In this document: piece by piece, positions 1-58,310 of the stretch
Layout: every line of letters starts with the position of its first letter
Numbering within the stretch: the stretch's first letter is position 1
NCBI GenBank assembly: GCA_964458035.1
Contig: CAYWFZ010000001.1
Coordinates: 1 to 58,310, forward strand
Length of the DNA stretch: 58,310 bases
Source: an uncultured Muribaculaceae bacterium
GTDB taxonomy: Bacteria > Bacillota_I > Bacilli_A > RF39 > UBA660
Direction of reading: 5' to 3'
The notes under the pieces: model-generated
Told to the model about the DNA's origin: nothing
Databases searched by the model: none
What the model saw: the letters and a program-made list of their open reading frames with translations, nothing else
Translations under genes and position numbers: made by a program

Positions 1-1922
1 TAACCCATAACATCATCTATTACGGTATTACCTGAACCCCAGTTCAAATATTCAATTGCTGGACCATAGTCTAAAACTGGTTTTGCAACTGATCCTGGGT
101 GTCTAGATGGCATTGTTGCATAGTTATAAGCTAGTTGTTTAGTGTCTCTGCTGGCACCTATTGCAGATATTGAACCATCTTTTACATTTACTACAGATAT
201 TCCGGTTTGAACTATATCATTTGGGAATTTATATCCCTCTTTTGTTTTTTGATCATAAGATTCATTGTTCATTACTTTATTAACGACATCTTGTTTTTCT
301 GTATCTAAAGTTGTATGTATTATCATTGAGTCATATACAGGGGTATATCCTGTACCTTTAGTTTGCGAATATCCGGTTCTTCTTTCGATTTCTTTTGTAA
401 CTGTATCAATAAAATCTTGATATTGATTAAATGTTGAGTCTGTTTTAGTTAGAGTAGAAGACATTGGGATAGCCTTAGCATTATCTCTTTCTTCTTCAGT
501 AATATAACCATGTCTACACATTAGGTTTAGTATTGTATTACGTCTATTTTCTGCAGCTTTTGGATGTTGGTGTGGATCATATGCATCAGGAGATTGGAAT
601 AATCCAGCGATAGTTGCTGCCTCTACTAATGTTAAATCTTTAGCTTCTTTGTCGAAATATACTTTAGCAGCTTGTTGAACTCCATATGTTCCAGATCCTA
701 GATAAGGAATATTTACATAGAATTCCATTATTTGATCTTTTGTATAATTCTTTTCGAAGACAAAGACTGAAAGATAGATATCTTGGAATTTTCTCTTTAT
801 TCCAGCAAATCCAGATGCTGTATTACTTGTTGCAGCATTTTTTGAAACCTGCATGGTAATTGTTGATCCACCACCTGCATCGTTTCTTCCAAGTAATTGA
901 CCAATTACAGCTTTAGTAAATCTTGCAATATCAATACCATTATGTTGGAAGAAGCGTGAATCTTCTGCCGAAACTATGGCATCTACTAAAACTTCAGGTA
1001 AATCATCATATGTTACTTTTTCACGATTCTCAGTTCCACGTCTAGCAAATTCGTTGCCATTTACATCTAGGAATACCGATGCTGATGATTTGTATAATCT
1101 TTCATTACTTATTTCTGGTGCTGTTGCAACTATATAAACGCAGAATGCAATAATTAAACTAAATCCTGTTATTAAGCATAGCATCATAAGTATTAGTATT
1201 TTATCTTTTAATGTTCCATACTTGAATTTCTTTTTGAATTTTTTCATATCGAATTTAATCACCTTTATTCTATTAATAAAGAAAACAGAGATAAGTGCAA
1301 AACCCTTATAGTCTTTATAATGTAGTAAATTAAGTTCATCATCATTTATGTTTATCTCTTTATAACGGTTTTTCTTTTTTATTTCTAACTTTTCAGTTTT
1401 CTTTATTCTTTTATGTTCTTTCTTTATTTTAGAAGTTACACCTTTATATAAGATGCGCTCCTTAACATTATTATATTGTTTTATAACAAATTTTTTAATC
1501 TTTTTTACACATATTAATGTGACTTTACATAAGAGTAGCATAAATATTTTTAGCTTAATTAGGATAATTTCAAGATATTTTTTTATCTGCTTATATAGGA
1601 AAATTGATGCTTTTTTTAACCATTTAAATAGTATTATAAGTATCTCTTTTGTCTTTTTTGCAACTTTTACTGATATTACCTTTGTTTTACTTGCAAATTT
1701 ATTTATACCTTTTTTTATCTTTTCTTTATCAAGATTTTTTATTTTGTTTTTTACATTTTCAATTGTTATCTTTTCATGCTTTTTATTCTTTTTGTTTGGT
1801 AATTTTTCTGTTGAATTAATACCAAGAGATGTAATTACACGATTTCTTTGAATAGGGGATTTTTTCTTTTTTTTGGCTTTTTTATGATTCGTCTTTTTTT
1901 TGTTTTTCTTTTTATTTGACAT
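1..1922 (-). CDS. ponA: class A penicillin-binding protein (PBP1A-like, GT51 transglycosylase + transpeptidase); C-terminus lies beyond the window; ~225-aa Lys-rich N-terminal extension
   Basis: Hand translation of the minus strand from ATG 1922..1920 stays open to position 1; it is absent from the ORF track because there is no stop in the window. TM segment ILILMMLCLITGFSLIIAFCVYIV. GT51 motifs EDSRFFQHNGID and RKFQD. Transpeptidase SxxK context RHPGSVAKP. Directly follows recU as in Bacillus. Confidence 0.85.
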   Translation of the reverse strand, partial: MSNKKKNKKKTNHKKAKKKKKSPIQRNRVITSLGINSTEKLPNKKNKKHEKITIENVKNKIKNLDKEKIKKGINKFASKTKVISVKVAKKTKEILIILFKWLKKASIFLYKQIKKYLEIILIKLKIFMLLLCKVTLICVKKIKKFVIKQYNNVKERILYKGVTSKIKKEHKRIKKTEKLEIKKKNRYKEININDDELNLLHYKDYKGFALISVFFINRIKVIKFDMKKFKKKFKYGTLKDKILILMMLCLITGFSLIIAFCVYIVATAPEISNERLYKSSASVFLDVNGNEFARRGTENREKVTYDDLPEVLVDAIVSAEDSRFFQHNGIDIARFTKAVIGQLLGRNDAGGGSTITMQVSKNAATSNTASGFAGIKRKFQDIYLSVFVFEKNYTKDQIMEFYVNIPYLGSGTYGVQQAAKVYFDKEAKDLTLVEAATIAGLFQSPDAYDPHQHPKAAENRRNTILNLMCRHGYITEEERDNAKAIPMSSTLTKTDSTFNQYQDFIDTVTKEIERRTGYSQTKGTGYTPVYDSMIIHTTLDTEKQDVVNKVMNNESYDQKTKEGYKFPNDIVQTGISVVNVKDGSISAIGASRDTKQLAYNYATMPSRHPGSVAKPVLDYGPAIEYLNWGSGNTVIDDVMG

Positions 1923-1923
1923 A

Positions 1924-2484
1924 TTAATCCTCCTTGAAATATAATTCATCTATTACTTTTAAATAATCTAAACGAGGTTTTATCTTTTTTTCAATTATTT
2001 TACCATGCTTTTCAATAAAAGAATATGGTATACTTTTCCTTTTAGAAGTATTTAGAAAGTTTAATATTACATTTCCATCTAAATAGAAAAATGTGTTGTT
2101 CATATATATAATAAGGAAGGAAATTCCTCCATGTTTTATAACTCTTTCCATATGCTTTAGTTGGTGAGCATGAATGTTTTGTAGGGGAAAAGAGGTTGTA
2201 TTTTGGGTCTCTTTTGCATCAAAGTCTACGTAAGTACCTCTATATATTCCATTATAGTCGAGAGTTGATGGTGTACGAAAGAATGCTTTTGTTATAATTC
2301 TTTCTTTTTCACCATATTTTACTTCGCTTATTGTTATAGGTGTTGGCTTTTTATAGATTACTGCGATATCTTCAGAAAGGTAATATTCGTTACTTTGGTT
2401 AATTAGATCTTCTAGGTTCATTCCACGATTTGCGTAACTTGTAAATTTATTGTATTCTTTTTTTACTTTTCCTGGATAGTTCAT
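1924..2484 (-). CDS. recU: Holliday junction resolvase RecU
   Basis: 186 aa. YANRGMNLEDLINQSNEYY and FFRTPSTLDYNGIYRGTYVDFDAKET resemble the RecU family. Stop at 1924 abuts the ponA ATG at 1922, the conserved recU-ponA pair. Confidence 0.85.
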   Translation of the reverse strand: MNYPGKVKKEYNKFTSYANRGMNLEDLINQSNEYYLSEDIAVIYKKPTPITISEVKYGEKERIITKAFFRTPSTLDYNGIYRGTYVDFDAKETQNTTSFPLQNIHAHQLKHMERVIKHGGISFLIIYMNNTFFYLDGNVILNFLNTSKRKSIPYSFIEKHGKIIEKKIKPRLDYLKVIDELYFKED

Positions 2485-2606
2485 CTAAATTCACCTTATT
2501 CAATATTATAATATAAATGGCCTTTTTTTGGAATACTTAAGTAGTTAGTTATTCCAATTAATAGTGATTTATAGTATAATGTTTAACAAGTAAGGGATGT
2601 GGAAAT

Positions 2607-3203
2607 GTGAAAATAGAAAGTTCTAATTTGGAAAATATTGCTGTAAGAACTAGTCAGTATCCTACCGATGAAAAGTGTGAATTTCTATTATGTGGACGAA
2701 GTAATGTTGGCAAAAGTAGCTTTATTAATACTATTTTAGGTCGAAAAAATTATGCTCATACTTCTGGAAAACCCGGCAAGACTCAAACTCTTAATTTTTA
2801 TCTTGTTAATGAAGATTTTTATTTAGTGGATGTCCCAGGGTATGGATATGCTGATGTTTCTAAAGAAAAACAAAGAAAATTTGGACTTATGATTGAAGAT
2901 TATATCAAGACAAGAGAAAACTTAAAATGTGTCTTTTTATTAGTTGATTTTAGACATAAAGCTCAAGAAAATGATGTTTTAATGTACAATTATTTAAAAT
3001 ATTATGAAATTCCAACAGTTATTGTTGCTACTAAGTTTGATAAGGTTAAGGCTAACCAAAAGGAAAAGTGCGAAAAAATATTAAAGGATTCACTTAATAT
3101 ATTGCCACAAGATAAATTTGTTCTATTTTCATCTGTTACAAAAAAAGGTAGAGAAGAAATATACAACATTTTGTCAAGTTATTTAGAGGAGGAAAATAAT
3201 TAA
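2607..3203 (+). CDS. engB: ribosome biogenesis GTPase EngB/YsxC
   Basis: GTG start. G1 GRSNVGKSS, G3 DVPGYG, G4 TKFDK. 198 aa is typical for YsxC/YihA. Confidence 0.9.
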   Translation: MKIESSNLENIAVRTSQYPTDEKCEFLLCGRSNVGKSSFINTILGRKNYAHTSGKPGKTQTLNFYLVNEDFYLVDVPGYGYADVSKEKQRKFGLMIEDYIKTRENLKCVFLLVDFRHKAQENDVLMYNYLKYYEIPTVIVATKFDKVKANQKEKCEKILKDSLNILPQDKFVLFSSVTKKGREEIYNILSSYLEEENN

Positions 3204-3249
3204 ATTATTTTTCTTTTTTTATATGTTATAATTAATATAAGGTGATAAT

Positions 3250-3621
3250 ATGAAAAACATTGTTTTATGTGGTAGTATGAAAGTTAAAGATAGGATAATT
3301 GAGGTTAAAAATGATTTGGAAGAATTTGGATTTAATGTTTTGTTACCAATTGAGTGCATGAATGGCTTGCCTAAAAATGAAGCTTCAAGAAAACATTTTG
3401 AAAGAATTGTTAATGAAGATAATACATACATTTTAGTTGTTAATAGTGAAGTAAATGGAAAAGAGAACTATATTGGACCAAATACTTTTGCCGAAATAGC
3501 TTTTGCATTTTTCTATAATAAGAAAGTATATTTACTTAATGATTACTATGAACCTTTTATGGATGAATTAAAGGGTTGGGGCGTTATACCTTTGAATGGG
3601 AAAATAGATAATATTTTATAA
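3250..3621 (+). CDS. small Rossmann-like protein, possibly nucleoside 2-deoxyribosyltransferase-like (tentative)
   Basis: 123 aa. N-terminal IVLCGSMK and C-terminal NTFAEIAFAFFYNKKVYLL resemble the NDT-like fold pattern, by memory only. TGTTATAAT promoter upstream. Stop overlaps the following pilin ORF (TAATG). Confidence 0.3.
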   Translation: MKNIVLCGSMKVKDRIIEVKNDLEEFGFNVLLPIECMNGLPKNEASRKHFERIVNEDNTYILVVNSEVNGKENYIGPNTFAEIAFAFFYNKKVYLLNDYYEPFMDELKGWGVIPLNGKIDNIL

Positions 3622-3635
3622 TGGCTGGTGAGAAT

Positions 3636-4256
3636 ATGAAAAGAAAAAATGGATTTACTTTAGTCGAACTACTTGCAGTTATTGTGTTACTTGCACTTTT
3701 AATGATTATTGCGATACCAAATGCCTTTAAACTTGCTTCTAAAGTTAAGGGCAAAGCTTATCAGACAAAAGTTGATTTAATTGAAAAAGCTGGACAGGAG
3801 TTTGGACAGTCTAATCTTAAACTAGTAAGACAAGGTATAAGCATTACTAACTCAACGGAACATCATTCATGCACTTTTAACTTTGATAATAAGAAAAATA
3901 TTACAGGAGTATCTTATAATACAAAGATGTATTCAGAAACCGCTACTTTACTTGATGAAGCGAATAGAAAAGAATATTGGTGTACGAGGGTTACTGTTTC
4001 TGACCTTGTAAAATCTAACAACTTAGAGTGGGATTATGAAAATCAATGTGATGGTAGGTGCAATACTGATCAAGATAAGTTAAATTATGATAAGACTGTA
4101 ATTGATCCAGAAAATAACTATATAATGAATAGTTGTCATGTATATCTTTATTATCGTAATAGTAGAGTTTATACATATTTTGATGAGGCAACTTGTGATA
4201 ATAAATCTGATACTCCAAATAATGATGGACGCGAATATAGACCATTAATTGGATAG
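3636..4256 (+). CDS. prepilin-type N-terminal cleavage/methylation domain protein (type IV pilin/pseudopilin-like), orphan
   Basis: MKRKNG|FTLVELLAVIVLLALLMIIAIPN is a class III signal peptide with the G/F cleavage site and Glu+5. The C-terminal domain has 6 Cys. An alternative in-frame ATG lies at 3621. GGTGAG Shine-Dalgarno sequence before 3636. Confidence 0.8.
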   Translation: MKRKNGFTLVELLAVIVLLALLMIIAIPNAFKLASKVKGKAYQTKVDLIEKAGQEFGQSNLKLVRQGISITNSTEHHSCTFNFDNKKNITGVSYNTKMYSETATLLDEANRKEYWCTRVTVSDLVKSNNLEWDYENQCDGRCNTDQDKLNYDKTVIDPENNYIMNSCHVYLYYRNSRVYTYFDEATCDNKSDTPNNDGREYRPLIG

Positions 4257-4258
4257 TT

Positions 4259-4287
4259 AAACATATGTGAAAACATATGTTTTCTTT
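4259..4287 (+). terminator. intrinsic terminator after the pilin gene
   Basis: Perfect 10-bp stem AAACATATGT / ACATATGTTT with GAAA loop, followed by a T-rich tract. Confidence 0.75.
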
Positions 4288-4345
4288 ATTTGTGCATTTA
4301 CTTATTTTATGATAAGATATAAGGGTGAAAAGGGAGGAAAACTTT

Positions 4346-5659
4346 ATGCGAAAATGTGTATGTTTAGTTGGTAGACCCAATACAGGTAAATCATCACTTT
4401 TTAATAGACTTATAAATGAGAAAAAATCAATTATAGCAGATACTCCGGGAGTTACTAGAGATAGAATTTACGGAATATGTGATTATAAGGATAAGAGTTT
4501 TTCTTTAATTGATACGGGTGGTATTGATTTAGAAAATGCAACATTCAATGATAATATTAGAATGCAAGCTGAACTTGCAATTGATGAAGCTGATGTTATT
4601 GTTTTTGTCGTTGATGGAAGAGAAGATATAACTTTAAATGATTTAGCTGTAAGAGATATGTTACTTCGTACTAATAAACGTGTAATTGTTGCTTTAAATA
4701 AGATAGATGATAATCATCATGAAGATAATATCTATGCTTATTATGAGCTTGGCTTTGATACAATCATTACTGTTAGTGCTGAACATAAAAGACATATTAA
4801 TGAACTCCTTGATTTGATTACTGAGGATTTTCCTGCTTATTCTACAGAAGAGAGAAGCGAAGATATTAAATTTTCAATTATTGGAAGACCTAATGTTGGG
4901 AAGAGTAGTTTAGTTAATGCTCTTTTGGGTGAAGACAAACAAATCGTTTCAAATGTTGCTGGAACTACCCGCGATTCTGTTGATACTAAGTTTACTTATG
5001 AAAAAAGAGATTATGTTGTAATTGATACTGCTGGTATTCGAAAAAAAGGTAAGATATATGAATCAATTGAAAAATATTCTTTAATCAGAAGTTTAAAATC
5101 AATTGAAAGAAGTGATGTTTGTTGCATTGTAATAGATGCCGAAACAGGCATTCTTGAACATGATAAACATATTGCCTCATATGCAATAACAGCTGGGAAA
5201 GCTATAGTTATTGTAGTTAACAAATGGGATACAGTGGAAAATAAAGATACTGAAATAAAAAATTGGAAGAAACGTATTCGTGATGAATTCCAATTTATTC
5301 CTTATGCACCGATAGTATTCTTGTCTTCCTTAATGAAAACACGAATACATACACTTATGCCTGCAATAATTAAAGCTTATACTTCTTATACAGCTGAAGT
5401 TAAAACAAGTTTATTGAATGATATTATAAGAGATGCATCTTCCTTACATGAAGCTCCTTCGTATAAAGGAAGACGTTTAAAGATATATTTTGTAAGTCAG
5501 TCTGGAACTTGTCCTCCTAAATTTACTTTTAATGTTAATAATAAAGGATTGGTACATTTTTCTTATTATAGATATTTAGAAAATAAAATTAGAGAAAATA
5601 TTGATTTAGAAGGCTCTCCAATTATTTTACAATTTAAAAATAAAAATGATGATGAGTAG
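4346..5659 (+). CDS. der: ribosome-associated GTPase Der/EngA (double GTPase)
   Basis: Two G domains: GRPNTGKSS..DTGG..NKID and GRPNVGKSS..DTAG..NKWD, plus a KH-like C-terminus. ATG 4346 is preceded by AGGGAGG; the ORF-track start at 4325 is probably too far upstream. Confidence 0.93.
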   Translation: MRKCVCLVGRPNTGKSSLFNRLINEKKSIIADTPGVTRDRIYGICDYKDKSFSLIDTGGIDLENATFNDNIRMQAELAIDEADVIVFVVDGREDITLNDLAVRDMLLRTNKRVIVALNKIDDNHHEDNIYAYYELGFDTIITVSAEHKRHINELLDLITEDFPAYSTEERSEDIKFSIIGRPNVGKSSLVNALLGEDKQIVSNVAGTTRDSVDTKFTYEKRDYVVIDTAGIRKKGKIYESIEKYSLIRSLKSIERSDVCCIVIDAETGILEHDKHIASYAITAGKAIVIVVNKWDTVENKDTEIKNWKKRIRDEFQFIPYAPIVFLSSLMKTRIHTLMPAIIKAYTSYTAEVKTSLLNDIIRDASSLHEAPSYKGRRLKIYFVSQSGTCPPKFTFNVNNKGLVHFSYYRYLENKIRENIDLEGSPIILQFKNKNDDE

Positions 5660-5667
5660 GTGGTTTT

Positions 5668-6618
5668 ATGAAAGATAAGAAAGTTATTTTACTTGTAAGT
5701 GTTATATTTGTATCTGCTTTACTTTTAGCATTCACCGTGTTTAAACTTTTAAAAAATGAAGATAGAGAAAAGGGTAATGGTAGTCTAACTGCTTATGGTG
5801 TTGTTGTTGAAAAGGGAAGTAATTATTTATTAGTTGAAGGTGTAGATAATGAAAGATATTATGTTGCATACACAAGTGATGATATAAATACCGGTACTTT
5901 TGTATCTGTTAGTTATCAAAATGAATCAGAAAAAAAAGCCGGTAAGGGAATTGTTGATGTTGTTTTAAATAATGATGAAATTAAAATAGTTGATGATTTA
6001 ACTACGACTACGGTTGCTAGTTTTGATGAAGATGAGAAGGTAAGTACGACAACTAAGAATACCAATAAAACTAATAATTCAACGACAACTACAAATGCAA
6101 AGATGACGACAACAACTCAATATAGATATACTACTAAATTTAATGAAAATGATATAGTAGCATATGCCTCTAGCACTTATAGCGATATAGAAAATAATAA
6201 AAGTGCTTTAGACTCAGCAAAAGAGGGCTTTATTACATTGGTTGACTTTATCTTCTACGATGGAACTATTAAAGGGAAAAAGTTTAGTGAACTAACTTCT
6301 TCTGCCAAAGCTAAAGTTATTTATTATACTTTATTAATAGATGGCGCTATTGATTCTAAATGGCCAAATTATAAAGAAAATATTCAAAGCAAATATCATG
6401 ACATTAAAGATAAACTTGTTGCTAAATATTTAGATATAACTACTTCAATTTGTGAATCAAGCAGTGATAGCTGTGAACAAGCCAAGAGTGACTTTAAGCT
6501 ATTAAAAGAATCTGTTAAACTTACATGGAATACTTTAAAGAATGCTTTTAGTTACGCTTATAATAAAGGTAAAGACGCACTAGTTTCTTGGTATGAAATA
6601 TTTAGCGGGAAGAAATAA
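5668..6618 (+). CDS. membrane-anchored protein with Thr/Asn-rich linker, unknown function
   Basis: N-terminal TM VILLVSVIFVSALLLAFTVF and low-complexity TTTT/NSTTTT linker. No recognisable catalytic motif. Confidence 0.6.
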   Translation: MKDKKVILLVSVIFVSALLLAFTVFKLLKNEDREKGNGSLTAYGVVVEKGSNYLLVEGVDNERYYVAYTSDDINTGTFVSVSYQNESEKKAGKGIVDVVLNNDEIKIVDDLTTTTVASFDEDEKVSTTTKNTNKTNNSTTTTNAKMTTTTQYRYTTKFNENDIVAYASSTYSDIENNKSALDSAKEGFITLVDFIFYDGTIKGKKFSELTSSAKAKVIYYTLLIDGAIDSKWPNYKENIQSKYHDIKDKLVAKYLDITTSICESSSDSCEQAKSDFKLLKESVKLTWNTLKNAFSYAYNKGKDALVSWYEIFSGKK

Positions 6619-6620
6619 TT

Positions 6621-7238
6621 ATGATTATTAATGGTGATGAACTTGAGGTAGTTATTGAAAGAAAAAGAATAAAAAATATTTATTTTAGAATAAATGAGAA
6701 TAAAGAAATTTATGTAACATGTCCTAGACTTGTAAGAGATTCTGAAATAAGAAAATTGCTTCAAGATAATATTAAGTCTTTGGAGAGAATGTATAAGAAA
6801 GTACTTAAGGATAATGCTAAAAGCGATAAAGTATTACTTTTAGGTAATGAGTTAGAATTTATTGAATCTAAGCGTATAAAATTTGTAGATATAACTGCAT
6901 ATGGACCTAGTGTGGATGCTATTAATGCTTATCTTGAAAAAAAGAGTTTAAAAGTATTTCAAGATAGATTGGATATAATTGCACCAACTTTTTCTAATCT
7001 TCCTAAATTTAGACTTAGAACTCGCAAGATGAAGAGCAGATGGGGTGTATGTAATAAGGGAAGTATGACAGTAACTTTAAATACTCTTCTTATTCATAAA
7101 AAAGTGTCTTTAATAGATTATGTTATTGTTCATGAACTTTCTCATTGGGATCATATGGATCATTCTCCTGCATTCTGGAGGGAAGTAGAAAAACATTATC
7201 CGGACTATAAAAAAGCAAGAAAAGAACTGAGGGATTAA
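6621..7238 (+). CDS. YgjP-like (DUF45) metal-dependent hydrolase, M48-type HExxH
   Basis: C-terminal DYVIVHELSHWDHMDHSPAFWREVEKHYPDYKKARKEL matches the YgjP/DUF45 signature. Confidence 0.8.
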   Translation: MIINGDELEVVIERKRIKNIYFRINENKEIYVTCPRLVRDSEIRKLLQDNIKSLERMYKKVLKDNAKSDKVLLLGNELEFIESKRIKFVDITAYGPSVDAINAYLEKKSLKVFQDRLDIIAPTFSNLPKFRLRTRKMKSRWGVCNKGSMTVTLNTLLIHKKVSLIDYVIVHELSHWDHMDHSPAFWREVEKHYPDYKKARKELRD

Positions 7239-7239
7239 A

Positions 7240-7941
7240 TTGATTGAGTCAGTTAATAATGAAAGAATTAAAAGATATGCAAAATTACAGCAAAAGAAAT
7301 ATCGTGATTTAGAGGGCTTATTTATTGTTGAAGGAGCTCATTTAGTAGAAGAAGCTAAGAAAAACAATTTATTAATAGACATTTTTTCGCTTGATGGAAG
7401 TGAAGGAACTCAGGTAAGCGAATCAGTTATGCGTAAGCTTTCTAGTTTAACTACGGCGCCTAATGTTTTAGGAATTGTAAAAAAACGTGAGAGTAAAGAG
7501 ATTGCTGGAAATATCTTAATTTTAGATGGAATACAAGATCCAGGAAATTTAGGTACAATTATTAGGAGTGCTGTTGCGTTTAATATTGACACTATTATTG
7601 CATCTTCAGATACAGTTGATGTATATAACCAGAAAACTATTAGGAGTTCTGAGGGGATGATATTTAATATTAATTATATAGTTGCTGATTTAGAAAAGGT
7701 TTTACCTTCTTTAAATGGATATGACATATATACAACAAATGTCGTTAATGGAGAAGATGTTCATAAAGTCGATGTTACCAAAAAGTATGCGATTATTATG
7801 GGTAATGAAGGTGCAGGAGTCAGAAAAAATATTGCTACACTTGCTAATAAGACTCTTTATATTCCAATATCCGAAAAATGTGAAAGTTTGAATGTTGCAA
7901 TTGCAACTAGTATAATATTGTACGAGTTATCAAAAAAATGA
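7240..7941 (+). CDS. TrmH/SpoU-family RNA 2'-O-methyltransferase
   Basis: TTG start. SpoU-type C-terminal knot motifs IIMGNEGAGV and ESLNVAIATSIILYE. N-terminal substrate-binding domain. Confidence 0.85.
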   Translation: MIESVNNERIKRYAKLQQKKYRDLEGLFIVEGAHLVEEAKKNNLLIDIFSLDGSEGTQVSESVMRKLSSLTTAPNVLGIVKKRESKEIAGNILILDGIQDPGNLGTIIRSAVAFNIDTIIASSDTVDVYNQKTIRSSEGMIFNINYIVADLEKVLPSLNGYDIYTTNVVNGEDVHKVDVTKKYAIIMGNEGAGVRKNIATLANKTLYIPISEKCESLNVAIATSIILYELSKK

Positions 7942-7956
7942 TTTGGAGGTTACAAC

Positions 7957-8502
7957 ATGATAAAAACAGAAGTAATTATTGATGAAGAAAAGTTTAATTT
8001 AGCTAGGAAATGGCTAGAATATATTCCTGATTCTTGGGATTTAGATGAACTTATGGAAAAGAATGCTGCATCTTTAGCTGGAGATGTTTTAAAAATATTA
8101 GTACAAGTAAGAAGAGATGAAGAGATGTTAGAGACTCTTGATAATGTCTTATCTTATGTAAGAGAAACCGGCTATGTATACGGAGAAATGGAAAAAGATA
8201 TAAAAGAAATATATGATTATGTTGATTCTAAAGCTTACTATTTTAAGATAGGCGCTCCTGAAAAAGAATATGTAGATATGCTTATTTCGGAAATTGATTT
8301 TGGAAGTGATGAGTCATTAAATCGGGTTACTGAAGCTCTTCAAAATATCAATAATGAATTTATACGTATGTATGCAGAAGATAAGGTGCGTGAAGCAAAA
8401 GCCTTACATGATGCTAATGAGACTCGAAAAAATGCCGGGGAAAAATCTAGAAGTAAAAGAGTACATAGTGTATTCCCACGTGTCCCAAATAGAATAAAAT
8501 AA
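7957..8502 (+). CDS. hypothetical acidic protein
   Basis: 181-aa ORF with GGAGG Shine-Dalgarno sequence. No motif recognised. Confidence 0.55.
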   Translation: MIKTEVIIDEEKFNLARKWLEYIPDSWDLDELMEKNAASLAGDVLKILVQVRRDEEMLETLDNVLSYVRETGYVYGEMEKDIKEIYDYVDSKAYYFKIGAPEKEYVDMLISEIDFGSDESLNRVTEALQNINNEFIRMYAEDKVREAKALHDANETRKNAGEKSRSKRVHSVFPRVPNRIK

Positions 8503-8567
8503 AAAAATTATAGTAAAGGAGTTTTATAACTCTTTTTAGTTTGCTATAATTATTATGGTGAAATTAT

Positions 8568-9248
8568 ATGAAAGATTTAAATTTTCTTAAGAGCAATTAT
8601 ATTGCATATCATGGAATTTATGATAATGAGAGAATTTTTGAAAATACATTGCAATCAATTGCACGCGCCAATAAGTTTGGTTACATTATAAAACTCGATG
8701 TTAAAATGACAGGATGTGGGACATTAATCTGTTTTCATGATCATAATTTAGAAAGAATGCTCCATGTAGATCAGGATTTACTGGAAATTAGTTATGATGA
8801 ACTATCTTATATTGCTAAGTACCAAATTCCAACTCTTGAGGAAGTGTTAGAGCTAGTTAAAGGGAATGTTCCATTGATTTTAAGATTAGATACGAAACTT
8901 AGAAATAATTTATTTGAAAAAGCTGTTGCTTCTGTTATGGATAACTATGATGGGGATTTTGCTATTTTAAGTGATAATAAAAAAACATTAAAATGGTTTT
9001 ATAAAAATAGAAGTGAGTATGTTTTAGGATATATTGTTAATTCGTCTAATTATTTAAAAACACTTATATTTAAAAAGTGTGACTTTCTTACTATGGACAC
9101 AAGTCTTTATAGTGATAAATTTGTAAGAAAACTAAGAGAAAATAACTTTATAATTGGTGAGGTAATTACTAATCCAGAAGAGTTTGAAGCTAAGAAGAAT
9201 GTTTACGATAATTTAGTTGTAGATAATATACTTGAAAATATAAAATAG
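8568..9248 (+). CDS. glycerophosphodiester phosphodiesterase (GDPD)-like protein, diverged
   Basis: YHG..ENT...KLDVK...CFHDHNLER follows the GDPD pattern HRG..ENT..E.D...HD..L.R, but with the Arg missing or ambiguous and Glu replaced by Lys. Confidence 0.6.
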   Translation: MKDLNFLKSNYIAYHGIYDNERIFENTLQSIARANKFGYIIKLDVKMTGCGTLICFHDHNLERMLHVDQDLLEISYDELSYIAKYQIPTLEEVLELVKGNVPLILRLDTKLRNNLFEKAVASVMDNYDGDFAILSDNKKTLKWFYKNRSEYVLGYIVNSSNYLKTLIFKKCDFLTMDTSLYSDKFVRKLRENNFIIGEVITNPEEFEAKKNVYDNLVVDNILENIK

Positions 9249-9279
9249 ATTGTTTATAATAGTCATTTAAGAGGTATTT

Positions 9280-9765
9280 ATGGATAAAGTTTTTGTTGGT
9301 AAAATTGTTAATACACATGGGATAAAAGGCGAATTTAGAATTAAGTCTGACTTTGAATTAAAGGATCGAGTTTTTGTTATTGGGAATTCAATTATTATAG
9401 ATGGTAATACTTATGAGATTATGAGTTACCGTGTACATAAAGGATATGATATGATTACTGTTAAGGGATTTTCAAATATTAATGATGTTATTCCTTTTAA
9501 GGGTAAAAGTGTGTATGTTAATCGTGATACCTTAAAATTAAATGATAATGAATATATTTTAGATGATTTAATTGATGCAAGTGTTGTTTGTAATGGAGAG
9601 ACTCTAGGTGTTGTATGTGATTATACAAGTGGTGAAAATCCATTACTTGTAGTTAAAGCAAAGAAAGACTTTTATATACCTCTAAAGGGTAATTTTATTA
9701 TTAAGTATGATGCAAGTACAAGATCTCTTTATGTTTCTAGCAGTACAAAGGAGTTGATGATATGA
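9280..9765 (+). CDS. rimM: 16S rRNA processing protein RimM
   Basis: VGKIVNTHGIKGEFRIKS N-terminus plus PRC-barrel C-terminus. Overlaps trmD (ATGA), the conserved rimM-trmD pair. Confidence 0.9.
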   Translation: MDKVFVGKIVNTHGIKGEFRIKSDFELKDRVFVIGNSIIIDGNTYEIMSYRVHKGYDMITVKGFSNINDVIPFKGKSVYVNRDTLKLNDNEYILDDLIDASVVCNGETLGVVCDYTSGENPLLVVKAKKDFYIPLKGNFIIKYDASTRSLYVSSSTKELMI

Positions 9766-10424
9766 AGATAAGTATTTTAACTCTCTTTCCACATATGTTT
9801 GATAATTTTTTAACAGAATCTATTATTAAAAGAGCGATAGATAAAAACTTAGTTAATGTTGAAGTTATTGATATACGTTCTTTTTCTAAATTAAATAATA
9901 ATCAAGTTGATGATACTCCATATGGTGGTGGGGCTGGCATGGTTATGATGGTTGAGCCAGTAGTTGATGCGATTAATTCGGTTAAAGGTCCTGATTCAAA
10001 GGTATATTTAATGAGTCCTTCAGGAAAACCTTTTAAGCAGATTGATGCCATTAATTTAAGTAAAGAAAAACATATTATTTTAATATGTGGACATTACGAG
10101 GGAATTGATGAGAGAATTAGCTATTATATTGATGGCGAAATATCTATTGGGGACTTTATTTTAACGGGTGGAGAAATACCTGCTATGGCAGTAAGTGATG
10201 CAGTTATTAGATTATTGGATGGTGTTATCAAGGAAGAAAGCTATACAAATGAATCTTTTAGTGAATCTTTACTTGATTACCCATCATATACTAAACCACC
10301 AGTCTATGATGGACATGAAGTGCCAGGAGTTTTAATGTCAGGACATCATAAAAATATAGATGAGTGGCGAAAGACTGAACAGATTAAAAGAACTCAAGAA
10401 AGAAGACCCGATTTATTAAAATAA
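9762..10424 (+). CDS. trmD: tRNA (guanine37-N1)-methyltransferase TrmD
   Basis: ISILTLFPHMF, DDTPYGGGAGMVM, ICGHYEGIDERI and SIGDFILTGGE motifs. Confidence 0.95.
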   Translation: MKISILTLFPHMFDNFLTESIIKRAIDKNLVNVEVIDIRSFSKLNNNQVDDTPYGGGAGMVMMVEPVVDAINSVKGPDSKVYLMSPSGKPFKQIDAINLSKEKHIILICGHYEGIDERISYYIDGEISIGDFILTGGEIPAMAVSDAVIRLLDGVIKEESYTNESFSESLLDYPSYTKPPVYDGHEVPGVLMSGHHKNIDEWRKTEQIKRTQERRPDLLK

Positions 10425-10459
10425 GAAGCTAAAACATCCGGAAGAGGGAGGTGTAAAAA

Positions 10460-10912
10460 ATGAGTAATTATATGGTGAAAAAAGATATGCAAACGGGAAA
10501 AATCGTCTATATGGAGTATGATTTAGAAGGCTATAGCTTTAAGCCTAAAAACACAACGGATAAGCCTTATATAAGTGTTAATAATGTTACAATATATAAA
10601 CCAGAGATGATAGATAATTTACTTGCAAAAAAGTTTTCTAAGAAGTTTGATCGTTTGTCCCAGATAATTATGAATTTTTTATTTCAAGATGATGATGACT
10701 CTGACGAGGGTGATTTTATGATTCTTCTGGATGAAGTGGCTAGATTAAAGTCGATTGTTGAGTTAAAGTATAAAAAGTTTTTAAGTAATGAAGAATATAA
10801 AGATTATATACATAAGCTTGATTTTTTAGATGGACAGTTGAGGCAAAAGATTGCAATAATCAATTATAGAAAGAATTTAGATTACGAAGTGTCTCAAGGT
10901 AGAAGTCGTTAA
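10460..10912 (+). CDS. hypothetical protein with acidic stretch, in the position usually held by rplS
   Basis: 150-aa ORF with GGGAGGTG Shine-Dalgarno sequence. No recognised motif. Confidence 0.55.
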   Translation: MSNYMVKKDMQTGKIVYMEYDLEGYSFKPKNTTDKPYISVNNVTIYKPEMIDNLLAKKFSKKFDRLSQIIMNFLFQDDDDSDEGDFMILLDEVARLKSIVELKYKKFLSNEEYKDYIHKLDFLDGQLRQKIAIINYRKNLDYEVSQGRSR

Positions 10913-11045
10913 TAATTTAGTAAATTTAGTGTTACATGTGATTAATTTCCATTATTAATTGCATTTTTTGTTTTAAAGTGCGATAATCCTTGATTTAAGT
11001 GGCGTTTTAATATATAATTTTAAGAGTAAGAAAAGAGGAAGAAAC

Positions 11046-12290
11046 ATGAAAAACGTAAAGGAAATTACTGTTGAAGTTAAGGGTAAAGATTGGGAAGCTG
11101 CTCTTGACAAAGCTTTTAATAAAAAGAAAAAAGATATAAAAATTGATGGGTTTAGAAAAGGCTCTGTTACAAAGGAAATATTTATTAAAAAAGCAGGTAT
11201 TGAATCTCTATTTATGGATGCTGCTGATATTGTAATTGATACTGAATATAAGAAGATTATTGAAGATAAGAAAAATGATATTGTTTGTGAACCTTCTGTT
11301 TCAATTGAAAAAATTGATAAGGATTCAATAACTGTTAAATTTACTTTAATTGGTAGACCAGAAGTAAAACTAGGTAAATATAAAGACCTTGGTATCAAAC
11401 GTGAAAAGGTAAGTGTTACAAAAGAAGAAATTGAACATGAAATACATCATATTATGGAACACATGGCCGAAATCGTTGTTAAGGAAAATGGTGAAGTAGT
11501 TAAAGGAAACACTGCTGTTATCGATTTTGAAGGTGTTGTAGATGGTAAGAAGCTAGATGGTGGAACTGGTGCTAACTATCCACTTGAAATTGGATCTAAT
11601 ACTTTTATTCCTGGATTTGAAGATGGAATTGTTGGAATGAAGGTTGGCGAAAAGAAAGTATTAAAATTAAAATTCCCAGAAAATTATTCTCCTGAACTTA
11701 AAGGAAAAGATGTTGAATTTACTGTTACTGTTCGTGAAATTAAAGAAAGAATTGAACCTGAAATGAATAAGGAATTCTTTGAAGATTTAGGTATTGAAGG
11801 TGTTAATTCAAAAGAAACTTTAGAAAAGAATGTTAAAGAAGAATTAACTAAGCAAAAAGAACAACAAGTAGATGACAAATATATAGATGATCTTTTAAGA
11901 AAAGCTACTGATAATATGAAAGTAGATATTAATAATGAAATAATTGATGCTGAAATTAATAGAATGGCAGCACAATTAGAACAAGAACTTAAGATGCAAG
12001 GTGCTACTCTTGAACAATATTTAGCTATGGTTGGAACTAAGATGGAAGACTTTAGATCGACTTTAAAACCTCAAGCTATTGCTAGAGTAAAAACTAGATA
12101 TTTACTTGAAGAAGTTGTAAAGGCTGAAAAGATTAGTGCAACTAAGACAGATATTAAGAACAAGGCTAAAGAAGAAGCAGAAAAATATGGTATGAAAGAA
12201 GAAGAATTCATAAATGCTGTTGGTGGCGAGGACGCTATTAAGTATGAAGTTGAAATGGAAAAAGCCATTGACATTATTAAAGAAAGTTAG
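11046..12290 (+). CDS. tig: trigger factor
   Basis: N-terminal GFRKG ribosome-binding signature, central FKBP-type PPIase (AVIDFEGVVDGKKLDGGTG, FIPGFEDGIVGMKVGE) and a helical C-terminal arm. Confidence 0.92.
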   Translation: MKNVKEITVEVKGKDWEAALDKAFNKKKKDIKIDGFRKGSVTKEIFIKKAGIESLFMDAADIVIDTEYKKIIEDKKNDIVCEPSVSIEKIDKDSITVKFTLIGRPEVKLGKYKDLGIKREKVSVTKEEIEHEIHHIMEHMAEIVVKENGEVVKGNTAVIDFEGVVDGKKLDGGTGANYPLEIGSNTFIPGFEDGIVGMKVGEKKVLKLKFPENYSPELKGKDVEFTVTVREIKERIEPEMNKEFFEDLGIEGVNSKETLEKNVKEELTKQKEQQVDDKYIDDLLRKATDNMKVDINNEIIDAEINRMAAQLEQELKMQGATLEQYLAMVGTKMEDFRSTLKPQAIARVKTRYLLEEVVKAEKISATKTDIKNKAKEEAEKYGMKEEEFINAVGGEDAIKYEVEMEKAIDIIKES

Positions 12291-12308
12291 GAGTTTAAAT
12301 AAACTCCT
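12291..12308. terminator. bidirectional hairpin between tig (+) and the flippase gene (-)
   Basis: GGAGTTT-AAAT-AAACTCC followed by TTTTT. Confidence 0.7.
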
Positions 12309-12310
12309 TT

Positions 12311-13594
12311 TTATATGTAACCAAGCTCTTTAAGTTTTCTAATATTTAGATAATTAACTGCTAAGATGTCTATTATTTCAGAGATAACTAAGCCATATAT
12401 TCCAATACTTAGAAAAGATAGAACTGCTAGTGATATTATTTTTATAATACAACCTATTAATGTGGTTTGCATGGTGTATTTAGATAAATTTAAGCCTTGT
12501 AAGACACTCGATAAGGGGCCTTCAATGTAAAACAATGGAAAGAATATGGCAAGTAGTTTTATGTAGTCTATACCTTTATTTGTGTCATATAGGATGTCTA
12601 ATAAAAGAGAACTTCTAAAATATAGGAATATACAATAGATTATTCCAATAAGTAAGGATATACCTATACATCTTTTTAGAAGCTTTCTTATATATGACTT
12701 ATTATTGTAATTCTTTGATACTTCGGGTATGAGAGTTGTATTTATGGCAAGAGATATGAATGCAGGCATGGTTAATATTGGTATAACGTAGGCATTGTAG
12801 ACACCATACTCGCCTTGAATAAAGTTTTTGGAGTATCCTACAAATAGTAAGATATTGGTTAAGATTATGGGTTCAAAAAAATAACAGATATTTCCGATTA
12901 ACCTTCCAGATAGGTTAGGAATGGAAATTGATAGTATCTCATTCATTAATGGTACTCTTATTTTTAAATCAGATAATGTAATACTTATATTTTTAGGCAA
13001 GAAAAATAAATACACTATTATTTGAGCTATTTCTGATACGGCTGATATTATAATATAACCTGATACAGCAAGAGTAATAGATTTTTTTAAAAGAAATGGT
13101 ATAACTACAATTAGAAGCACAAGTCTTACTAGTTGTTCAATTATAGTACTAATAGCATTAGGCATCATATTTTGTTTTCCAAAATAATAACCTTTTATAA
13201 TTCCTGAGATGCTAGTGAATGGTAGTACAAAGCAAATTGATATTATAGGATAGTAGGTTTCACTGCTTTTTAATAAAGTATTGGATAATATAGGTGCAAA
13301 GAATAAAATGATAGCAATTATAACCACATTAAATAACAAAGTTATTGGTATAATGCTTGCAATAATATGAATACCACGATTATTGTTTTTAGCCATGATG
13401 CATGATATAGCATAGGGCAATCCCAATTGGGTAATTGCTATTAAAAGAGAATATGTTGGCATGATAAGAGAATAGATGTTTATTCCATCACCAATAATTC
13501 TTACTAAAATAATTTTTATAAAAAATCCTAAACATTTGGAAATCATTGTGCCAATTAAGAGGATTAATGTTGACTTTATAAATAAGTTTTTCAT
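12311..13594 (-). CDS. MOP-superfamily polysaccharide/lipid II flippase-like protein (SpoVB/MurJ-like)
   Basis: 427 aa, polytopic membrane protein. Position next to comN-like/relA/dtd mirrors Bacillus spoVB. Confidence 0.6.
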   Translation of the reverse strand: MKNLFIKSTLILLIGTMISKCLGFFIKIILVRIIGDGINIYSLIMPTYSLLIAITQLGLPYAISCIMAKNNNRGIHIIASIIPITLLFNVVIIAIILFFAPILSNTLLKSSETYYPIISICFVLPFTSISGIIKGYYFGKQNMMPNAISTIIEQLVRLVLLIVVIPFLLKKSITLAVSGYIIISAVSEIAQIIVYLFFLPKNISITLSDLKIRVPLMNEILSISIPNLSGRLIGNICYFFEPIILTNILLFVGYSKNFIQGEYGVYNAYVIPILTMPAFISLAINTTLIPEVSKNYNNKSYIRKLLKRCIGISLLIGIIYCIFLYFRSSLLLDILYDTNKGIDYIKLLAIFFPLFYIEGPLSSVLQGLNLSKYTMQTTLIGCIIKIISLAVLSFLSIGIYGLVISEIIDILAVNYLNIRKLKELGYI

Positions 13595-13647
13595 GTATTC
13601 TCCTTTAAAGTTTATTTGATTTGTTATATAATTATATATGATTTATA

Positions 13648-13941
13648 ATGCAGAAATATTATGGTGATATTATGGAAAATAAATTTACGACACAAAATGA
13701 ACTTTATAGAAAAGTCTTACCTGCTTTAAAAACGAAAAAGAATGAAATGTATAGAGAAGGTATTAGATGTGTAAAAGAGATTGATCTTTGGGAGTATCAT
13801 AAGGAATTTACATGGAGAAAAGCTAAAGGGTTAACTTTAGCTAGTATTGTTAATGATATTTTAAATACGGATAGTAAACTATATGAGGATTATATAGTAA
13901 AAAGATATAGGGAAAGTGATGAATATGAAAGCACGAATTAA
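13648..13941 (+). CDS. ComN (YrzD)-like post-transcriptional regulator family protein (tentative)
   Basis: 97 aa. ALKTKKNEMYREGIRCVKEIDLWEY...W...ASIVNDILN resembles the ComN family pattern. Synteny spoVB-comN...relA-dtd. Alternative start ATG 13672. Confidence 0.45.
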   Translation: MQKYYGDIMENKFTTQNELYRKVLPALKTKKNEMYREGIRCVKEIDLWEYHKEFTWRKAKGLTLASIVNDILNTDSKLYEDYIVKRYRESDEYESTN

Positions 13942-16078
13942 GACTCTTTTATCTATTTGTCAAGAAAATAGATATCTTGATTCTGAGATGGATTTAATAA
14001 AGAAAGCAATAGATTTTGCATCAGTTCAACATAAGGGTATGAAAAGAAAAAATGGGGATGACTATATAACTCACCCAATTGAAGTTGCTATAATTGTAGC
14101 TAATTTAAATACGGATGCAGAAACTGTTATATCAGCTTTAGTTCATGAGACAATTGATCATGGATCTTCTTCTTTTGAAGAGTTAGAAAGTATGTTTGGG
14201 ACAGATGTTAAAAATATAGTTGTTTCATTAACTAAGGTTAATAGACTTCATCTTCTTGATGCTTCAGAATCCTCTTCATTATATTTAAGAAAGGTTTTAG
14301 TTGCTTTATCTGAAGATGTTAGAGTAATTATTTTAAAACTTGCTGGACGTGTACATAACTTGAGGACTAATGAAGGATTAAGTAAAGAAAAGCAAAAGCA
14401 AAAAGCTTTAGAGACTTGGAATGTTTTAATTCCTATCGCGCATCGTTTAGGTATTAATCAGTTAAAAAGTGAACTAGAAGATTTGAGTTTTAGATACTTA
14501 AAACCTGATGTTTATAATGATATTGAAGCTGAATTACCTGCCCCAAGAACTGAACTTGAAAATATTCTTGCATCTGTATTAGATGAGATTACTGAACTAT
14601 TAAGAGATAACAATATTAAGTTTGAAATTAAGGGAAGAGTTAAGTCTGTATCAAGCCTTTATAATAAGCTTTCTAATGGTAAAAAATGGGGAGATATATA
14701 TGATATTTTAGGAATTAGAGTTATTTGTGAAGAGGAGAGTGAATGTTATTTAATAATTGGTTTGATTCACTCGATTTACAGACCTATTCCTAAAAGGTTT
14801 AAAGACTATATAGCAATGCCTAAGGGTAACTCTTATCAATCTTTACATACTGGCGTATTTGGCCCTAATGGTTTTCCTATAGAGGTACAAGTTCGTACTA
14901 AAGAAATGAATGAAATTGCTGAACATGGTGTTGCATCTCACTGGTCTTATAAAGAAAAGAATTCTCGTCATATTCAAAGTGTTATGGAACAAAAACTACA
15001 AATGTTTAGAAACACTATTGAAGCTAGTAGTGATGAGATAACTGATGATGATGCATTTGCTGATTCTATTGAACAAGAATTACTTTCATCTTCTATTTAT
15101 GTTTATACTCCTAAAGGGGATGTAGTTGAACTTCCAAGTGGTTCAACGCCAATTGATTTTGCTTATCGAATTCACTCTAGAGTAGGAGAAACGACAGTTG
15201 GAGCTATTGTTAATGATCAAATGGTTCCGCTTGACTATAAACTTAACGATAATGATATTGTTAAGATAATGACTGATAAGAATTCGAGTCCTAATAAAGA
15301 TTGGATTAATTTCGTTAGAACAACTGCTGCTAAGAGCAAAATTAAAGCTTATTTTTCTAAACAAGATAAAGAAGAATACATTGTTAGAGGAAAAGATTTA
15401 TTAGAACGAGAACTTAGAAGACAAAAACTTAGTATTCAAGACGCTTTAACTGAAGAAAGACAAATGAAAGTTATAAAAGATTTGAAGTTAAGCAATTTTG
15501 ATGAGGTATATTTAAGTATTGGATCTCTTAGATACACACCTTTATATGTCGCAAATTTATTATTTGAAGATAAAAAGAATGTACAAGACTTGCTTATTGA
15601 TAAAATAATGAATAATGCAAATACTCCTAAGACTAATTATAAAAATGATATAATTGTTTCGGGATGTGATGATATTCTTGTGAATTTAGCAAGTTGCTGC
15701 AAACCTGTATATGGTGAAGCTATAATTGGATATATTACTAAAGGACAAGGAATTACAGTTCATCGCACGGATTGTCCAAATGTAAAAGATTTAGAAACAA
15801 GATTAATTGATGTCTCTTGGAATGAAGCAAAAAGGGAAGATGATAAACAATATGTTTCTAAGATGACTTTAGAGACAAATGGCCTTAAAGGTAGTGTTTT
15901 AGATATTGTTACTAAAGCTACACTAAGAAATATTTATGTAAGTAGTATTAATGAAATTAACAGAAATGGTGTTATATTTTATGATTTACTTGTTAAAGTA
16001 AAAAATAAATCTGAATTAGATTTATTTATGGATGAACTTATGACTTTGCCATTTATCGTTGATATAAAGAGGTATTAG
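13916..16078 (+). CDS. relA: long RSH (p)ppGpp synthetase Rel/RelA-type (HD-like, synthetase, TGS, ACT domains)
   Basis: Synthetase motifs GRVKSVSSLYNKL, DILGIRVI, YIAMPKGNSYQSLHT, EVQVRTKEMNEIAEHGVASHW. TGS motif IYVYTPKGDVVELPSGSTPIDFAY. Start ambiguous (GTG 13916, ATG 13919 or 13925). Confidence 0.92.
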   Translation: MMNMKARIKTLLSICQENRYLDSEMDLIKKAIDFASVQHKGMKRKNGDDYITHPIEVAIIVANLNTDAETVISALVHETIDHGSSSFEELESMFGTDVKNIVVSLTKVNRLHLLDASESSSLYLRKVLVALSEDVRVIILKLAGRVHNLRTNEGLSKEKQKQKALETWNVLIPIAHRLGINQLKSELEDLSFRYLKPDVYNDIEAELPAPRTELENILASVLDEITELLRDNNIKFEIKGRVKSVSSLYNKLSNGKKWGDIYDILGIRVICEEESECYLIIGLIHSIYRPIPKRFKDYIAMPKGNSYQSLHTGVFGPNGFPIEVQVRTKEMNEIAEHGVASHWSYKEKNSRHIQSVMEQKLQMFRNTIEASSDEITDDDAFADSIEQELLSSSIYVYTPKGDVVELPSGSTPIDFAYRIHSRVGETTVGAIVNDQMVPLDYKLNDNDIVKIMTDKNSSPNKDWINFVRTTAAKSKIKAYFSKQDKEEYIVRGKDLLERELRRQKLSIQDALTEERQMKVIKDLKLSNFDEVYLSIGSLRYTPLYVANLLFEDKKNVQDLLIDKIMNNANTPKTNYKNDIIVSGCDDILVNLASCCKPVYGEAIIGYITKGQGITVHRTDCPNVKDLETRLIDVSWNEAKREDDKQYVSKMTLETNGLKGSVLDIVTKATLRNIYVSSINEINRNGVIFYDLLVKVKNKSELDLFMDELMTLPFIVDIKRY

Positions 16079-16525
16079 ATGAAAGTAGTTGTACAAAGAG
16101 TAAAATCAAGCAGTGTTACTGTTGATGGGAAGTTAATTAATGAAATTGGTATTGGCTTTAACTTACTCGTTGGAATTAATGTAAATGATACTTTAGATGA
16201 TGTAGATTATTTAGTGCGAAAAGTTGTTAATTTACGAGTATTTGATGATGAAAACGGGGTTATGAATAAATCGATTTTAGACACTCCGGGTGCTGAAATT
16301 CTTTCAATTTCACAATTTACTTTGCAAGCTGATACAAAAAAGGGAAACCGACCTAGCTATATTAATGCTATGAGAGGGGAAGAAGCTAAAGTTTTATATC
16401 AGGAATTTAATAAGAAACTATCCGAGTATGTTAAAACTTATGATGGAGTATTTGGAGCTGACATGAAAGTGAGCATTTTAAATGATGGCCCAATCACTAT
16501 AATAATTGATTCGAAGGACAAATAA
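16079..16525 (+). CDS. dtd: D-aminoacyl-tRNA deacylase
   Basis: MKVVVQRVKSSSV..., SQFTLQADTKKGNRPS, ILNDGPITIIIDS. Confidence 0.93.
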   Translation: MKVVVQRVKSSSVTVDGKLINEIGIGFNLLVGINVNDTLDDVDYLVRKVVNLRVFDDENGVMNKSILDTPGAEILSISQFTLQADTKKGNRPSYINAMRGEEAKVLYQEFNKKLSEYVKTYDGVFGADMKVSILNDGPITIIIDSKDK

Positions 16526-16533
16526 TGTCCTTT

Positions 16534-16878
16534 TTATTTTGTCTTATTTAAGAGCCCAAACATCGTCCCTAGGGTAGTTGATGCTATTATTATTAAGTAA
16601 TAAATTATATTATATAGTGAATGACTACTTAGTAGAATGAAACTAAGAATAAACATAGAGATGGCTATGCTAATACCATATAGGAGTCCCTTTAAGTATC
16701 CTTTATCTGTTATGTTTCTTCCTAGGATAACTCCAGATATAAAAGTTATTATAATCATAAGTATCATTATAATTATTTTATTTAAAGATATTTCAAATAG
16801 ATTAAGAATAGTCATTAGTGTTGCTAAAACGAGTAGGGAAGAAACAGGAAATATTACAAGTTTAATATATTTTTTCAT
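16534..16878 (-). CDS. small 3-4 TM membrane protein (YrzE/TIGR04086-like, tentative)
   Basis: 114 aa, hydrophobic. GVILGRNITDKGYLKGLLYG resembles TIGR04086. Confidence 0.4.
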   Translation of the reverse strand: MKKYIKLVIFPVSSLLVLATLMTILNLFEISLNKIIIMILMIIITFISGVILGRNITDKGYLKGLLYGISIAISMFILSFILLSSHSLYNIIYYLIIIASTTLGTMFGLLNKTK

Positions 16879-16923
16879 AAAAAATCACCTAATAATATAT
16901 ATTAAGTGATTAATAATTTATGA

Positions 16924-17271
16924 TTAACCAATTGCTTTAATAGCAGCTTCTAGATAAGCTCTTGTTAAACCACCTGCGCCTAGCTTTATTCCACCAAAGT
17001 ATCTTACAACTACTATTAAAACATTATCTAGGTTCTTTCTTTCAATCATATTGTATATTGGAGAACCTGCTGTATTAGATGGCTCTTTGTCATCACTTTT
17101 TTTAGCAAGTGGGCCGATTTTATAGGCATATGGCATATGTCTTGCTTTTTTATGTTCTTTTTTTAAATATTCTAATATTTTTTTTACTTCATCTACTGAT
17201 TCTACTTCATAATAAAGTCCAATAAATTTAGATTTCTTGATTTCATAAGTATATTCGTTTATAAGTTTCAT
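16924..17271 (-). CDS. YigZ/IMPACT-family N-terminal domain protein (UPF0029)
   Basis: KKSKFIG, ARHMPYAYKIG, DDKEPSNTAGSPI and VVVRYFGGIKLGAGGLTRAY motifs. Only the N-terminal domain is present (115 aa). Confidence 0.8.
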   Translation of the reverse strand: MKLINEYTYEIKKSKFIGLYYEVESVDEVKKILEYLKKEHKKARHMPYAYKIGPLAKKSDDKEPSNTAGSPIYNMIERKNLDNVLIVVVRYFGGIKLGAGGLTRAYLEAAIKAIG

Positions 17272-17342
17272 AATAGGTACCTCGTGTTTATATTATACCA
17301 TATCATTTACATTATGATATAATAGTTTCATTGGAGGTTTTT

Positions 17343-18536
17343 ATGAGAAAAAATGAATTGGGAGATTTTATAAAAAAATTGAGAATTGAAAAAAAGATTT
17401 CTCAAGAGGAACTAGCAGAAAGTTTATTCTTTACAAGACAGGCCTTGAGTAAGTGGGAAACAGGAAAGAGTTTACCTACAGGAGAGGCTATTGCTAGTTT
17501 AAGTGAGTATTTTAATATACCTATTGAAGAATTTCTAGAAAAAACTGATATTGTTGATATTAAGGAATTGAAGTATAAGTTAAAAGAGATAGAAGAAAAA
17601 AGAAAAATAGATAAAAAGGGTTATTATTTTCTTAATTTGTATGATGAAGAAAGAAATAAGAAAAAAAGAAGCAAAATGCTTTTTGAAAGATGTATTTATG
17701 CTCTTATATTTGCTATACTTTTATTCATTATTTTAAGAATATATACCGGTGTTAAAGTTTATTATGTTGGTGGAGAAAGTGATAATATAAGTATTCAAAA
17801 TTCTTTTCTTATGCTGAGCAGAAGCAAATATTTTTTCGACTTAGGAACAATTACTAATAAAGGAAATAATAAAATTAATTCTTTTGAAATATATTACTAT
17901 AATGGTGAAGGAAACAAGACAAGAGTAACTTATATTGACGAATATGATTATAGTAAGGAAACCTCGAATTTTATATTAACTGATCATAGAGGATATAATG
18001 CCTATTTTAATTATAAAGATTTGGATGAGATATTAAGAACTCTAATGATAGAATTTACTTTTGATGATGGATCTACTGAAATCGTTGATTTTGAATTTAC
18101 AAGCGAGAAAGTAAATAAGATATTTAATGACACAAGAGAGCCTATGGTTCGTGCGTCTGATGAATCTTCAAAAGAGGAACTAACAAATGAATTATTTGAA
18201 TTTATAAAGAATAATTTTGAATCACAAGATGATGGCTGGGTATATAGAATTAAAGAAAAAGAAAGAACAATTGAATGCTTATTACTGGAACCTTCAATTA
18301 TTATCACTGTTAAAGAAGGAAAAATCAAAGAAATATATGATTATACTGTCTTATATAATTATCGAGATATTGTATATAAATTGTATTTGAATGAGAAAGA
18401 AAAAAATGATACTATGGTTAACCTTAATTCAATTTCTACAGATGTTGAACAAAAAATTTATGATGATTTTCGTAGTTATTTAAAAAAATGCGTCAGTAAG
18501 TTTGATGAAAAATATGCAAATAACTTAGAAATATAA
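17343..18536 (+). CDS. XRE-family HTH regulator with TM anchor and extracytoplasmic domain
   Basis: LGDFIKKLRIEKKISQEELAESLFFTRQALSKWETGKSLP is a Cro/C1 HTH. TM CIYALIFAILLFIILRIY. ATG 17343 follows GGAGG. Confidence 0.8.
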   Translation: MRKNELGDFIKKLRIEKKISQEELAESLFFTRQALSKWETGKSLPTGEAIASLSEYFNIPIEEFLEKTDIVDIKELKYKLKEIEEKRKIDKKGYYFLNLYDEERNKKKRSKMLFERCIYALIFAILLFIILRIYTGVKVYYVGGESDNISIQNSFLMLSRSKYFFDLGTITNKGNNKINSFEIYYYNGEGNKTRVTYIDEYDYSKETSNFILTDHRGYNAYFNYKDLDEILRTLMIEFTFDDGSTEIVDFEFTSEKVNKIFNDTREPMVRASDESSKEELTNELFEFIKNNFESQDDGWVYRIKEKERTIECLLLEPSIIITVKEGKIKEIYDYTVLYNYRDIVYKLYLNEKEKNDTMVNLNSISTDVEQKIYDDFRSYLKKCVSKFDEKYANNLEI

Positions 18537-18540
18537 TAAT

Positions 18541-18566
18541 GCAACCAAGTGTTGCTTTATTTTTTG
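18541..18566 (+). terminator. intrinsic terminator after the XRE gene
   Basis: GCAAC-CAAGT-GTTGC followed by TTTATTTTTT. Confidence 0.6.
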
Positions 18567-18717
18567 GTTGATATATTTTATAATGACATCATGAATGAGT
18601 GGCATTCTCCAATGCTTATAACATATTTGAAGAGAATCTAATTATCAGTTAAAAAGGAAGTTTTACTTATTAAATTTATTAATCTATACTTTAGTTATAG
18701 ATTTAGATGAGGTGTGT

Positions 18718-19398
18718 ATGGGGAAAAAAGATGTTATCAAAATAGAAAATATTAAGAAATCGTTTAAGTTAAAGAATGAAGAAATAAATGCAATAGATGA
18801 TTTATCTATTTCTTTTAAGAGTGGTGAGTTTTATGCTATTATGGGCCATTCTGGAAGTGGGAAGTCGACTTTAATAAATGTAATTGGACTTCTTGAAGAA
18901 ATAGATAGTGGTTCTTACTTTATTGATAATGTAGATACGAAGGCATTATCTTCAAAAGAAAGAGCTTATTTGAGAAGAGATAAGTTTGGTTTTATCTTTC
19001 AGGAATTTTGCTTAGATGAATATTTAAAAGCCAAAGAGAATGTCATTTTACCGATGATTATAAATAAAAATATTGATCCAAGTAAAAGAGATAATAAAGC
19101 AACAGAACTTTTAAAATTAGTTGGTGTTGAAGATAGAATGAATCATTTTCCTAAGGAAATGAGTGGTGGAGAAAAGCAAAGAGTTGCTATAGCTAGATGT
19201 TTAGCTAATGATCCTGAAATAATTTTGGCGGATGAACCAACGGGAAATTTGGATGAAGAAAACGAAGAAAAAATATTCGAATTACTTAGAAAACTTGCAA
19301 ATGATGGCAAGTGCGTAATTGTAGTTAGTCATACTAATGAAGTTAAAAAATATGCAGATAAAGTATACCACATAAAAAAAGGAAAGTTGGTAGATTAG
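18718..19398 (+). CDS. ABC transporter ATP-binding protein (MacB/FtsE-like)
   Basis: Walker A GHSGSGKST, signature MSGGEKQRVAIAR, Walker B ILADEPTGNLD, H-loop VVSHT. Confidence 0.93.
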   Translation: MGKKDVIKIENIKKSFKLKNEEINAIDDLSISFKSGEFYAIMGHSGSGKSTLINVIGLLEEIDSGSYFIDNVDTKALSSKERAYLRRDKFGFIFQEFCLDEYLKAKENVILPMIINKNIDPSKRDNKATELLKLVGVEDRMNHFPKEMSGGEKQRVAIARCLANDPEIILADEPTGNLDEENEEKIFELLRKLANDGKCVIVVSHTNEVKKYADKVYHIKKGKLVD

Positions 19399-19399
19399 T

Positions 19400-20683
19400 A
19401 TGAGATTTATTGATTTATTAAAATATTCTTTTATTAAAACTATAAGGGATAAAAGAAAATTCTACTTTTTTTCTATTTTAATAATTTGTTCTTTATTGCT
19501 TCTAGTGGTATTGAACTATTATAATGGTTTTTTTGATAGTTTTAATTATTTTAATTTATATGATGTTTCATCAAGACAATTAGTTGTTGAACCTAGTTCA
19601 GAAGAAATAAAAAAGCATTTTAATGATGAAGATTATGATTATAAAATGTTTGATTTAAAGGAAATAGAGCATGTTCAGGACGTGTATTTCTTTTCTTATA
19701 ATTATAATGGCGCTATAAGAAGTTCTTTTAAAAATGATGAATACACAGGAAATCTAGTGTTTTCTTATGGTAATGAAAATATTATACCAAAATTAACTAA
19801 AGGAAATTATTTTTCACCTGATGATACAGGTAAGGCTATTTGTCCAAGTTATTTCTATCCTTCTACTATAAATGAAGGGAAGTTCGATTATTTTAAAAAA
19901 TATACTTTATTACGAACTGATGATTTAATTGGTAAAAAATTTGATATAGAAACAGACAAATATATCTGGGATAAAAAGGCTGTTAAAACAGGTACTTATA
20001 ATAAAACCTTTGAGATTGTAGGAATTTATGATGCTGGCAATGATTTTGATGCACTTGATAAGTGTTATGTTTCTTTAGGTGATATGCAAGATTTGTATGA
20101 GGCAAACACAAAGTATATTAATAATCCCGCCTATTCAAGAGATTTGTCTTATGTAGTTCTCGTAGACTCGCCTAAGAATATTGTGAGTGTTATGAAGGAA
20201 ATTAATGCTAAAGGCATTTATGATGCTCGCACGATTAGTGAACCGGATGAGGAATATATTAGCAAAATTAAGAAAACAACCTTTAAAATTGTTTTTTTGA
20301 TAGTTATAGGTGTAATTGTTGTTTCATTTCTTTATATTAGAAAAAGCATAAAGGATAGTTCTTATGAAGTAGGTGTTAATAAATCTTTAGGCTTTTTAGA
20401 TAGACAAATTATAAGCGTTGATATTATTAAGATTACTATAATGACTGTATGTTCTTCGATAATTAGTTTAATTATATATATTATTGTTTTAATAGTTGCA
20501 AATATAAGTTTTGAAGTGCCACTTTTATTGTCTCATCTTAATATATATTTTGATTTTAAGATTACTTCAGTGTTAATTACTTTTGCGATTACTATAATAG
20601 TTCCAGCTATAGTTGTATTTATTTTATCTAAGATGAATCTGAATAATTCTTTAATAAATTTAATCAGGAGTGAAAAAGAATGA
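19400..20683 (+). CDS. FtsX-family ABC permease with large extracytoplasmic domain
   Basis: N-terminal TM, ~250-aa loop and three C-terminal TMs (FtsX topology). Follows the ATPase by 1 nt. Confidence 0.75.
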   Translation: MRFIDLLKYSFIKTIRDKRKFYFFSILIICSLLLLVVLNYYNGFFDSFNYFNLYDVSSRQLVVEPSSEEIKKHFNDEDYDYKMFDLKEIEHVQDVYFFSYNYNGAIRSSFKNDEYTGNLVFSYGNENIIPKLTKGNYFSPDDTGKAICPSYFYPSTINEGKFDYFKKYTLLRTDDLIGKKFDIETDKYIWDKKAVKTGTYNKTFEIVGIYDAGNDFDALDKCYVSLGDMQDLYEANTKYINNPAYSRDLSYVVLVDSPKNIVSVMKEINAKGIYDARTISEPDEEYISKIKKTTFKIVFLIVIGVIVVSFLYIRKSIKDSSYEVGVNKSLGFLDRQIISVDIIKITIMTVCSSIISLIIYIIVLIVANISFEVPLLLSHLNIYFDFKITSVLITFAITIIVPAIVVFILSKMNLNNSLINLIRSEKE

Positions 20684-21690
20684 TTTTAAAAAGTTTCTTT
20701 AGACGATTTAGTACTAAGATTTATCTAGTTTTAATATTCTTTATAATTATACTGGTGTGTTTACTTGCTAACTATATTAAGTATTTTGATATTCTCATAA
20801 ATGAAAATTTTAGTAAAAAAGCATATATATATTTTGATAATGCTAATGAAGATATTTATAATAGGATTATAAATGATCAACTTCTGCTAAATGCAAAAAA
20901 GTTATTGAGTGCTACTTCTTGTGATGCTGTTTTTCCTATACATTACTTAAATAATGCTCAAATAGGTAGTAATGTTTTACTTTTTGAAGATAATGAGAAT
21001 AGATTAAGTGATAATGACGTAATAGTGAATATTTCATCTTTTAATTATCGAATTATTGAAGAAGAAATTCCCTTAATAATTGGTACTGATATAAAGTTAC
21101 GCAGTAATGATAAAGAAGTAGTTTTGAATATTGAATCTGTTATTTCTGAGTCTAGCCTTAATTATCTTATTGTTCCGCCTGAATTATTTTCTTTTCTACT
21201 TGAAGAAACCGGGAACTATGCTTGTATTGCTAATGTTATAAATAGTAAGACATTTTATGATGAATCTTTATCTTTAAAATATGAAAATGCTAGATTATTT
21301 TCTATGGAAAACGATGTTGATTTTGATCATAGAGTTAAACTAGAAGAAAATATTAAGTATTTAAAATTTGCTATTATTGGGTCTTGTTTAGTCTTTCTAA
21401 TCATTATGTTTATTATTAATAAGAATATGAAGTACGATTTAAAGAAGAGTAGAACACTAACAAAAAAATTAGGCTTTACTGATACACAAATTAAATTAAA
21501 TACATTTAAATGTATTGGTTCCTTGCATTTTATAGTTCTATTATTTGTATTTATAATATTATTAATTTCTTTGATTCTGGCAAATTCAGTACTAAATATT
21601 CCACTTGGGTATGATACATTGTTAATTCCATTATGTTTATTTATTCTTCTTTTATTTAATGATATTGTACTTTCGTTAACATGTAGTTAG
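20680..21690 (+). CDS. second FtsX-like permease/membrane protein
   Basis: Same topology (TM, ~190-aa loop, 3 TM). ATGA overlap with the previous gene. Confidence 0.6.
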   Translation: MILKSFFRRFSTKIYLVLIFFIIILVCLLANYIKYFDILINENFSKKAYIYFDNANEDIYNRIINDQLLLNAKKLLSATSCDAVFPIHYLNNAQIGSNVLLFEDNENRLSDNDVIVNISSFNYRIIEEEIPLIIGTDIKLRSNDKEVVLNIESVISESSLNYLIVPPELFSFLLEETGNYACIANVINSKTFYDESLSLKYENARLFSMENDVDFDHRVKLEENIKYLKFAIIGSCLVFLIIMFIINKNMKYDLKKSRTLTKKLGFTDTQIKLNTFKCIGSLHFIVLLFVFIILLISLILANSVLNIPLGYDTLLIPLCLFILLLFNDIVLSLTCS

Positions 21691-21692
21691 GT

Positions 21693-21720
21693 AAAACTTA
21701 TTCATTCTTGAATAAGTTTT
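21693..21720 (+). terminator. intrinsic terminator after the ABC operon
   Basis: 12-bp stem AAAACTTATTCA / TGAATAAGTTTT with TTCT loop. Confidence 0.75.
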
Positions 21721-21780
21721 ATTATGTATAGAAATAATTACTTAAATTTAGTACAATATATGTGTATGGCGGTGGTATAT

Positions 21781-23553
21781 ATGATTCATGAAAAGTTATC
21801 CTTGGTGCCTCATCTTCCTGGAAGTTATCAAATGAAGGATAAAAATGGGGTTATTATATATGTTGGAAAAGCTAAAGATTTAAAAAATCGCTTAACTTCT
21901 TATTTTACAGGAAGAGTAACTGGTAAAACTAAAAAGTTAGTATCAGAGATAGTTGATTTTGAATATATCGTTACATCTTCTGAACTTGAATCATTTATAC
22001 TTGAGTTAAACTTAATTAAAAAGTACGATCCAAAATATAATATCTTATTAAGGGATGATAAGAGTTATCCTTATATTCAATTTAAAAGAGATCCATATCC
22101 CACTTTAAAAGTTGTAAGATACTTACATGTTAAGAAAAGCAATGGAAAGCACTTATTTGGTCCATATGTCAATGCATATGCAGCAAGACGCATGGTTAAT
22201 TTAATTAATAGACTTTATCCATTAAAGAAGTGTGAAGGGAAAAAGCGTGAGGTATGCTTATATTACCACATTCACGAATGTTTAGGTTACTGTGTTAAAA
22301 GTATTGATAAAAATAAAATTGATGAAATGGAAAGAGAAATACTTTCTATTCTCAATGGAAATGATGATATTTTAATAAATAAGCTAATGTCTTTAATTGA
22401 ATTTCACTCAAATAATATGAATTATGAAGTCGCTTTAGAGTTAAAAAATGAGCTTGATAATATTAAAATTATTATGGAAAAACAAAAAGTTGAATTACAT
22501 GATTTTGTAAATCGAGATATAATCAATTATTATTTTGAGAATGGTTTTATATCTATTCAGATATTCTTTATTAGAAATGGTAAATTGGTAGGACAAAAGA
22601 ACAATATTATGCCAGTAAATGATGATTATCAAGATGATATTGAATCATTTATCGGACAGTTTTATGCTAAAAATGAAATTCCAAAGGAAATTATTACTAA
22701 TCCCGAATTAAATATGGACATGTTAAGCGAACTTTTAGATACTAAGGTTATTACTGTTACAAAGGGAAGTAAGAAAAAACTTCTAGATTTAGCTTGTGAA
22801 AATGCACGCATTAGTTTAAATAATAACTTTGAAACTATAAACCGAGAGATTATGCGTACAAGTGGTGCTAATGAAGAACTTGAGAGTCTTCTAAATATGA
22901 AAATACATAGAATTGATTCTTTTGATAACTCGAACCTTTTTGGATCGTTTGCAGTTTCAGGAATGGTTGTATATAAAGATGGAAAACCTTCAAAGAATGA
23001 TTATCGAAAATATAAAGTATCAGTGGATGTAAATGATGATTATCATACAATGAAAGAAGTAACTTATAGGAGATATTATCGCGCTTTAGTTGAAGACGCT
23101 GAATTACCTGATTTGATACTAGCAGATGGCGGTATAACCCAAGTCCATGCTATAAAGGAGACTTTAGAGTCTTTAGGGTTAGACAAAAAAATTAAGGTTT
23201 GTGGTATGGTAAAAAATGACAAACACAGGACTAATGATTTACTTGATGGCGATACTGAAGAATTAATCCCGATTGATAGAACAAGTAATGTATTTCACTA
23301 TTTAACGCGTATTCAAGATGAAGTACATAGATATACGATTAATTATCATAGAACTCTTAGAAGTAAAGGCTCAATCGCATCTGTTCTTGATAACATTGAT
23401 GGAATTGGTGATGTAAGAAAAAAGGAACTTATAAAGAAATTTGGCAGTGTTAAAAAGATGAGTGAAGCAAGCGTAGAGGAAATTGCCGAAGTTGTACCAA
23501 TGAATGTAGCTCTGAATATTTGTAAATACTTGACTGACTTTATGAACAAATAG
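21781..23553 (+). CDS. uvrC: excinuclease ABC subunit C
   Basis: GIY-YIG domain (GSYQMKDKNGVIIYVGKAKDLKNRLTSYF), UVR domain, endonuclease V-like domain and C-terminal HhH (IDGIGDVRKKELIKKFGS). ATG 21781 gives the canonical N-terminus. Confidence 0.93.
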   Translation: MIHEKLSLVPHLPGSYQMKDKNGVIIYVGKAKDLKNRLTSYFTGRVTGKTKKLVSEIVDFEYIVTSSELESFILELNLIKKYDPKYNILLRDDKSYPYIQFKRDPYPTLKVVRYLHVKKSNGKHLFGPYVNAYAARRMVNLINRLYPLKKCEGKKREVCLYYHIHECLGYCVKSIDKNKIDEMEREILSILNGNDDILINKLMSLIEFHSNNMNYEVALELKNELDNIKIIMEKQKVELHDFVNRDIINYYFENGFISIQIFFIRNGKLVGQKNNIMPVNDDYQDDIESFIGQFYAKNEIPKEIITNPELNMDMLSELLDTKVITVTKGSKKKLLDLACENARISLNNNFETINREIMRTSGANEELESLLNMKIHRIDSFDNSNLFGSFAVSGMVVYKDGKPSKNDYRKYKVSVDVNDDYHTMKEVTYRRYYRALVEDAELPDLILADGGITQVHAIKETLESLGLDKKIKVCGMVKNDKHRTNDLLDGDTEELIPIDRTSNVFHYLTRIQDEVHRYTINYHRTLRSKGSIASVLDNIDGIGDVRKKELIKKFGSVKKMSEASVEEIAEVVPMNVALNICKYLTDFMNK

Positions 23554-23604
23554 TTGCTGTCTACTTTTATTTATTATAAAATAAATTTGAAGGTAGTTGA
23601 TTTT

Positions 23605-24105
23605 ATGGCAACAGATGTATATGGAAAAAGAAAAATGTATTCTGGTGGAGCAATATTTTTGCTTTTAGTTCCAATTGGTGCTATTGTTTTGTTTTATCTA
23701 TATGACTTTTGTATGAATACCTATACGCAAAAACAGTTAGATATACGTACAAAAGATGTATTAACTGAAGTTCTAAATCGTGAAGGACTTGAAAACTTAG
23801 ATGAAATGAAGATATTTGCTTCTAAAGTTTTTGAAGAATATGGCATAACTGAGGATGACTATTCTCTTATGCAAATAGATGACTATTATTTATTAACTGC
23901 ATATGATCAGTACAGAAGTGTTGTAGGAAGTCTTAGTTTTGGTAAGTTAAGAAATAAAGAGGGAGTTGTTAATTCCAGCTATAAAGGATATTATAACGAA
24001 TACAAAGAAACTGTTGTAGAAAAGTATAAGGAGAATATTGATGGTACTTTAGACAACAATGAAGAAAATAATTCAAGTGATGATGGAGAGATAATAATAA
24101 ATTAG
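23605..24105 (+). CDS. membrane-anchored hypothetical protein
   Basis: ATG 23605 and TM GGAIFLLLVPIGAIVLFYLY. The ORF-track TTG at 23554 is less likely. Confidence 0.55.
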   Translation: MATDVYGKRKMYSGGAIFLLLVPIGAIVLFYLYDFCMNTYTQKQLDIRTKDVLTEVLNREGLENLDEMKIFASKVFEEYGITEDDYSLMQIDDYYLLTAYDQYRSVVGSLSFGKLRNKEGVVNSSYKGYYNEYKETVVEKYKENIDGTLDNNEENNSSDDGEIIIN

Positions 24106-24110
24106 GATGA

Positions 24111-24377
24111 TTAAAATTTAATCATCCTTTTATATTTGTTAATTAAATTATTTAAAAATTCATAATTTTCTTTACTGAATTTATCTTTGTATTTACTTAT
24201 GTCGAGTGAATTTGGATTTTTTAAATAAAATTCATAGTTGTTCTTTATAAATGTATATATAAAATCTAATTCACTACTTGTAACTATTAGATTATTTTTA
24301 TTGGCAAATTTTAATATATCTTCTTTTTTCATAATTGATATATAATTTTTAATAACATTTAACATACTTTCCTCCAT
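24111..24377 (-). CDS. small helical protein (DUF2624-like, tentative)
   Basis: 88-aa ORF. Its 3' end lies within a GGATGATTAAA/TTTAATCATCC hairpin shared with the convergent gene. Confidence 0.35.
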   Translation of the reverse strand: MEESMLNVIKNYISIMKKEDILKFANKNNLIVTSSELDFIYTFIKNNYEFYLKNPNSLDISKYKDKFSKENYEFLNNLINKYKRMIKF

Positions 24378-24416
24378 ATCTATTATATTTTATGATTAAT
24401 TACCAATAATATTAAT

Positions 24417-26324
24417 ATGAGAAAAGAGATTGTTTTAAAAATATTTATTCTATTTCTTAATCTTATTGTAATAATAAGACTTTTTGATATTTCTATAATT
24501 AAGCATGATTTTTATTTGGGAAAGAGCACTGAGATACTTAATAGTTATTTTTATGGACCTAGTGCACCAAGAGGAAGAATTCTTGATAAAAAGGGACGAA
24601 TACTTGTAGATAATAAAGGTATAAAGGTACTTACTTTTAAAAAAAATAGTAAGACTAATATTCATGCTCTATGTGAGAAACTTGCACGAATTTTAGACAT
24701 GCCAAATGTATCTGTTAGTCCTAGAGATAAGAAAAAATATTTTTATTTTGTAAATAAGGAAAAAGTGGATGCTTTGCTTGATAGTAAAATGATTGATAAG
24801 TATAAATCTTCCTTAATTACAGCATCCGAACTTGAAGAATATAAACATACCTTTATTAGTGATTCTGATATAGAAAAAGTTTCTGATAAAGAGGTATATA
24901 TTTATAATTTATTAAATTCTGGTTATAGTTTTAGTGAAAAAATTATTAAAAGTGATATTAGTGAGGAAGAAAATGCTAGTATAAATGAACTCGGAGAAAG
25001 CTCATTAGAAGTAAATGTTAAATGGGTTAGACACTATAATTATGATACTGTTTTAAATCAATTATTTGGAACTATTGGTGCAATTGATGAAGAGCGAGTT
25101 AATGAACTACTGGAAAGTGGTTATAGTTTAGACGATACAGTTGGTACAACTTTTTTAGAAAAATATTATGAAGAATATTTAAAAGGGAATAAAGCTATTT
25201 ATAAAATTGAAGATGGTGAAATTCAGTTGGTTCAAGAGGAAACTAGAGGATATGATTTAGTACTTGGAATTGATATTGATGAACAGATTGCTATCGAAAA
25301 CATGTTAAAAGAAGAAATAGAAAATGCTAAAAAGTATCCTAGTAGTAAATATTTTAAAGGCAGTTATGTTGTTGTATCAGAGCCCAAAACAGGTCTTGTA
25401 AAAGCTCTTGCTGGATTTGATGCTAATAACAATTATAGTCCAGATGTTATCGGAATTCTTACTAATTCATATACAGTTGGTTCAGTTGTTAAGGGGGCTA
25501 GTCAAAGTGTTGCTTTTATAAATGGGGTTATTGATAAAAATAAACAGATAGTTGATTCTTGTGTTAAACTTAAGAATATGCCTAGTAAATGTTCTTGGGC
25601 GAGACTTGGAAGTTTAAATGACATAGATGCTTTAGCTAAGTCCTCTAACTATTATCAATTTATCAATGCTATTAAGGTTGCTGGTAAAAATTATACATAT
25701 GATATGATTTTTAATCCTACAATAGATGATTTTAATAAATATAGAAGTGTATTTAGAGATTATGGACTAGGAAGTTTATCTGGTATAGATTTTGGTGAAG
25801 AAAAACTCGGTATAACTGGTTCAAGAATTAGTGGAGATTTACTCCTTAATTATGCGATTGGTCAATATGACACTTATACACCTTTAATGCTTTCAAGTTA
25901 TATTAACACTATTGCAAATGATGGAGAAAGATTAAAACTAAGACTAGTTGACTATGCAATTGACAATAATGGAAATCGAAGTAATATTAATGAAAGCCAA
26001 TTATTAAATAGAGTAGGTATTGATATAGGTGATTTAAAGAGGATTCAAGAGGGATTAAGGAAAGTTGTTTCTTCGGGTACAGCATCAGGTTATGTTGATT
26101 ATTCTTTCAATGCGGCTGGAAAAACTGGTACTAGTGAAACATTTTATAATGGAATACCTACTACTACTAGATCATTTATTATGTATGCACCGACTGATGA
26201 ACCAAAATATTCAATGGTTATTGTTTCACCTAATCTTGCCACACCAAATGCCACAAATAATTATAAATATCCGATAAATAGTCGTCTAAGTAGAAAAATA
26301 TCTAACTTTTTGTTTGAAAAGTAG
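24417..26324 (+). CDS. class B penicillin-binding protein (PBP2-type transpeptidase)
   Basis: N-terminal TM, dimerisation domain, SxxK (GSVVKG), SxN (KSSN), KTG (GKTGTSE). Confidence 0.9.
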   Translation: MRKEIVLKIFILFLNLIVIIRLFDISIIKHDFYLGKSTEILNSYFYGPSAPRGRILDKKGRILVDNKGIKVLTFKKNSKTNIHALCEKLARILDMPNVSVSPRDKKKYFYFVNKEKVDALLDSKMIDKYKSSLITASELEEYKHTFISDSDIEKVSDKEVYIYNLLNSGYSFSEKIIKSDISEEENASINELGESSLEVNVKWVRHYNYDTVLNQLFGTIGAIDEERVNELLESGYSLDDTVGTTFLEKYYEEYLKGNKAIYKIEDGEIQLVQEETRGYDLVLGIDIDEQIAIENMLKEEIENAKKYPSSKYFKGSYVVVSEPKTGLVKALAGFDANNNYSPDVIGILTNSYTVGSVVKGASQSVAFINGVIDKNKQIVDSCVKLKNMPSKCSWARLGSLNDIDALAKSSNYYQFINAIKVAGKNYTYDMIFNPTIDDFNKYRSVFRDYGLGSLSGIDFGEEKLGITGSRISGDLLLNYAIGQYDTYTPLMLSSYINTIANDGERLKLRLVDYAIDNNGNRSNINESQLLNRVGIDIGDLKRIQEGLRKVVSSGTASGYVDYSFNAAGKTGTSETFYNGIPTTTRSFIMYAPTDEPKYSMVIVSPNLATPNATNNYKYPINSRLSRKISNFLFEK

Positions 26325-26374
26325 CATATTATATGGTAAAATACTCTTAGTTTGACGAGTGAGGAGGCAATAAA

Positions 26375-26557
26375 ATGGCTAAGGGAAAAACAGATGCTAG
26401 AACACCTATAGGACTTAAATGTTCTAAATGTGGTAAAATGACTAGAAGACATACTGAAAAAAATACAAAAAATACTGTAGAAAAAATGGAAATAAAGAAA
26501 TATTGTCCTTTTTGTAAGTCTGTTCAAATCTTCAAAGAAACAAAAATTGGTAAGTAG
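26375..26557 (+). CDS. rpmG: 50S ribosomal protein L33 (zinc-ribbon type)
   Basis: CSKCGK...KKYCPFCKSVQIFKETK matches the L33 CxxC..CxxC pattern. GAGGAGG Shine-Dalgarno sequence. Confidence 0.85.
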   Translation: MAKGKTDARTPIGLKCSKCGKMTRRHTEKNTKNTVEKMEIKKYCPFCKSVQIFKETKIGK

Positions 26558-26579
26558 TTATCTACTTTAGGAGGATAAT

Positions 26580-26768
26580 ATGAAAGATCCTATTGTTGTG
26601 CATGGTCCATTAATTGATTATATAAATTATAGAAATCTTATTTTGGCTCAATCAAAGGGACCAAGATATAATAATATTACTAATGGATTGAATGCAATTC
26701 ATAGAGTTGTTTCTTCTAAAAGAAAGTATAAAAGAAGAAAAAGTAAATCTAGAAAAAGAAGAAAATAA
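26580..26768 (+). CDS. small protein with poly-basic C-terminal tail, unknown function
   Basis: 62 aa with strong Shine-Dalgarno sequence TAGGAGGA. Tail SSKRKYKRRKSKSRKRRK. Lies between rpmG and efp. Confidence 0.55.
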   Translation: MKDPIVVHGPLIDYINYRNLILAQSKGPRYNNITNGLNAIHRVVSSKRKYKRRKSKSRKRRK

Positions 26769-26792
26769 AATAAATTGGAGGTGTTTAATAGC

Positions 26793-27353
26793 ATGAACAT
26801 TAATATTAATGAAATAAAAAATGGTATGACTATTATAATTGATGGAAAACTTTGTTTAATTGAAGAATTCCAACATGTTAAGCCTGGTAAAGGTTCAGCA
26901 TTTATGAAGATGAAATTAAGAAACTTAAGAACTGGAGCTTTAGTTGAAGATACTTATAATACAAATATTAAAATTGAAAGAGCAAGAGTAGATAGACTAC
27001 CAATGCAATATTTGTATTCGCAAGGTAATTCATATGTATTTATGAATAATGAAACATATGAGCAATTGGAGTTGCCAGAAGAAAAGATTGCTGATCAAGT
27101 TAAATATTTAAAAGAAGGACTTGATATAACTATTAGTATGTATGAAGGTGAAATACTTGGTGTTCAATTACCAGAAAAGGTTGAATACGAAGTTGTTGAA
27201 ACTAGTGAGGCTGTTAAAGGCAATACTACTAATAATGCAACAAAAGATGCTAAAATTGAAACAGGTTATGTTGTTAAAGTACCTTTATTTATTAGCCAAG
27301 GAGAAAAGATTCTTATCTCTACTCAAGATGGTAAATATGCAGGAAGAGCTTAG
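26793..27353 (+). CDS. efp: elongation factor P
   Basis: FQHVKPGKGSAFMKMKLRNLRTG with the conserved loop Lys, and three OB/KOW-like domains. ATG 26793 follows GGAGGTG. Confidence 0.95.
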   Translation: MNININEIKNGMTIIIDGKLCLIEEFQHVKPGKGSAFMKMKLRNLRTGALVEDTYNTNIKIERARVDRLPMQYLYSQGNSYVFMNNETYEQLELPEEKIADQVKYLKEGLDITISMYEGEILGVQLPEKVEYEVVETSEAVKGNTTNNATKDAKIETGYVVKVPLFISQGEKILISTQDGKYAGRA

Positions 27354-27425
27354 TCTCTTCTTTTTATTTGTAAACCACCTTTATATTTTATAATCAACTA
27401 TTTTCTAATTTTTTACTGTAAACTA

Positions 27426-27454
27426 TTGACACATCTTTCCTAAATTGATATGAT
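27426..27454 (+). promoter_or_regulatory. sigma-A type promoter for the HTH gene
   Basis: TTGACA (27426-31), 17-nt spacer, TATGAT (27449-54). Confidence 0.65.
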
Positions 27455-27487
27455 ATCTATGTAAAATAGAGAAGGGAAGTTCGAAGA

Positions 27488-28261
27488 ATGGAACAATTAA
27501 ATAAATTACTACAAGAACTAGGTATTTCGAAAGTAAGACTTGCTAAGTATCTTGGTGTTTCAAGACAAATGGTTTATAACTATTTGGAATTAGAAAGTAT
27601 TAATAAATGGCCAAAAGAAAAGAAAATCTTATTATTAAAATTATTAGATATAGAAGATGGGGATGAAGGAACTGTTAGTTCTATTAAGGTTACAACTGAT
27701 TATTTATTAGCTGTAGAAAATAGATTAACTGAAGGTGTTAAAGAAGCTTCTGAAAATGACTATTTAGATTTAAAAGGATTAAAAAAAGAGGAACATGCTT
27801 TAATAAGCGATATTACCTTCTTAATTAAAGAAAAATTGGTTGAATCTGCCAATCATGAGGAAAACTTCTATGCTTTACAATATATGTATCATATGTTACA
27901 AAGTATGGACAATGCTCCAGAAATTAAGTACTTATTAGGTTATGTATCAAAAGCTATGGGATTTACTCCTCCAAATGTATTTAGATTTAATGAAGATAAA
28001 CAATTTATTTTTGAAGGTATAATTCATACAGCATTTAATCTATTTAATAATGGTGCTCCTACAAGAGCTAAAGTTGTCGAATCTCGTGATAGATTCGTAC
28101 GTGATATCGAATCTAAGAACGAAGAAAAGCTATCTCGTACACAACAATTATTTACTGTAAAAGTTCAAGCTTTAAGAGAACTAGGTTATTCACAGCTTAA
28201 TAATGAAAATGCTGCTGAAGTATTTGAAAAAATTGCAGAAATTGAATCAAGAAAAGTTTAA
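27488..28261 (+). CDS. HTH-domain protein, unknown function; last + strand gene before dif
   Basis: N-terminal LGISKVRLAKYLGVSRQMVYNYLE helix-turn-helix. The remaining ~200 aa are helical and uncharacterised. Confidence 0.6.
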   Translation: MEQLNKLLQELGISKVRLAKYLGVSRQMVYNYLELESINKWPKEKKILLLKLLDIEDGDEGTVSSIKVTTDYLLAVENRLTEGVKEASENDYLDLKGLKKEEHALISDITFLIKEKLVESANHEENFYALQYMYHMLQSMDNAPEIKYLLGYVSKAMGFTPPNVFRFNEDKQFIFEGIIHTAFNLFNNGAPTRAKVVESRDRFVRDIESKNEEKLSRTQQLFTVKVQALRELGYSQLNNENAAEVFEKIAEIESRKV

Positions 28262-28555
28262 TACTTTTCTTTTTTTATGATGTAGTAGGAGAGGGGAAGA
28301 GGAACTTATTTAATAGAGGCATATATAAGTATATGATAATAACCTATTTATAAGTCTTTTTAAAGATATTTGCTATGAGTATGACTAAGTTATTGCATTT
28401 TATAATTTTACTCTTTAAATGGGTCTAAAAAATGCTTTAATAATCGGATTAAAAAATATAAGTCCCCTCTTCTGCTTTTCTAAAATTATAGGGGAGAGTG
28501 ACTATTAAAAAATATTTAATTACAATATAATAATTGTTGCAAAAAAATATTAATA

Positions 28556-28566
28556 ACTCCCCCTAC
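28556..28566 (+). repeat. 11-mer ACTCCCCCTAC, left copy of an inverted pair bracketing dif (part of a hairpin 28562-28594)
   Basis: Exact reverse complement occurs at 29070-29080. Confidence 0.7.
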
Positions 28567-28735
28567 TTTAATTAATTATTAAAGATGGAGTAGGATAAGT
28601 ATATTAGATATTATTTTTTTATATAATATATGATCAGGTTGATTTTGAATGATGATTATCTATATATTATTATTTATGCATATTTAATTATTAATAAAGA
28701 TGGGTAATTAATCATCTAATTTATTAAAATATGGA

Positions 28736-28763
28736 AGTTAACATAATATATATTATATGAAGT
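28736..28763 (-). other. dif: dif-like site (XerC/XerD chromosome dimer resolution site)
   Basis: The minus strand reads ACTTCATATAA-TATATA-TTATGTTAACT. This matches B. subtilis dif ACTTCCTAGAA-TATATA-TTATGTAAACT (as I recall it) at 25/28 positions. It sits at the switch in gene orientation. Confidence 0.75.
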
Positions 28764-28942
28764 TCAATGTTTTTGATTAAAAGATTGATAGTTATCCATT
28801 ATATCTTATTTAGTATATTTATTAGATGTTTTCATATTAACTATTATTCACTACTCTTACTTCTATAAATGTTTCTGATAGGGGTTCTAATTTAATTCTC
28901 AAGTATATATTATTATATCTTCATTTATTATTAATATTATAT

Positions 28943-28972
28943 TTGCTATATATGTTTATTTGTATATAGCAA
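28943..28972. repeat. perfect 10-bp inverted repeat TTGCTATATA-N10-TATATAGCAA
   Basis: Read directly from the sequence. Lies 180 bp from dif in non-coding DNA. Confidence 0.8.
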
Positions 28973-29069
28973 TAGTTAAATTAATATTTCTAAGTAGAAG
29001 GGTACTTATTTAAAATTAATATTTCAATTATTATTAATTTGATTCCCCTACTTTTTTATAAGATTAATG

Positions 29070-29080
29070 GTAGGGGGAGT
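29070..29080 (+). repeat. 11-mer GTAGGGGGAGT, right copy of the inverted pair (part of hairpin CCCCTAC-N18-GTAGGGG, 29045-29076)
   Basis: Reverse complement of 28556-28566. Confidence 0.7.
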
Positions 29081-29110
29081 CAATAAAAAAATAAGCAGGA
29101 ATTATCTTGC

Positions 29111-29536
29111 TTATTCATTGTCTGGTATATCATTTCTATCGTAATCGAATGTATCTTCATTATCTTCAGTTCCGTAATTATCTTGCTTTTTCTCTTCAGC
29201 CTTTTTACAGGTAATATACTCCTCTACTCCATCCTCTTCATATACACATGTATATGTTGTATTATCAGAGTTTAGCGTACAATTCTTAGATACTTTACAT
29301 TTATATTCTAATTCATCTTTTCCAGGAGTAACGATTAGTACTACAATTAATATTACTATTGCTGCAATTTTTACTAAATTAATAATGATTCCAGCGTATG
29401 CAAACCCCTTCCCTTTTTCATGATTTTCTCTTATTTGGGATAAGGATAGTAAACATATAATTGTTCCGATTATGACTGAAAAGAATGATGTTATAAATCC
29501 TATTATACTCAAAGTATTTGTTTTTTTATTTTTCAT
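29111..29536 (-). CDS. DUF4190-like two-TM membrane protein with Cys-containing acidic C-terminal domain
   Basis: LSIIGFITSFFSVIIGTIICLLSL ... GFAYAGIIINLVKIAAIVILIVVLIV resembles the DUF4190 pattern. Confidence 0.55.
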   Translation of the reverse strand: MKNKKTNTLSIIGFITSFFSVIIGTIICLLSLSQIRENHEKGKGFAYAGIIINLVKIAAIVILIVVLIVTPGKDELEYKCKVSKNCTLNSDNTTYTCVYEEDGVEEYITCKKAEEKKQDNYGTEDNEDTFDYDRNDIPDNE

Positions 29537-29591
29537 ACTACTTCACTACTTTCAATAATAGAATATCATATTATTAAATAAGTATCAATAT

Positions 29592-30623
29592 CTATACTTG
29601 CTTCATAAATTTTGTGTTTAATGTATTAAGTAGCTTTTTTACACTTGCAATTGAGTCTTGTTTATATATTTCGTTGACTCTTTTTTCCATATTCATAGCG
29701 TTTTCCATTGCGGCTTTTCTTCCTGTTTCTGCTTCTTCAATTGATGCTTTTTTAAGTTGATCATAAACATGTAAAACGATAACAAGTTCAGTAATCCATT
29801 CAAGATCAAAGTTAGTCGTATCCTTTATTATTTCACTTATGGCAACAATTCTTTCTCTATGAGGTATTTCTATATCTTCTTCATTGATGTCTTGTACATA
29901 CATACCTGTTTCTTTAGTAGTTCTTACTTCGTCAGCTCTTGGCAAGTAGGCTTTATCAAAACTCATATTAAAGTATTCATAACCTATTTCATTAGAGGCA
30001 AATCTGTAATCAAAGTCTGCTAGTCCAAACTTCTTTAGAAGATATGCCATTATTTGCAATTTATCTTCTGCATCTTTATCACTCATGTTAGCATCACTTT
30101 GGTAGAATAGCTTATAGCATGCTGTAAGTCTTGCTTCTTCTGTTAAGTCACTTTTCATTGATTTTAATTTCTTTATTTCGCCTTTTATTAATCTTTGGTA
30201 GAAATTAAACACAGATATTTCCTCTTCTTTGCCATCTACTGTTTTTATTTTTGATATAACTTCATCAATATTAGGTCCAGTTAATCTTATATCAAAGTAT
30301 GATTTATCTTTATATTTTGTTTCAACACCACAATCCACATCAATGTTTTCTTTTTTAGTAAATAGTTTTAATTCATTGTTTTCCAATACTACTTCATATG
30401 TTAGATAATCTGATTTGAATTTTATATTTAAAAATGTGTCCTTATGGTTGTGTAGAATTATTCTAATGCAGTTAATTAAATATATTGGTTCGAAGTTTTC
30501 CAAACTATTCATATTTTTATCTAGAATAGCTAGAGTCTCTTCAGGAATGCTTTTTCCCTCGTAGTCATAAGTTAAAGATATTTTTCTTGTCTCATTAGTG
30601 TATTCTTTTTTTAATGTATTCAT
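29592..30623 (-). CDS. hypothetical protein; C-terminal half weakly YwgA/DUF4065 (Panacea)-like
   Basis: 343 aa. DKLQIMAYLLKKFGLADFDYRFASNEIGYEYF resembles KLQKL.Y...k.g....f..y.yGPy. This is a weak similarity by eye. Confidence 0.3.
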   Translation of the reverse strand: MNTLKKEYTNETRKISLTYDYEGKSIPEETLAILDKNMNSLENFEPIYLINCIRIILHNHKDTFLNIKFKSDYLTYEVVLENNELKLFTKKENIDVDCGVETKYKDKSYFDIRLTGPNIDEVISKIKTVDGKEEEISVFNFYQRLIKGEIKKLKSMKSDLTEEARLTACYKLFYQSDANMSDKDAEDKLQIMAYLLKKFGLADFDYRFASNEIGYEYFNMSFDKAYLPRADEVRTTKETGMYVQDINEEDIEIPHRERIVAISEIIKDTTNFDLEWITELVIVLHVYDQLKKASIEEAETGRKAAMENAMNMEKRVNEIYKQDSIASVKKLLNTLNTKFMKQV

Positions 30624-30680
30624 AATATAATTCTCCTTTGCTATCTATCTTATAACAAATATAAATTTTCTTCAAGGTTA

Positions 30681-31409
30681 TTATGCGATTAGAGCAATTA
30701 TACTAATTATAGTACCTATAAATATGCCAAGAATCATATACTTTTTATTGTTTAATACTTCCTTGTATATATTATTTATACTTAGGGTAATCATTAAACC
30801 GGCTACGAAGAGAAGCACGATACTTATTGTTAAATTATTTATGTAGTCTTTTAAAAATATATAGGCGATTACTGCACCTAGAGGTTCTGATAAGGATGCA
30901 ATTAACGTAGTAATTAGTACTTTTTTCTTAGATTTAGTAGCTTGATAGAGAGGCATACTTATACATATTCCTTCAGGTATGTTATGTAACATTATTCCGA
31001 TACTCATACTTATTCCAAGTCTTATATTAACCATGGATGAAAGAAAAGTTGCAATTCCTTCAGGGAAATTATGAAGTGCCAAACTGATGAAGGATAAAAC
31101 TCCAATTTTTTTTAAACTACTCTCTTCTTTGTATCCTTTGTCAAGTAATTTTATTACCAATACTCCAATTAAAAATGGAATAAGTATTAAGAGTATACTT
31201 TTAAATGGCTTGTTACAACTAATAATATACATTACACTTTCTGGTATTAAATCAAGTATTGAAAACAACAACATAATAGTTGCTGAAATAGATAAAAATA
31301 AGGGGATAAATTCACGTTTATTTAGCTTTGGTATAAATATGAATACTGAACCTAAAAGTGTCCCTAAACCGGCTAAAATTGATAATAAATATGATATTTG
31401 TATGTTCAT
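30681..31409 (-). CDS. zupT: ZIP-family zinc transporter ZupT
   Basis: HNFPEGIATF and HNIPEGICIS metal-binding motifs, ~8 TM, 242 aa. Confidence 0.88.
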   Translation of the reverse strand: MNIQISYLLSILAGLGTLLGSVFIFIPKLNKREFIPLFLSISATIMLLFSILDLIPESVMYIISCNKPFKSILLILIPFLIGVLVIKLLDKGYKEESSLKKIGVLSFISLALHNFPEGIATFLSSMVNIRLGISMSIGIMLHNIPEGICISMPLYQATKSKKKVLITTLIASLSEPLGAVIAYIFLKDYINNLTISIVLLFVAGLMITLSINNIYKEVLNNKKYMILGIFIGTIISIIALIA

Positions 31410-31440
31410 ATTAGTTATATATGAAAAAAAGAAGATAAAA

Positions 31441-33027
31441 TTACTGTTTATCTTCTTCTTTGTTTATTATATCTCGATTAAGTATTTCTTTTGCTTTATC
31501 AGAGTTTATACTTATCTTTTTCTTATCTCTAACTTTTAAGACAATGAGTGTCACTATTCCAATTATTAGAAGTGGAAATAGTATATAATTATAGTTTATT
31601 TTGAATTTTTTCTTTTCTTCTTTTACTTCTTTCTCGTCTTCTTTTTGTGTGGTTGTTACAGTTTGATATTGACCTTCAGGAGTAGTAATTATTTCTCCTG
31701 TCTCACTCACCTCTACTGGAACAGTTATAGTATTACCTTCCCTATCTTGTGTTGTGATCATTGATGTTTTGTTTGTCTTTACTTGGGTTTCTGTGCTGTT
31801 TTTTGTTGTTTTCTTTCCTCCAGGGATTGAGTATGAATATACTTTATTTGTGGTTGTTGCTTCAATTCTTTTAGTAGTAGTTGTTTTAATTCCTTTACTA
31901 GCATTTAGGTGAGCGTTTATACTGTTATAATCGATATTTGTGCTTGTGTTACCGTTATAATTTTCTTGAGATATGTTCAATCTAGAATCATATAATTCTC
32001 CACTTCCAACACTACCTAAAAATACTCTTCCAGTTAAATCCATTTTATAATATTTATTATTAAATTTAACTATATTATATGTGTGAACTGATGAGAAAGC
32101 ATGGGTTGCTTCATTTGCTTCGGTAACTTGATCAACTACGTAAGACTCTATTCCCATTTTATCCATCAAATATGAAAATGCAATGGAATAACCTATGCAT
32201 GTGGTCTTTCTATTTATTAAAGCGTCGTATGCTGATGTATTTGATGCAAGTAGGTCGTTTATGAAACCATTATCTGTTAGGTATGTACTAGTGTTTACTA
32301 TATATGTATAAGTATTTAGTATCTTATCGTATTCACTTCCATTGCCATATAGATATGGTAAAAGTTTATTTGCAAAGTCCTCTAGAATAACTTGTTCATT
32401 TCCAGAAATGCGTATACCAGTCGTTGATATAACTAATTCACCATTATTAATAGCATCATTTATAGAAAGCCCAAATCTATTTGGTTCCCATCTTCCTTTT
32501 CTATCGTATGAGTAATAATTCTCTTTAAAATTAGTTACACCATAATGTGTTATATAGTAATTATTAACTTGGTTAAAATCGATTGATTCATGTTTAGAGA
32601 ATATTATATGAAATTCACCTATTTTTAAATTGTGATATATATCATCAAAAGCATGAATAAATTCTTCTGTTGTGTGTACTCGATAAGCATTTGTTCCGTA
32701 TAAGGAAGCTAAATTATCTGCTTTTTCGGCTTCACTACCGCGGATGAATGTTTGATAGTTTATTTCTCTTCCTTTTTCAAAATAACGAAGTGTCCCATCG
32801 TCATACATTTCTTCATAGATCGGAACACCAAAGTAGATATGCGCATCTTCAAAACTTATTTGACTATCTGTTTCTGTATCTGTATATATAATTACTTTGT
32901 TTCCATTACTACTTGATACTTGTTTTAAAATACCGTATGAATAACTTTTATTATTGTATAATATAAGTGTAGTTAGAAATAATGCTCCTGTTATAAAAAA
33001 TACATAAAAAATATTTTTAAAATTCAT
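31441..33027 (-). CDS. surface-anchored transglutaminase-like domain protein with Thr-rich stalk and C-terminal TM
   Basis: Core NRKTTCIGYSIAFSYLMDKMGIESYVV ... THAFSSVH ... YKMDLTG (Cys-His-Asp). ATG 33027 follows AGGAGAG. N-terminal and C-terminal TM segments. Confidence 0.65.
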   Translation of the reverse strand: MNFKNIFYVFFITGALFLTTLILYNNKSYSYGILKQVSSSNGNKVIIYTDTETDSQISFEDAHIYFGVPIYEEMYDDGTLRYFEKGREINYQTFIRGSEAEKADNLASLYGTNAYRVHTTEEFIHAFDDIYHNLKIGEFHIIFSKHESIDFNQVNNYYITHYGVTNFKENYYSYDRKGRWEPNRFGLSINDAINNGELVISTTGIRISGNEQVILEDFANKLLPYLYGNGSEYDKILNTYTYIVNTSTYLTDNGFINDLLASNTSAYDALINRKTTCIGYSIAFSYLMDKMGIESYVVDQVTEANEATHAFSSVHTYNIVKFNNKYYKMDLTGRVFLGSVGSGELYDSRLNISQENYNGNTSTNIDYNSINAHLNASKGIKTTTTKRIEATTTNKVYSYSIPGGKKTTKNSTETQVKTNKTSMITTQDREGNTITVPVEVSETGEIITTPEGQYQTVTTTQKEDEKEVKEEKKKFKINYNYILFPLLIIGIVTLIVLKVRDKKKISINSDKAKEILNRDIINKEEDKQ

Positions 33028-33116
33028 ATTATACTCTCCTACTATTAAAATAATTTTAACATACATATTATATTAATTCAATAATTGGACATAATAATAT
33101 CAGGAGGTAAAAAAAT

Positions 33117-33215
33117 ATGAAAAGTAAAAGATCAAACAAGACTAATAAAGCACAAAATAATAAAGCTAAAAAGTCTACAACTTGTAACAATTCATTAGCT
33201 TCTAATAATGAATAA
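33117..33215 (+). CDS. unannotated 32-aa basic peptide (MKSKRSNKTNKAQNNKAKKSTTCNNSLASNNE)
   Basis: Strong Shine-Dalgarno sequence CAGGAGGT 8 nt upstream of ATG 33117. Followed by the terminator hairpin at 33221-33243. Below the ORF-track size cutoff. Confidence 0.45.
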   Translation: MKSKRSNKTNKAQNNKAKKSTTCNNSLASNNE

Positions 33216-33220
33216 TTTAA

Positions 33221-33243
33221 AAGAGGATGATTCATATCCTCTT
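33221..33243. terminator. bidirectional terminator between the small ORF (+) and xerD (-)
   Basis: AAGAGGAT-GATTCAT-ATCCTCTT with T-run on + and A-run upstream. Confidence 0.75.
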
Positions 33244-33244
33244 T

Positions 33245-34126
33245 TTATTTTCTAGGAAAATACGTCATATACTCTTTGTGAAGTGTTTCGTTTGTTATAT
33301 GTGTATATATTTGAGTTGTTTGGATATCAGAATGCCCTAGTAGCTCTTGAATAACCCTTAAATCTGCTCCATTTTCAAGTAAGTGTGTTGCAAATGTATG
33401 TCTTAGAGTATGTGGCGAGATATTTTTTGTTATACCTTTTTTTAGGCATTCTTGTTTTAGCATTTTAAATACACCTTGACGCGTAAGCATTTTACCATGA
33501 TTATTTAAAAATAGATAGTTTGTCTCGTTCCCTTTTACAAGATTTGGTCGATAATTTGTTAGATAATCGTTTAAGGCATTTAAAGCATAGTCATTAATTG
33601 GAACAATTCTTTCTTTTGAACCTTTTCCCATTACTCTTACAATACAATCTTCTGTATCAATATTTTTAAATTCTAATGTAACTGTTTCACTTATTCTAAG
33701 ACCAGTTGCATACATTAGCTCAAGAATGGCTTTATTTCTCGCATCAAATGGAGTTTCAATTTCTATATCGAGAAGTTTTTCTACTTCGTCTATAGTTAAA
33801 TATGTTGGTAAATGTACTCCTAATTTTGGCTGTTTTATTGAATCACAGGGATTACATTTTATTTTATCCATTTTCATAAAGTAATTATAAAAAGTTCTTA
33901 AGGCAGAAATATTTCTACTTACTGATGATGCAGCAAGTTCATTTAAGTCTCTTATATATTTTTCTATCTCTTTAACACCTAATTTTAGCAAATCTTTTTC
34001 TTTGTAATACGAAGCAAGTTTATCTAAGTCTTTTTCATAGGATTTTATCGTGTTATCTGAGTAGTTTAAATCGAGTTCTAAATATAATAAGAAGTCTGAT
34101 ATGTAATCTTGATTCATTTTATTCAC
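33245..34126 (-). CDS. xerD: tyrosine recombinase XerD/XerC type
   Basis: 293 aa. ATGLRISE (Arg I), HTLRHTFATHLL (HxxR), LLGHSDIQTTQIYTH (catalytic Tyr). SAM-like N-terminal domain. 4.5 kb from dif. Confidence 0.85.
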   Translation of the reverse strand: MNKMNQDYISDFLLYLELDLNYSDNTIKSYEKDLDKLASYYKEKDLLKLGVKEIEKYIRDLNELAASSVSRNISALRTFYNYFMKMDKIKCNPCDSIKQPKLGVHLPTYLTIDEVEKLLDIEIETPFDARNKAILELMYATGLRISETVTLEFKNIDTEDCIVRVMGKGSKERIVPINDYALNALNDYLTNYRPNLVKGNETNYLFLNNHGKMLTRQGVFKMLKQECLKKGITKNISPHTLRHTFATHLLENGADLRVIQELLGHSDIQTTQIYTHITNETLHKEYMTYFPRK

Positions 34127-34203
34127 CTACTATGATTATATCAATTATTTGACATGAGCACAAACGTTTGGTATTATATTAGACATCGTAAAGGGGATAC
34201 TAT

Positions 34204-34980
34204 ATGGAAAAAAGCAGATACGGTTTTTATACATTTTTTAATGAGGTTGTTTTTGGGTGGAAATGTATGAGTTGCCGCGAAGGTGAACTATATTCAAAAG
34301 ATGGTAAGATATGGAAAGTGTTTAGTTCTTGTTTTACGCCTGACTTGAAATGTGAAGAAAATATTGAAAAGATTTCTAAACTTGATTCTAAGTACATAGT
34401 GGTACCTACTCGTAAACTTTATTTAGATGATGAATATTATGGCTATCAGATGTATGATGCTGGCCTTTCTTTAGACAAGTATATATTAAAGAACAATCCC
34501 GATTTAGATATTATTATAAATATACTCTTATCTGTTAAAGAGGCAATTCTTTATTTGGTAGATATTGGCGTTATCCATGGAGATATAAGTCTTTCTAATA
34601 TTTTTGTTGATGAAAGCGATGACTTTCATATACGTTTGGGAGACGTTACAAGTATGATTTTCCCGGGTGATCAAAAGTATCATATAAAGTTTTTACATGA
34701 ATATTGGTATAAATATTATGGAGATATAAAAGTTATTGATAAGCTTGCCTATGATCTTCTAACATATTTATTAATCAATTATTATGGGGATTCACTTAAC
34801 ACTGTTGTTTCAAAATCTAATTATAATTTTCCTGATGTTATAAAACTTCTTGATCCTGAATTTGCAAGAAGAGGTGCTTTTAAGTCGACAATTAGCGCAT
34901 CACTTATAGATGATATTACTTGTAATAATAAAGATAAAACTTTAAAATATCCAAATACATATTTAATAGACTGCTTATAG
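34204..34980 (+). CDS. minimal protein-kinase-like fold protein
   Basis: VIHGDISLSNIFV (HxDxxxxN catalytic loop), RLGDV (DFG-like), IWKVF (beta-3 Lys context). No Gly-rich loop recognisable. Confidence 0.5.
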   Translation: MEKSRYGFYTFFNEVVFGWKCMSCREGELYSKDGKIWKVFSSCFTPDLKCEENIEKISKLDSKYIVVPTRKLYLDDEYYGYQMYDAGLSLDKYILKNNPDLDIIINILLSVKEAILYLVDIGVIHGDISLSNIFVDESDDFHIRLGDVTSMIFPGDQKYHIKFLHEYWYKYYGDIKVIDKLAYDLLTYLLINYYGDSLNTVVSKSNYNFPDVIKLLDPEFARRGAFKSTISASLIDDITCNNKDKTLKYPNTYLIDCL

Positions 34981-35028
34981 TAGTCTATTTTTCTTGAATT
35001 TATGTTATAATTAAATTTAGGTGATTAT

Positions 35029-36225
35029 ATGGAATTACTTGCTGATAAACTAAGACCTGAAAGCATAAAAGATATTGTTGGACAGAAACACTTAGTTGGC
35101 GAAGGAAAGGTGCTTTATAACCTTGTAAAAAATAAAAAACTTTTTAGTATGATTTTATTCGGAAATCCTGGAATTGGTAAAACTAGTATAGCTTGTGCTT
35201 TAGTTAATGAAATTGGATGTAAATTTAGAATGTTAAATGCTGTTATTAATAATAAGAGTGATTTTGATGTTGTGATTGAAGAAGCAAAGATGTATGGAGA
35301 TATGGTTTTAATAGTAGATGAAATACATCGTATGAATAAAGATAAACAAGATATATTACTTCCCTATATCGAAAATGGAACAATTATTCTAATTGGTCTT
35401 ACGACATCTAACCCATATTATAAAATTAATCCAGCTATTAGAAGCAGATGCCAGATATTTGAATTATATAATTTAAGTGTAGATGATATTAAGGAAGGTT
35501 TAAATAAAGCCTTAAAAGCTTTACCCAAATGTAAACTTGATGATGATGCGTGTAGTTTAATTGCAACACTTTCTTCAGGTGATTTTAGAAGCGCTCTTAA
35601 TTTACTTGAAATGTCTTACTACTCTGCTTCTAAATTCCATGTTACAAGTGAAATTGTTAAAACGATTAATTCTAAGCCCGTTCTTGTTGGGGATGCAAAT
35701 GAATCTGGTCATTATGACTTAATAAGCGCATTTCAAAAAAGCATTCGTGGAAGTGATGTTGATGCTGCTTTATATTATCTTGGGCGTTTAATTGTTATAG
35801 GAGACTTGGATATAATATATCGTAGAATGAATGTTATTGCTTATGAAGATATAGGTCTTGCTAATCCAGGTATGGGACCTAAGGTACGTGCTGCGATTGA
35901 AGCCAGTGAAATGCTGGGATTACCCGAGGCAAGAATACCACTTTCTGTAATTGTTACGGAGCTAGCTTTATCGCCTAAGTCTAATTCAGCTCACATTGCG
36001 CTAGATAAGGCATTAGCTGATATTGAAGCTGGTTCTACAGGAGATGTCCCGCCTTGGATTAAGACTACTTCTCCACTCTATAAATATCCACATGATTATA
36101 AAAATCATTGGGTTAGACAACAATATTTGCCAGATAATATAAAAAACAAAAAGTATTATGAGCCTTGTAATAATAAGTATGAAGCTAATTTAAATAAGAT
36201 TAATAAGGAGATGAAAGAAGAATGA
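35029..36225 (+). CDS. rarA: replication-associated recombination protein A (RarA/MgsA AAA+ ATPase)
   Basis: LRPESIKDIVGQKHL, Walker A GNPGIGKTS, Walker B LIVDEIHRMNK, MgsA C-terminal motifs HYDLISAFQKSIRGSD and EDIGLANP. Confidence 0.93.
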   Translation: MELLADKLRPESIKDIVGQKHLVGEGKVLYNLVKNKKLFSMILFGNPGIGKTSIACALVNEIGCKFRMLNAVINNKSDFDVVIEEAKMYGDMVLIVDEIHRMNKDKQDILLPYIENGTIILIGLTTSNPYYKINPAIRSRCQIFELYNLSVDDIKEGLNKALKALPKCKLDDDACSLIATLSSGDFRSALNLLEMSYYSASKFHVTSEIVKTINSKPVLVGDANESGHYDLISAFQKSIRGSDVDAALYYLGRLIVIGDLDIIYRRMNVIAYEDIGLANPGMGPKVRAAIEASEMLGLPEARIPLSVIVTELALSPKSNSAHIALDKALADIEAGSTGDVPPWIKTTSPLYKYPHDYKNHWVRQQYLPDNIKNKKYYEPCNNKYEANLNKINKEMKEE

Positions 36226-37199
36226 ATATAGCTATAATAGGTACTGGTGTTTATGCTTTAGCTATGACAAGAGCCCTTTCTTTAAATAAGAAAAACAAAA
36301 TAAAAATGTGGAGCGAATCAATTGATTCATTAAATAGATTGGAAAGTACAAGAAACAGTTTACCAGAATTAGGCAATCTTGGTATAAGTGATGATATAAT
36401 TATAACTACTTCTTATGAGGAAGTAGTAAAAGAGGCTGATATTGTATTTATTATGTGTGCTGCAAGATTTGTAACTGATGTATCTAAAAATATTATGCCA
36501 TATATAAATAAGAAAATGCATTTTGTAATTGGTTCAAAAGGTATTGAACAAGAATCATGCCGCTTTGTTCATGAAGTATTTTTGAATTTTATAGATACTA
36601 AGAAACTTGCTGTTATATCTGGTCCATCATTTGCAATTGATATTGCTAATCTTGAACCTATTGGTCTTTCATGTGCGTCTAAATCTAGTTCTACTTTTGC
36701 AGCATTAGATAAGATATATAAAGGTACTAATATCAAATTACGTGAAACAAGTGACTTAATTGGTATTGAACTATGTGGTTCAATAAAAAATGTTATTGCT
36801 GTTGCAGCTGGTATGCTTGAGGGTCTTGGATATTCTGAATCAACGAGAAGCTTTTTAATTACGGAGTCTTTACATGATATAAAAGAACTTATAAGTGGTT
36901 TAGGTGGTAATAAAAAAACAATTCTTTCTTTTGCTGGAGTTGGTGATTTATTATTAACTGCTACCAGTACTAAATCAAGAAACTACACTTATGGTGTTCT
37001 TTTGGGCAAAGGAGCTAAAGATGATGCTAAGAAGTATTTAGAAAACACTACTGTTGAAGGATACTATACATTAAAAAGTATTTATACCCTTCTTAGAAGG
37101 AGAAAGATAAAGATGCCAGTAATTGATTTAATATATAACATTGTAATGAATGGAGAAGATGCAAGTCTTTTGGCGTCATTCTTAATAGAGAAAAAATAA
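36222..37199 (+). CDS. gpsA: NAD(P)H-dependent glycerol-3-phosphate dehydrogenase
   Basis: N-terminal Rossmann IAIIGTGVYALAM, SKGIE, GPSFA, GSIKNVIAVAAG, GDLLLT motifs. Confidence 0.88.
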   Translation: MNIAIIGTGVYALAMTRALSLNKKNKIKMWSESIDSLNRLESTRNSLPELGNLGISDDIIITTSYEEVVKEADIVFIMCAARFVTDVSKNIMPYINKKMHFVIGSKGIEQESCRFVHEVFLNFIDTKKLAVISGPSFAIDIANLEPIGLSCASKSSSTFAALDKIYKGTNIKLRETSDLIGIELCGSIKNVIAVAAGMLEGLGYSESTRSFLITESLHDIKELISGLGGNKKTILSFAGVGDLLLTATSTKSRNYTYGVLLGKGAKDDAKKYLENTTVEGYYTLKSIYTLLRRRKIKMPVIDLIYNIVMNGEDASLLASFLIEKK

Positions 37200-37216
37200 A
37201 GTACATTATGTACTTT
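37198..37216. terminator. bidirectional hairpin between gpsA (+) and rsgA (-)
   Basis: AAAGTACA-TTA-TGTACTTT overlapping both stop codons. Confidence 0.65.
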
Positions 37217-38060
37217 ATTTTTTTATTTCGTTAATTAATTTTAAATAACTTTCATAGCGGCTTTTAAGTATCTCACCCTTGTCTACTGCTTGTTTTACCA
37301 TACAATACTCTTTATTTTCATTAATATGCGAACAGTTAGTAAACTTACAATTTCTTCCATAGCTTTCTATTTCGCTGAAATATTCAATTACATCCTTTTT
37401 TGCTATGTTTTTTAGACTAATTGATCTAATCCCTGGTGTGTCGATAATCATAGTTGATTCATCAATGAAGTTATTCTCTGATGTAGTTGTCGTGTGTCTT
37501 CCTCTTTTTGTTTTATCCCCTACTTTACCTGTTCTGTTGTCTTGATTACAAAGACGATTAGTAAGTGTTGTTTTACCTACTCCACTTTGACCCAATAGGA
37601 TTATTTGTTTATTCATGACATCTTTTTTTAATTCTTCAATACCTGTATTACTAATTGCCGAAGTTTTATAGATTCTTATTCCTGTATTTTCATATATTTC
37701 TAGAATTTTTATTGTGCGCTCATCGATTAAATCACATTTATTTATGATAATTGATGCTGGAATTTGAAGTCTATTTAGAAGAATTAAATATCTATCTATA
37801 AACTTAGGATGTATTTCTGGTGTTTGAGGAGATACAACGATTAATGCAAGATCTATATTACAAGCAATAATATGCTTATTTGCATGCGTACATGCTTTGC
37901 TATTATCTTGTACTAATCTGTAGAGAATGTGTTCTCTTGTTTGTACTGCAGTAATATAATTGTTATCTATTTCTACTTTATCTCCTGGGAATAGAACTTC
38001 TTTAACATTATTATTAAAACATTTTATTCTGTAGGGTTTTATATCATTATTATAACTCAC
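37215..38060 (-). CDS. rsgA: ribosome small-subunit-dependent GTPase A (RsgA/YloQ); conservative GTG start, OB fold appears to continue upstream to 38171/38174
   Basis: Circularly permuted GTPase: NKCDL, then GQSGVGKTTL, DTPG. Zinc knuckle CKFTNCSHINENKEYC. See the finding on the start codon. Confidence 0.88.
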   Translation of the reverse strand: MSYNNDIKPYRIKCFNNNVKEVLFPGDKVEIDNNYITAVQTREHILYRLVQDNSKACTHANKHIIACNIDLALIVVSPQTPEIHPKFIDRYLILLNRLQIPASIIINKCDLIDERTIKILEIYENTGIRIYKTSAISNTGIEELKKDVMNKQIILLGQSGVGKTTLTNRLCNQDNRTGKVGDKTKRGRHTTTTSENNFIDESTMIIDTPGIRSISLKNIAKKDVIEYFSEIESYGRNCKFTNCSHINENKEYCMVKQAVDKGEILKSRYESYLKLINEIKK

Positions 38061-38202
38061 TTCTGCATAATCGGGATGTGTGCTTAAAACTACACCGCAA
38101 TTGTCGTTTATGTTTTTAAAAATTAATTTATCGTTTTTATGTTGTTTTGCTTGTTTTCTTGTGTATTTTATGATTGATCACCTTTCTTTAAATATAAAAA
38201 AA

Positions 38203-38218
38203 CTTACCCATTGGTAAG
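38203..38218 (-). terminator. hairpin plus U-run upstream of rsgA (terminator of the upstream unit or attenuator)
   Basis: The minus strand reads CTTACC-AATG-GGTAAG followed by TTTTTTT. Confidence 0.6.
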
Positions 38219-38235
38219 CATCACTAAAAATACAC

Positions 38236-38295
38236 TTATAAAAGTATTAAGAGTGATGCTACTATAAAATTAAATAAACTATCTATTTTCTTCAT
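38236..38295 (-). CDS. candidate 19-aa hydrophobic leader peptide (MKKIDSLFNFIVASLLILL)
   Basis: TTGACA-17-TTATAT promoter (38348-38320), Shine-Dalgarno sequence AGAGGTGAT, ATG 38295. The ORF's 3' end lies inside an 8-bp-stem hairpin GCATCACT...AGTGATGC (38218-38259). Confidence 0.3.
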   Translation of the reverse strand: MKKIDSLFNFIVASLLILL

Positions 38296-38349
38296 AACAT
38301 CACCTCTTTCGTGCTATAAATATAACACTTATACTTGTACTTTGTCAAA

Positions 38350-38592
38350 TTACTCAAATACTTTTTTATCAAGAGTAAGCATACTATAACCTTGAATATC
38401 ATCATTGTCTTTATAGTTTCTACTTATTGCATTAGTAAATTCTTGAATTGATGAACATCTATTTAAATATTCTTCTACCGTTTCTTCGTAGACTGCTTTA
38501 TCAAGCTTATCCGTTAAAGCTTTATATAATCCTTTTTCTTCAATTTCAGATTCTGTTAAAGAAGAACTTATATCGTAGAATTTCATTAACAT
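38350..38592 (-). CDS. C-terminal fragment of the split paralog of the 406-aa protein
   Basis: 80 aa. Aligns with the last ~75 aa of the 40237-41457 product (TVEEYLNRCSSIQEFTNAISRNYKDNDDI vs TVEDYLKTVKSVDEFIKTINDNFKESEDI). Confidence 0.6.
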   Translation of the reverse strand: MLMKFYDISSSLTESEIEEKGLYKALTDKLDKAVYEETVEEYLNRCSSIQEFTNAISRNYKDNDDIQGYSMLTLDKKVFE

Positions 38593-39518
38593 TTTTCTTC
38601 ATGTAGGTTGTAATCGATGCAAAGATTTCTCTCTTGAATCCAAGTCAACTTTTCTATATACTTCTCCGATGTAAGTAAGATTTCAAGACTTGGGTAAGTA
38701 ATACACATGCTAATCATTTCTTTTATCTCTTGAATTTTTCTTTTTCTAAAGATACTCTTACATGATGGAGCATGTATAAGTACTGGATTTATATTGTTTT
38801 CAAAAGCATATGCAATTAATTCCAAATATACATCTATAAATGGAACGACTCCTAACCAATATTGTTCAAGTGCTACATCTGTAATTATGGCAGCCTGATT
38901 TTCATCTTTAGCTGTTCTTAGTAGATGTGCAATTGTTAATATATCTTTTTCGTCGGCATTGTATGTACTATTATTTGATAAATAGTTGTGAATTCTATAT
39001 TTTCTATCTTCAGCACATATTTGGTATTCTTCTATGATTTTACTGATTATTGTTGGAGAGATTCCTTTTCTTAGTGCTAGTTCTAGCATTAGAATTGTTG
39101 TCCCACGATATTTATCGTTTGGTAACCTATTATATATTTTTGTAAGCTCGATTAAGTCTTTTATTGAGTAATTTGCAAGTGTTTGATTTTTTTCAAATAT
39201 TATGGCATTTTCGTAGTTTGCAGCATAATCAAGGACTTTTTTTAAATCGCTTTTTTTAACAAATCTTACATTTCTTAAAAACTCAGGACATAATAGTTTT
39301 TCTATTCTCTCGTTTCCGTGTTCCGTTGTTTCAATGTAGGAAAGCACAATTGCATCAGCATATTCTTGTCTTATTTTATATTGAGGCTTTCTTAGCGTTT
39401 TATAGACTGATATTACTTTATCTATAAGATTAGGAGTATTATCTGACTTTATAATTGATTTTAATACCTCTATATCATCTGTATACTCTTTTATTTGATT
39501 AACAATTTTTGCTTTCAT
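38586..39518 (-). CDS. N-terminal 310-aa part of the split paralog; start overlaps the tcdA 3' end by 20 nt
   Basis: MKAKIVNQIKEYT, YADAIVLSYIETT and EKLTWIQERNLCIDYNL align with MKVEVINQLKEYT, SADAIVKIFIEEV and RRLTWDNQKNLIRIYNL of the 406-aa protein. Confidence 0.65.
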   Translation of the reverse strand: MKAKIVNQIKEYTDDIEVLKSIIKSDNTPNLIDKVISVYKTLRKPQYKIRQEYADAIVLSYIETTEHGNERIEKLLCPEFLRNVRFVKKSDLKKVLDYAANYENAIIFEKNQTLANYSIKDLIELTKIYNRLPNDKYRGTTILMLELALRKGISPTIISKIIEEYQICAEDRKYRIHNYLSNNSTYNADEKDILTIAHLLRTAKDENQAAIITDVALEQYWLGVVPFIDVYLELIAYAFENNINPVLIHAPSCKSIFRKRKIQEIKEMISMCITYPSLEILLTSEKYIEKLTWIQERNLCIDYNLHEEKC

Positions 39519-40197
39519 TTTTTTTCACATCCTTAATTATTTCATTTATTATATAAGAAACACAAAGTATTCCGGCAGTACTAGGAACAAGGTTGGCTGT
39601 AGCCAATACTTTGTTTTTAATTGGAACTTCCGTACTTGATATAACATATATTTTTTTATTTATTTTTGCATCTTTTACTTTTTTTCTTAGTATTCTTGCT
39701 ATTGGATCATTTGTTGTTTTATCTAATGTTGTTATTTCTAGTTTAGTTGGGTCTAGTTTGTTCGCGGTCCCCATTGATGAAATTAGTTTGTAATTATAAT
39801 GTAGGGAATTCTCAATCAGTGAAAATTTTACTTTTATATCATCACAAGCATCAATAATAAAGCCGTAGTCTAAATCTAATATCTCTTTAATATTAGACTC
39901 TGTGAGCTTTTTTTCTATTCCATCGACTTCTATATCTGGATTAATAAGTTTTGCTCTTAAAATAGCCTCTATTACTTTAGAATGACCTATATTAGTTGAA
40001 TTCGTAATAAGCTGCCTATTTAAGTTTGTTATATCAATCTTGTCATAGTCAACTATAGTTATATTGGTAAATCCATTTCGAACTAAACTTTCAAGAGCAT
40101 ATGAACCAACTCCACCAACTCCTATAAGAAGTATTCTTTTTGATTTTATTTCCTTATATACATCTTCTCCAATTAAATTTATTAATCTTTCAAACAT
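39499..40197 (-). CDS. tcdA: ThiF/E1-like tRNA threonylcarbamoyladenosine dehydratase TcdA (YrvM-like)
   Basis: ILLIGVGGVGSYALESLVRNGFTNITIVDYDKIDITNLNRQL, IIDACDD, SSMGTANKLDPT, DPIARILRKK. Collinear with Bacillus YrvM as I recall it. Confidence 0.8.
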   Translation of the reverse strand: MFERLINLIGEDVYKEIKSKRILLIGVGGVGSYALESLVRNGFTNITIVDYDKIDITNLNRQLITNSTNIGHSKVIEAILRAKLINPDIEVDGIEKKLTESNIKEILDLDYGFIIDACDDIKVKFSLIENSLHYNYKLISSMGTANKLDPTKLEITTLDKTTNDPIARILRKKVKDAKINKKIYVISSTEVPIKNKVLATANLVPSTAGILCVSYIINEIIKDVKKNESKNC

Positions 40198-40236
40198 AAG
40201 TAATCACCTGATTTAATTATATCATGATTATATTTA

Positions 40237-41457
40237 TTATTCTGATTTTTGTTTTCTTACCCTTAATGAAGAAGTCGGTAATATATCTTCTGATTCTTTA
40301 AAATTATCATTTATTGTTTTAATAAATTCATCTACACTTTTTACAGTTTTTAAGTAATCTTCTACTGTTGTAATATATTCTTCTTTATCTAATTCATTAA
40401 GAATTAAACCATATAGGTCGTTTTTACTTATTTCGTTATTCTCTACTTGAGAGCATAATCTTTTATATATTTGATAGAATGATTCCCTATTGCCTTCATC
40501 CTTAAGATTATATATACGAATTAGATTCTTTTGATTATCCCAAGTAAGACGACGAATAATGGTATGATCAAATATTAGGTCTTCTATTTCAGGGCTTTCG
40601 TTGGCAAGTTGCATCATTTCAATTATCTCTGTATTAGTTCTTGATTCTAATAAATATATTTTGAAGTATCTCTTAGATTTTTTATACTTGTTTTTTACTA
40701 TAACTTTAATAAGTTCGTATATATCTTGAAAATTAATGTCTGCTTGCCATTCTGGTTCATTTAGTGCTTCTTGAACTAATTTTATTTCATCAGGATTATC
40801 AAGTGATGGAATGATTCTTCCAGCAGAAATTAAACTTTCATTTGGTAATTTTATTCCTGTACTTGGTTTTGCTGCTTTACGCATTAAATACTTTTGCTCT
40901 AGTATTTTACATCTGTTGTAATTATTGATAAAACTTTTAATAATGTTAAATTCATAGTTGTTGCTTATGAGTAATGTTAATACATTTGTTACATCTTCAT
41001 TTCCACAGTAAATTGTTGCGAGATTTAAAAGTGAAATATGGTCGAGTAAACCATAAGATTTAGCGTATTCTTCATCCATTAAAAGGGATAAAATGAATGA
41101 ATCTTTTTCTTTAGTATCATTTTTAGTTTTACCTACTTTTTTTGATATAGCTATATAAGAGTTAAGAATTGAAATTGGGTCAACATCGTCTTCTAATTCC
41201 ATAATCTTTTTTATTACTATTTGTTTTTCTGTAAGCAAAGTTTTTAACAAAGTATTGCTGTTATTTATTACTTCTTCTATAAAAATCTTCACTATGGCGT
41301 CAGCTGATTTATTTGCTTTACTATATGGATAATATTCTTTTAAGAGATTATAGAGATTTAGGATCTCTTTTACTTCATCACCTAAATTAAGTGCTAAAAG
41401 TATTATTTCTTTACTTGTTGTATATTCTTTTAATTGATTTATTACTTCTACTTTCAT
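40237..41457 (-). CDS. 406-aa helical protein of unknown function (intact paralog)
   Basis: Own TTGACT-18-TATAAT promoter (41517-41488) and AAGGAGAA Shine-Dalgarno sequence. No motif recognised. Confidence 0.7.
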   Translation of the reverse strand: MKVEVINQLKEYTTSKEIILLALNLGDEVKEILNLYNLLKEYYPYSKANKSADAIVKIFIEEVINNSNTLLKTLLTEKQIVIKKIMELEDDVDPISILNSYIAISKKVGKTKNDTKEKDSFILSLLMDEEYAKSYGLLDHISLLNLATIYCGNEDVTNVLTLLISNNYEFNIIKSFINNYNRCKILEQKYLMRKAAKPSTGIKLPNESLISAGRIIPSLDNPDEIKLVQEALNEPEWQADINFQDIYELIKVIVKNKYKKSKRYFKIYLLESRTNTEIIEMMQLANESPEIEDLIFDHTIIRRLTWDNQKNLIRIYNLKDEGNRESFYQIYKRLCSQVENNEISKNDLYGLILNELDKEEYITTVEDYLKTVKSVDEFIKTINDNFKESEDILPTSSLRVRKQKSE

Positions 41458-41538
41458 ATATTCTCTAATTCTCCTTTTTTATTGTTTATTATAAATTAAT
41501 GTATTTATCTAAGTCAATAAAATAATAAATTTTTGCAT

Positions 41539-41709
41539 AAAAAAAGCCTAAGAGACGTTCGCGTGATAAAAGCCCGCTCGCACGAGGTGGGCATCACATG
41601 CTCCGTTTTAGGATCCCTACGTCTAGGACAAGGTCTTCAACACCACGGGGCAATTAGATTCCCAAGTATCACCAATAGTCGGTTTTATAAGTTTGAACCT
41701 CTCTTAGGT
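41539..41709 (-). ncRNA. unclassified structured GC-rich RNA (~170 nt) with own promoter and U-tail
   Basis: 79/162 G+C in 41547-41708 versus 7/60 in the adjacent 41711-41770 (hand counts). Closing stem CCTAAGAG/CTCTTAGG plus GTTC/GAAC. Several internal GC-rich hairpins. On the minus strand it is preceded by TTACTT-17-TGATATAGT and followed by U7. Confidence 0.7.
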
Positions 41710-41715
41710 AATTTA

Positions 41716-41744
41716 ACTATATCATATTATTTATACTTAAGTAA
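41716..41744 (-). promoter_or_regulatory. extended -10 promoter for the ncRNA
   Basis: On the minus strand: TTACTT (41744-41739), 17-nt spacer, TGATATAGT (41724-41716). The predicted +1 falls at the first base of the closing stem. Confidence 0.6.
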
Positions 41745-41773
41745 ATACATATTTTATTTTTTGACAAAATACT

Positions 41774-42676
41774 TTATTTTAATTCATATTTTTTTAGCTT
41801 TTTGTTTAGTATTTCTTCTGCTTTAAATGATTTTCCATTGAATGAAGATAGTTCGTTTAGTTCTTTATATACAGCCAATATAGTATCTTGATCTATTTCT
41901 AATATCTTTGCATTTTCATTGGTTTCTGGTAATTGATATGGGTTACTACTTAATACTTCAATTTCTCTTTCTGGTTCAATTGGTACAGTTTTAAAATCTT
42001 TGTTTTGAATTTCTTCAAATGTTCCACTTTCATTTGTAACGTGTACTTTGGTTTCACCTTTTATACCAATATATCTTAAGTAGCTTTTTCCCTTAACAAA
42101 GAATATTATAAATAGGCTTTTCCCTGTCGCTTCATTATTTAATTCTTGGTATATTACTTCTTCTCCATTTAACGTAATACCATCGGCATAATATTTATCG
42201 TGTCTGAATAGTGGTATTTCTTCTTTCTTATCAACTACTAGGATGTCTGTTTGTGATTCGGCTAAATGTGTAGCAACTTGTTCACTTAATCCTTTTTCTA
42301 TTAGTTCATTTGTTCTTTCAATAATTCTTTTGAATTCGTATAATCTATGCATTTGATTCTGATTTAGTTCTAGAGTGTCCATTAATATGCTTAAGAATTT
42401 TTCTCCATTTTTAGAATATCTACCAACTAACTCAGCTATTATAGAAAGGTCGTGAGCATCCATATAAAGCATTGCTTTTTTAAAATGATCAGCTGCATAT
42501 TTAGGTGAATTCTCAACTGATTCTTTTAGGTGCATTGATGCCATATCTAAAGTACTAATTGAATCAGGTCTTTTAATTGATTTATCAATTATATAGCTTT
42601 TAAATCCTTCCATTTTTTCAGGTATAATATAATTATTTACTCTTCTAATTATTTTTATTAATCTTTCGTTGTCCAT
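41774..42676 (-). CDS. 300-aa protein of unknown function downstream of the HerA-like ATPase
   Basis: Own TGTTATAAT promoter and GGAGGAA Shine-Dalgarno sequence. Helical N-terminal half and beta-rich C-terminal half by composition. No motif recognised. Confidence 0.7.
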   Translation of the reverse strand: MDNERLIKIIRRVNNYIIPEKMEGFKSYIIDKSIKRPDSISTLDMASMHLKESVENSPKYAADHFKKAMLYMDAHDLSIIAELVGRYSKNGEKFLSILMDTLELNQNQMHRLYEFKRIIERTNELIEKGLSEQVATHLAESQTDILVVDKKEEIPLFRHDKYYADGITLNGEEVIYQELNNEATGKSLFIIFFVKGKSYLRYIGIKGETKVHVTNESGTFEEIQNKDFKTVPIEPEREIEVLSSNPYQLPETNENAKILEIDQDTILAVYKELNELSSFNGKSFKAEEILNKKLKKYELK

Positions 42677-42730
42677 TTTTATTCCTCCGTTTTGCTATTA
42701 TAACATATAAACTTTTAATTTGTATAGATA

Positions 42731-42755
42731 GAAAAAACACCTTAATAGGTGTTTT
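42731..42755 (-). terminator. intrinsic terminator after the HerA-like gene
   Basis: The minus strand reads AAAACACCT-ATTA-AGGTGTTTTTT immediately after the stop codon. Confidence 0.75.
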
Positions 42756-44508
42756 ATGCTTTCCATCTTTCAACAACATTGCAGTTTGATGAATATGGTG
42801 CCGGATTTGGCATATCCATTTTAACTATAACTGGTATTTTGAATGCGTTACCAAACGCTACCATAGTACCACTTTGTAAACTTGTAAGCTTTTCAATTAT
42901 ATCACCAGAGATATTAGGTAACATCTTATTGATGTAGTCTAGGTCACGTGGGTGTGTCATTTTTAAAATACAGAAATTAGACATCTGAGCGATAACTGTT
43001 TCTGATATTTCTACTGGACGTTGACTTACAAGATCTAGCATTACCCCATATTTACGACCTTCTTTGGCGATTCGTTCGAATATATTATATCCGAGAAGAA
43101 AATGGTCATTATCAGATACAACATATCTATGTGCTTCTTCTATGAATAAGTGGAAAGGTATTGCTGCTCTTTCTTTTCTACTCTTAGAAAAATCAAAAAT
43201 CATCTTACAGAATATCTTAACCATTGTTTTAGCTAGGTTATCATCTACATCTTCTAAGTTTATATTAACTATCTGGCTTCTTTTATTATTAAATACGATT
43301 AGACTTGAAATATAGTTTTCCAATGTAACATAATTTGGAACATCGAAGAATTTGCGATTAGATGAATTATTTAAACTATGAAGTCTTACTTGCATTATAA
43401 CGGCATTATCTTGCATGATTCTGTTATTCAAAAATCCATCACCAATAAGAGTAAAGCTCATTGCCTTCTCTAAATCATCAAGCGTGTAATAAGCATCCTT
43501 AGGGGCTTCTATTTGTGCCTCTAGTTCATCATCAATAAATTTAAGAAGATATTCATTAATTAGTACTGATTCTCCAAATTCTCCATTTCTATCAATACCG
43601 AAGCATTCAGAGAATTTTCTAGTATAACCAATTCCTTGGATATCAGTGTTGACATTAAATTCTGGGGTTGAACAGTCAGCTATAATTGTGAATATATCAT
43701 TTTTCTTAGCTGATGCATTTTGGTTTGAGAAAAGTACTGTCATTATAGCTTTTGCAATTAAATGATTCTTTAGTTTTTTAGTTGTTTCATCATCTCTTGA
43801 AAATAATTTTGCTAATTTTAACATTCTTTCGATTATTGTATATTGATGATGGTTATCAGCCTGTAATAAAAGACATATATCATCAATTGTAAGTAGGAAT
43901 ACAGGAATCTTTAATAAGACATCTGTGTCATCTACTGGATTACTTGTTATAAATTTATATTGATAGTTTGGATTGAATTGATTAAGCACTCTAAATGCTG
44001 TTTTATATTCGCCATAAGCATCAAATATAAATAGGTTTGCATTAAATGATAAGAAGTTTTTGTTTAAGAAGATATTTTGAACTATTCTTGCAACAGAACA
44101 AGATTTACCAGAACCAGTATTACCAAATATAGATAAGTGGTTTGAAAACATATCATTTATATCAACGTAAACGTCTTTTCCATTATATATTGCTGACTTA
44201 CCTAGGTAAAGATTCCCTTGTTTATTGGAGCCTAAGATAATATTTAATTCGTCGTCATTAATTATTCTAATTTGACTGTCTAGGGTTGGCTTTTTTATAG
44301 TACCAGCAATAAATCTATCTCCAACGAATTGACCCATTAAGTCAATGTGTACAGTATCTTCATCGGCTTTTTTTACTTCACCTAGCAATTTTTGATCTTT
44401 TGTTTCAAATATAACATGCAAGTTCATTAGGTTAGGTACAACCATGTTTTCCTTATGTATCTCTACTACGGCAGTAATATCATCAATATATTTAATCTTA
44501 CCAAACAT
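42754..44508 (-). CDS. HerA-like (DUF87) FtsK/HerA-superfamily P-loop ATPase with N-terminal HAS-barrel
   Basis: Barrel-like N-terminus (GKIKYIDDITAVVEI...LLGEVKK...). Walker A SIFGNTGSGKS. Walker B-like FHLFIEEAHRY. Arg-finger region LVSQRP. Confidence 0.75.
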   Translation of the reverse strand: MFGKIKYIDDITAVVEIHKENMVVPNLMNLHVIFETKDQKLLGEVKKADEDTVHIDLMGQFVGDRFIAGTIKKPTLDSQIRIINDDELNIILGSNKQGNLYLGKSAIYNGKDVYVDINDMFSNHLSIFGNTGSGKSCSVARIVQNIFLNKNFLSFNANLFIFDAYGEYKTAFRVLNQFNPNYQYKFITSNPVDDTDVLLKIPVFLLTIDDICLLLQADNHHQYTIIERMLKLAKLFSRDDETTKKLKNHLIAKAIMTVLFSNQNASAKKNDIFTIIADCSTPEFNVNTDIQGIGYTRKFSECFGIDRNGEFGESVLINEYLLKFIDDELEAQIEAPKDAYYTLDDLEKAMSFTLIGDGFLNNRIMQDNAVIMQVRLHSLNNSSNRKFFDVPNYVTLENYISSLIVFNNKRSQIVNINLEDVDDNLAKTMVKIFCKMIFDFSKSRKERAAIPFHLFIEEAHRYVVSDNDHFLLGYNIFERIAKEGRKYGVMLDLVSQRPVEISETVIAQMSNFCILKMTHPRDLDYINKMLPNISGDIIEKLTSLQSGTMVAFGNAFKIPVIVKMDMPNPAPYSSNCNVVERWKA

Positions 44509-44557
44509 ATTATCAATCCTTTTTATTCTTATATCTTAATAATTATAACATACTCGT

Positions 44558-45784
44558 TTATTCTACTTCAATAAAGTCAAAATCTGTTTCAACAAATTTA
44601 ACATATTTGTTAGTATAGATATTTAGGAGTGTGTCATCTTTTTTTACTGTATCTCCTATTTTTACATTTAGGATTATTCCAACTGTATAGTCAATTGTAT
44701 CATTTAAAGACATTTTTGATGCGCCTAATTTTGCGGCTAGTTTTGCAGCTCCTTCGGCATCTATCTTAACGATTTTTCCTTCTTTTTTACTCTTAACAGG
44801 TATTACATGAGGAGCAACAACTACTTCTTTTAATCTTCCACCTTGTCTTGATACAAACTCATAGAATTTCTTTAGTGCTTCTCCATTTTTTAATACCTGT
44901 TCTGCTCTTACTTCTGCTTCATTTAAATCAAGCCCTTTAGCCATGGATAAAAGATTAGCAACAATCTCGATGCAAGCGCTATATAAAGGACATTTTTTCC
45001 CATGAAGGACATTTATTGCCTCACATACTTCAAGAGAATTTCCAATTGCGTATGAAAGTGGTGTATTCATGTCACTTATAAGTGTTCTAACGTTCTTTTT
45101 GTATGCTTCCCCTATCTCGATTAACCATTCACTTAGAAGTTTTGCATCATCCATATTTTTGATTAATGCTCCACTTCCAACTTTAATATCAATTAGTATG
45201 TTATCAGCACCTGATGCAATTTTCTTAGACATAATAGATGATGCAATAAGTGGAATTGATTCTGTTGTTCCGGTTACATCACGTAAGGCATAAACCATCT
45301 TATCTAATGGGACTAAGTCACTTGTTTGACTGGAAAGTGCAAATCCTAATTCTTCAACTTGCGTATAGAATTCTTCTTCAGTTAAATTTACATTAAATCC
45401 TGGAATTGATTCGACTTTATCAATTGTTCCACCTGTTAATCCAAGACCTCTTCCGCTCATCTTTGCAAGATGTAAGCCAAGTGCTGCACACATAGGACCA
45501 ATTATAAGTGTCGTTGAGTCTCCAACACCTCCTGTTGAATGTTTGTCTACTGTATATTTCATAGCACCTGCTAGATCATAAGCTTTTCCACTCCTTATGA
45601 ATATATCAGTTAATGATAATGTTTCAGATATGGTCATTCCGTTTATAGTAATTGCCATAAGTAAGGCACTCATTTGATAATCAGGAATTTCTTTATTCAA
45701 GTATCCGTTAAAAGCAAATTTTAACTCGTCATAGGAAAGTGAACCGCCATTCTTCTTTTTTGTAATAATGTCTAATATATTCAT
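44558..45784 (-). CDS. pdp: pyrimidine-nucleoside phosphorylase
   Basis: ILDIITKKKNGGSLSYDEL, YQMSALLMAI, DKHSTGGVGD, GRGLGLTGGTIDK. Confidence 0.92.
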   Translation of the reverse strand: MNILDIITKKKNGGSLSYDELKFAFNGYLNKEIPDYQMSALLMAITINGMTISETLSLTDIFIRSGKAYDLAGAMKYTVDKHSTGGVGDSTTLIIGPMCAALGLHLAKMSGRGLGLTGGTIDKVESIPGFNVNLTEEEFYTQVEELGFALSSQTSDLVPLDKMVYALRDVTGTTESIPLIASSIMSKKIASGADNILIDIKVGSGALIKNMDDAKLLSEWLIEIGEAYKKNVRTLISDMNTPLSYAIGNSLEVCEAINVLHGKKCPLYSACIEIVANLLSMAKGLDLNEAEVRAEQVLKNGEALKKFYEFVSRQGGRLKEVVVAPHVIPVKSKKEGKIVKIDAEGAAKLAAKLGASKMSLNDTIDYTVGIILNVKIGDTVKKDDTLLNIYTNKYVKFVETDFDFIEVE

Positions 45785-45848
45785 AAATCTACCTTCTTTA
45801 TTATTTTTATTATATCATAAATACTTCGTCCGTAAAATAAAAAAAGAG

Positions 45849-46682
45849 TTAATTAGCTCTTTTAGTTATGATTCTTTGATATACCTTTTCTGCATCTTTA
45901 AGTGCTGGCATTATTTTTTTATTTAATTCTTCAAAAATGGTTAAGTTGTCCGATAGATAATCTATATTCTTGCTTATTTCGTTTCTTACATCTTTTAATC
46001 TTTTATAAGGTTTGTCAAATTTTAAGTCATAAAATATCTCATCACCAAGCGAGACTAGTTTGTTTTGACAAAGAGTAAATCTACTAAGTTTATCGGAATA
46101 AACTTCTCTGTCATTTATAGGAACAAATATTTCTTTTGTCGAAACATCTAAGAGGTATGAATAGTTTTCGTCTTCAGTTGCTGTTATAGCATGATTTGCC
46201 TCAGTTTTATCAGTGTATTTATGACTAAGTAACTCCTCTACATCTTCTTTTACTCCTGCTAATATGTAGGATTTATAATCTCGATAGTTTAGAATGTCTC
46301 TTAGCAATGCTGAATTATGACGGCATTTTCCATGTCTATTTAAGGTAATTGCTGATAGTATTGGTAACTCATTAGTCCCAATTTTATTACATTCATATGG
46401 TAGTTTTTCGTCATATGAAAGATATCCTAGTTCAAGCAAAACGAGTGCGAAGGCATATATCCCTTCAATACTATCTACATCTAAATCATCAAGTGTTTCT
46501 TTGATGTATTCAAAGATGAAAGAATATAGGATATTAAATTCTCTGTATTCAATTGATTCAGAAATTGCATTATAGTAATATCTCTCATATAGATAAAAAT
46601 AAGCCTTAAGAATACTTATCTTTTCTCCACATTTTCTGTAGAACTCCACTTTATCTTTATAATATTCAATATGTTTTTTCAT
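45849..46682 (-). CDS. cytoplasmic transglutaminase-like cysteine protease-fold protein with intact Cys-His-Asp
   Basis: GKC(120)RHNSALLRDIL..., ANH(164)AITA, YLLD(179)VS with canonical spacing. Paralog of the upstream gene. Confidence 0.55.
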   Translation of the reverse strand: MKKHIEYYKDKVEFYRKCGEKISILKAYFYLYERYYYNAISESIEYREFNILYSFIFEYIKETLDDLDVDSIEGIYAFALVLLELGYLSYDEKLPYECNKIGTNELPILSAITLNRHGKCRHNSALLRDILNYRDYKSYILAGVKEDVEELLSHKYTDKTEANHAITATEDENYSYLLDVSTKEIFVPINDREVYSDKLSRFTLCQNKLVSLGDEIFYDLKFDKPYKRLKDVRNEISKNIDYLSDNLTIFEELNKKIMPALKDAEKVYQRIITKRAN

Positions 46683-46690
46683 CTTAGTTC

Positions 46691-47614
46691 CTATCGAGTT
46701 AGTTTTTTATAGATGCCTTCAGCTTCTCTTAAAACAGGTTCTAAATGAATTTCCATTTGATGAATTAAATCCTGTCTTCCTTCAATTTTTTCTAAGATAT
46801 ATTTTTTATACTCTAATAGGTCGGGAACGTTGGCTACATTATATGATTCATCAATTGCCGTGTATTTATCATTTGTACCATTGATTTTAAAAACATTACC
46901 TTTGTCGGATACGATAACACCAGGAGTATTTGGAATGGACGAATATACTTCAGTCTCAAGAGGGTTTAAATAATATAAGCGGTCTCTTTCTTGGGCTGCA
47001 GTAAGATATGTTACAGTTTTACCAAATAACTCGATTCTTTCTTTTAAGGTTGGCTTTTTTACGTCTACTACTCTTTGAGGCGTGTTTTTAGTCTCTTTTA
47101 CTGCTATTTCTTCACAGACTCTTATAGCTTTTCCATAGATGGTTGCAGTTGCGATACTTGATGACCTTAAGGCGTCTTCTAGAAACAATGCCCAGGAAGA
47201 CCTAATTGCATGTCCATTTAAACATAAAGGCTTTTCTAAGGCTTTTTTACAATACTTAACTTTTTGTTCTGATAGTTCATAATTAGGAAGAGATAAAGAG
47301 TTATTTTCAATCAAATATCTTAGATATAAATATTTTTCATTTAAACCGTTTAAGTCTAATTTCTCCATATTATTAATTATTGTAAAAATAATATCATCGT
47401 ATATTCTATCTAACTTTCGATATTCTTTTGACTCCCCGATTTCTTTGTATGTAGCAACTGTTTGTAATAGTTTTATACCCCAAAGTAGACCAAGAAGAAT
47501 AGCTATTTCTGTATTATTATTTAAAGCATTTGTTATTGGCAGTAAACCCGTTATTAGAAGAGATGAACTACTATCTTTTAGCTCACTTACTGCTCTTTCG
47601 TATGATTTTGTCAT
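46691..47614 (-). CDS. paralog of the transglutaminase-like protein with all three catalytic positions replaced
   Basis: Aligns LNGHAIRSSWALFLEDAL with LNRHGKCRHNSALLRDIL (Cys to Arg), and YYLNPLETE with YLLDVSTKE (Asp to Asn; His to Thr 15 residues upstream). TTGACT-17-TAAAAT promoter. Confidence 0.5.
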   Translation of the reverse strand: MTKSYERAVSELKDSSSSLLITGLLPITNALNNNTEIAILLGLLWGIKLLQTVATYKEIGESKEYRKLDRIYDDIIFTIINNMEKLDLNGLNEKYLYLRYLIENNSLSLPNYELSEQKVKYCKKALEKPLCLNGHAIRSSWALFLEDALRSSSIATATIYGKAIRVCEEIAVKETKNTPQRVVDVKKPTLKERIELFGKTVTYLTAAQERDRLYYLNPLETEVYSSIPNTPGVIVSDKGNVFKINGTNDKYTAIDESYNVANVPDLLEYKKYILEKIEGRQDLIHQMEIHLEPVLREAEGIYKKLTR

Positions 47615-47670
47615 GTATAATCCCCTCTTTTGTCAGTTTATTTTAACTTATGTACATTCTTTAGTCAAAT

Positions 47671-47690
47671 AAAAAGAGGATAACCTCTTT
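47671..47690 (-). terminator. intrinsic terminator after the alaS-like gene
   Basis: The minus strand reads AAAGAGG-TTAT-CCTCTTTTT right after the stop codon. Confidence 0.75.
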
Positions 47691-49432
47691 TATTCTAAAA
47701 TTGCTTTTATTCTTCTTACGCCTGATGATGATGCTTCTTCTTTGATGATTTTAAAGTGACCTAATACACTTGTATTTGTTACATGTGGTCCGCCACAAAG
47801 TTCCTTTGATACGTTGTCTCCTATGGTGTAGACTGTTACGCGGTCAGGATACTTTTCGATAAACTCGCATTCAGCACCTGATTTAACTGCGTCTTCTTTA
47901 TTCATTTCTTCTTTTTTTACTTCTAAGCCTTCGCTTATCCACTTATTAACTAGATCTTCTGTTTTTGTCTTTTCTTCGTCAGTTAATTTGTGATCACAGT
48001 TAAAGTCAAAACGCATTCTTTCAACAGTAATATTTGACCCTCTTTGATGAACATTTTCACCAACAACTATTTTTAGAGCAGCATTTAAAAGATGTGTAGC
48101 TGTGTGATATTTAGTTTCAATTTCAGAGTTTCCAGCTAGTCCACCTTTAAATTTTTCTTGAGAACCTGCACGGGATAATTCTTGATGAGCTTTGAATTTT
48201 TCCTTATATCCTTCTACATCTACTTTAAGTCCAAGTTCATTTGCCAATTCAACTGTTAGTTCAAGCGGAAATCCATATGTATCAAATAAATGGAATGCCG
48301 TTGTGCCATCAATATCATTATTATCTTGTGTAACTTTCTTAAACTCTTTCATGCCTTTTTCAAGCGTACGATTGAATTTAACTTTTTCGTTAGCTAATAC
48401 TTCAAGAACAATATCATGATTTTGCTCTAATTCTTGATAATATTTTTTATATTTACTTAGTATTAATTCAGCAATTTTTTTATCCCAGTCGGAAGAGATA
48501 TCTATTCCTAAAGTCTTTGCATGTCTTATTGCTCTTCTTATTAGTCTTCTTAGAATATAACCTTGATCTGTATTACTTGGTTTTATTCCAGCTGGGTCAG
48601 CACTTATAAACACTGCTGTTCTTAGGTGATCAGCTATAATACGCATACTTCTTTCATTACCTTTATATGGAAGTGATGAAATATTGGAAATAAGCTCGAT
48701 AACATCTTTCCAAATTGAAGATTCATAATTATCATTAACTCCTTCAAGTATTGAAACAGTTCTTTCAACTCCCATACCTGTATCGACATTTTTGTGTGGC
48801 ATTTCTTCAACTGTACCATCTTCATGTTTAATATATTGCATAAACACATCATTCCAGAATTCTACCCATCTATCATCGTTTGGATCAAATACTTCAGGAA
48901 CACTTTCGTTACTTCTCCAATAAAACATCTCAGTGTCTCCACCACAAGGCCCAGTTTCTCCAGCAATCCAGAAGTTATCTTCAAGTTTAGCTATTCTTTC
49001 ATCTTTTATTCCTAGGCTTTTCCAAGTATTGTAGGCTTCTTCATCAAACGGAATATATTCATTCCCAGCAAAAACTGTTACAGCAAGTCTTTCTAACGGA
49101 ATATTTAACTGTTTTGTGATAAATTCAAAACTCCAAGTAATTGCTTCTTTCTTGAAGTAATCTCCTAAACTCCAATTTCCAAGCATTTCGAAGAATGTAT
49201 GATGATAAGTATCCCCTACTTCATCGATATCATTTGTTCTAATACATTTTTGGTAATCGCATAATCTTTTTCCGTAGGGGTGAGTTTCTCCCATTAAATA
49301 AGGTATTAATGGTTGCATTCCAGCAGTATTAAATAAGACAGATGGATCATTTTCTGGCACCACCGGTGATGATGGTATTTGTTTGTGTCCATTGTCTACA
49401 AAAAATTTTATAAATAAATCTTTTAAATTCAT
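47690..49432 (-). CDS. alaS: short alanine--tRNA ligase (catalytic + tRNA-recognition + AlaX-like editing core; no C-Ala domain)
   Basis: PSSPVVPENDPSVLFNTAGMQ, FFEMLGNWSLGDYFK, GPCGGDTEMFY, FWNDVFMQY, DTGMGVERT, RIIADHLR, then HTATH and CGGPH zinc motifs. Ends at ...GVRRIKAILE (580 aa). Confidence 0.85.
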   Translation of the reverse strand: MNLKDLFIKFFVDNGHKQIPSSPVVPENDPSVLFNTAGMQPLIPYLMGETHPYGKRLCDYQKCIRTNDIDEVGDTYHHTFFEMLGNWSLGDYFKKEAITWSFEFITKQLNIPLERLAVTVFAGNEYIPFDEEAYNTWKSLGIKDERIAKLEDNFWIAGETGPCGGDTEMFYWRSNESVPEVFDPNDDRWVEFWNDVFMQYIKHEDGTVEEMPHKNVDTGMGVERTVSILEGVNDNYESSIWKDVIELISNISSLPYKGNERSMRIIADHLRTAVFISADPAGIKPSNTDQGYILRRLIRRAIRHAKTLGIDISSDWDKKIAELILSKYKKYYQELEQNHDIVLEVLANEKVKFNRTLEKGMKEFKKVTQDNNDIDGTTAFHLFDTYGFPLELTVELANELGLKVDVEGYKEKFKAHQELSRAGSQEKFKGGLAGNSEIETKYHTATHLLNAALKIVVGENVHQRGSNITVERMRFDFNCDHKLTDEEKTKTEDLVNKWISEGLEVKKEEMNKEDAVKSGAECEFIEKYPDRVTVYTIGDNVSKELCGGPHVTNTSVLGHFKIIKEEASSSGVRRIKAILE

Positions 49433-49485
49433 GATTATTCCTCCTATTTGTGAAATCCGAAATTATTATAGCATAAATTAGTTAA

Positions 49486-50793
49486 TTAACATATTCCTAA
49501 TTTACAAAGAAATGTCTTTTTCCCTCTTATTTGTCCAATAAAAAGATCATTTTCGCCAAATACATATGTATATGATCCAATTGTAAACAAAAACACATCT
49601 TCGTAGTCATCTTTTTCTATCTCTCGGTATGTATCTTCCCTTTTGTATGTACTTAGCTCGACAAATCCATCTTCAGTGATTAGTGAAGATGCTAGTCTAA
49701 TTAAATAATAAGCTGGCTTTTCTTCTTCATCGCGATTTTGATGGTTTTTTTCAGTCTTTATACTTATGGGATTTACTATATTATAATCGTTTTCGGTGCT
49801 TACAGAAGATGATGAATGTAAACTGGCATTTACATCAATAATATCATTTACATTTCTATCAAGTTCCAAGTAAGTTATACCATCATTTTTTTCTATTTCA
49901 GCTGTGATATTAAATGAATGCGCCATACCTCTTTTTATTAATGTCACATTGCTTATGCCTGTCATATCTTGTTTAAATAATAGTATTGTAGAGTTATTTG
50001 AAAAATCATTAATTATGTTCTCAATAGATACTAAATCTAGGTCTCCTTTATATATCGCTTTATATGTTAAGGCGAGTTTATTTGAACTAATTAGCTCTTC
50101 AGTAGTTAGTTTACTAGGTAATACATTTATGTAATCTACAAATCTATTGTATGTAAGGTAATAGTCGTCATAACTTAGTGCGATTGAATCAATTACTAGT
50201 TCAATATTACCTAGATGTGAAAGTAGATATTTTTTTACCTCTTCTTTTTTTGATTCTATTCTTATATCATCACCAATTAACTCATTATTTACTGCCATAA
50301 TATGTTTATCATCTTCTGTTGTTAATAAACATATTCCTGTACCTACATCTTTTTTGTTTTCATCTTTAGTCATGAATTCTTCAATGGTTTTAGTTTTAGT
50401 TTTTTCACCTGTTATTTCTTCGTAGTGGCTTTTTAGTAATGGTTCCGTTATTTTTAAAAGATCACTTTTAAATGTATCATAGAACACTCTAACACCAACA
50501 ATTGTCGCAAGTATAACTGATACCATTACGATTGCTGCTGTTTTAATGATTCTTTTGTCTTCTTTTTTTCTGTTTTCTTCTTCAGCTAATTCTTCTTCAG
50601 TGAGATAACTTTCATATTCTAATTCTTCTTCATCTTTGTTTTTTAGTAATTCCAAAGATTCCTTAAAAGAGAATTTAGGTTCTTGCATTTTTTCATTTAC
50701 TTCTTTTTCTAGTTCCTCTTCTTCTTTTTTAATCTTTTCAAGTAATTCTTTTTCTTTAGCCTTTTCTTTTTTTATTTGTTCTATACTTTTCAT
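49486..50793 (-). CDS. membrane-anchored protein with Glu/Lys-rich cytoplasmic coiled-coil N-terminus
   Basis: EKELLEKIKKEEEELEKE repeats and TM IIKTAAIVMVSVILATIVGV. The ~330-aa external domain is unknown. Confidence 0.6.
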   Translation of the reverse strand: MKSIEQIKKEKAKEKELLEKIKKEEEELEKEVNEKMQEPKFSFKESLELLKNKDEEELEYESYLTEEELAEEENRKKEDKRIIKTAAIVMVSVILATIVGVRVFYDTFKSDLLKITEPLLKSHYEEITGEKTKTKTIEEFMTKDENKKDVGTGICLLTTEDDKHIMAVNNELIGDDIRIESKKEEVKKYLLSHLGNIELVIDSIALSYDDYYLTYNRFVDYINVLPSKLTTEELISSNKLALTYKAIYKGDLDLVSIENIINDFSNNSTILLFKQDMTGISNVTLIKRGMAHSFNITAEIEKNDGITYLELDRNVNDIIDVNASLHSSSSVSTENDYNIVNPISIKTEKNHQNRDEEEKPAYYLIRLASSLITEDGFVELSTYKREDTYREIEKDDYEDVFLFTIGSYTYVFGENDLFIGQIRGKKTFLCKLGIC

Positions 50794-50840
50794 GACTTCA
50801 CCTTATTATAATTATACCAAAAGAAAAAGACTTATAAAAG

Positions 50841-51584
50841 TCAGTAATTAAGTGTTTTATCAAGGAATTTTTTTGTATGTATATAAATTCCTGTATATCT
50901 ATCATAATAGATTGTAAGAAAGTTGTTTATTCCTTCTATAACATATTCTTTAATTTTTAATTCTTTTATGGTGCTTATGTCTACTAGATAGTACATTCTA
51001 AGCATTTTTCTTGTTTTTTCGTCATAAATTATTTCGTTTGTATAACAATTCTTGCAGATGTATCCGCCAATATCGGGATCGATTGTTACGATATTTTTTA
51101 TACCTCCACACTTAGCACAAGCATTTAGTTCGATTGGACAACCTAAATAGTCAAGTAATTTTATTTCAAGAATATTCATCATAACAATTGGATTTAGTCC
51201 TTCTTCTATCTTAATTATAGTATTTATATATATATCGTAAATAAGACTAATGTTTTTGATATCAGTTTGTTTTACAACTTGTCTAACTAAATCTGTGATA
51301 TAAATATATACTGAATAAGGTATGAGGGATGGTTCTGTTCTAATATGCTCAAAATTATTTAGAATAGTACCTTCCTTTAATGTAGAAAGTCTATCTTCAT
51401 TATAATAGATTGTGAACTCTGCATAGACGAGTTTTGACGATACAAGCCTTAGGGGACTCTTTAGGTTTTTACATCCCTTAGATACTACCCCAACAATTCC
51501 TTCTTCAGTTAGAATATTTAGTATCTTAGAATTTTCCTTAAAAGGTGTTTCACTTATAACAACACCTTGTATTTTTTTTAACAT
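50841..51584 (-). CDS. recO: DNA repair protein RecO
   Basis: OB-fold N-terminus (IQGVVISETPFKENSKIL) and zinc finger CAKCGG...CKNC. Position after era/yqzL. Confidence 0.88.
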   Translation of the reverse strand: MLKKIQGVVISETPFKENSKILNILTEEGIVGVVSKGCKNLKSPLRLVSSKLVYAEFTIYYNEDRLSTLKEGTILNNFEHIRTEPSLIPYSVYIYITDLVRQVVKQTDIKNISLIYDIYINTIIKIEEGLNPIVMMNILEIKLLDYLGCPIELNACAKCGGIKNIVTIDPDIGGYICKNCYTNEIIYDEKTRKMLRMYYLVDISTIKELKIKEYVIEGINNFLTIYYDRYTGIYIHTKKFLDKTLNY

Positions 51585-51589
51585 TTAAA

Positions 51590-51667
51590 TCACTTCTTTT
51601 TGTATTGTAAATAGTACTCTATTTTCCCTGTTTTTTTAAATAACTCCCATAATTCTTTTTTTGTCAT
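51590..51667 (-). CDS. yqzL: unannotated YqzL-like small protein (MTKKELWELFKKTGKIEYYLQYKKK)
   Basis: 25 aa. The W..F..TG.I..YL.YK pattern matches the YqzL family. It sits 5 nt upstream of the recO ATG, the same position as Bacillus yqzL. Confidence 0.6.
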   Translation of the reverse strand: MTKKELWELFKKTGKIEYYLQYKKK

Positions 51668-51717
51668 AAAATAACACCCTTTCTATTTATATAATGGGTG
51701 TTATTTTATTATTTTAT

Positions 51718-53022
51718 TCAAAGACCGGCAACTTTTTTAGTTTCAACAACTTCAAAAGAAATATCATTATCTTTAAATCTTGTACTTACTGCCTCAAACA
51801 TTTCTTCACATAATGGAAGGTTGGCATATTCTAGATAATCTAGAATTAAGTCTGGATTTTCATCCTTATGTAGTTCTTTTAATAATTCTTTTGATGACAA
51901 TGAGGAAATAGTATACTCTTTAATTACACTGATTATAGATTCCGCATCCTCGGGTTCATAAATATTAATGGCATATTTACATAAATCTTCGTCTTTAGTA
52001 TCTCCTTTAATCATGTAATAGTCATATAAATTAAATTCACGATAACCATATCCATAGTTTATTCCGTTAGCTTTTGCTTGCATGATTTTTGAAATTAGAT
52101 CTTTATATGTGTTGTTTATAGATATTGTTTTTGCTTCATACTTTGTTATCAAGTTATTAAGGAGTAAGTCCCTTCCAGTTAAAGCATCCTTTAAGGTTTC
52201 ATTAAATTTGTAACTATTAAAGTGATACTTATCAAATAACTCGCTTATATCTTCTATATCGCTTATTAAATACTCTTCTAGCATTCTTCTCAAGTTTATG
52301 AGTCTATCCTGTACTCGATCATGGCTTATTTTTGACTCAAAGAATTTAACAACTGTGTTTTCTGTTTTATAAGCCTCTTTAAGTAAATAATTTAATCTTG
52401 TTATATTTGCAGTATTAGCAGGATATAAAGTTTCATATTCGTTTACGAGACTTCTTAAACTTGATTTACTTATATTTATTCTACTTATAAATTCAATGGC
52501 TTTTTTATTGTCTTTCATTTCAAGTATTTTTATAGGTAATTCAATATCATAACTACCACGAGTTACTAATTCGCAGACATTTTTATAGGCAATTAAGACA
52601 TCAGCATTTTTACTTGTTCTAAGATAGTAGTCACGACATTTTAGTAAATACTTTTGATCATATGGATGGAGTTTCCCATCTCTTTTGGCAAATTCACGAC
52701 CCAATTTATCTAAGTCCTTGGTATTTCCTTGAGATTCGATAATAGCATCAATTATTATTCTTCCTCTTTTAAATATAATATCATTTGGTACTAATTTTGT
52801 TGCTTCAAAAGCGTTTTTTTCTTCTTCACTTATTCTGTTGCTTTTTACGTATGAGTCAATATATCTTAGTAAATCTTCACTAGTGTAAGAAGTTCCATCT
52901 TCCTTGGAATATTTACTTACATAAGGATTAACGGATACTTCTTTTCCTGAGGAGTTAATGTAAGCACAAAAAAGTTCTTTTTGTCTTTTTAAATAATCAT
53001 TTAATTTTATTACATTAGCCAT
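51718..53022 (-). CDS. 434-aa protein of unknown function inserted between era and yqzL-recO
   Basis: GGAGGAGA Shine-Dalgarno sequence. Followed by hairpin ATAACACCC-N17-GGGTGTTAT. No motif recognised. Confidence 0.7.
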   Translation of the reverse strand: MANVIKLNDYLKRQKELFCAYINSSGKEVSVNPYVSKYSKEDGTSYTSEDLLRYIDSYVKSNRISEEEKNAFEATKLVPNDIIFKRGRIIIDAIIESQGNTKDLDKLGREFAKRDGKLHPYDQKYLLKCRDYYLRTSKNADVLIAYKNVCELVTRGSYDIELPIKILEMKDNKKAIEFISRINISKSSLRSLVNEYETLYPANTANITRLNYLLKEAYKTENTVVKFFESKISHDRVQDRLINLRRMLEEYLISDIEDISELFDKYHFNSYKFNETLKDALTGRDLLLNNLITKYEAKTISINNTYKDLISKIMQAKANGINYGYGYREFNLYDYYMIKGDTKDEDLCKYAINIYEPEDAESIISVIKEYTISSLSSKELLKELHKDENPDLILDYLEYANLPLCEEMFEAVSTRFKDNDISFEVVETKKVAGL

Positions 53023-53036
53023 ATTGTCTCCTCCTT

Positions 53037-53918
53037 TTATTTTTCAGTTAATCCGAGTTCGTAAAGATATTTTTCTTTATTACGCCAGTTCTTTATTGTT
53101 TTTACATATAATTCTAGATAAACCTGTTTACCCAGCATAGTTTCAATATCTTTTCGTGCCTCAGTTCCAATAGTCTTAAGCATTGTTCCTTTTTTACCAA
53201 TAATAATTTTCTTTAACGAATCTCTTGAAACAATTATATCAACTGATATTTCAGCAATACTCGCTTTTTCTGTGAAACTCGTTAAAACACACGTTATGGC
53301 ATGCGGAACCTCTTCTGTAGTCAAATTAAGTATTTTTTCACGAACTAATTCAGCAATCATGAAGTTTGTATCATTGTTAGTAATAACATCATCTTCATAA
53401 TATTTTATATTGTCTTTTAGATATTTTTTTGTTATTTCAATTAACCTTTCAATGTTATCATGTCTTAAGGCACTTATAGGTATTATATCTGCGAAATCAA
53501 ATAAATCTTTATAGTTTTGAATAGACGTGAGTATTCCTTCTTTAGTTAGCTTATCTATCTTATTTAAAACTAATATAACAGGAACAGTTGTGTGTTTTAA
53601 AGCTTCTATAATAAACTTATCGCCTTTACCAAGACCTGATGCTGCATCAACTACGAAAAGGATTGCATCTATATCTTCTAGAGATTCATAGGTTTGTTTA
53701 TTTAAGTGCTTACCTAATCTATCCATAGATTTATGAATTCCTGGAGTATCGACAAAAACAATTTGAGTGTCTTCGTCATGATATACACCTTGAATAGTGT
53801 TTCTTGTTGTTCCAGCGACATTCGAGACAATCGCGATATGTTCGTTTATTATGGTGTTTATTAATGTGCTTTTTCCGGTGTTTGGTCTACCAACAATACT
53901 TATGAAACCACTTTTCAT
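53037..53918 (-). CDS. era: GTPase Era
   Basis: GRPNTGKST, DTPG, NKID, SA, plus C-terminal KH domain (IIGKKGTMLKTIG). Confidence 0.95.
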   Translation of the reverse strand: MKSGFISIVGRPNTGKSTLINTIINEHIAIVSNVAGTTRNTIQGVYHDEDTQIVFVDTPGIHKSMDRLGKHLNKQTYESLEDIDAILFVVDAASGLGKGDKFIIEALKHTTVPVILVLNKIDKLTKEGILTSIQNYKDLFDFADIIPISALRHDNIERLIEITKKYLKDNIKYYEDDVITNNDTNFMIAELVREKILNLTTEEVPHAITCVLTSFTEKASIAEISVDIIVSRDSLKKIIIGKKGTMLKTIGTEARKDIETMLGKQVYLELYVKTIKNWRNKEKYLYELGLTEK

Positions 53919-53950
53919 AACGACACTCCTTACTACTATTAATAATTATA

Positions 53951-54394
53951 TCATATATTTATATTTAAATCATTCAAAATTTCATCTTGTAATCCGAATT
54001 GGATTTTTTCTTCTTCTTTTCCTTTAGTGTGATCATATCCAAGAAGATGCAATAAACCATGACATACCAAAAATGATAACTCTCTTTTTTCAGAGTGACC
54101 ATATTCTTTGGCTTGTTCTTGCATTTTTGGAATGGATATGAAAATATCTCCCAATTGTCTTATAACAGGGACATATGTATCATTGTCCTCAAGTGCAAAA
54201 CTTAATACATCAGTAGTTCTGTCGATTCCTCGATACTCTTTATTCATCGCATGCATTTCTTCGTCATCAATAAATATAATACTTAAATAAGCATTTTTTA
54301 TATTAAGTTTTTCTAATGTATGATTAATAACATCATCTAAATATTTGTATTCTTCTTTGTAATTATATTTGTTTACTATTTCAAATTCGTTCAT
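53951..54394 (-). CDS. ybeY: rRNA maturation endoribonuclease YbeY
   Basis: TDVLSF...GDIFIS...HGLLHLLGYDH zinc motif. Confidence 0.93.
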   Translation of the reverse strand: MNEFEIVNKYNYKEEYKYLDDVINHTLEKLNIKNAYLSIIFIDDEEMHAMNKEYRGIDRTTDVLSFALEDNDTYVPVIRQLGDIFISIPKMQEQAKEYGHSEKRELSFLVCHGLLHLLGYDHTKGKEEEKIQFGLQDEILNDLNINI

Positions 54395-55059
54395 TTCGCC
54401 ACCTCATATAATATTATAAATAAGAGTATGAATAAGAGTATCATAAATATAAAGAATAATAACTTTATCTTATTTGTTTTATATTCATCTGGTATATGTT
54501 TATATATAAGCTGTGTCCCGTGAAATGTTATAAAACCAATTATTCCACCAATTAGATTTAAAAGAATATCATCTATATCAAAACTTCTTCCAATAAACAT
54601 TTGAATAATCTCGATTGTTAGAGATGTAAAAAACGTGATTAAAGTAGTAATTAAGATATTGGTTTTTCCAGCTTTTTCTTTTAGCATATCAGTTATCATG
54701 AATCCAAATGGGATAAAAAGTGCAATATTTCCAATAACATTGCGATAGAATAAGACGCTAGTTGTACGATAACGCATTATTTCTTTAAAGGGAATAAAGT
54801 TATTGGAAAAACTTTCAAAGTCAGTAGTAGTTACTAAATTAAATAGTGCAAAACAATATATAACATAAATAAGATTTTTAAGTTCTTTATATAGTACTAT
54901 TTTTTCTTTGCTATATATTGATGATATTATGCGAATTGATGCCATTACAACGGAAAACAGCACTATCATAGGTAATAGATTAATCAGTATGTTGTAGACT
55001 TTCACTGGTATCAATTTGCTCACGACCTTCATATTCTTGGGTTTCTCCGATATTCTCAT
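54391..55059 (-). CDS. VanZ-family membrane protein
   Basis: GNIALFIPFGF and EIIQMFIGRSFDIDDILLNLIGGIIGF motifs. The start is uncertain because the ORF overlaps the yqfD 3' end. Confidence 0.75.
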   Translation of the reverse strand: MRISEKPKNMKVVSKLIPVKVYNILINLLPMIVLFSVVMASIRIISSIYSKEKIVLYKELKNLIYVIYCFALFNLVTTTDFESFSNNFIPFKEIMRYRTTSVLFYRNVIGNIALFIPFGFMITDMLKEKAGKTNILITTLITFFTSLTIEIIQMFIGRSFDIDDILLNLIGGIIGFITFHGTQLIYKHIPDEYKTNKIKLLFFIFMILLFILLFIILYEVAK

Positions 55060-56113
55060 TTACACTTACAAATATCTCTAACTCTATTTTACTATTATTT
55101 GTGTTACTATTCAAAACTTTTTTATCAATTATTTCAATTTCTCCTAACTTTTCTTTAAGTTTTAATTCTGCTTCACTAAGAGCTTTATTCATTGCAGTTT
55201 CTTTTGTTAAATTTATTTCTTCACTTTTATATTCATATTGTCTTACAAGTGATAATGAACCAAGACTAAATATCTCTTTTTCATCAAATTCATTGTATAG
55301 TTTTTTCTTAAGGTATTTATTATATTTTTTTATATTTACTTTTTCTCTTTTTGTATATGTTTTTATAATCTCTTTTAAGGGATATGAAATATTAATCTTA
55401 TACCACGTATTAGCTTTTACATTGCCCTTTGCACAGGTATTACCTTTAATTTCTTCATTGAGAATTACTTCACCACTTATAATAATATCCCCTTTTTTTA
55501 CAAGATTACCCTTTTCTTTAACAATAATTCCTTGTTTTGCGTCTATTTCCGTGATAACTCCATCTTTTTTGGCAACTATATGACATCTTTCTAATTCTTT
55601 TTCTTTGGTTTTTATTATTCTTTCTTCTATATTTACTGTGTATTTCATTCCGGTTCGCGTTATTGATAAGAAATCTATAAAATCTTGATTTTCGTGCGTT
55701 ATTTCATCGCTTATTTTGTTGAGTTCCTTATTTGTTTTATAGATAGTAAATTCTTTTATACCTTTTTCTTTTAATAGTTCATCAACCTTTTTTATCATTT
55801 CTTTATTCTCGTGTCTTATATCAATACTGACAACTATGTTTGATATTCCATATATAAGAAGTAAAAAGATAAATAGAAGAAGTATATTATATAGATTATT
55901 TTTTATTTCTTTAATAATTCTTTTTTTCCCAAGAACACGATATAAAGTTATCTTGCAATAATAGTTTAGTTTTTTTATTTCTTTTAATTCACTTTCTTTA
56001 ATGGTTACTAATATATAACCTTCTTCATATTTTATATTGTAAATGTTTATTGAATTGTCAATACACTTTTTTATAAATCTATCTTTATTGCCAATTACCT
56101 TAATTTCAATCAT
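54980..56113 (-). CDS. yqfD: sporulation protein YqfD-like
   Basis: 377 aa. N-terminal cytoplasmic domain, one TM (LLLFIFLLLIYGISNIVV) and a C-terminal domain. Follows yqfC as in Bacillus. Confidence 0.7.
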   Translation of the reverse strand: MIEIKVIGNKDRFIKKCIDNSINIYNIKYEEGYILVTIKESELKEIKKLNYYCKITLYRVLGKKRIIKEIKNNLYNILLLFIFLLLIYGISNIVVSIDIRHENKEMIKKVDELLKEKGIKEFTIYKTNKELNKISDEITHENQDFIDFLSITRTGMKYTVNIEERIIKTKEKELERCHIVAKKDGVITEIDAKQGIIVKEKGNLVKKGDIIISGEVILNEEIKGNTCAKGNVKANTWYKINISYPLKEIIKTYTKREKVNIKKYNKYLKKKLYNEFDEKEIFSLGSLSLVRQYEYKSEEINLTKETAMNKALSEAELKLKEKLGEIEIIDKKVLNSNTNNSKIELEIFVSVNENIGETQEYEGREQIDTSESLQHTD

Positions 56114-56343
56114 AGATATTTTACGCTTTCTATAATCCCACTAATTGATGCATCTTTACCAATTGTTTTTTTGAGACTTAAGCTACTTCCTTTAAGCTTT
56201 AATATTTTGTTGCCAATTTCTACCACTACTTCGGATTCATCTATATTTATTATTCTTTTATAATTTTTTATATATATTGATGATGATGTTAGGATTAAAT
56301 AGTAGTTTTCTTTTTTAAAATATGATCTAATTATATCTAGCAT
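56110..56343 (-). CDS. yqfC: sporulation protein YqfC-like
   Basis: ATG 56343 follows GGTGA. The longer ORF-track start at 56388 lies inside the yqeY terminator hairpin. KILKLKGSSLSLKKTIGKDASISGIIESV resembles the YqfC pattern. Confidence 0.6.
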   Translation of the reverse strand: MLDIIRSYFKKENYYLILTSSSIYIKNYKRIINIDESEVVVEIGNKILKLKGSSLSLKKTIGKDASISGIIESVKYL

Positions 56344-56382
56344 ATTATTCACCAATAAAATGTATGACTTTACAATAAAAAA

Positions 56383-56398
56383 AAGCACACATGTGCTT
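56383..56398 (-). terminator. hairpin plus U-run after yqeY
   Basis: The minus strand reads AAGCACA-TG-TGTGCTT followed by TTTTTTTT. Confidence 0.6.
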
Positions 56399-56846
56399 AT
56401 GATAATTTTTCTTTTACAAGTTTTGATACTTTAGACATATCAACTCTTGCTCCATATTTGCTCGAAATTTCCTTAATTACTCCACCCATTTCTTTAATAG
56501 ATGTAGCATTGTGCTCTTTTATAATACTATCTATTATTGCTGTAAGTTCTTCATCACTCAATTCTTCTGGTAAGTAAACAGAAAGAATTTCAATTTCTTT
56601 TTCAAGGGAAGATACTACATCTTCTTTTCCGTATTTTTTATATTCTTCAATTGATGAATGACGTTTTTTTACCTCTCTTTTAATGACAGATAAAACCTCA
56701 TCATCAGTTAAATCATGCTTCAAACTTATGCTTTCCATTTGTAAGGCACTTTTTAGCATTCTTATAACATCAAGTTTGAATTTATCTTGTTCTTTCATTG
56801 CAGTTGTTAAATCTTTTTTTATTTGTTCAAACATATTATCCTCCAT
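56397..56846 (-). CDS. yqeY: GatB/YqeY domain protein
   Basis: IKKDLTTAMKEQDKFKLDVIRMLKSAL ... MGGVIKEISSKYGARVDMSKVSKLVKEKL is the typical YqeY signature. Confidence 0.88.
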   Translation of the reverse strand: MEDNMFEQIKKDLTTAMKEQDKFKLDVIRMLKSALQMESISLKHDLTDDEVLSVIKREVKKRHSSIEEYKKYGKEDVVSSLEKEIEILSVYLPEELSDEELTAIIDSIIKEHNATSIKEMGGVIKEISSKYGARVDMSKVSKLVKEKLS

Positions 56847-56869
56847 AAATTAAAAAGAAAGTATATTAA

Positions 56870-57061
56870 CTACCCTCTTCTTTTATTTCTCTTGCGAGAA
56901 TTCTTTATCATTTCTTTTTTTGCTTCTCTTCTTTTAACGCCAGGTTTTTTATATTCTTTATGTTTTTTAAGTTCAGAAGGGACACCTGATTTAGCGACTT
57001 TCATCTTAAATCTTTTTAAAGCACCATTAATATCTCCGTTTTTAACTTCAACTTTTGTCAT
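56870..57061 (-). CDS. rpsU: 30S ribosomal protein S21
   Basis: VEVKNGDINGALKRFKMKVAKSGVPSELKKHKEYKKPGVKRREAKKE. TTGCAA-17-TATAAT promoter upstream. Confidence 0.93.
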   Translation of the reverse strand: MTKVEVKNGDINGALKRFKMKVAKSGVPSELKKHKEYKKPGVKRREAKKEMIKNSRKRNKRRG

Positions 57062-57179
57062 AAATGCTACCCTCCTCTCAGTTCAATTGTATTATAATAC
57101 ACTTTTACATTGTTTGCAAGGTTTTTTGTCAATACATAAACTATAAATTACCCTTTTTATACGTGAAAAAAGGATGATA

Positions 57180-58310
57180 TTAATCTTCATCCTTAAAATC
57201 ATATTTTTTTGTACTCATTAGATCAACTAAAGCCTCATCAATTTCCATTGTGTTGCTTTCGCTTTTTTTCTTTTCTTTTTTTATAGCGTCCTCTTCAATG
57301 TCAGTTTCATCAATTTCATCATCTTTTTTTTCTTCTTTAGATTCATTATCGTTCGAAGGTTCTTCGTTTTCTTCATTTGATGATTCTTCTTTTCCTTCTG
57401 AGTCTGGTTTATTTTCATCATCTTTATTATTTGGTTTTTTCTTTTTAAATATAAAGAATCCTGAAACACCAATTATGATTAAACCTACAACTATTATTAC
57501 GATAATAATCCAGGTGTTATTCTTTTTTTTAGGTTTTGTTTCTTCTTCTTTTTGGTCACTTTCGTTGATTATATTTCCGTCTTCATCAAATTTATAAGTT
57601 TTATCTTCTATTTTTTTCCACTCATCAGCATATTGTTTTTTAAATTCTTCTTCTGATAGTACATTTTGAATACCTTCTGAATCTCTAAAGGTGATTTCGC
57701 CATTTTTGTATTTTAATACCTCTATATCTGTATCATTCATTCTTGTAATATTTATTGTATAAGTTACAGTTTCATCGCCATTGACGTTATCAATAGTTAT
57801 TGTAGCTTTGTTTTCCCCAACTACGAAGTTATCAAATCCACTTAGTGACTCAGTTGCTTTACTATCCTGTTTTTCGAACTTCATAACGTTTACGACTGAT
57901 GTTACAGTATTTGGTACAGTTAAATTATATTCTTTAACATCGCTTTTAAATGCAGGTGTTAATGTGTAGTCTCCAAAAGAAAGACTAGCTAATTTTGCTG
58001 AATTAAAACCGCTTTCACCTCTTATAATATTAAGAACATAAGTCTTTGTATCGGCATCATCTTCTGCTTCACTTTCAACTACCACTTCAACACGGTTTTC
58101 ACCTTGTTTTAGATTAACTTTTTTTGATGCATTGTTTCCTGGAATAGATGGACTGCATGAGTTTGCTGAACATTCCCAACTGATATTTACTGAATTAATT
58201 GTATCAGCTATTCCATATACTGTATATTCAAAAGTATTTGAATTAAATTCTGGACTCATAGTTCCTTGTGATGTTTTTAATGATTTTAAAGTTGCATCAT
58301 GACTTGCTAC
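57180..58310 (-). CDS. cell-surface protein with cadherin-like beta-sandwich repeats, C-terminal TM and charged tail; N-terminus beyond the window
   Basis: The frame stays open to 58310 (…SHDATLKSLKTSQGTMSPEFNSNTFEYTV…). A second repeat reads LASLSFGDYTLTPAFKSDVKEYNLTV. TM WIIIVIIVVGLIIIGVSGFFIF. Confidence 0.7.
   Translation of the reverse strand, partial: VASHDATLKSLKTSQGTMSPEFNSNTFEYTVYGIADTINSVNISWECSANSCSPSIPGNNASKKVNLKQGENRVEVVVESEAEDDADTKTYVLNIIRGESGFNSAKLASLSFGDYTLTPAFKSDVKEYNLTVPNTVTSVVNVMKFEKQDSKATESLSGFDNFVVGENKATITIDNVNGDETVTYTINITRMNDTDIEVLKYKNGEITFRDSEGIQNVLSEEEFKKQYADEWKKIEDKTYKFDEDGNIINESDQKEEETKPKKKNNTWIIIVIIVVGLIIIGVSGFFIFKKKKPNNKDDENKPDSEGKEESSNEENEEPSNDNESKEEKKDDEIDETDIEEDAIKKEKKKSESNTMEIDEALVDLMSTKKYDFKDED

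What the first reader, a model, noticed from the sequence alone, without database searches (positions are those of the whole stretch)
41539..41744. Stand-alone ~170-nt GC-rich structured RNA of no class I can recognise
This is a sharp GC island: 79/162 G+C versus 7/60 in the next 60 nt (hand counts).
- The ends pair: CCTAAGAG (41547-54) with CTCTTAGG (41701-08), extended by GTTC/GAAC (41557-60 / 41695-98).
- One hairpin is GTGAT/ATCAC (41563-67 / 41593-97), enclosing GCCC/GGGC (41572-75 / 41589-92) and a CTC-GCAC-GAG apex.
- Two more hairpins are CCTA-CGTC-TAGG (41616-27) and GGG-N10-CCC (41648-63).
- On the minus strand the RNA is preceded by TTACTT-17-TGATATAGT and ends in U7.
The next gene has its own TTGACT-18-TATAAT promoter, so this is not simply its leader. 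I found none of the SRP helix-8 sequence (GGAAGCAGC), the T-box sequence, tRNA-like features, or the common riboswitch cores I remember. 6S-like or raiA-like RNA cannot be excluded by eye.
Basis: seen in the sequence. Interest (0 to 1): 0.65.

Follow-up and report, generated by a model that had tools for sequence, protein, structure and literature searches.

The report
Divergent 6S RNA gene upstream of tcdA
The GC-rich island is the gene for 6S RNA, the well-known small RNA that mimics an open promoter and sequesters RNA polymerase; it looked unclassifiable only because this low-GC gut bacterium's copy scores just under the Rfam annotation cut-off.

Summary
The claim that the RNA belongs to no recognisable class does not hold.

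- **Rfam match.** On the minus strand, 41541-41713 matches the 6S/SsrS model RF00013 over its full length. It scores 39.2 bits against a gathering score of 46.4, with E 1.4e-6 locally and 1.8e-4 window-wide. It is the only Rfam hit in the 58 kb.
- **Orthologues.** The same RNA occurs in related uncultured gut Bacilli. These copies score 41-67 bits, so the lineage straddles the cut-off.
- **Structure.** Across 98 distinct orthologues, the fold of closing stem, central bubble and apical stem is 95% paired. 24 of 35 pairs show compensatory changes.
- **Context.** As with B. subtilis 6S-1 (bsrA), the RNA lies upstream of tcdA/yrvM; one relative has T-box-hisS-aspS-6S-tcdA.
- **Promoter and ends.** A conserved extended -10 promoter predicts a start at A41709. 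The RNA ends in U7 (41545-41539), giving about 171 nt.
- **Expression.** In mouse-gut metatranscriptomes, very high coverage is confined to this interval.

Verdict: an ordinary 6S RNA of low novelty. RNA polymerase binding and product-RNA (pRNA) synthesis are inferred, not shown.

The parts
41740..41745 (-). -35-like hexamer TTTACT of the 6S promoter
   Evidence: Found by the promoter scan. TTTAC(T) or ATTTAC recurs at the same spacing in most orthologues.
41716..41724 (-). Extended -10 element TGaTATAGT
   Evidence: TATGATATA(A/G/T)T is conserved in nearly all 25 orthologues inspected. It always ends 7 nt before the ACC that opens the closing stem.
41539..41709 (-). 6S RNA (SsrS) gene, about 171 nt. 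The 5' end at A41709 is predicted from promoter geometry; the 3' end lies in U7.
   Evidence: Full-length RF00013 match at 41541-41713, 39.2 bits. My own covariance model R1 scores 162 bits at 41538-41719. Metatranscriptome coverage is confined to 41536-41717. Adapter-flanked fragments end at 41546 and 41706.
41695..41708 (-). Closing stem, 5' strand (CCUAAGAGAGGUUC)
   Evidence: Pairs with 41547-41560: 13 of 14 standard pairs plus one G-G mismatch. 6 of the 14 pairs show compensatory changes among the 20 closest relatives.
41547..41560 (-). Closing stem, 3' strand (GAACGUCUCUUAGG)
41681..41688 (-). Bubble-proximal stem, 5' strand (AUAAAACC). It pairs with GG(gc)UUUUAU at 41566-41575.
   Evidence: 90-95% paired. 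The stem is mostly invariant, with a few compensatory changes in the wide alignment.
41664..41680 (-). Central bubble, 5' strand (GACUAUUGGUGAUACUU, 17 nt). It contains the predicted pRNA start at C41678 or U41677.
   Evidence: Unpaired in the Rfam alignment and in the consensus structures. AACCGACUA is invariant in the orthologues found through tcdA synteny. The pRNA start is inferred by analogy (PMC8414754, PMC3753640).
41589..41663 (-). Apical (internal) stem with terminal hairpin. GGGAAUC pairs with GAUGCCC, UGCCCCGU with ACGGAGCA, GA with UC, and CCU with AGG.
   Evidence: Strongest covariation of the RNA. All 8 pairs of the middle helix have compensatory changes and are 96-98% paired.
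41576..41588 (-). Central bubble, 3' strand (ACCUCGUGCGAGC), with a 3-bp mini-hairpin CUC-GUGC-GAG at 41577-41586
   Evidence: the mini-hairpin is 98% paired among close relatives. The same feature is described opposite the 5' bulge in 6S RNAs of lactic acid bacteria and in B. subtilis 6S-1 (PMC8414754).
41539..41545 (-). U7 tract directly after the closing stem; the likely 3' end or terminator
   Evidence: Sequence. A U-run follows the closing stem in nearly all orthologues.
39499..40197 (-). tcdA/yrvM-like ThiF-family gene, the conserved downstream neighbour of the 6S gene
   Evidence: Pfam ThiF, E 1e-36. The best NCBIfam match is TcdA, below that model's curated cut-off. Among metagenome loci picked by the RNA pattern alone, 39 of 60 have tcdA within 1.5 kb downstream on the same strand.

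Best explanation
The element is the ssrS/bsrA-type gene for 6S RNA of an uncultured, low-GC gut bacterium of the class Bacilli.

**Transcript.** The RNA is about 171 nt, on the minus strand. It is transcribed from its own extended -10 promoter and ends in a U7 tract directly after its closing stem.

**Fold.** It forms the canonical 6S rod:
- a closing stem of 13-14 bp;
- a short stem next to the bubble (AUAAAACC with GG..UUUUAU);
- a large central bubble, 17 nt on the 5' side and 13 nt on the 3' side, the latter with a mini-hairpin;
- a long apical stem.

**Mechanism, by analogy with E. coli and B. subtilis 6S RNAs (inferred, not shown here).**
- The rod mimics an open promoter.
- It occupies the active site of the housekeeping sigma-A RNA polymerase holoenzyme and damps sigma-A-dependent transcription when nutrients are scarce.
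- On outgrowth, the polymerase uses the 5' strand of the bubble as a template for a short product RNA (pRNA). The predicted product is 5'-GUCGGUUUUAU... from C41678, or 5'-AGUCGG... from U41677.
- The pRNA unzips the bubble-proximal stem, refolds the RNA and releases the enzyme.

**Why default annotation misses it.** The closing stem is shorter than the Rfam model's, and there are a few mismatches. These leave the copy at 39.2 bits, below the 46.4-bit gathering score.
For: **Shown here**
1. RF00013 matches over its full length (model 1-187) on the minus strand at 41541-41713. E is 1.4e-6 in the 451-nt search. It is the only hit at E<=1 in the whole window, at 1.8e-4.
2. The same RNA sits upstream of tcdA in 15 related genomes (nhmmer). 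Seven of 12 such loci scanned reach the gathering score, at 51.6-67.4 bits.
3. Eleven further metagenome relatives all give full-length 6S hits of 41.4-54.9 bits.
4. Covariation supports the 6S architecture in three alignments:
 - 16 orthologues aligned with MAFFT: 93.4% paired, 16 of 35 pairs compensatory, 0 of 500 shuffles as good, slid controls at most 50%.
 - 98 distinct sequences: 95.0% paired, 24 of 35 pairs compensatory, 656 compensatory cells.
 - The 20 closest relatives with the full 44-pair structure: 96.4% paired, 16 compensatory pairs, 6 of them in the closing stem.
5. The strand is fixed by several independent lines:
 - the Rfam hit is on the minus strand only;
 - G-U pairs are frequent (for example UG:45 against UA:43 at one closing-stem pair);
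 - the promoter and U-tract are conserved.
6. Expression:
 - In mouse-gut metatranscriptome X34, summed contig depth is 27,000-190,000 across 41536-41691, about 3,300 in 41692-41717, and zero on both flanks.
 - Adapter-flanked fragment ends in X34 fall at 41546 and 41706.
 - X30 contains a free-standing 188-nt contig covering 41546-41729.
7. Synteny:
 - In B. subtilis, bsrA (6S-1) is flanked by aspS on the 5' side and yrvM on the 3' side (PMC11077062; Suzuma 2002, cited in PMC3299989).
 - Locus L013 reads T-box-hisS-aspS-6S-tcdA.
 - 39 of 60 metagenome loci selected by the RNA pattern alone have tcdA downstream.

**Inferred:** RNA polymerase binding, pRNA templating and release.
Against: - The window's own copy is below Rfam's curated gathering score (39.2 against 46.4 bits), so the default scan reports nothing.
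- The single-sequence minimum-free-energy fold differs from the 6S fold (-53.9 kcal/mol, against -43.9 for the partial 6S-type structure).
- No biochemical evidence exists for this lineage, and pRNAs could not be looked for.
- The metatranscriptome evidence comes from assembled contigs of related strains at 85-100% identity. It has no strand information, and contig depth is a poor measure of abundance.
Confidence: 0.94

Rival explanations
1. It is a cis-acting 5' leader (riboswitch or attenuator) of tcdA. The closing stem plus U7 would act as a regulated terminator, and the RNA would have no function in trans.
For: In many close relatives the tcdA start codon lies only 11-30 nt after the U-tract, with no promoter in between. 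25 of 60 metagenome loci have tcdA within 100 nt. tcdA therefore probably depends on read-through from the 6S promoter.
Against: - The RNA matches the 6S model over its full length, and no cis-regulatory family matches at all.
- In this window, a 406-aa gene with its own TTGACT-18-TATAAT promoter separates the RNA from tcdA. In L002, 5.8 kb of other genes intervene. The RNA is fully conserved in both.
- Metatranscriptome depth is orders of magnitude higher on the RNA than on the flanks.
- B. subtilis has the same bsrA-yrvM arrangement with a validated trans-acting 6S-1, and read-through extensions there still bind the holoenzyme (PMC11077062).
- No alternative terminator/antiterminator pairing covaries.
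Confidence: 0.04
2. It is a structured small RNA of a new class, that resembles 6S only superficially.
For: It lies below the Rfam gathering score. In the subclade, the segments GUGAU...AUCAC and GCCC...GGGC are invariant and could form a local hairpin that is not part of the canonical 6S fold.
Against: - Clear orthologues pass the curated 6S threshold.
- The covarying pairs are those of the 6S architecture.
- Synteny matches B. subtilis 6S-1.
- The local hairpin is not supported outside the subclade. It would also fit the known pRNA-induced refolding of 6S RNAs.
Confidence: 0.015
3. It is a chance GC-rich stretch, a gene remnant or a mobile-element fragment with no RNA function.
For: It lies in a variable region next to genes of unknown function.
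Against: - It is conserved at one copy per locus in 100 of 100 loci searched.
- 24 of 35 pairs show compensatory changes.
- The promoter is conserved.
- It is abundant in metatranscriptomes.
- The 97-aa ORF on the plus strand (41533-41826) is not conserved in relatives whose sequence differs by indels.
Confidence: 0.005

Closest known systems
Bacillus subtilis 6S-1 RNA (bsrA, BS190)
   Same: - Same Rfam family, RF00013.
- Same rod architecture, including a mini-hairpin on the 3' side of the central bubble.
- Same genomic position upstream of the ThiF-family gene yrvM/tcdA. In relative L013 it also lies directly downstream of hisS-aspS with a T-box leader.
- Its predicted pRNA begins G-U-(U)-C-G-G-U, like the B. 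subtilis pRNA (the B. subtilis sequence is from my memory; the GG hallmark is from PMC8414754).
   Different: - It is shorter, about 171 nt against about 190 nt, with a closing stem of 13-14 bp.
- The stem unwound by the pRNA is AAAACC/GGUUUU, so the pRNA would be U-rich after position 6 and would lack the AA at positions 9/10 seen in lactic acid bacteria and in 6S-1.
- In this window a 406-aa gene of unknown function has been inserted between 6S and tcdA.
- There are no experimental data for this RNA.
Escherichia coli 6S RNA (ssrS)
   Same: Same family and the same presumed mechanism: open-promoter mimicry, sequestration of the housekeeping holoenzyme, and pRNA-driven release.
   Different: - The gene context differs: ssrS-ygfA in E. 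coli (from memory).
- The E. coli RNA is processed from longer precursors. Here promoter geometry predicts a primary 5' end right at the closing stem, and the 3' end lies in a U-tract.
- Sequence identity is low outside the bubble-flanking motifs.
6S RNAs of Lactobacillales (PMC8414754)
   Same: - Canonical P1-P6 layout with a 5' central bulge.
- A hairpin lies opposite the bulge.
- A conserved adenine is next to the predicted pRNA start, and the pRNA has a GG dinucleotide at positions 4/5 or 5/6.
- Many of those genes were also recoverable only with relaxed covariance-model thresholds plus synteny.
   Different: In lactic acid bacteria the 6S gene lies between rarA and uspA. Here it is linked to tcdA (and to aspS in relatives), as in Bacillus.

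Membership tests
6S RNA (Rfam RF00013, SsrS/BsrA) | Statistically significant, full-length match to the family covariance model on one strand | tested here: met
   Model positions 1-187 of 187, 39.2 bits. E is 1.4e-6 in the 451-nt search and 1.8e-4 over the 58-kb window, where it is the only hit.
6S RNA (Rfam RF00013, SsrS/BsrA) | Reaches Rfam's curated gathering score of 46.4 bits. This is an annotation threshold, not a biological property. | tested here: not met
   The window copy scores 39.2 bits. Orthologues of the same RNA score 41.4-67.4 bits. Ten of the 23 loci scanned that carry the RNA reach the threshold, so the lineage straddles it.
6S RNA (Rfam RF00013, SsrS/BsrA) | Rod-like fold of closing stem, large central bubble and apical stem, supported by covariation | tested here: met
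   93-96% of cells are paired. 16 to 24 pairs carry compensatory changes. 0 of 500 shuffles do as well, and slid controls stay at or below 55%. RNAalifold recovers the closing and apical stems de novo. The bubble is 17 nt on one side and 13 nt on the other.
6S RNA (Rfam RF00013, SsrS/BsrA) | Discrete, abundant transcript of about 160-200 nt with its own promoter | tested here: met
   The extended -10 promoter and the U-tract are conserved. Metatranscriptome coverage is confined to 41536-41717 at very high depth. A free-standing 188-nt contig was found. Caveat: these are contigs from related strains, they are unstranded, and the ends are not mapped to the nucleotide.
6S RNA (Rfam RF00013, SsrS/BsrA) | Binds the housekeeping sigma (sigma-70 or sigma-A) RNA polymerase holoenzyme | not testable with these tools
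   Needs RIP-seq, pull-down or a gel-shift assay.
6S RNA (Rfam RF00013, SsrS/BsrA) | Serves as template for pRNA starting in the 5' strand of the central bubble | not tested
   There is only a prediction: a start at C41678 or U41677 within the invariant AACCGACUA. The available runs are assembled contigs, in which products of 8-20 nt cannot be seen.
6S-1 (bsrA) locus type of Bacilli | Position between aspS and yrvM/tcdA | tested here: met
   tcdA is the downstream neighbour on the same strand in the window, 1.3 kb away after an inserted gene. The same holds in 39 of 60 independently selected metagenome loci. L013 has T-box-hisS-aspS-6S-tcdA. The B. subtilis arrangement is taken from PMC11077062.
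   No other family has a credible match in 41400-41850. At E<=10 there are only two chance-level hits, at 13-14 bits. Nothing else appears at E<=1 in the whole window. ARAGORN finds no tRNA or tmRNA.

The most novel reading that the evidence does not exclude
In this subclade the 6S RNA might double as the transcriptional gate for tcdA.
- The closing stem plus U-tract is the only terminator-like signal between the strong 6S promoter and tcdA, whose start codon is about 20 nt downstream in most close relatives.
- The subclade-invariant GUGAU...AUCAC and GCCC...GGGC segments could form an alternative hairpin.
- If so, 6S folding or pRNA-driven refolding would set read-through into a tRNA-modification gene.

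This would be a trans-acting regulator with an added cis-acting role.
Probability: 0.07. Interest if true: 0.35.

Novelty: new member of a known kind. Interest (0 to 1): 0.1.

Why it matters
Its importance is mainly for annotation. A whole lineage of uncultured, low-GC gut Bacilli carries a canonical 6S RNA that the curated Rfam threshold catches only about half the time (41-67 bits against a cut-off of 46.4). Their genomes will therefore often appear to lack this global transcription regulator.

The roughly 100 orthologues collected here, together with the conserved tcdA linkage and promoter, could be used to extend the family seed alignment.

The result also removes this RNA from the list of candidate parts of an 'undescribed system' in the neighbouring block of unknown genes. 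Biologically it is the expected housekeeping small RNA.

Tried and rejected
- **Default Rfam scan of the window.** No hits, which is misleading. The permissive scan was needed.
- **The genome search and the fetch from genomes.** I could not search the organism's own genome for a second 6S paralogue, nor place the organism taxonomically beyond 'uncultured Bacilli / Tenericutes-like gut MAGs' (metagenome-assembled genomes; titles).
- **Single-sequence folding.**
 - The z-scores are modest: -2.5 on the RNA strand and -3.7 on the opposite strand.
 - I therefore rejected it as a guide to the structure.
It is 65% paired, below shuffled controls. I kept it only as a possible subclade-specific alternative conformer.
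- **Twelve more distant tcdA loci (L006-L012 and others).** No 6S reaches the gathering score and nhmmer finds nothing. The tcdA linkage is therefore not universal.
- **Literature search for 6S in Mollicutes/Tenericutes-like lineages.** Nothing specific turned up.
- **Raw-read RNA runs X21-X24.** These carry the same species label as the source sample but look like very large host transcriptomes. I did not lay reads on them.
- **A malformed protein query and a too-short search term.** Both failed and were repeated correctly.

Full report
**1. The observation**

- G+C is 79/162 for 41547-41708 and 7/60 for the next 60 nt, exactly as counted by hand.
- At 0.468 G+C, the island ties for the most G+C-rich 171-nt stretch of a window that is 28% G+C overall.
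- The end pairing is present: CCTAAGAG with CTCTTAGG, and GTTC with GAAC.
- The A7 run (U7 on the minus strand) is at 41539-41545.
- The minus-strand promoter TTTACT-18-TGaTATAGT and the separate TTGACT-18-TATAAT promoter of the downstream gene are both there.

**2. What it is**

The default Rfam scan of the window returns nothing. With permissive filters, one family stands out.
- RF00013 (6S/SsrS RNA) matches on the minus strand at 41541-41713, over model positions 1-187 of 187.
- The score is 39.2 bits against a gathering score of 46.4, with E 1.4e-6 for the 451-nt search.
- In a permissive scan of all 58 kb it is the only hit at E<=1, at E 1.8e-4.

I therefore fetched relatives through the neighbouring ThiF-family gene at 39499-40197.
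- This gave 33 loci, mostly uncultured gut Bacilli or 'Tenericutes' MAGs (metagenome-assembled genomes). The best protein identity was 74%.
- nhmmer with the window RNA found a homologue on the same strand upstream of that gene in 15 of them.
- Of 12 such loci scanned with Rfam at the curated threshold, seven have a 6S hit at exactly that place, at 51.6-67.4 bits.

A pattern built from invariant positions pulled 120 more loci from metagenomes. Eleven of the closest all give full-length RF00013 hits of 41.4-54.9 bits, three of them above threshold.

So this is a 6S lineage that straddles the Rfam cut-off, and the window's copy is at its low end. The Rfam alignment shows why:
- the closing stem is much shorter than the model's, with deletions of 7+1+1 model positions on the 5' side and 4+5 on the 3' side;
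- several pairs are flagged as non-canonical.

**3. Structure**

RNAalifold on a plain MAFFT alignment of 16 orthologues recovers the closing stem and the long apical stem de novo. I then tested a 6S-type structure on three alignments.

| Alignment | Pairs tested | Cells paired | Pairs with compensatory change | Shuffles as good | Slid controls |
|---|---|---|---|---|---|
| 16 orthologues, MAFFT | 35 | 93.4% | 16 | 0/500 | at most 50% |
| 98 distinct sequences, fitted to model R1 | 35 | 95.0% | 24 (656 cells) | 0/500 | at most 51% |
| 20 closest relatives, MAFFT, full structure | 44 | 96.4% | 16, of which 6 in the closing stem | 0/500 | at most 55% |

- Caveat on the 98-sequence alignment: it is fitted to the model, and the 5' sides of some invariant pairs were fixed by my search pattern. 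The covarying helices lie outside the pattern.
- The central bubble is 17 nt (GACUAUUGGUGAUACUU) opposite 13 nt (ACCUCGUGCGAGC).
- The 3' side of the bubble carries a 3-bp mini-hairpin. This feature is described for B. subtilis 6S-1 and for 6S RNAs of lactic acid bacteria (PMC8414754).

GGG-N10-CCC cannot be conserved, because CCCC is replaced by GUCU, GCUU or AUUU in close relatives while its long-range partner changes in step. The single-sequence minimum-free-energy fold is therefore a poor guide.

The GUGAU...AUCAC segments are nevertheless invariant in the 20-sequence subclade. They could form an alternative conformer, for instance the pRNA-induced refolded state. This remains open.

**4. 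Strand, ends and expression**

*Strand.* The RNA strand is the minus strand.
- The Rfam hit is on that strand only.
- G-U pairs are frequent in covarying positions.
- The promoter and U-tract are conserved.

*Ends.*
- An extended -10 element, TATGATATA(A/G/T)T, is present in nearly all of 25 orthologues inspected.
- It always ends 7 nt before the ACC that opens the closing stem, and usually has a TTTAC-like -35 element.
- Promoter geometry puts +1 at A41709.
- The RNA ends in the U7 tract at 41545-41539, giving about 171 nt.

*Expression.* All of this evidence comes from related strains and from unstranded contigs.
- In mouse-gut metatranscriptome X34, summed contig depth is 27,000-190,000 in the bins from 41536 to 41691 and about 3,300 in 41692-41717.
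- Depth in X34 is zero on both flanks.
- Adapter-flanked fragment ends in X34 fall at 41546 and 41706.
- X30 holds a free-standing 188-nt contig covering 41546-41729.
- X33 holds an adapter-flanked insert covering 41559-41696.
- Strain differences seen in these runs are largely compensatory. For example, CCCC to AUUU at 41650-41647 occurs with G to A at 41604.

**5. Context**

The downstream gene is a ThiF-family protein whose best NCBIfam match is TcdA. In B. subtilis, bsrA (6S-1) is flanked by aspS on the 5' side and yrvM on the 3' side (PMC11077062; Suzuma et al. 2002, cited in PMC3299989). That yrvM is the TcdA homologue is from my own knowledge.
- Relative L013 has T-box leader, hisS, aspS, 6S, tcdA in that order.
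- Among metagenome loci chosen by the RNA pattern alone, 39 of 60 with enough flank have tcdA within 1.5 kb downstream on the same strand. In 25 of them it is within 100 nt.
- In the close relatives L003-L005 the tcdA start codon follows the U-tract by about 20 nt.
- In this window a 406-aa gene of unknown function, with its own promoter, sits in between.
- L001 has a distantly related 377-aa gene there.
- L002 has three genes spanning 5.8 kb there.
- The closest relative, L148, has nothing there.

The gap between 6S and tcdA is therefore a variable insertion site.

**6. Mechanism**

*Shown here:*
- family-level homology;
- the 6S fold;
- the promoter and U-tract;
- abundance in metatranscriptomes.

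*Inferred from the family:*
- The rod mimics an open promoter and sequesters the sigma-A holoenzyme.
- On outgrowth, the polymerase transcribes a pRNA from the 5' bubble strand.
- The pRNA unzips AUAAAACC/GG..UUUUAU and releases the enzyme.

*Predicted pRNA start,* from the invariant AACCGACUA at the edge of the bubble and the published hallmarks (PMC8414754; PMC3753640). The hallmarks are a GG at pRNA positions 4/5 or 5/6, an adenine next to the start, and a preference of B. subtilis holoenzyme for GTP initiation.
- C41678 would give 5'-GUCGGUUUUAU...
- U41677 would give 5'-AGUCGG...

**7. Rivals**

- *A tcdA leader or attenuator.* This is the only rival worth weighing, because of the 20-nt spacing in relatives. 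It is contradicted by the following:
 - the 6S model match;
 - conservation of the RNA where other genes intervene;
 - flank-free abundance in metatranscriptomes;
 - the B. subtilis precedent.
- *A new RNA class, or a non-functional island.* Both are excluded.

**8. Verdict**

This is a genuine, correctly delimited small RNA, but it is the ordinary 6S RNA. It is a new member of a known family that is sub-threshold in Rfam for this low-GC lineage. Interest is low. Its value lies in annotation and in seed-alignment coverage.

Noticed in passing
window 40237-41457 (-); L001:4805-5938; L002:227-5920; L148:1381-1651: The short gap between the 6S terminator and tcdA is a variable insertion site. This window has a 406-aa protein with no family match and its own promoter. 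L001 has a 377-aa protein with 28% identity over 115 C-terminal residues. L002 has three genes (345 aa AAA_3/MoxR-like ATPase, 946 aa, 609 aa). The closest relative, L148, has nothing there.
   Followed up: partly
window 41563-41567 and 41593-41597 (GTGAT/ATCAC), 41572-75 and 41589-92: GUGAU...AUCAC and GCCC...GGGC are invariant in all 20 sequences of the near subclade, although they are not paired in the covariation-supported 6S fold and are not conserved in the wider clade. They may form an alternative, pRNA-induced conformer. This is unresolved.
   Followed up: partly
L013:2489-2653 and L014:792-956: T-box leaders (95.7 bits against a gathering score of 93). The L013 one lies directly upstream of hisS-aspS and so reproduces the B. 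subtilis hisS-aspS-bsrA-yrvM layout. The window itself has no T-box or any other Rfam hit at E<=1, and no tRNA, in 58 kb.
   Followed up: partly
window 42754-44508 (-): A 584-aa HerA/DUF87 ATPase. Its best NCBIfam matches are the 'anti-phage-associated helicase HerA' models (E 6.5e-53), far below their curated cut-offs. In L001 a 584-aa ORF, not checked for homology, sits directly upstream of 6S. The 300-aa unknown gene at 41774-42676 is absent from L001; a 299-aa ORF sits at that position in L148.
   Followed up: no
L017:5418-5999, L022:5495-6001 and relatives: In a second subclade, a small protein containing a YcxB-like domain (about 170-200 aa) is encoded between 6S and tcdA. Its ORF starts inside or right after the 3' end of the 6S gene.
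   Followed up: no
window about 35883-36053: The only other 171-nt stretch with G+C as high as the 6S gene (0.468). It lies inside the 398-aa ORF at 35029-36225 and has no Rfam hit.
   Followed up: no
window 41533-41826 (+): A 97-aa ORF on the plus strand runs antisense across the whole 6S gene. It is an artefact of the G+C-rich island, and indels among orthologues do not preserve it.
   Followed up: partly
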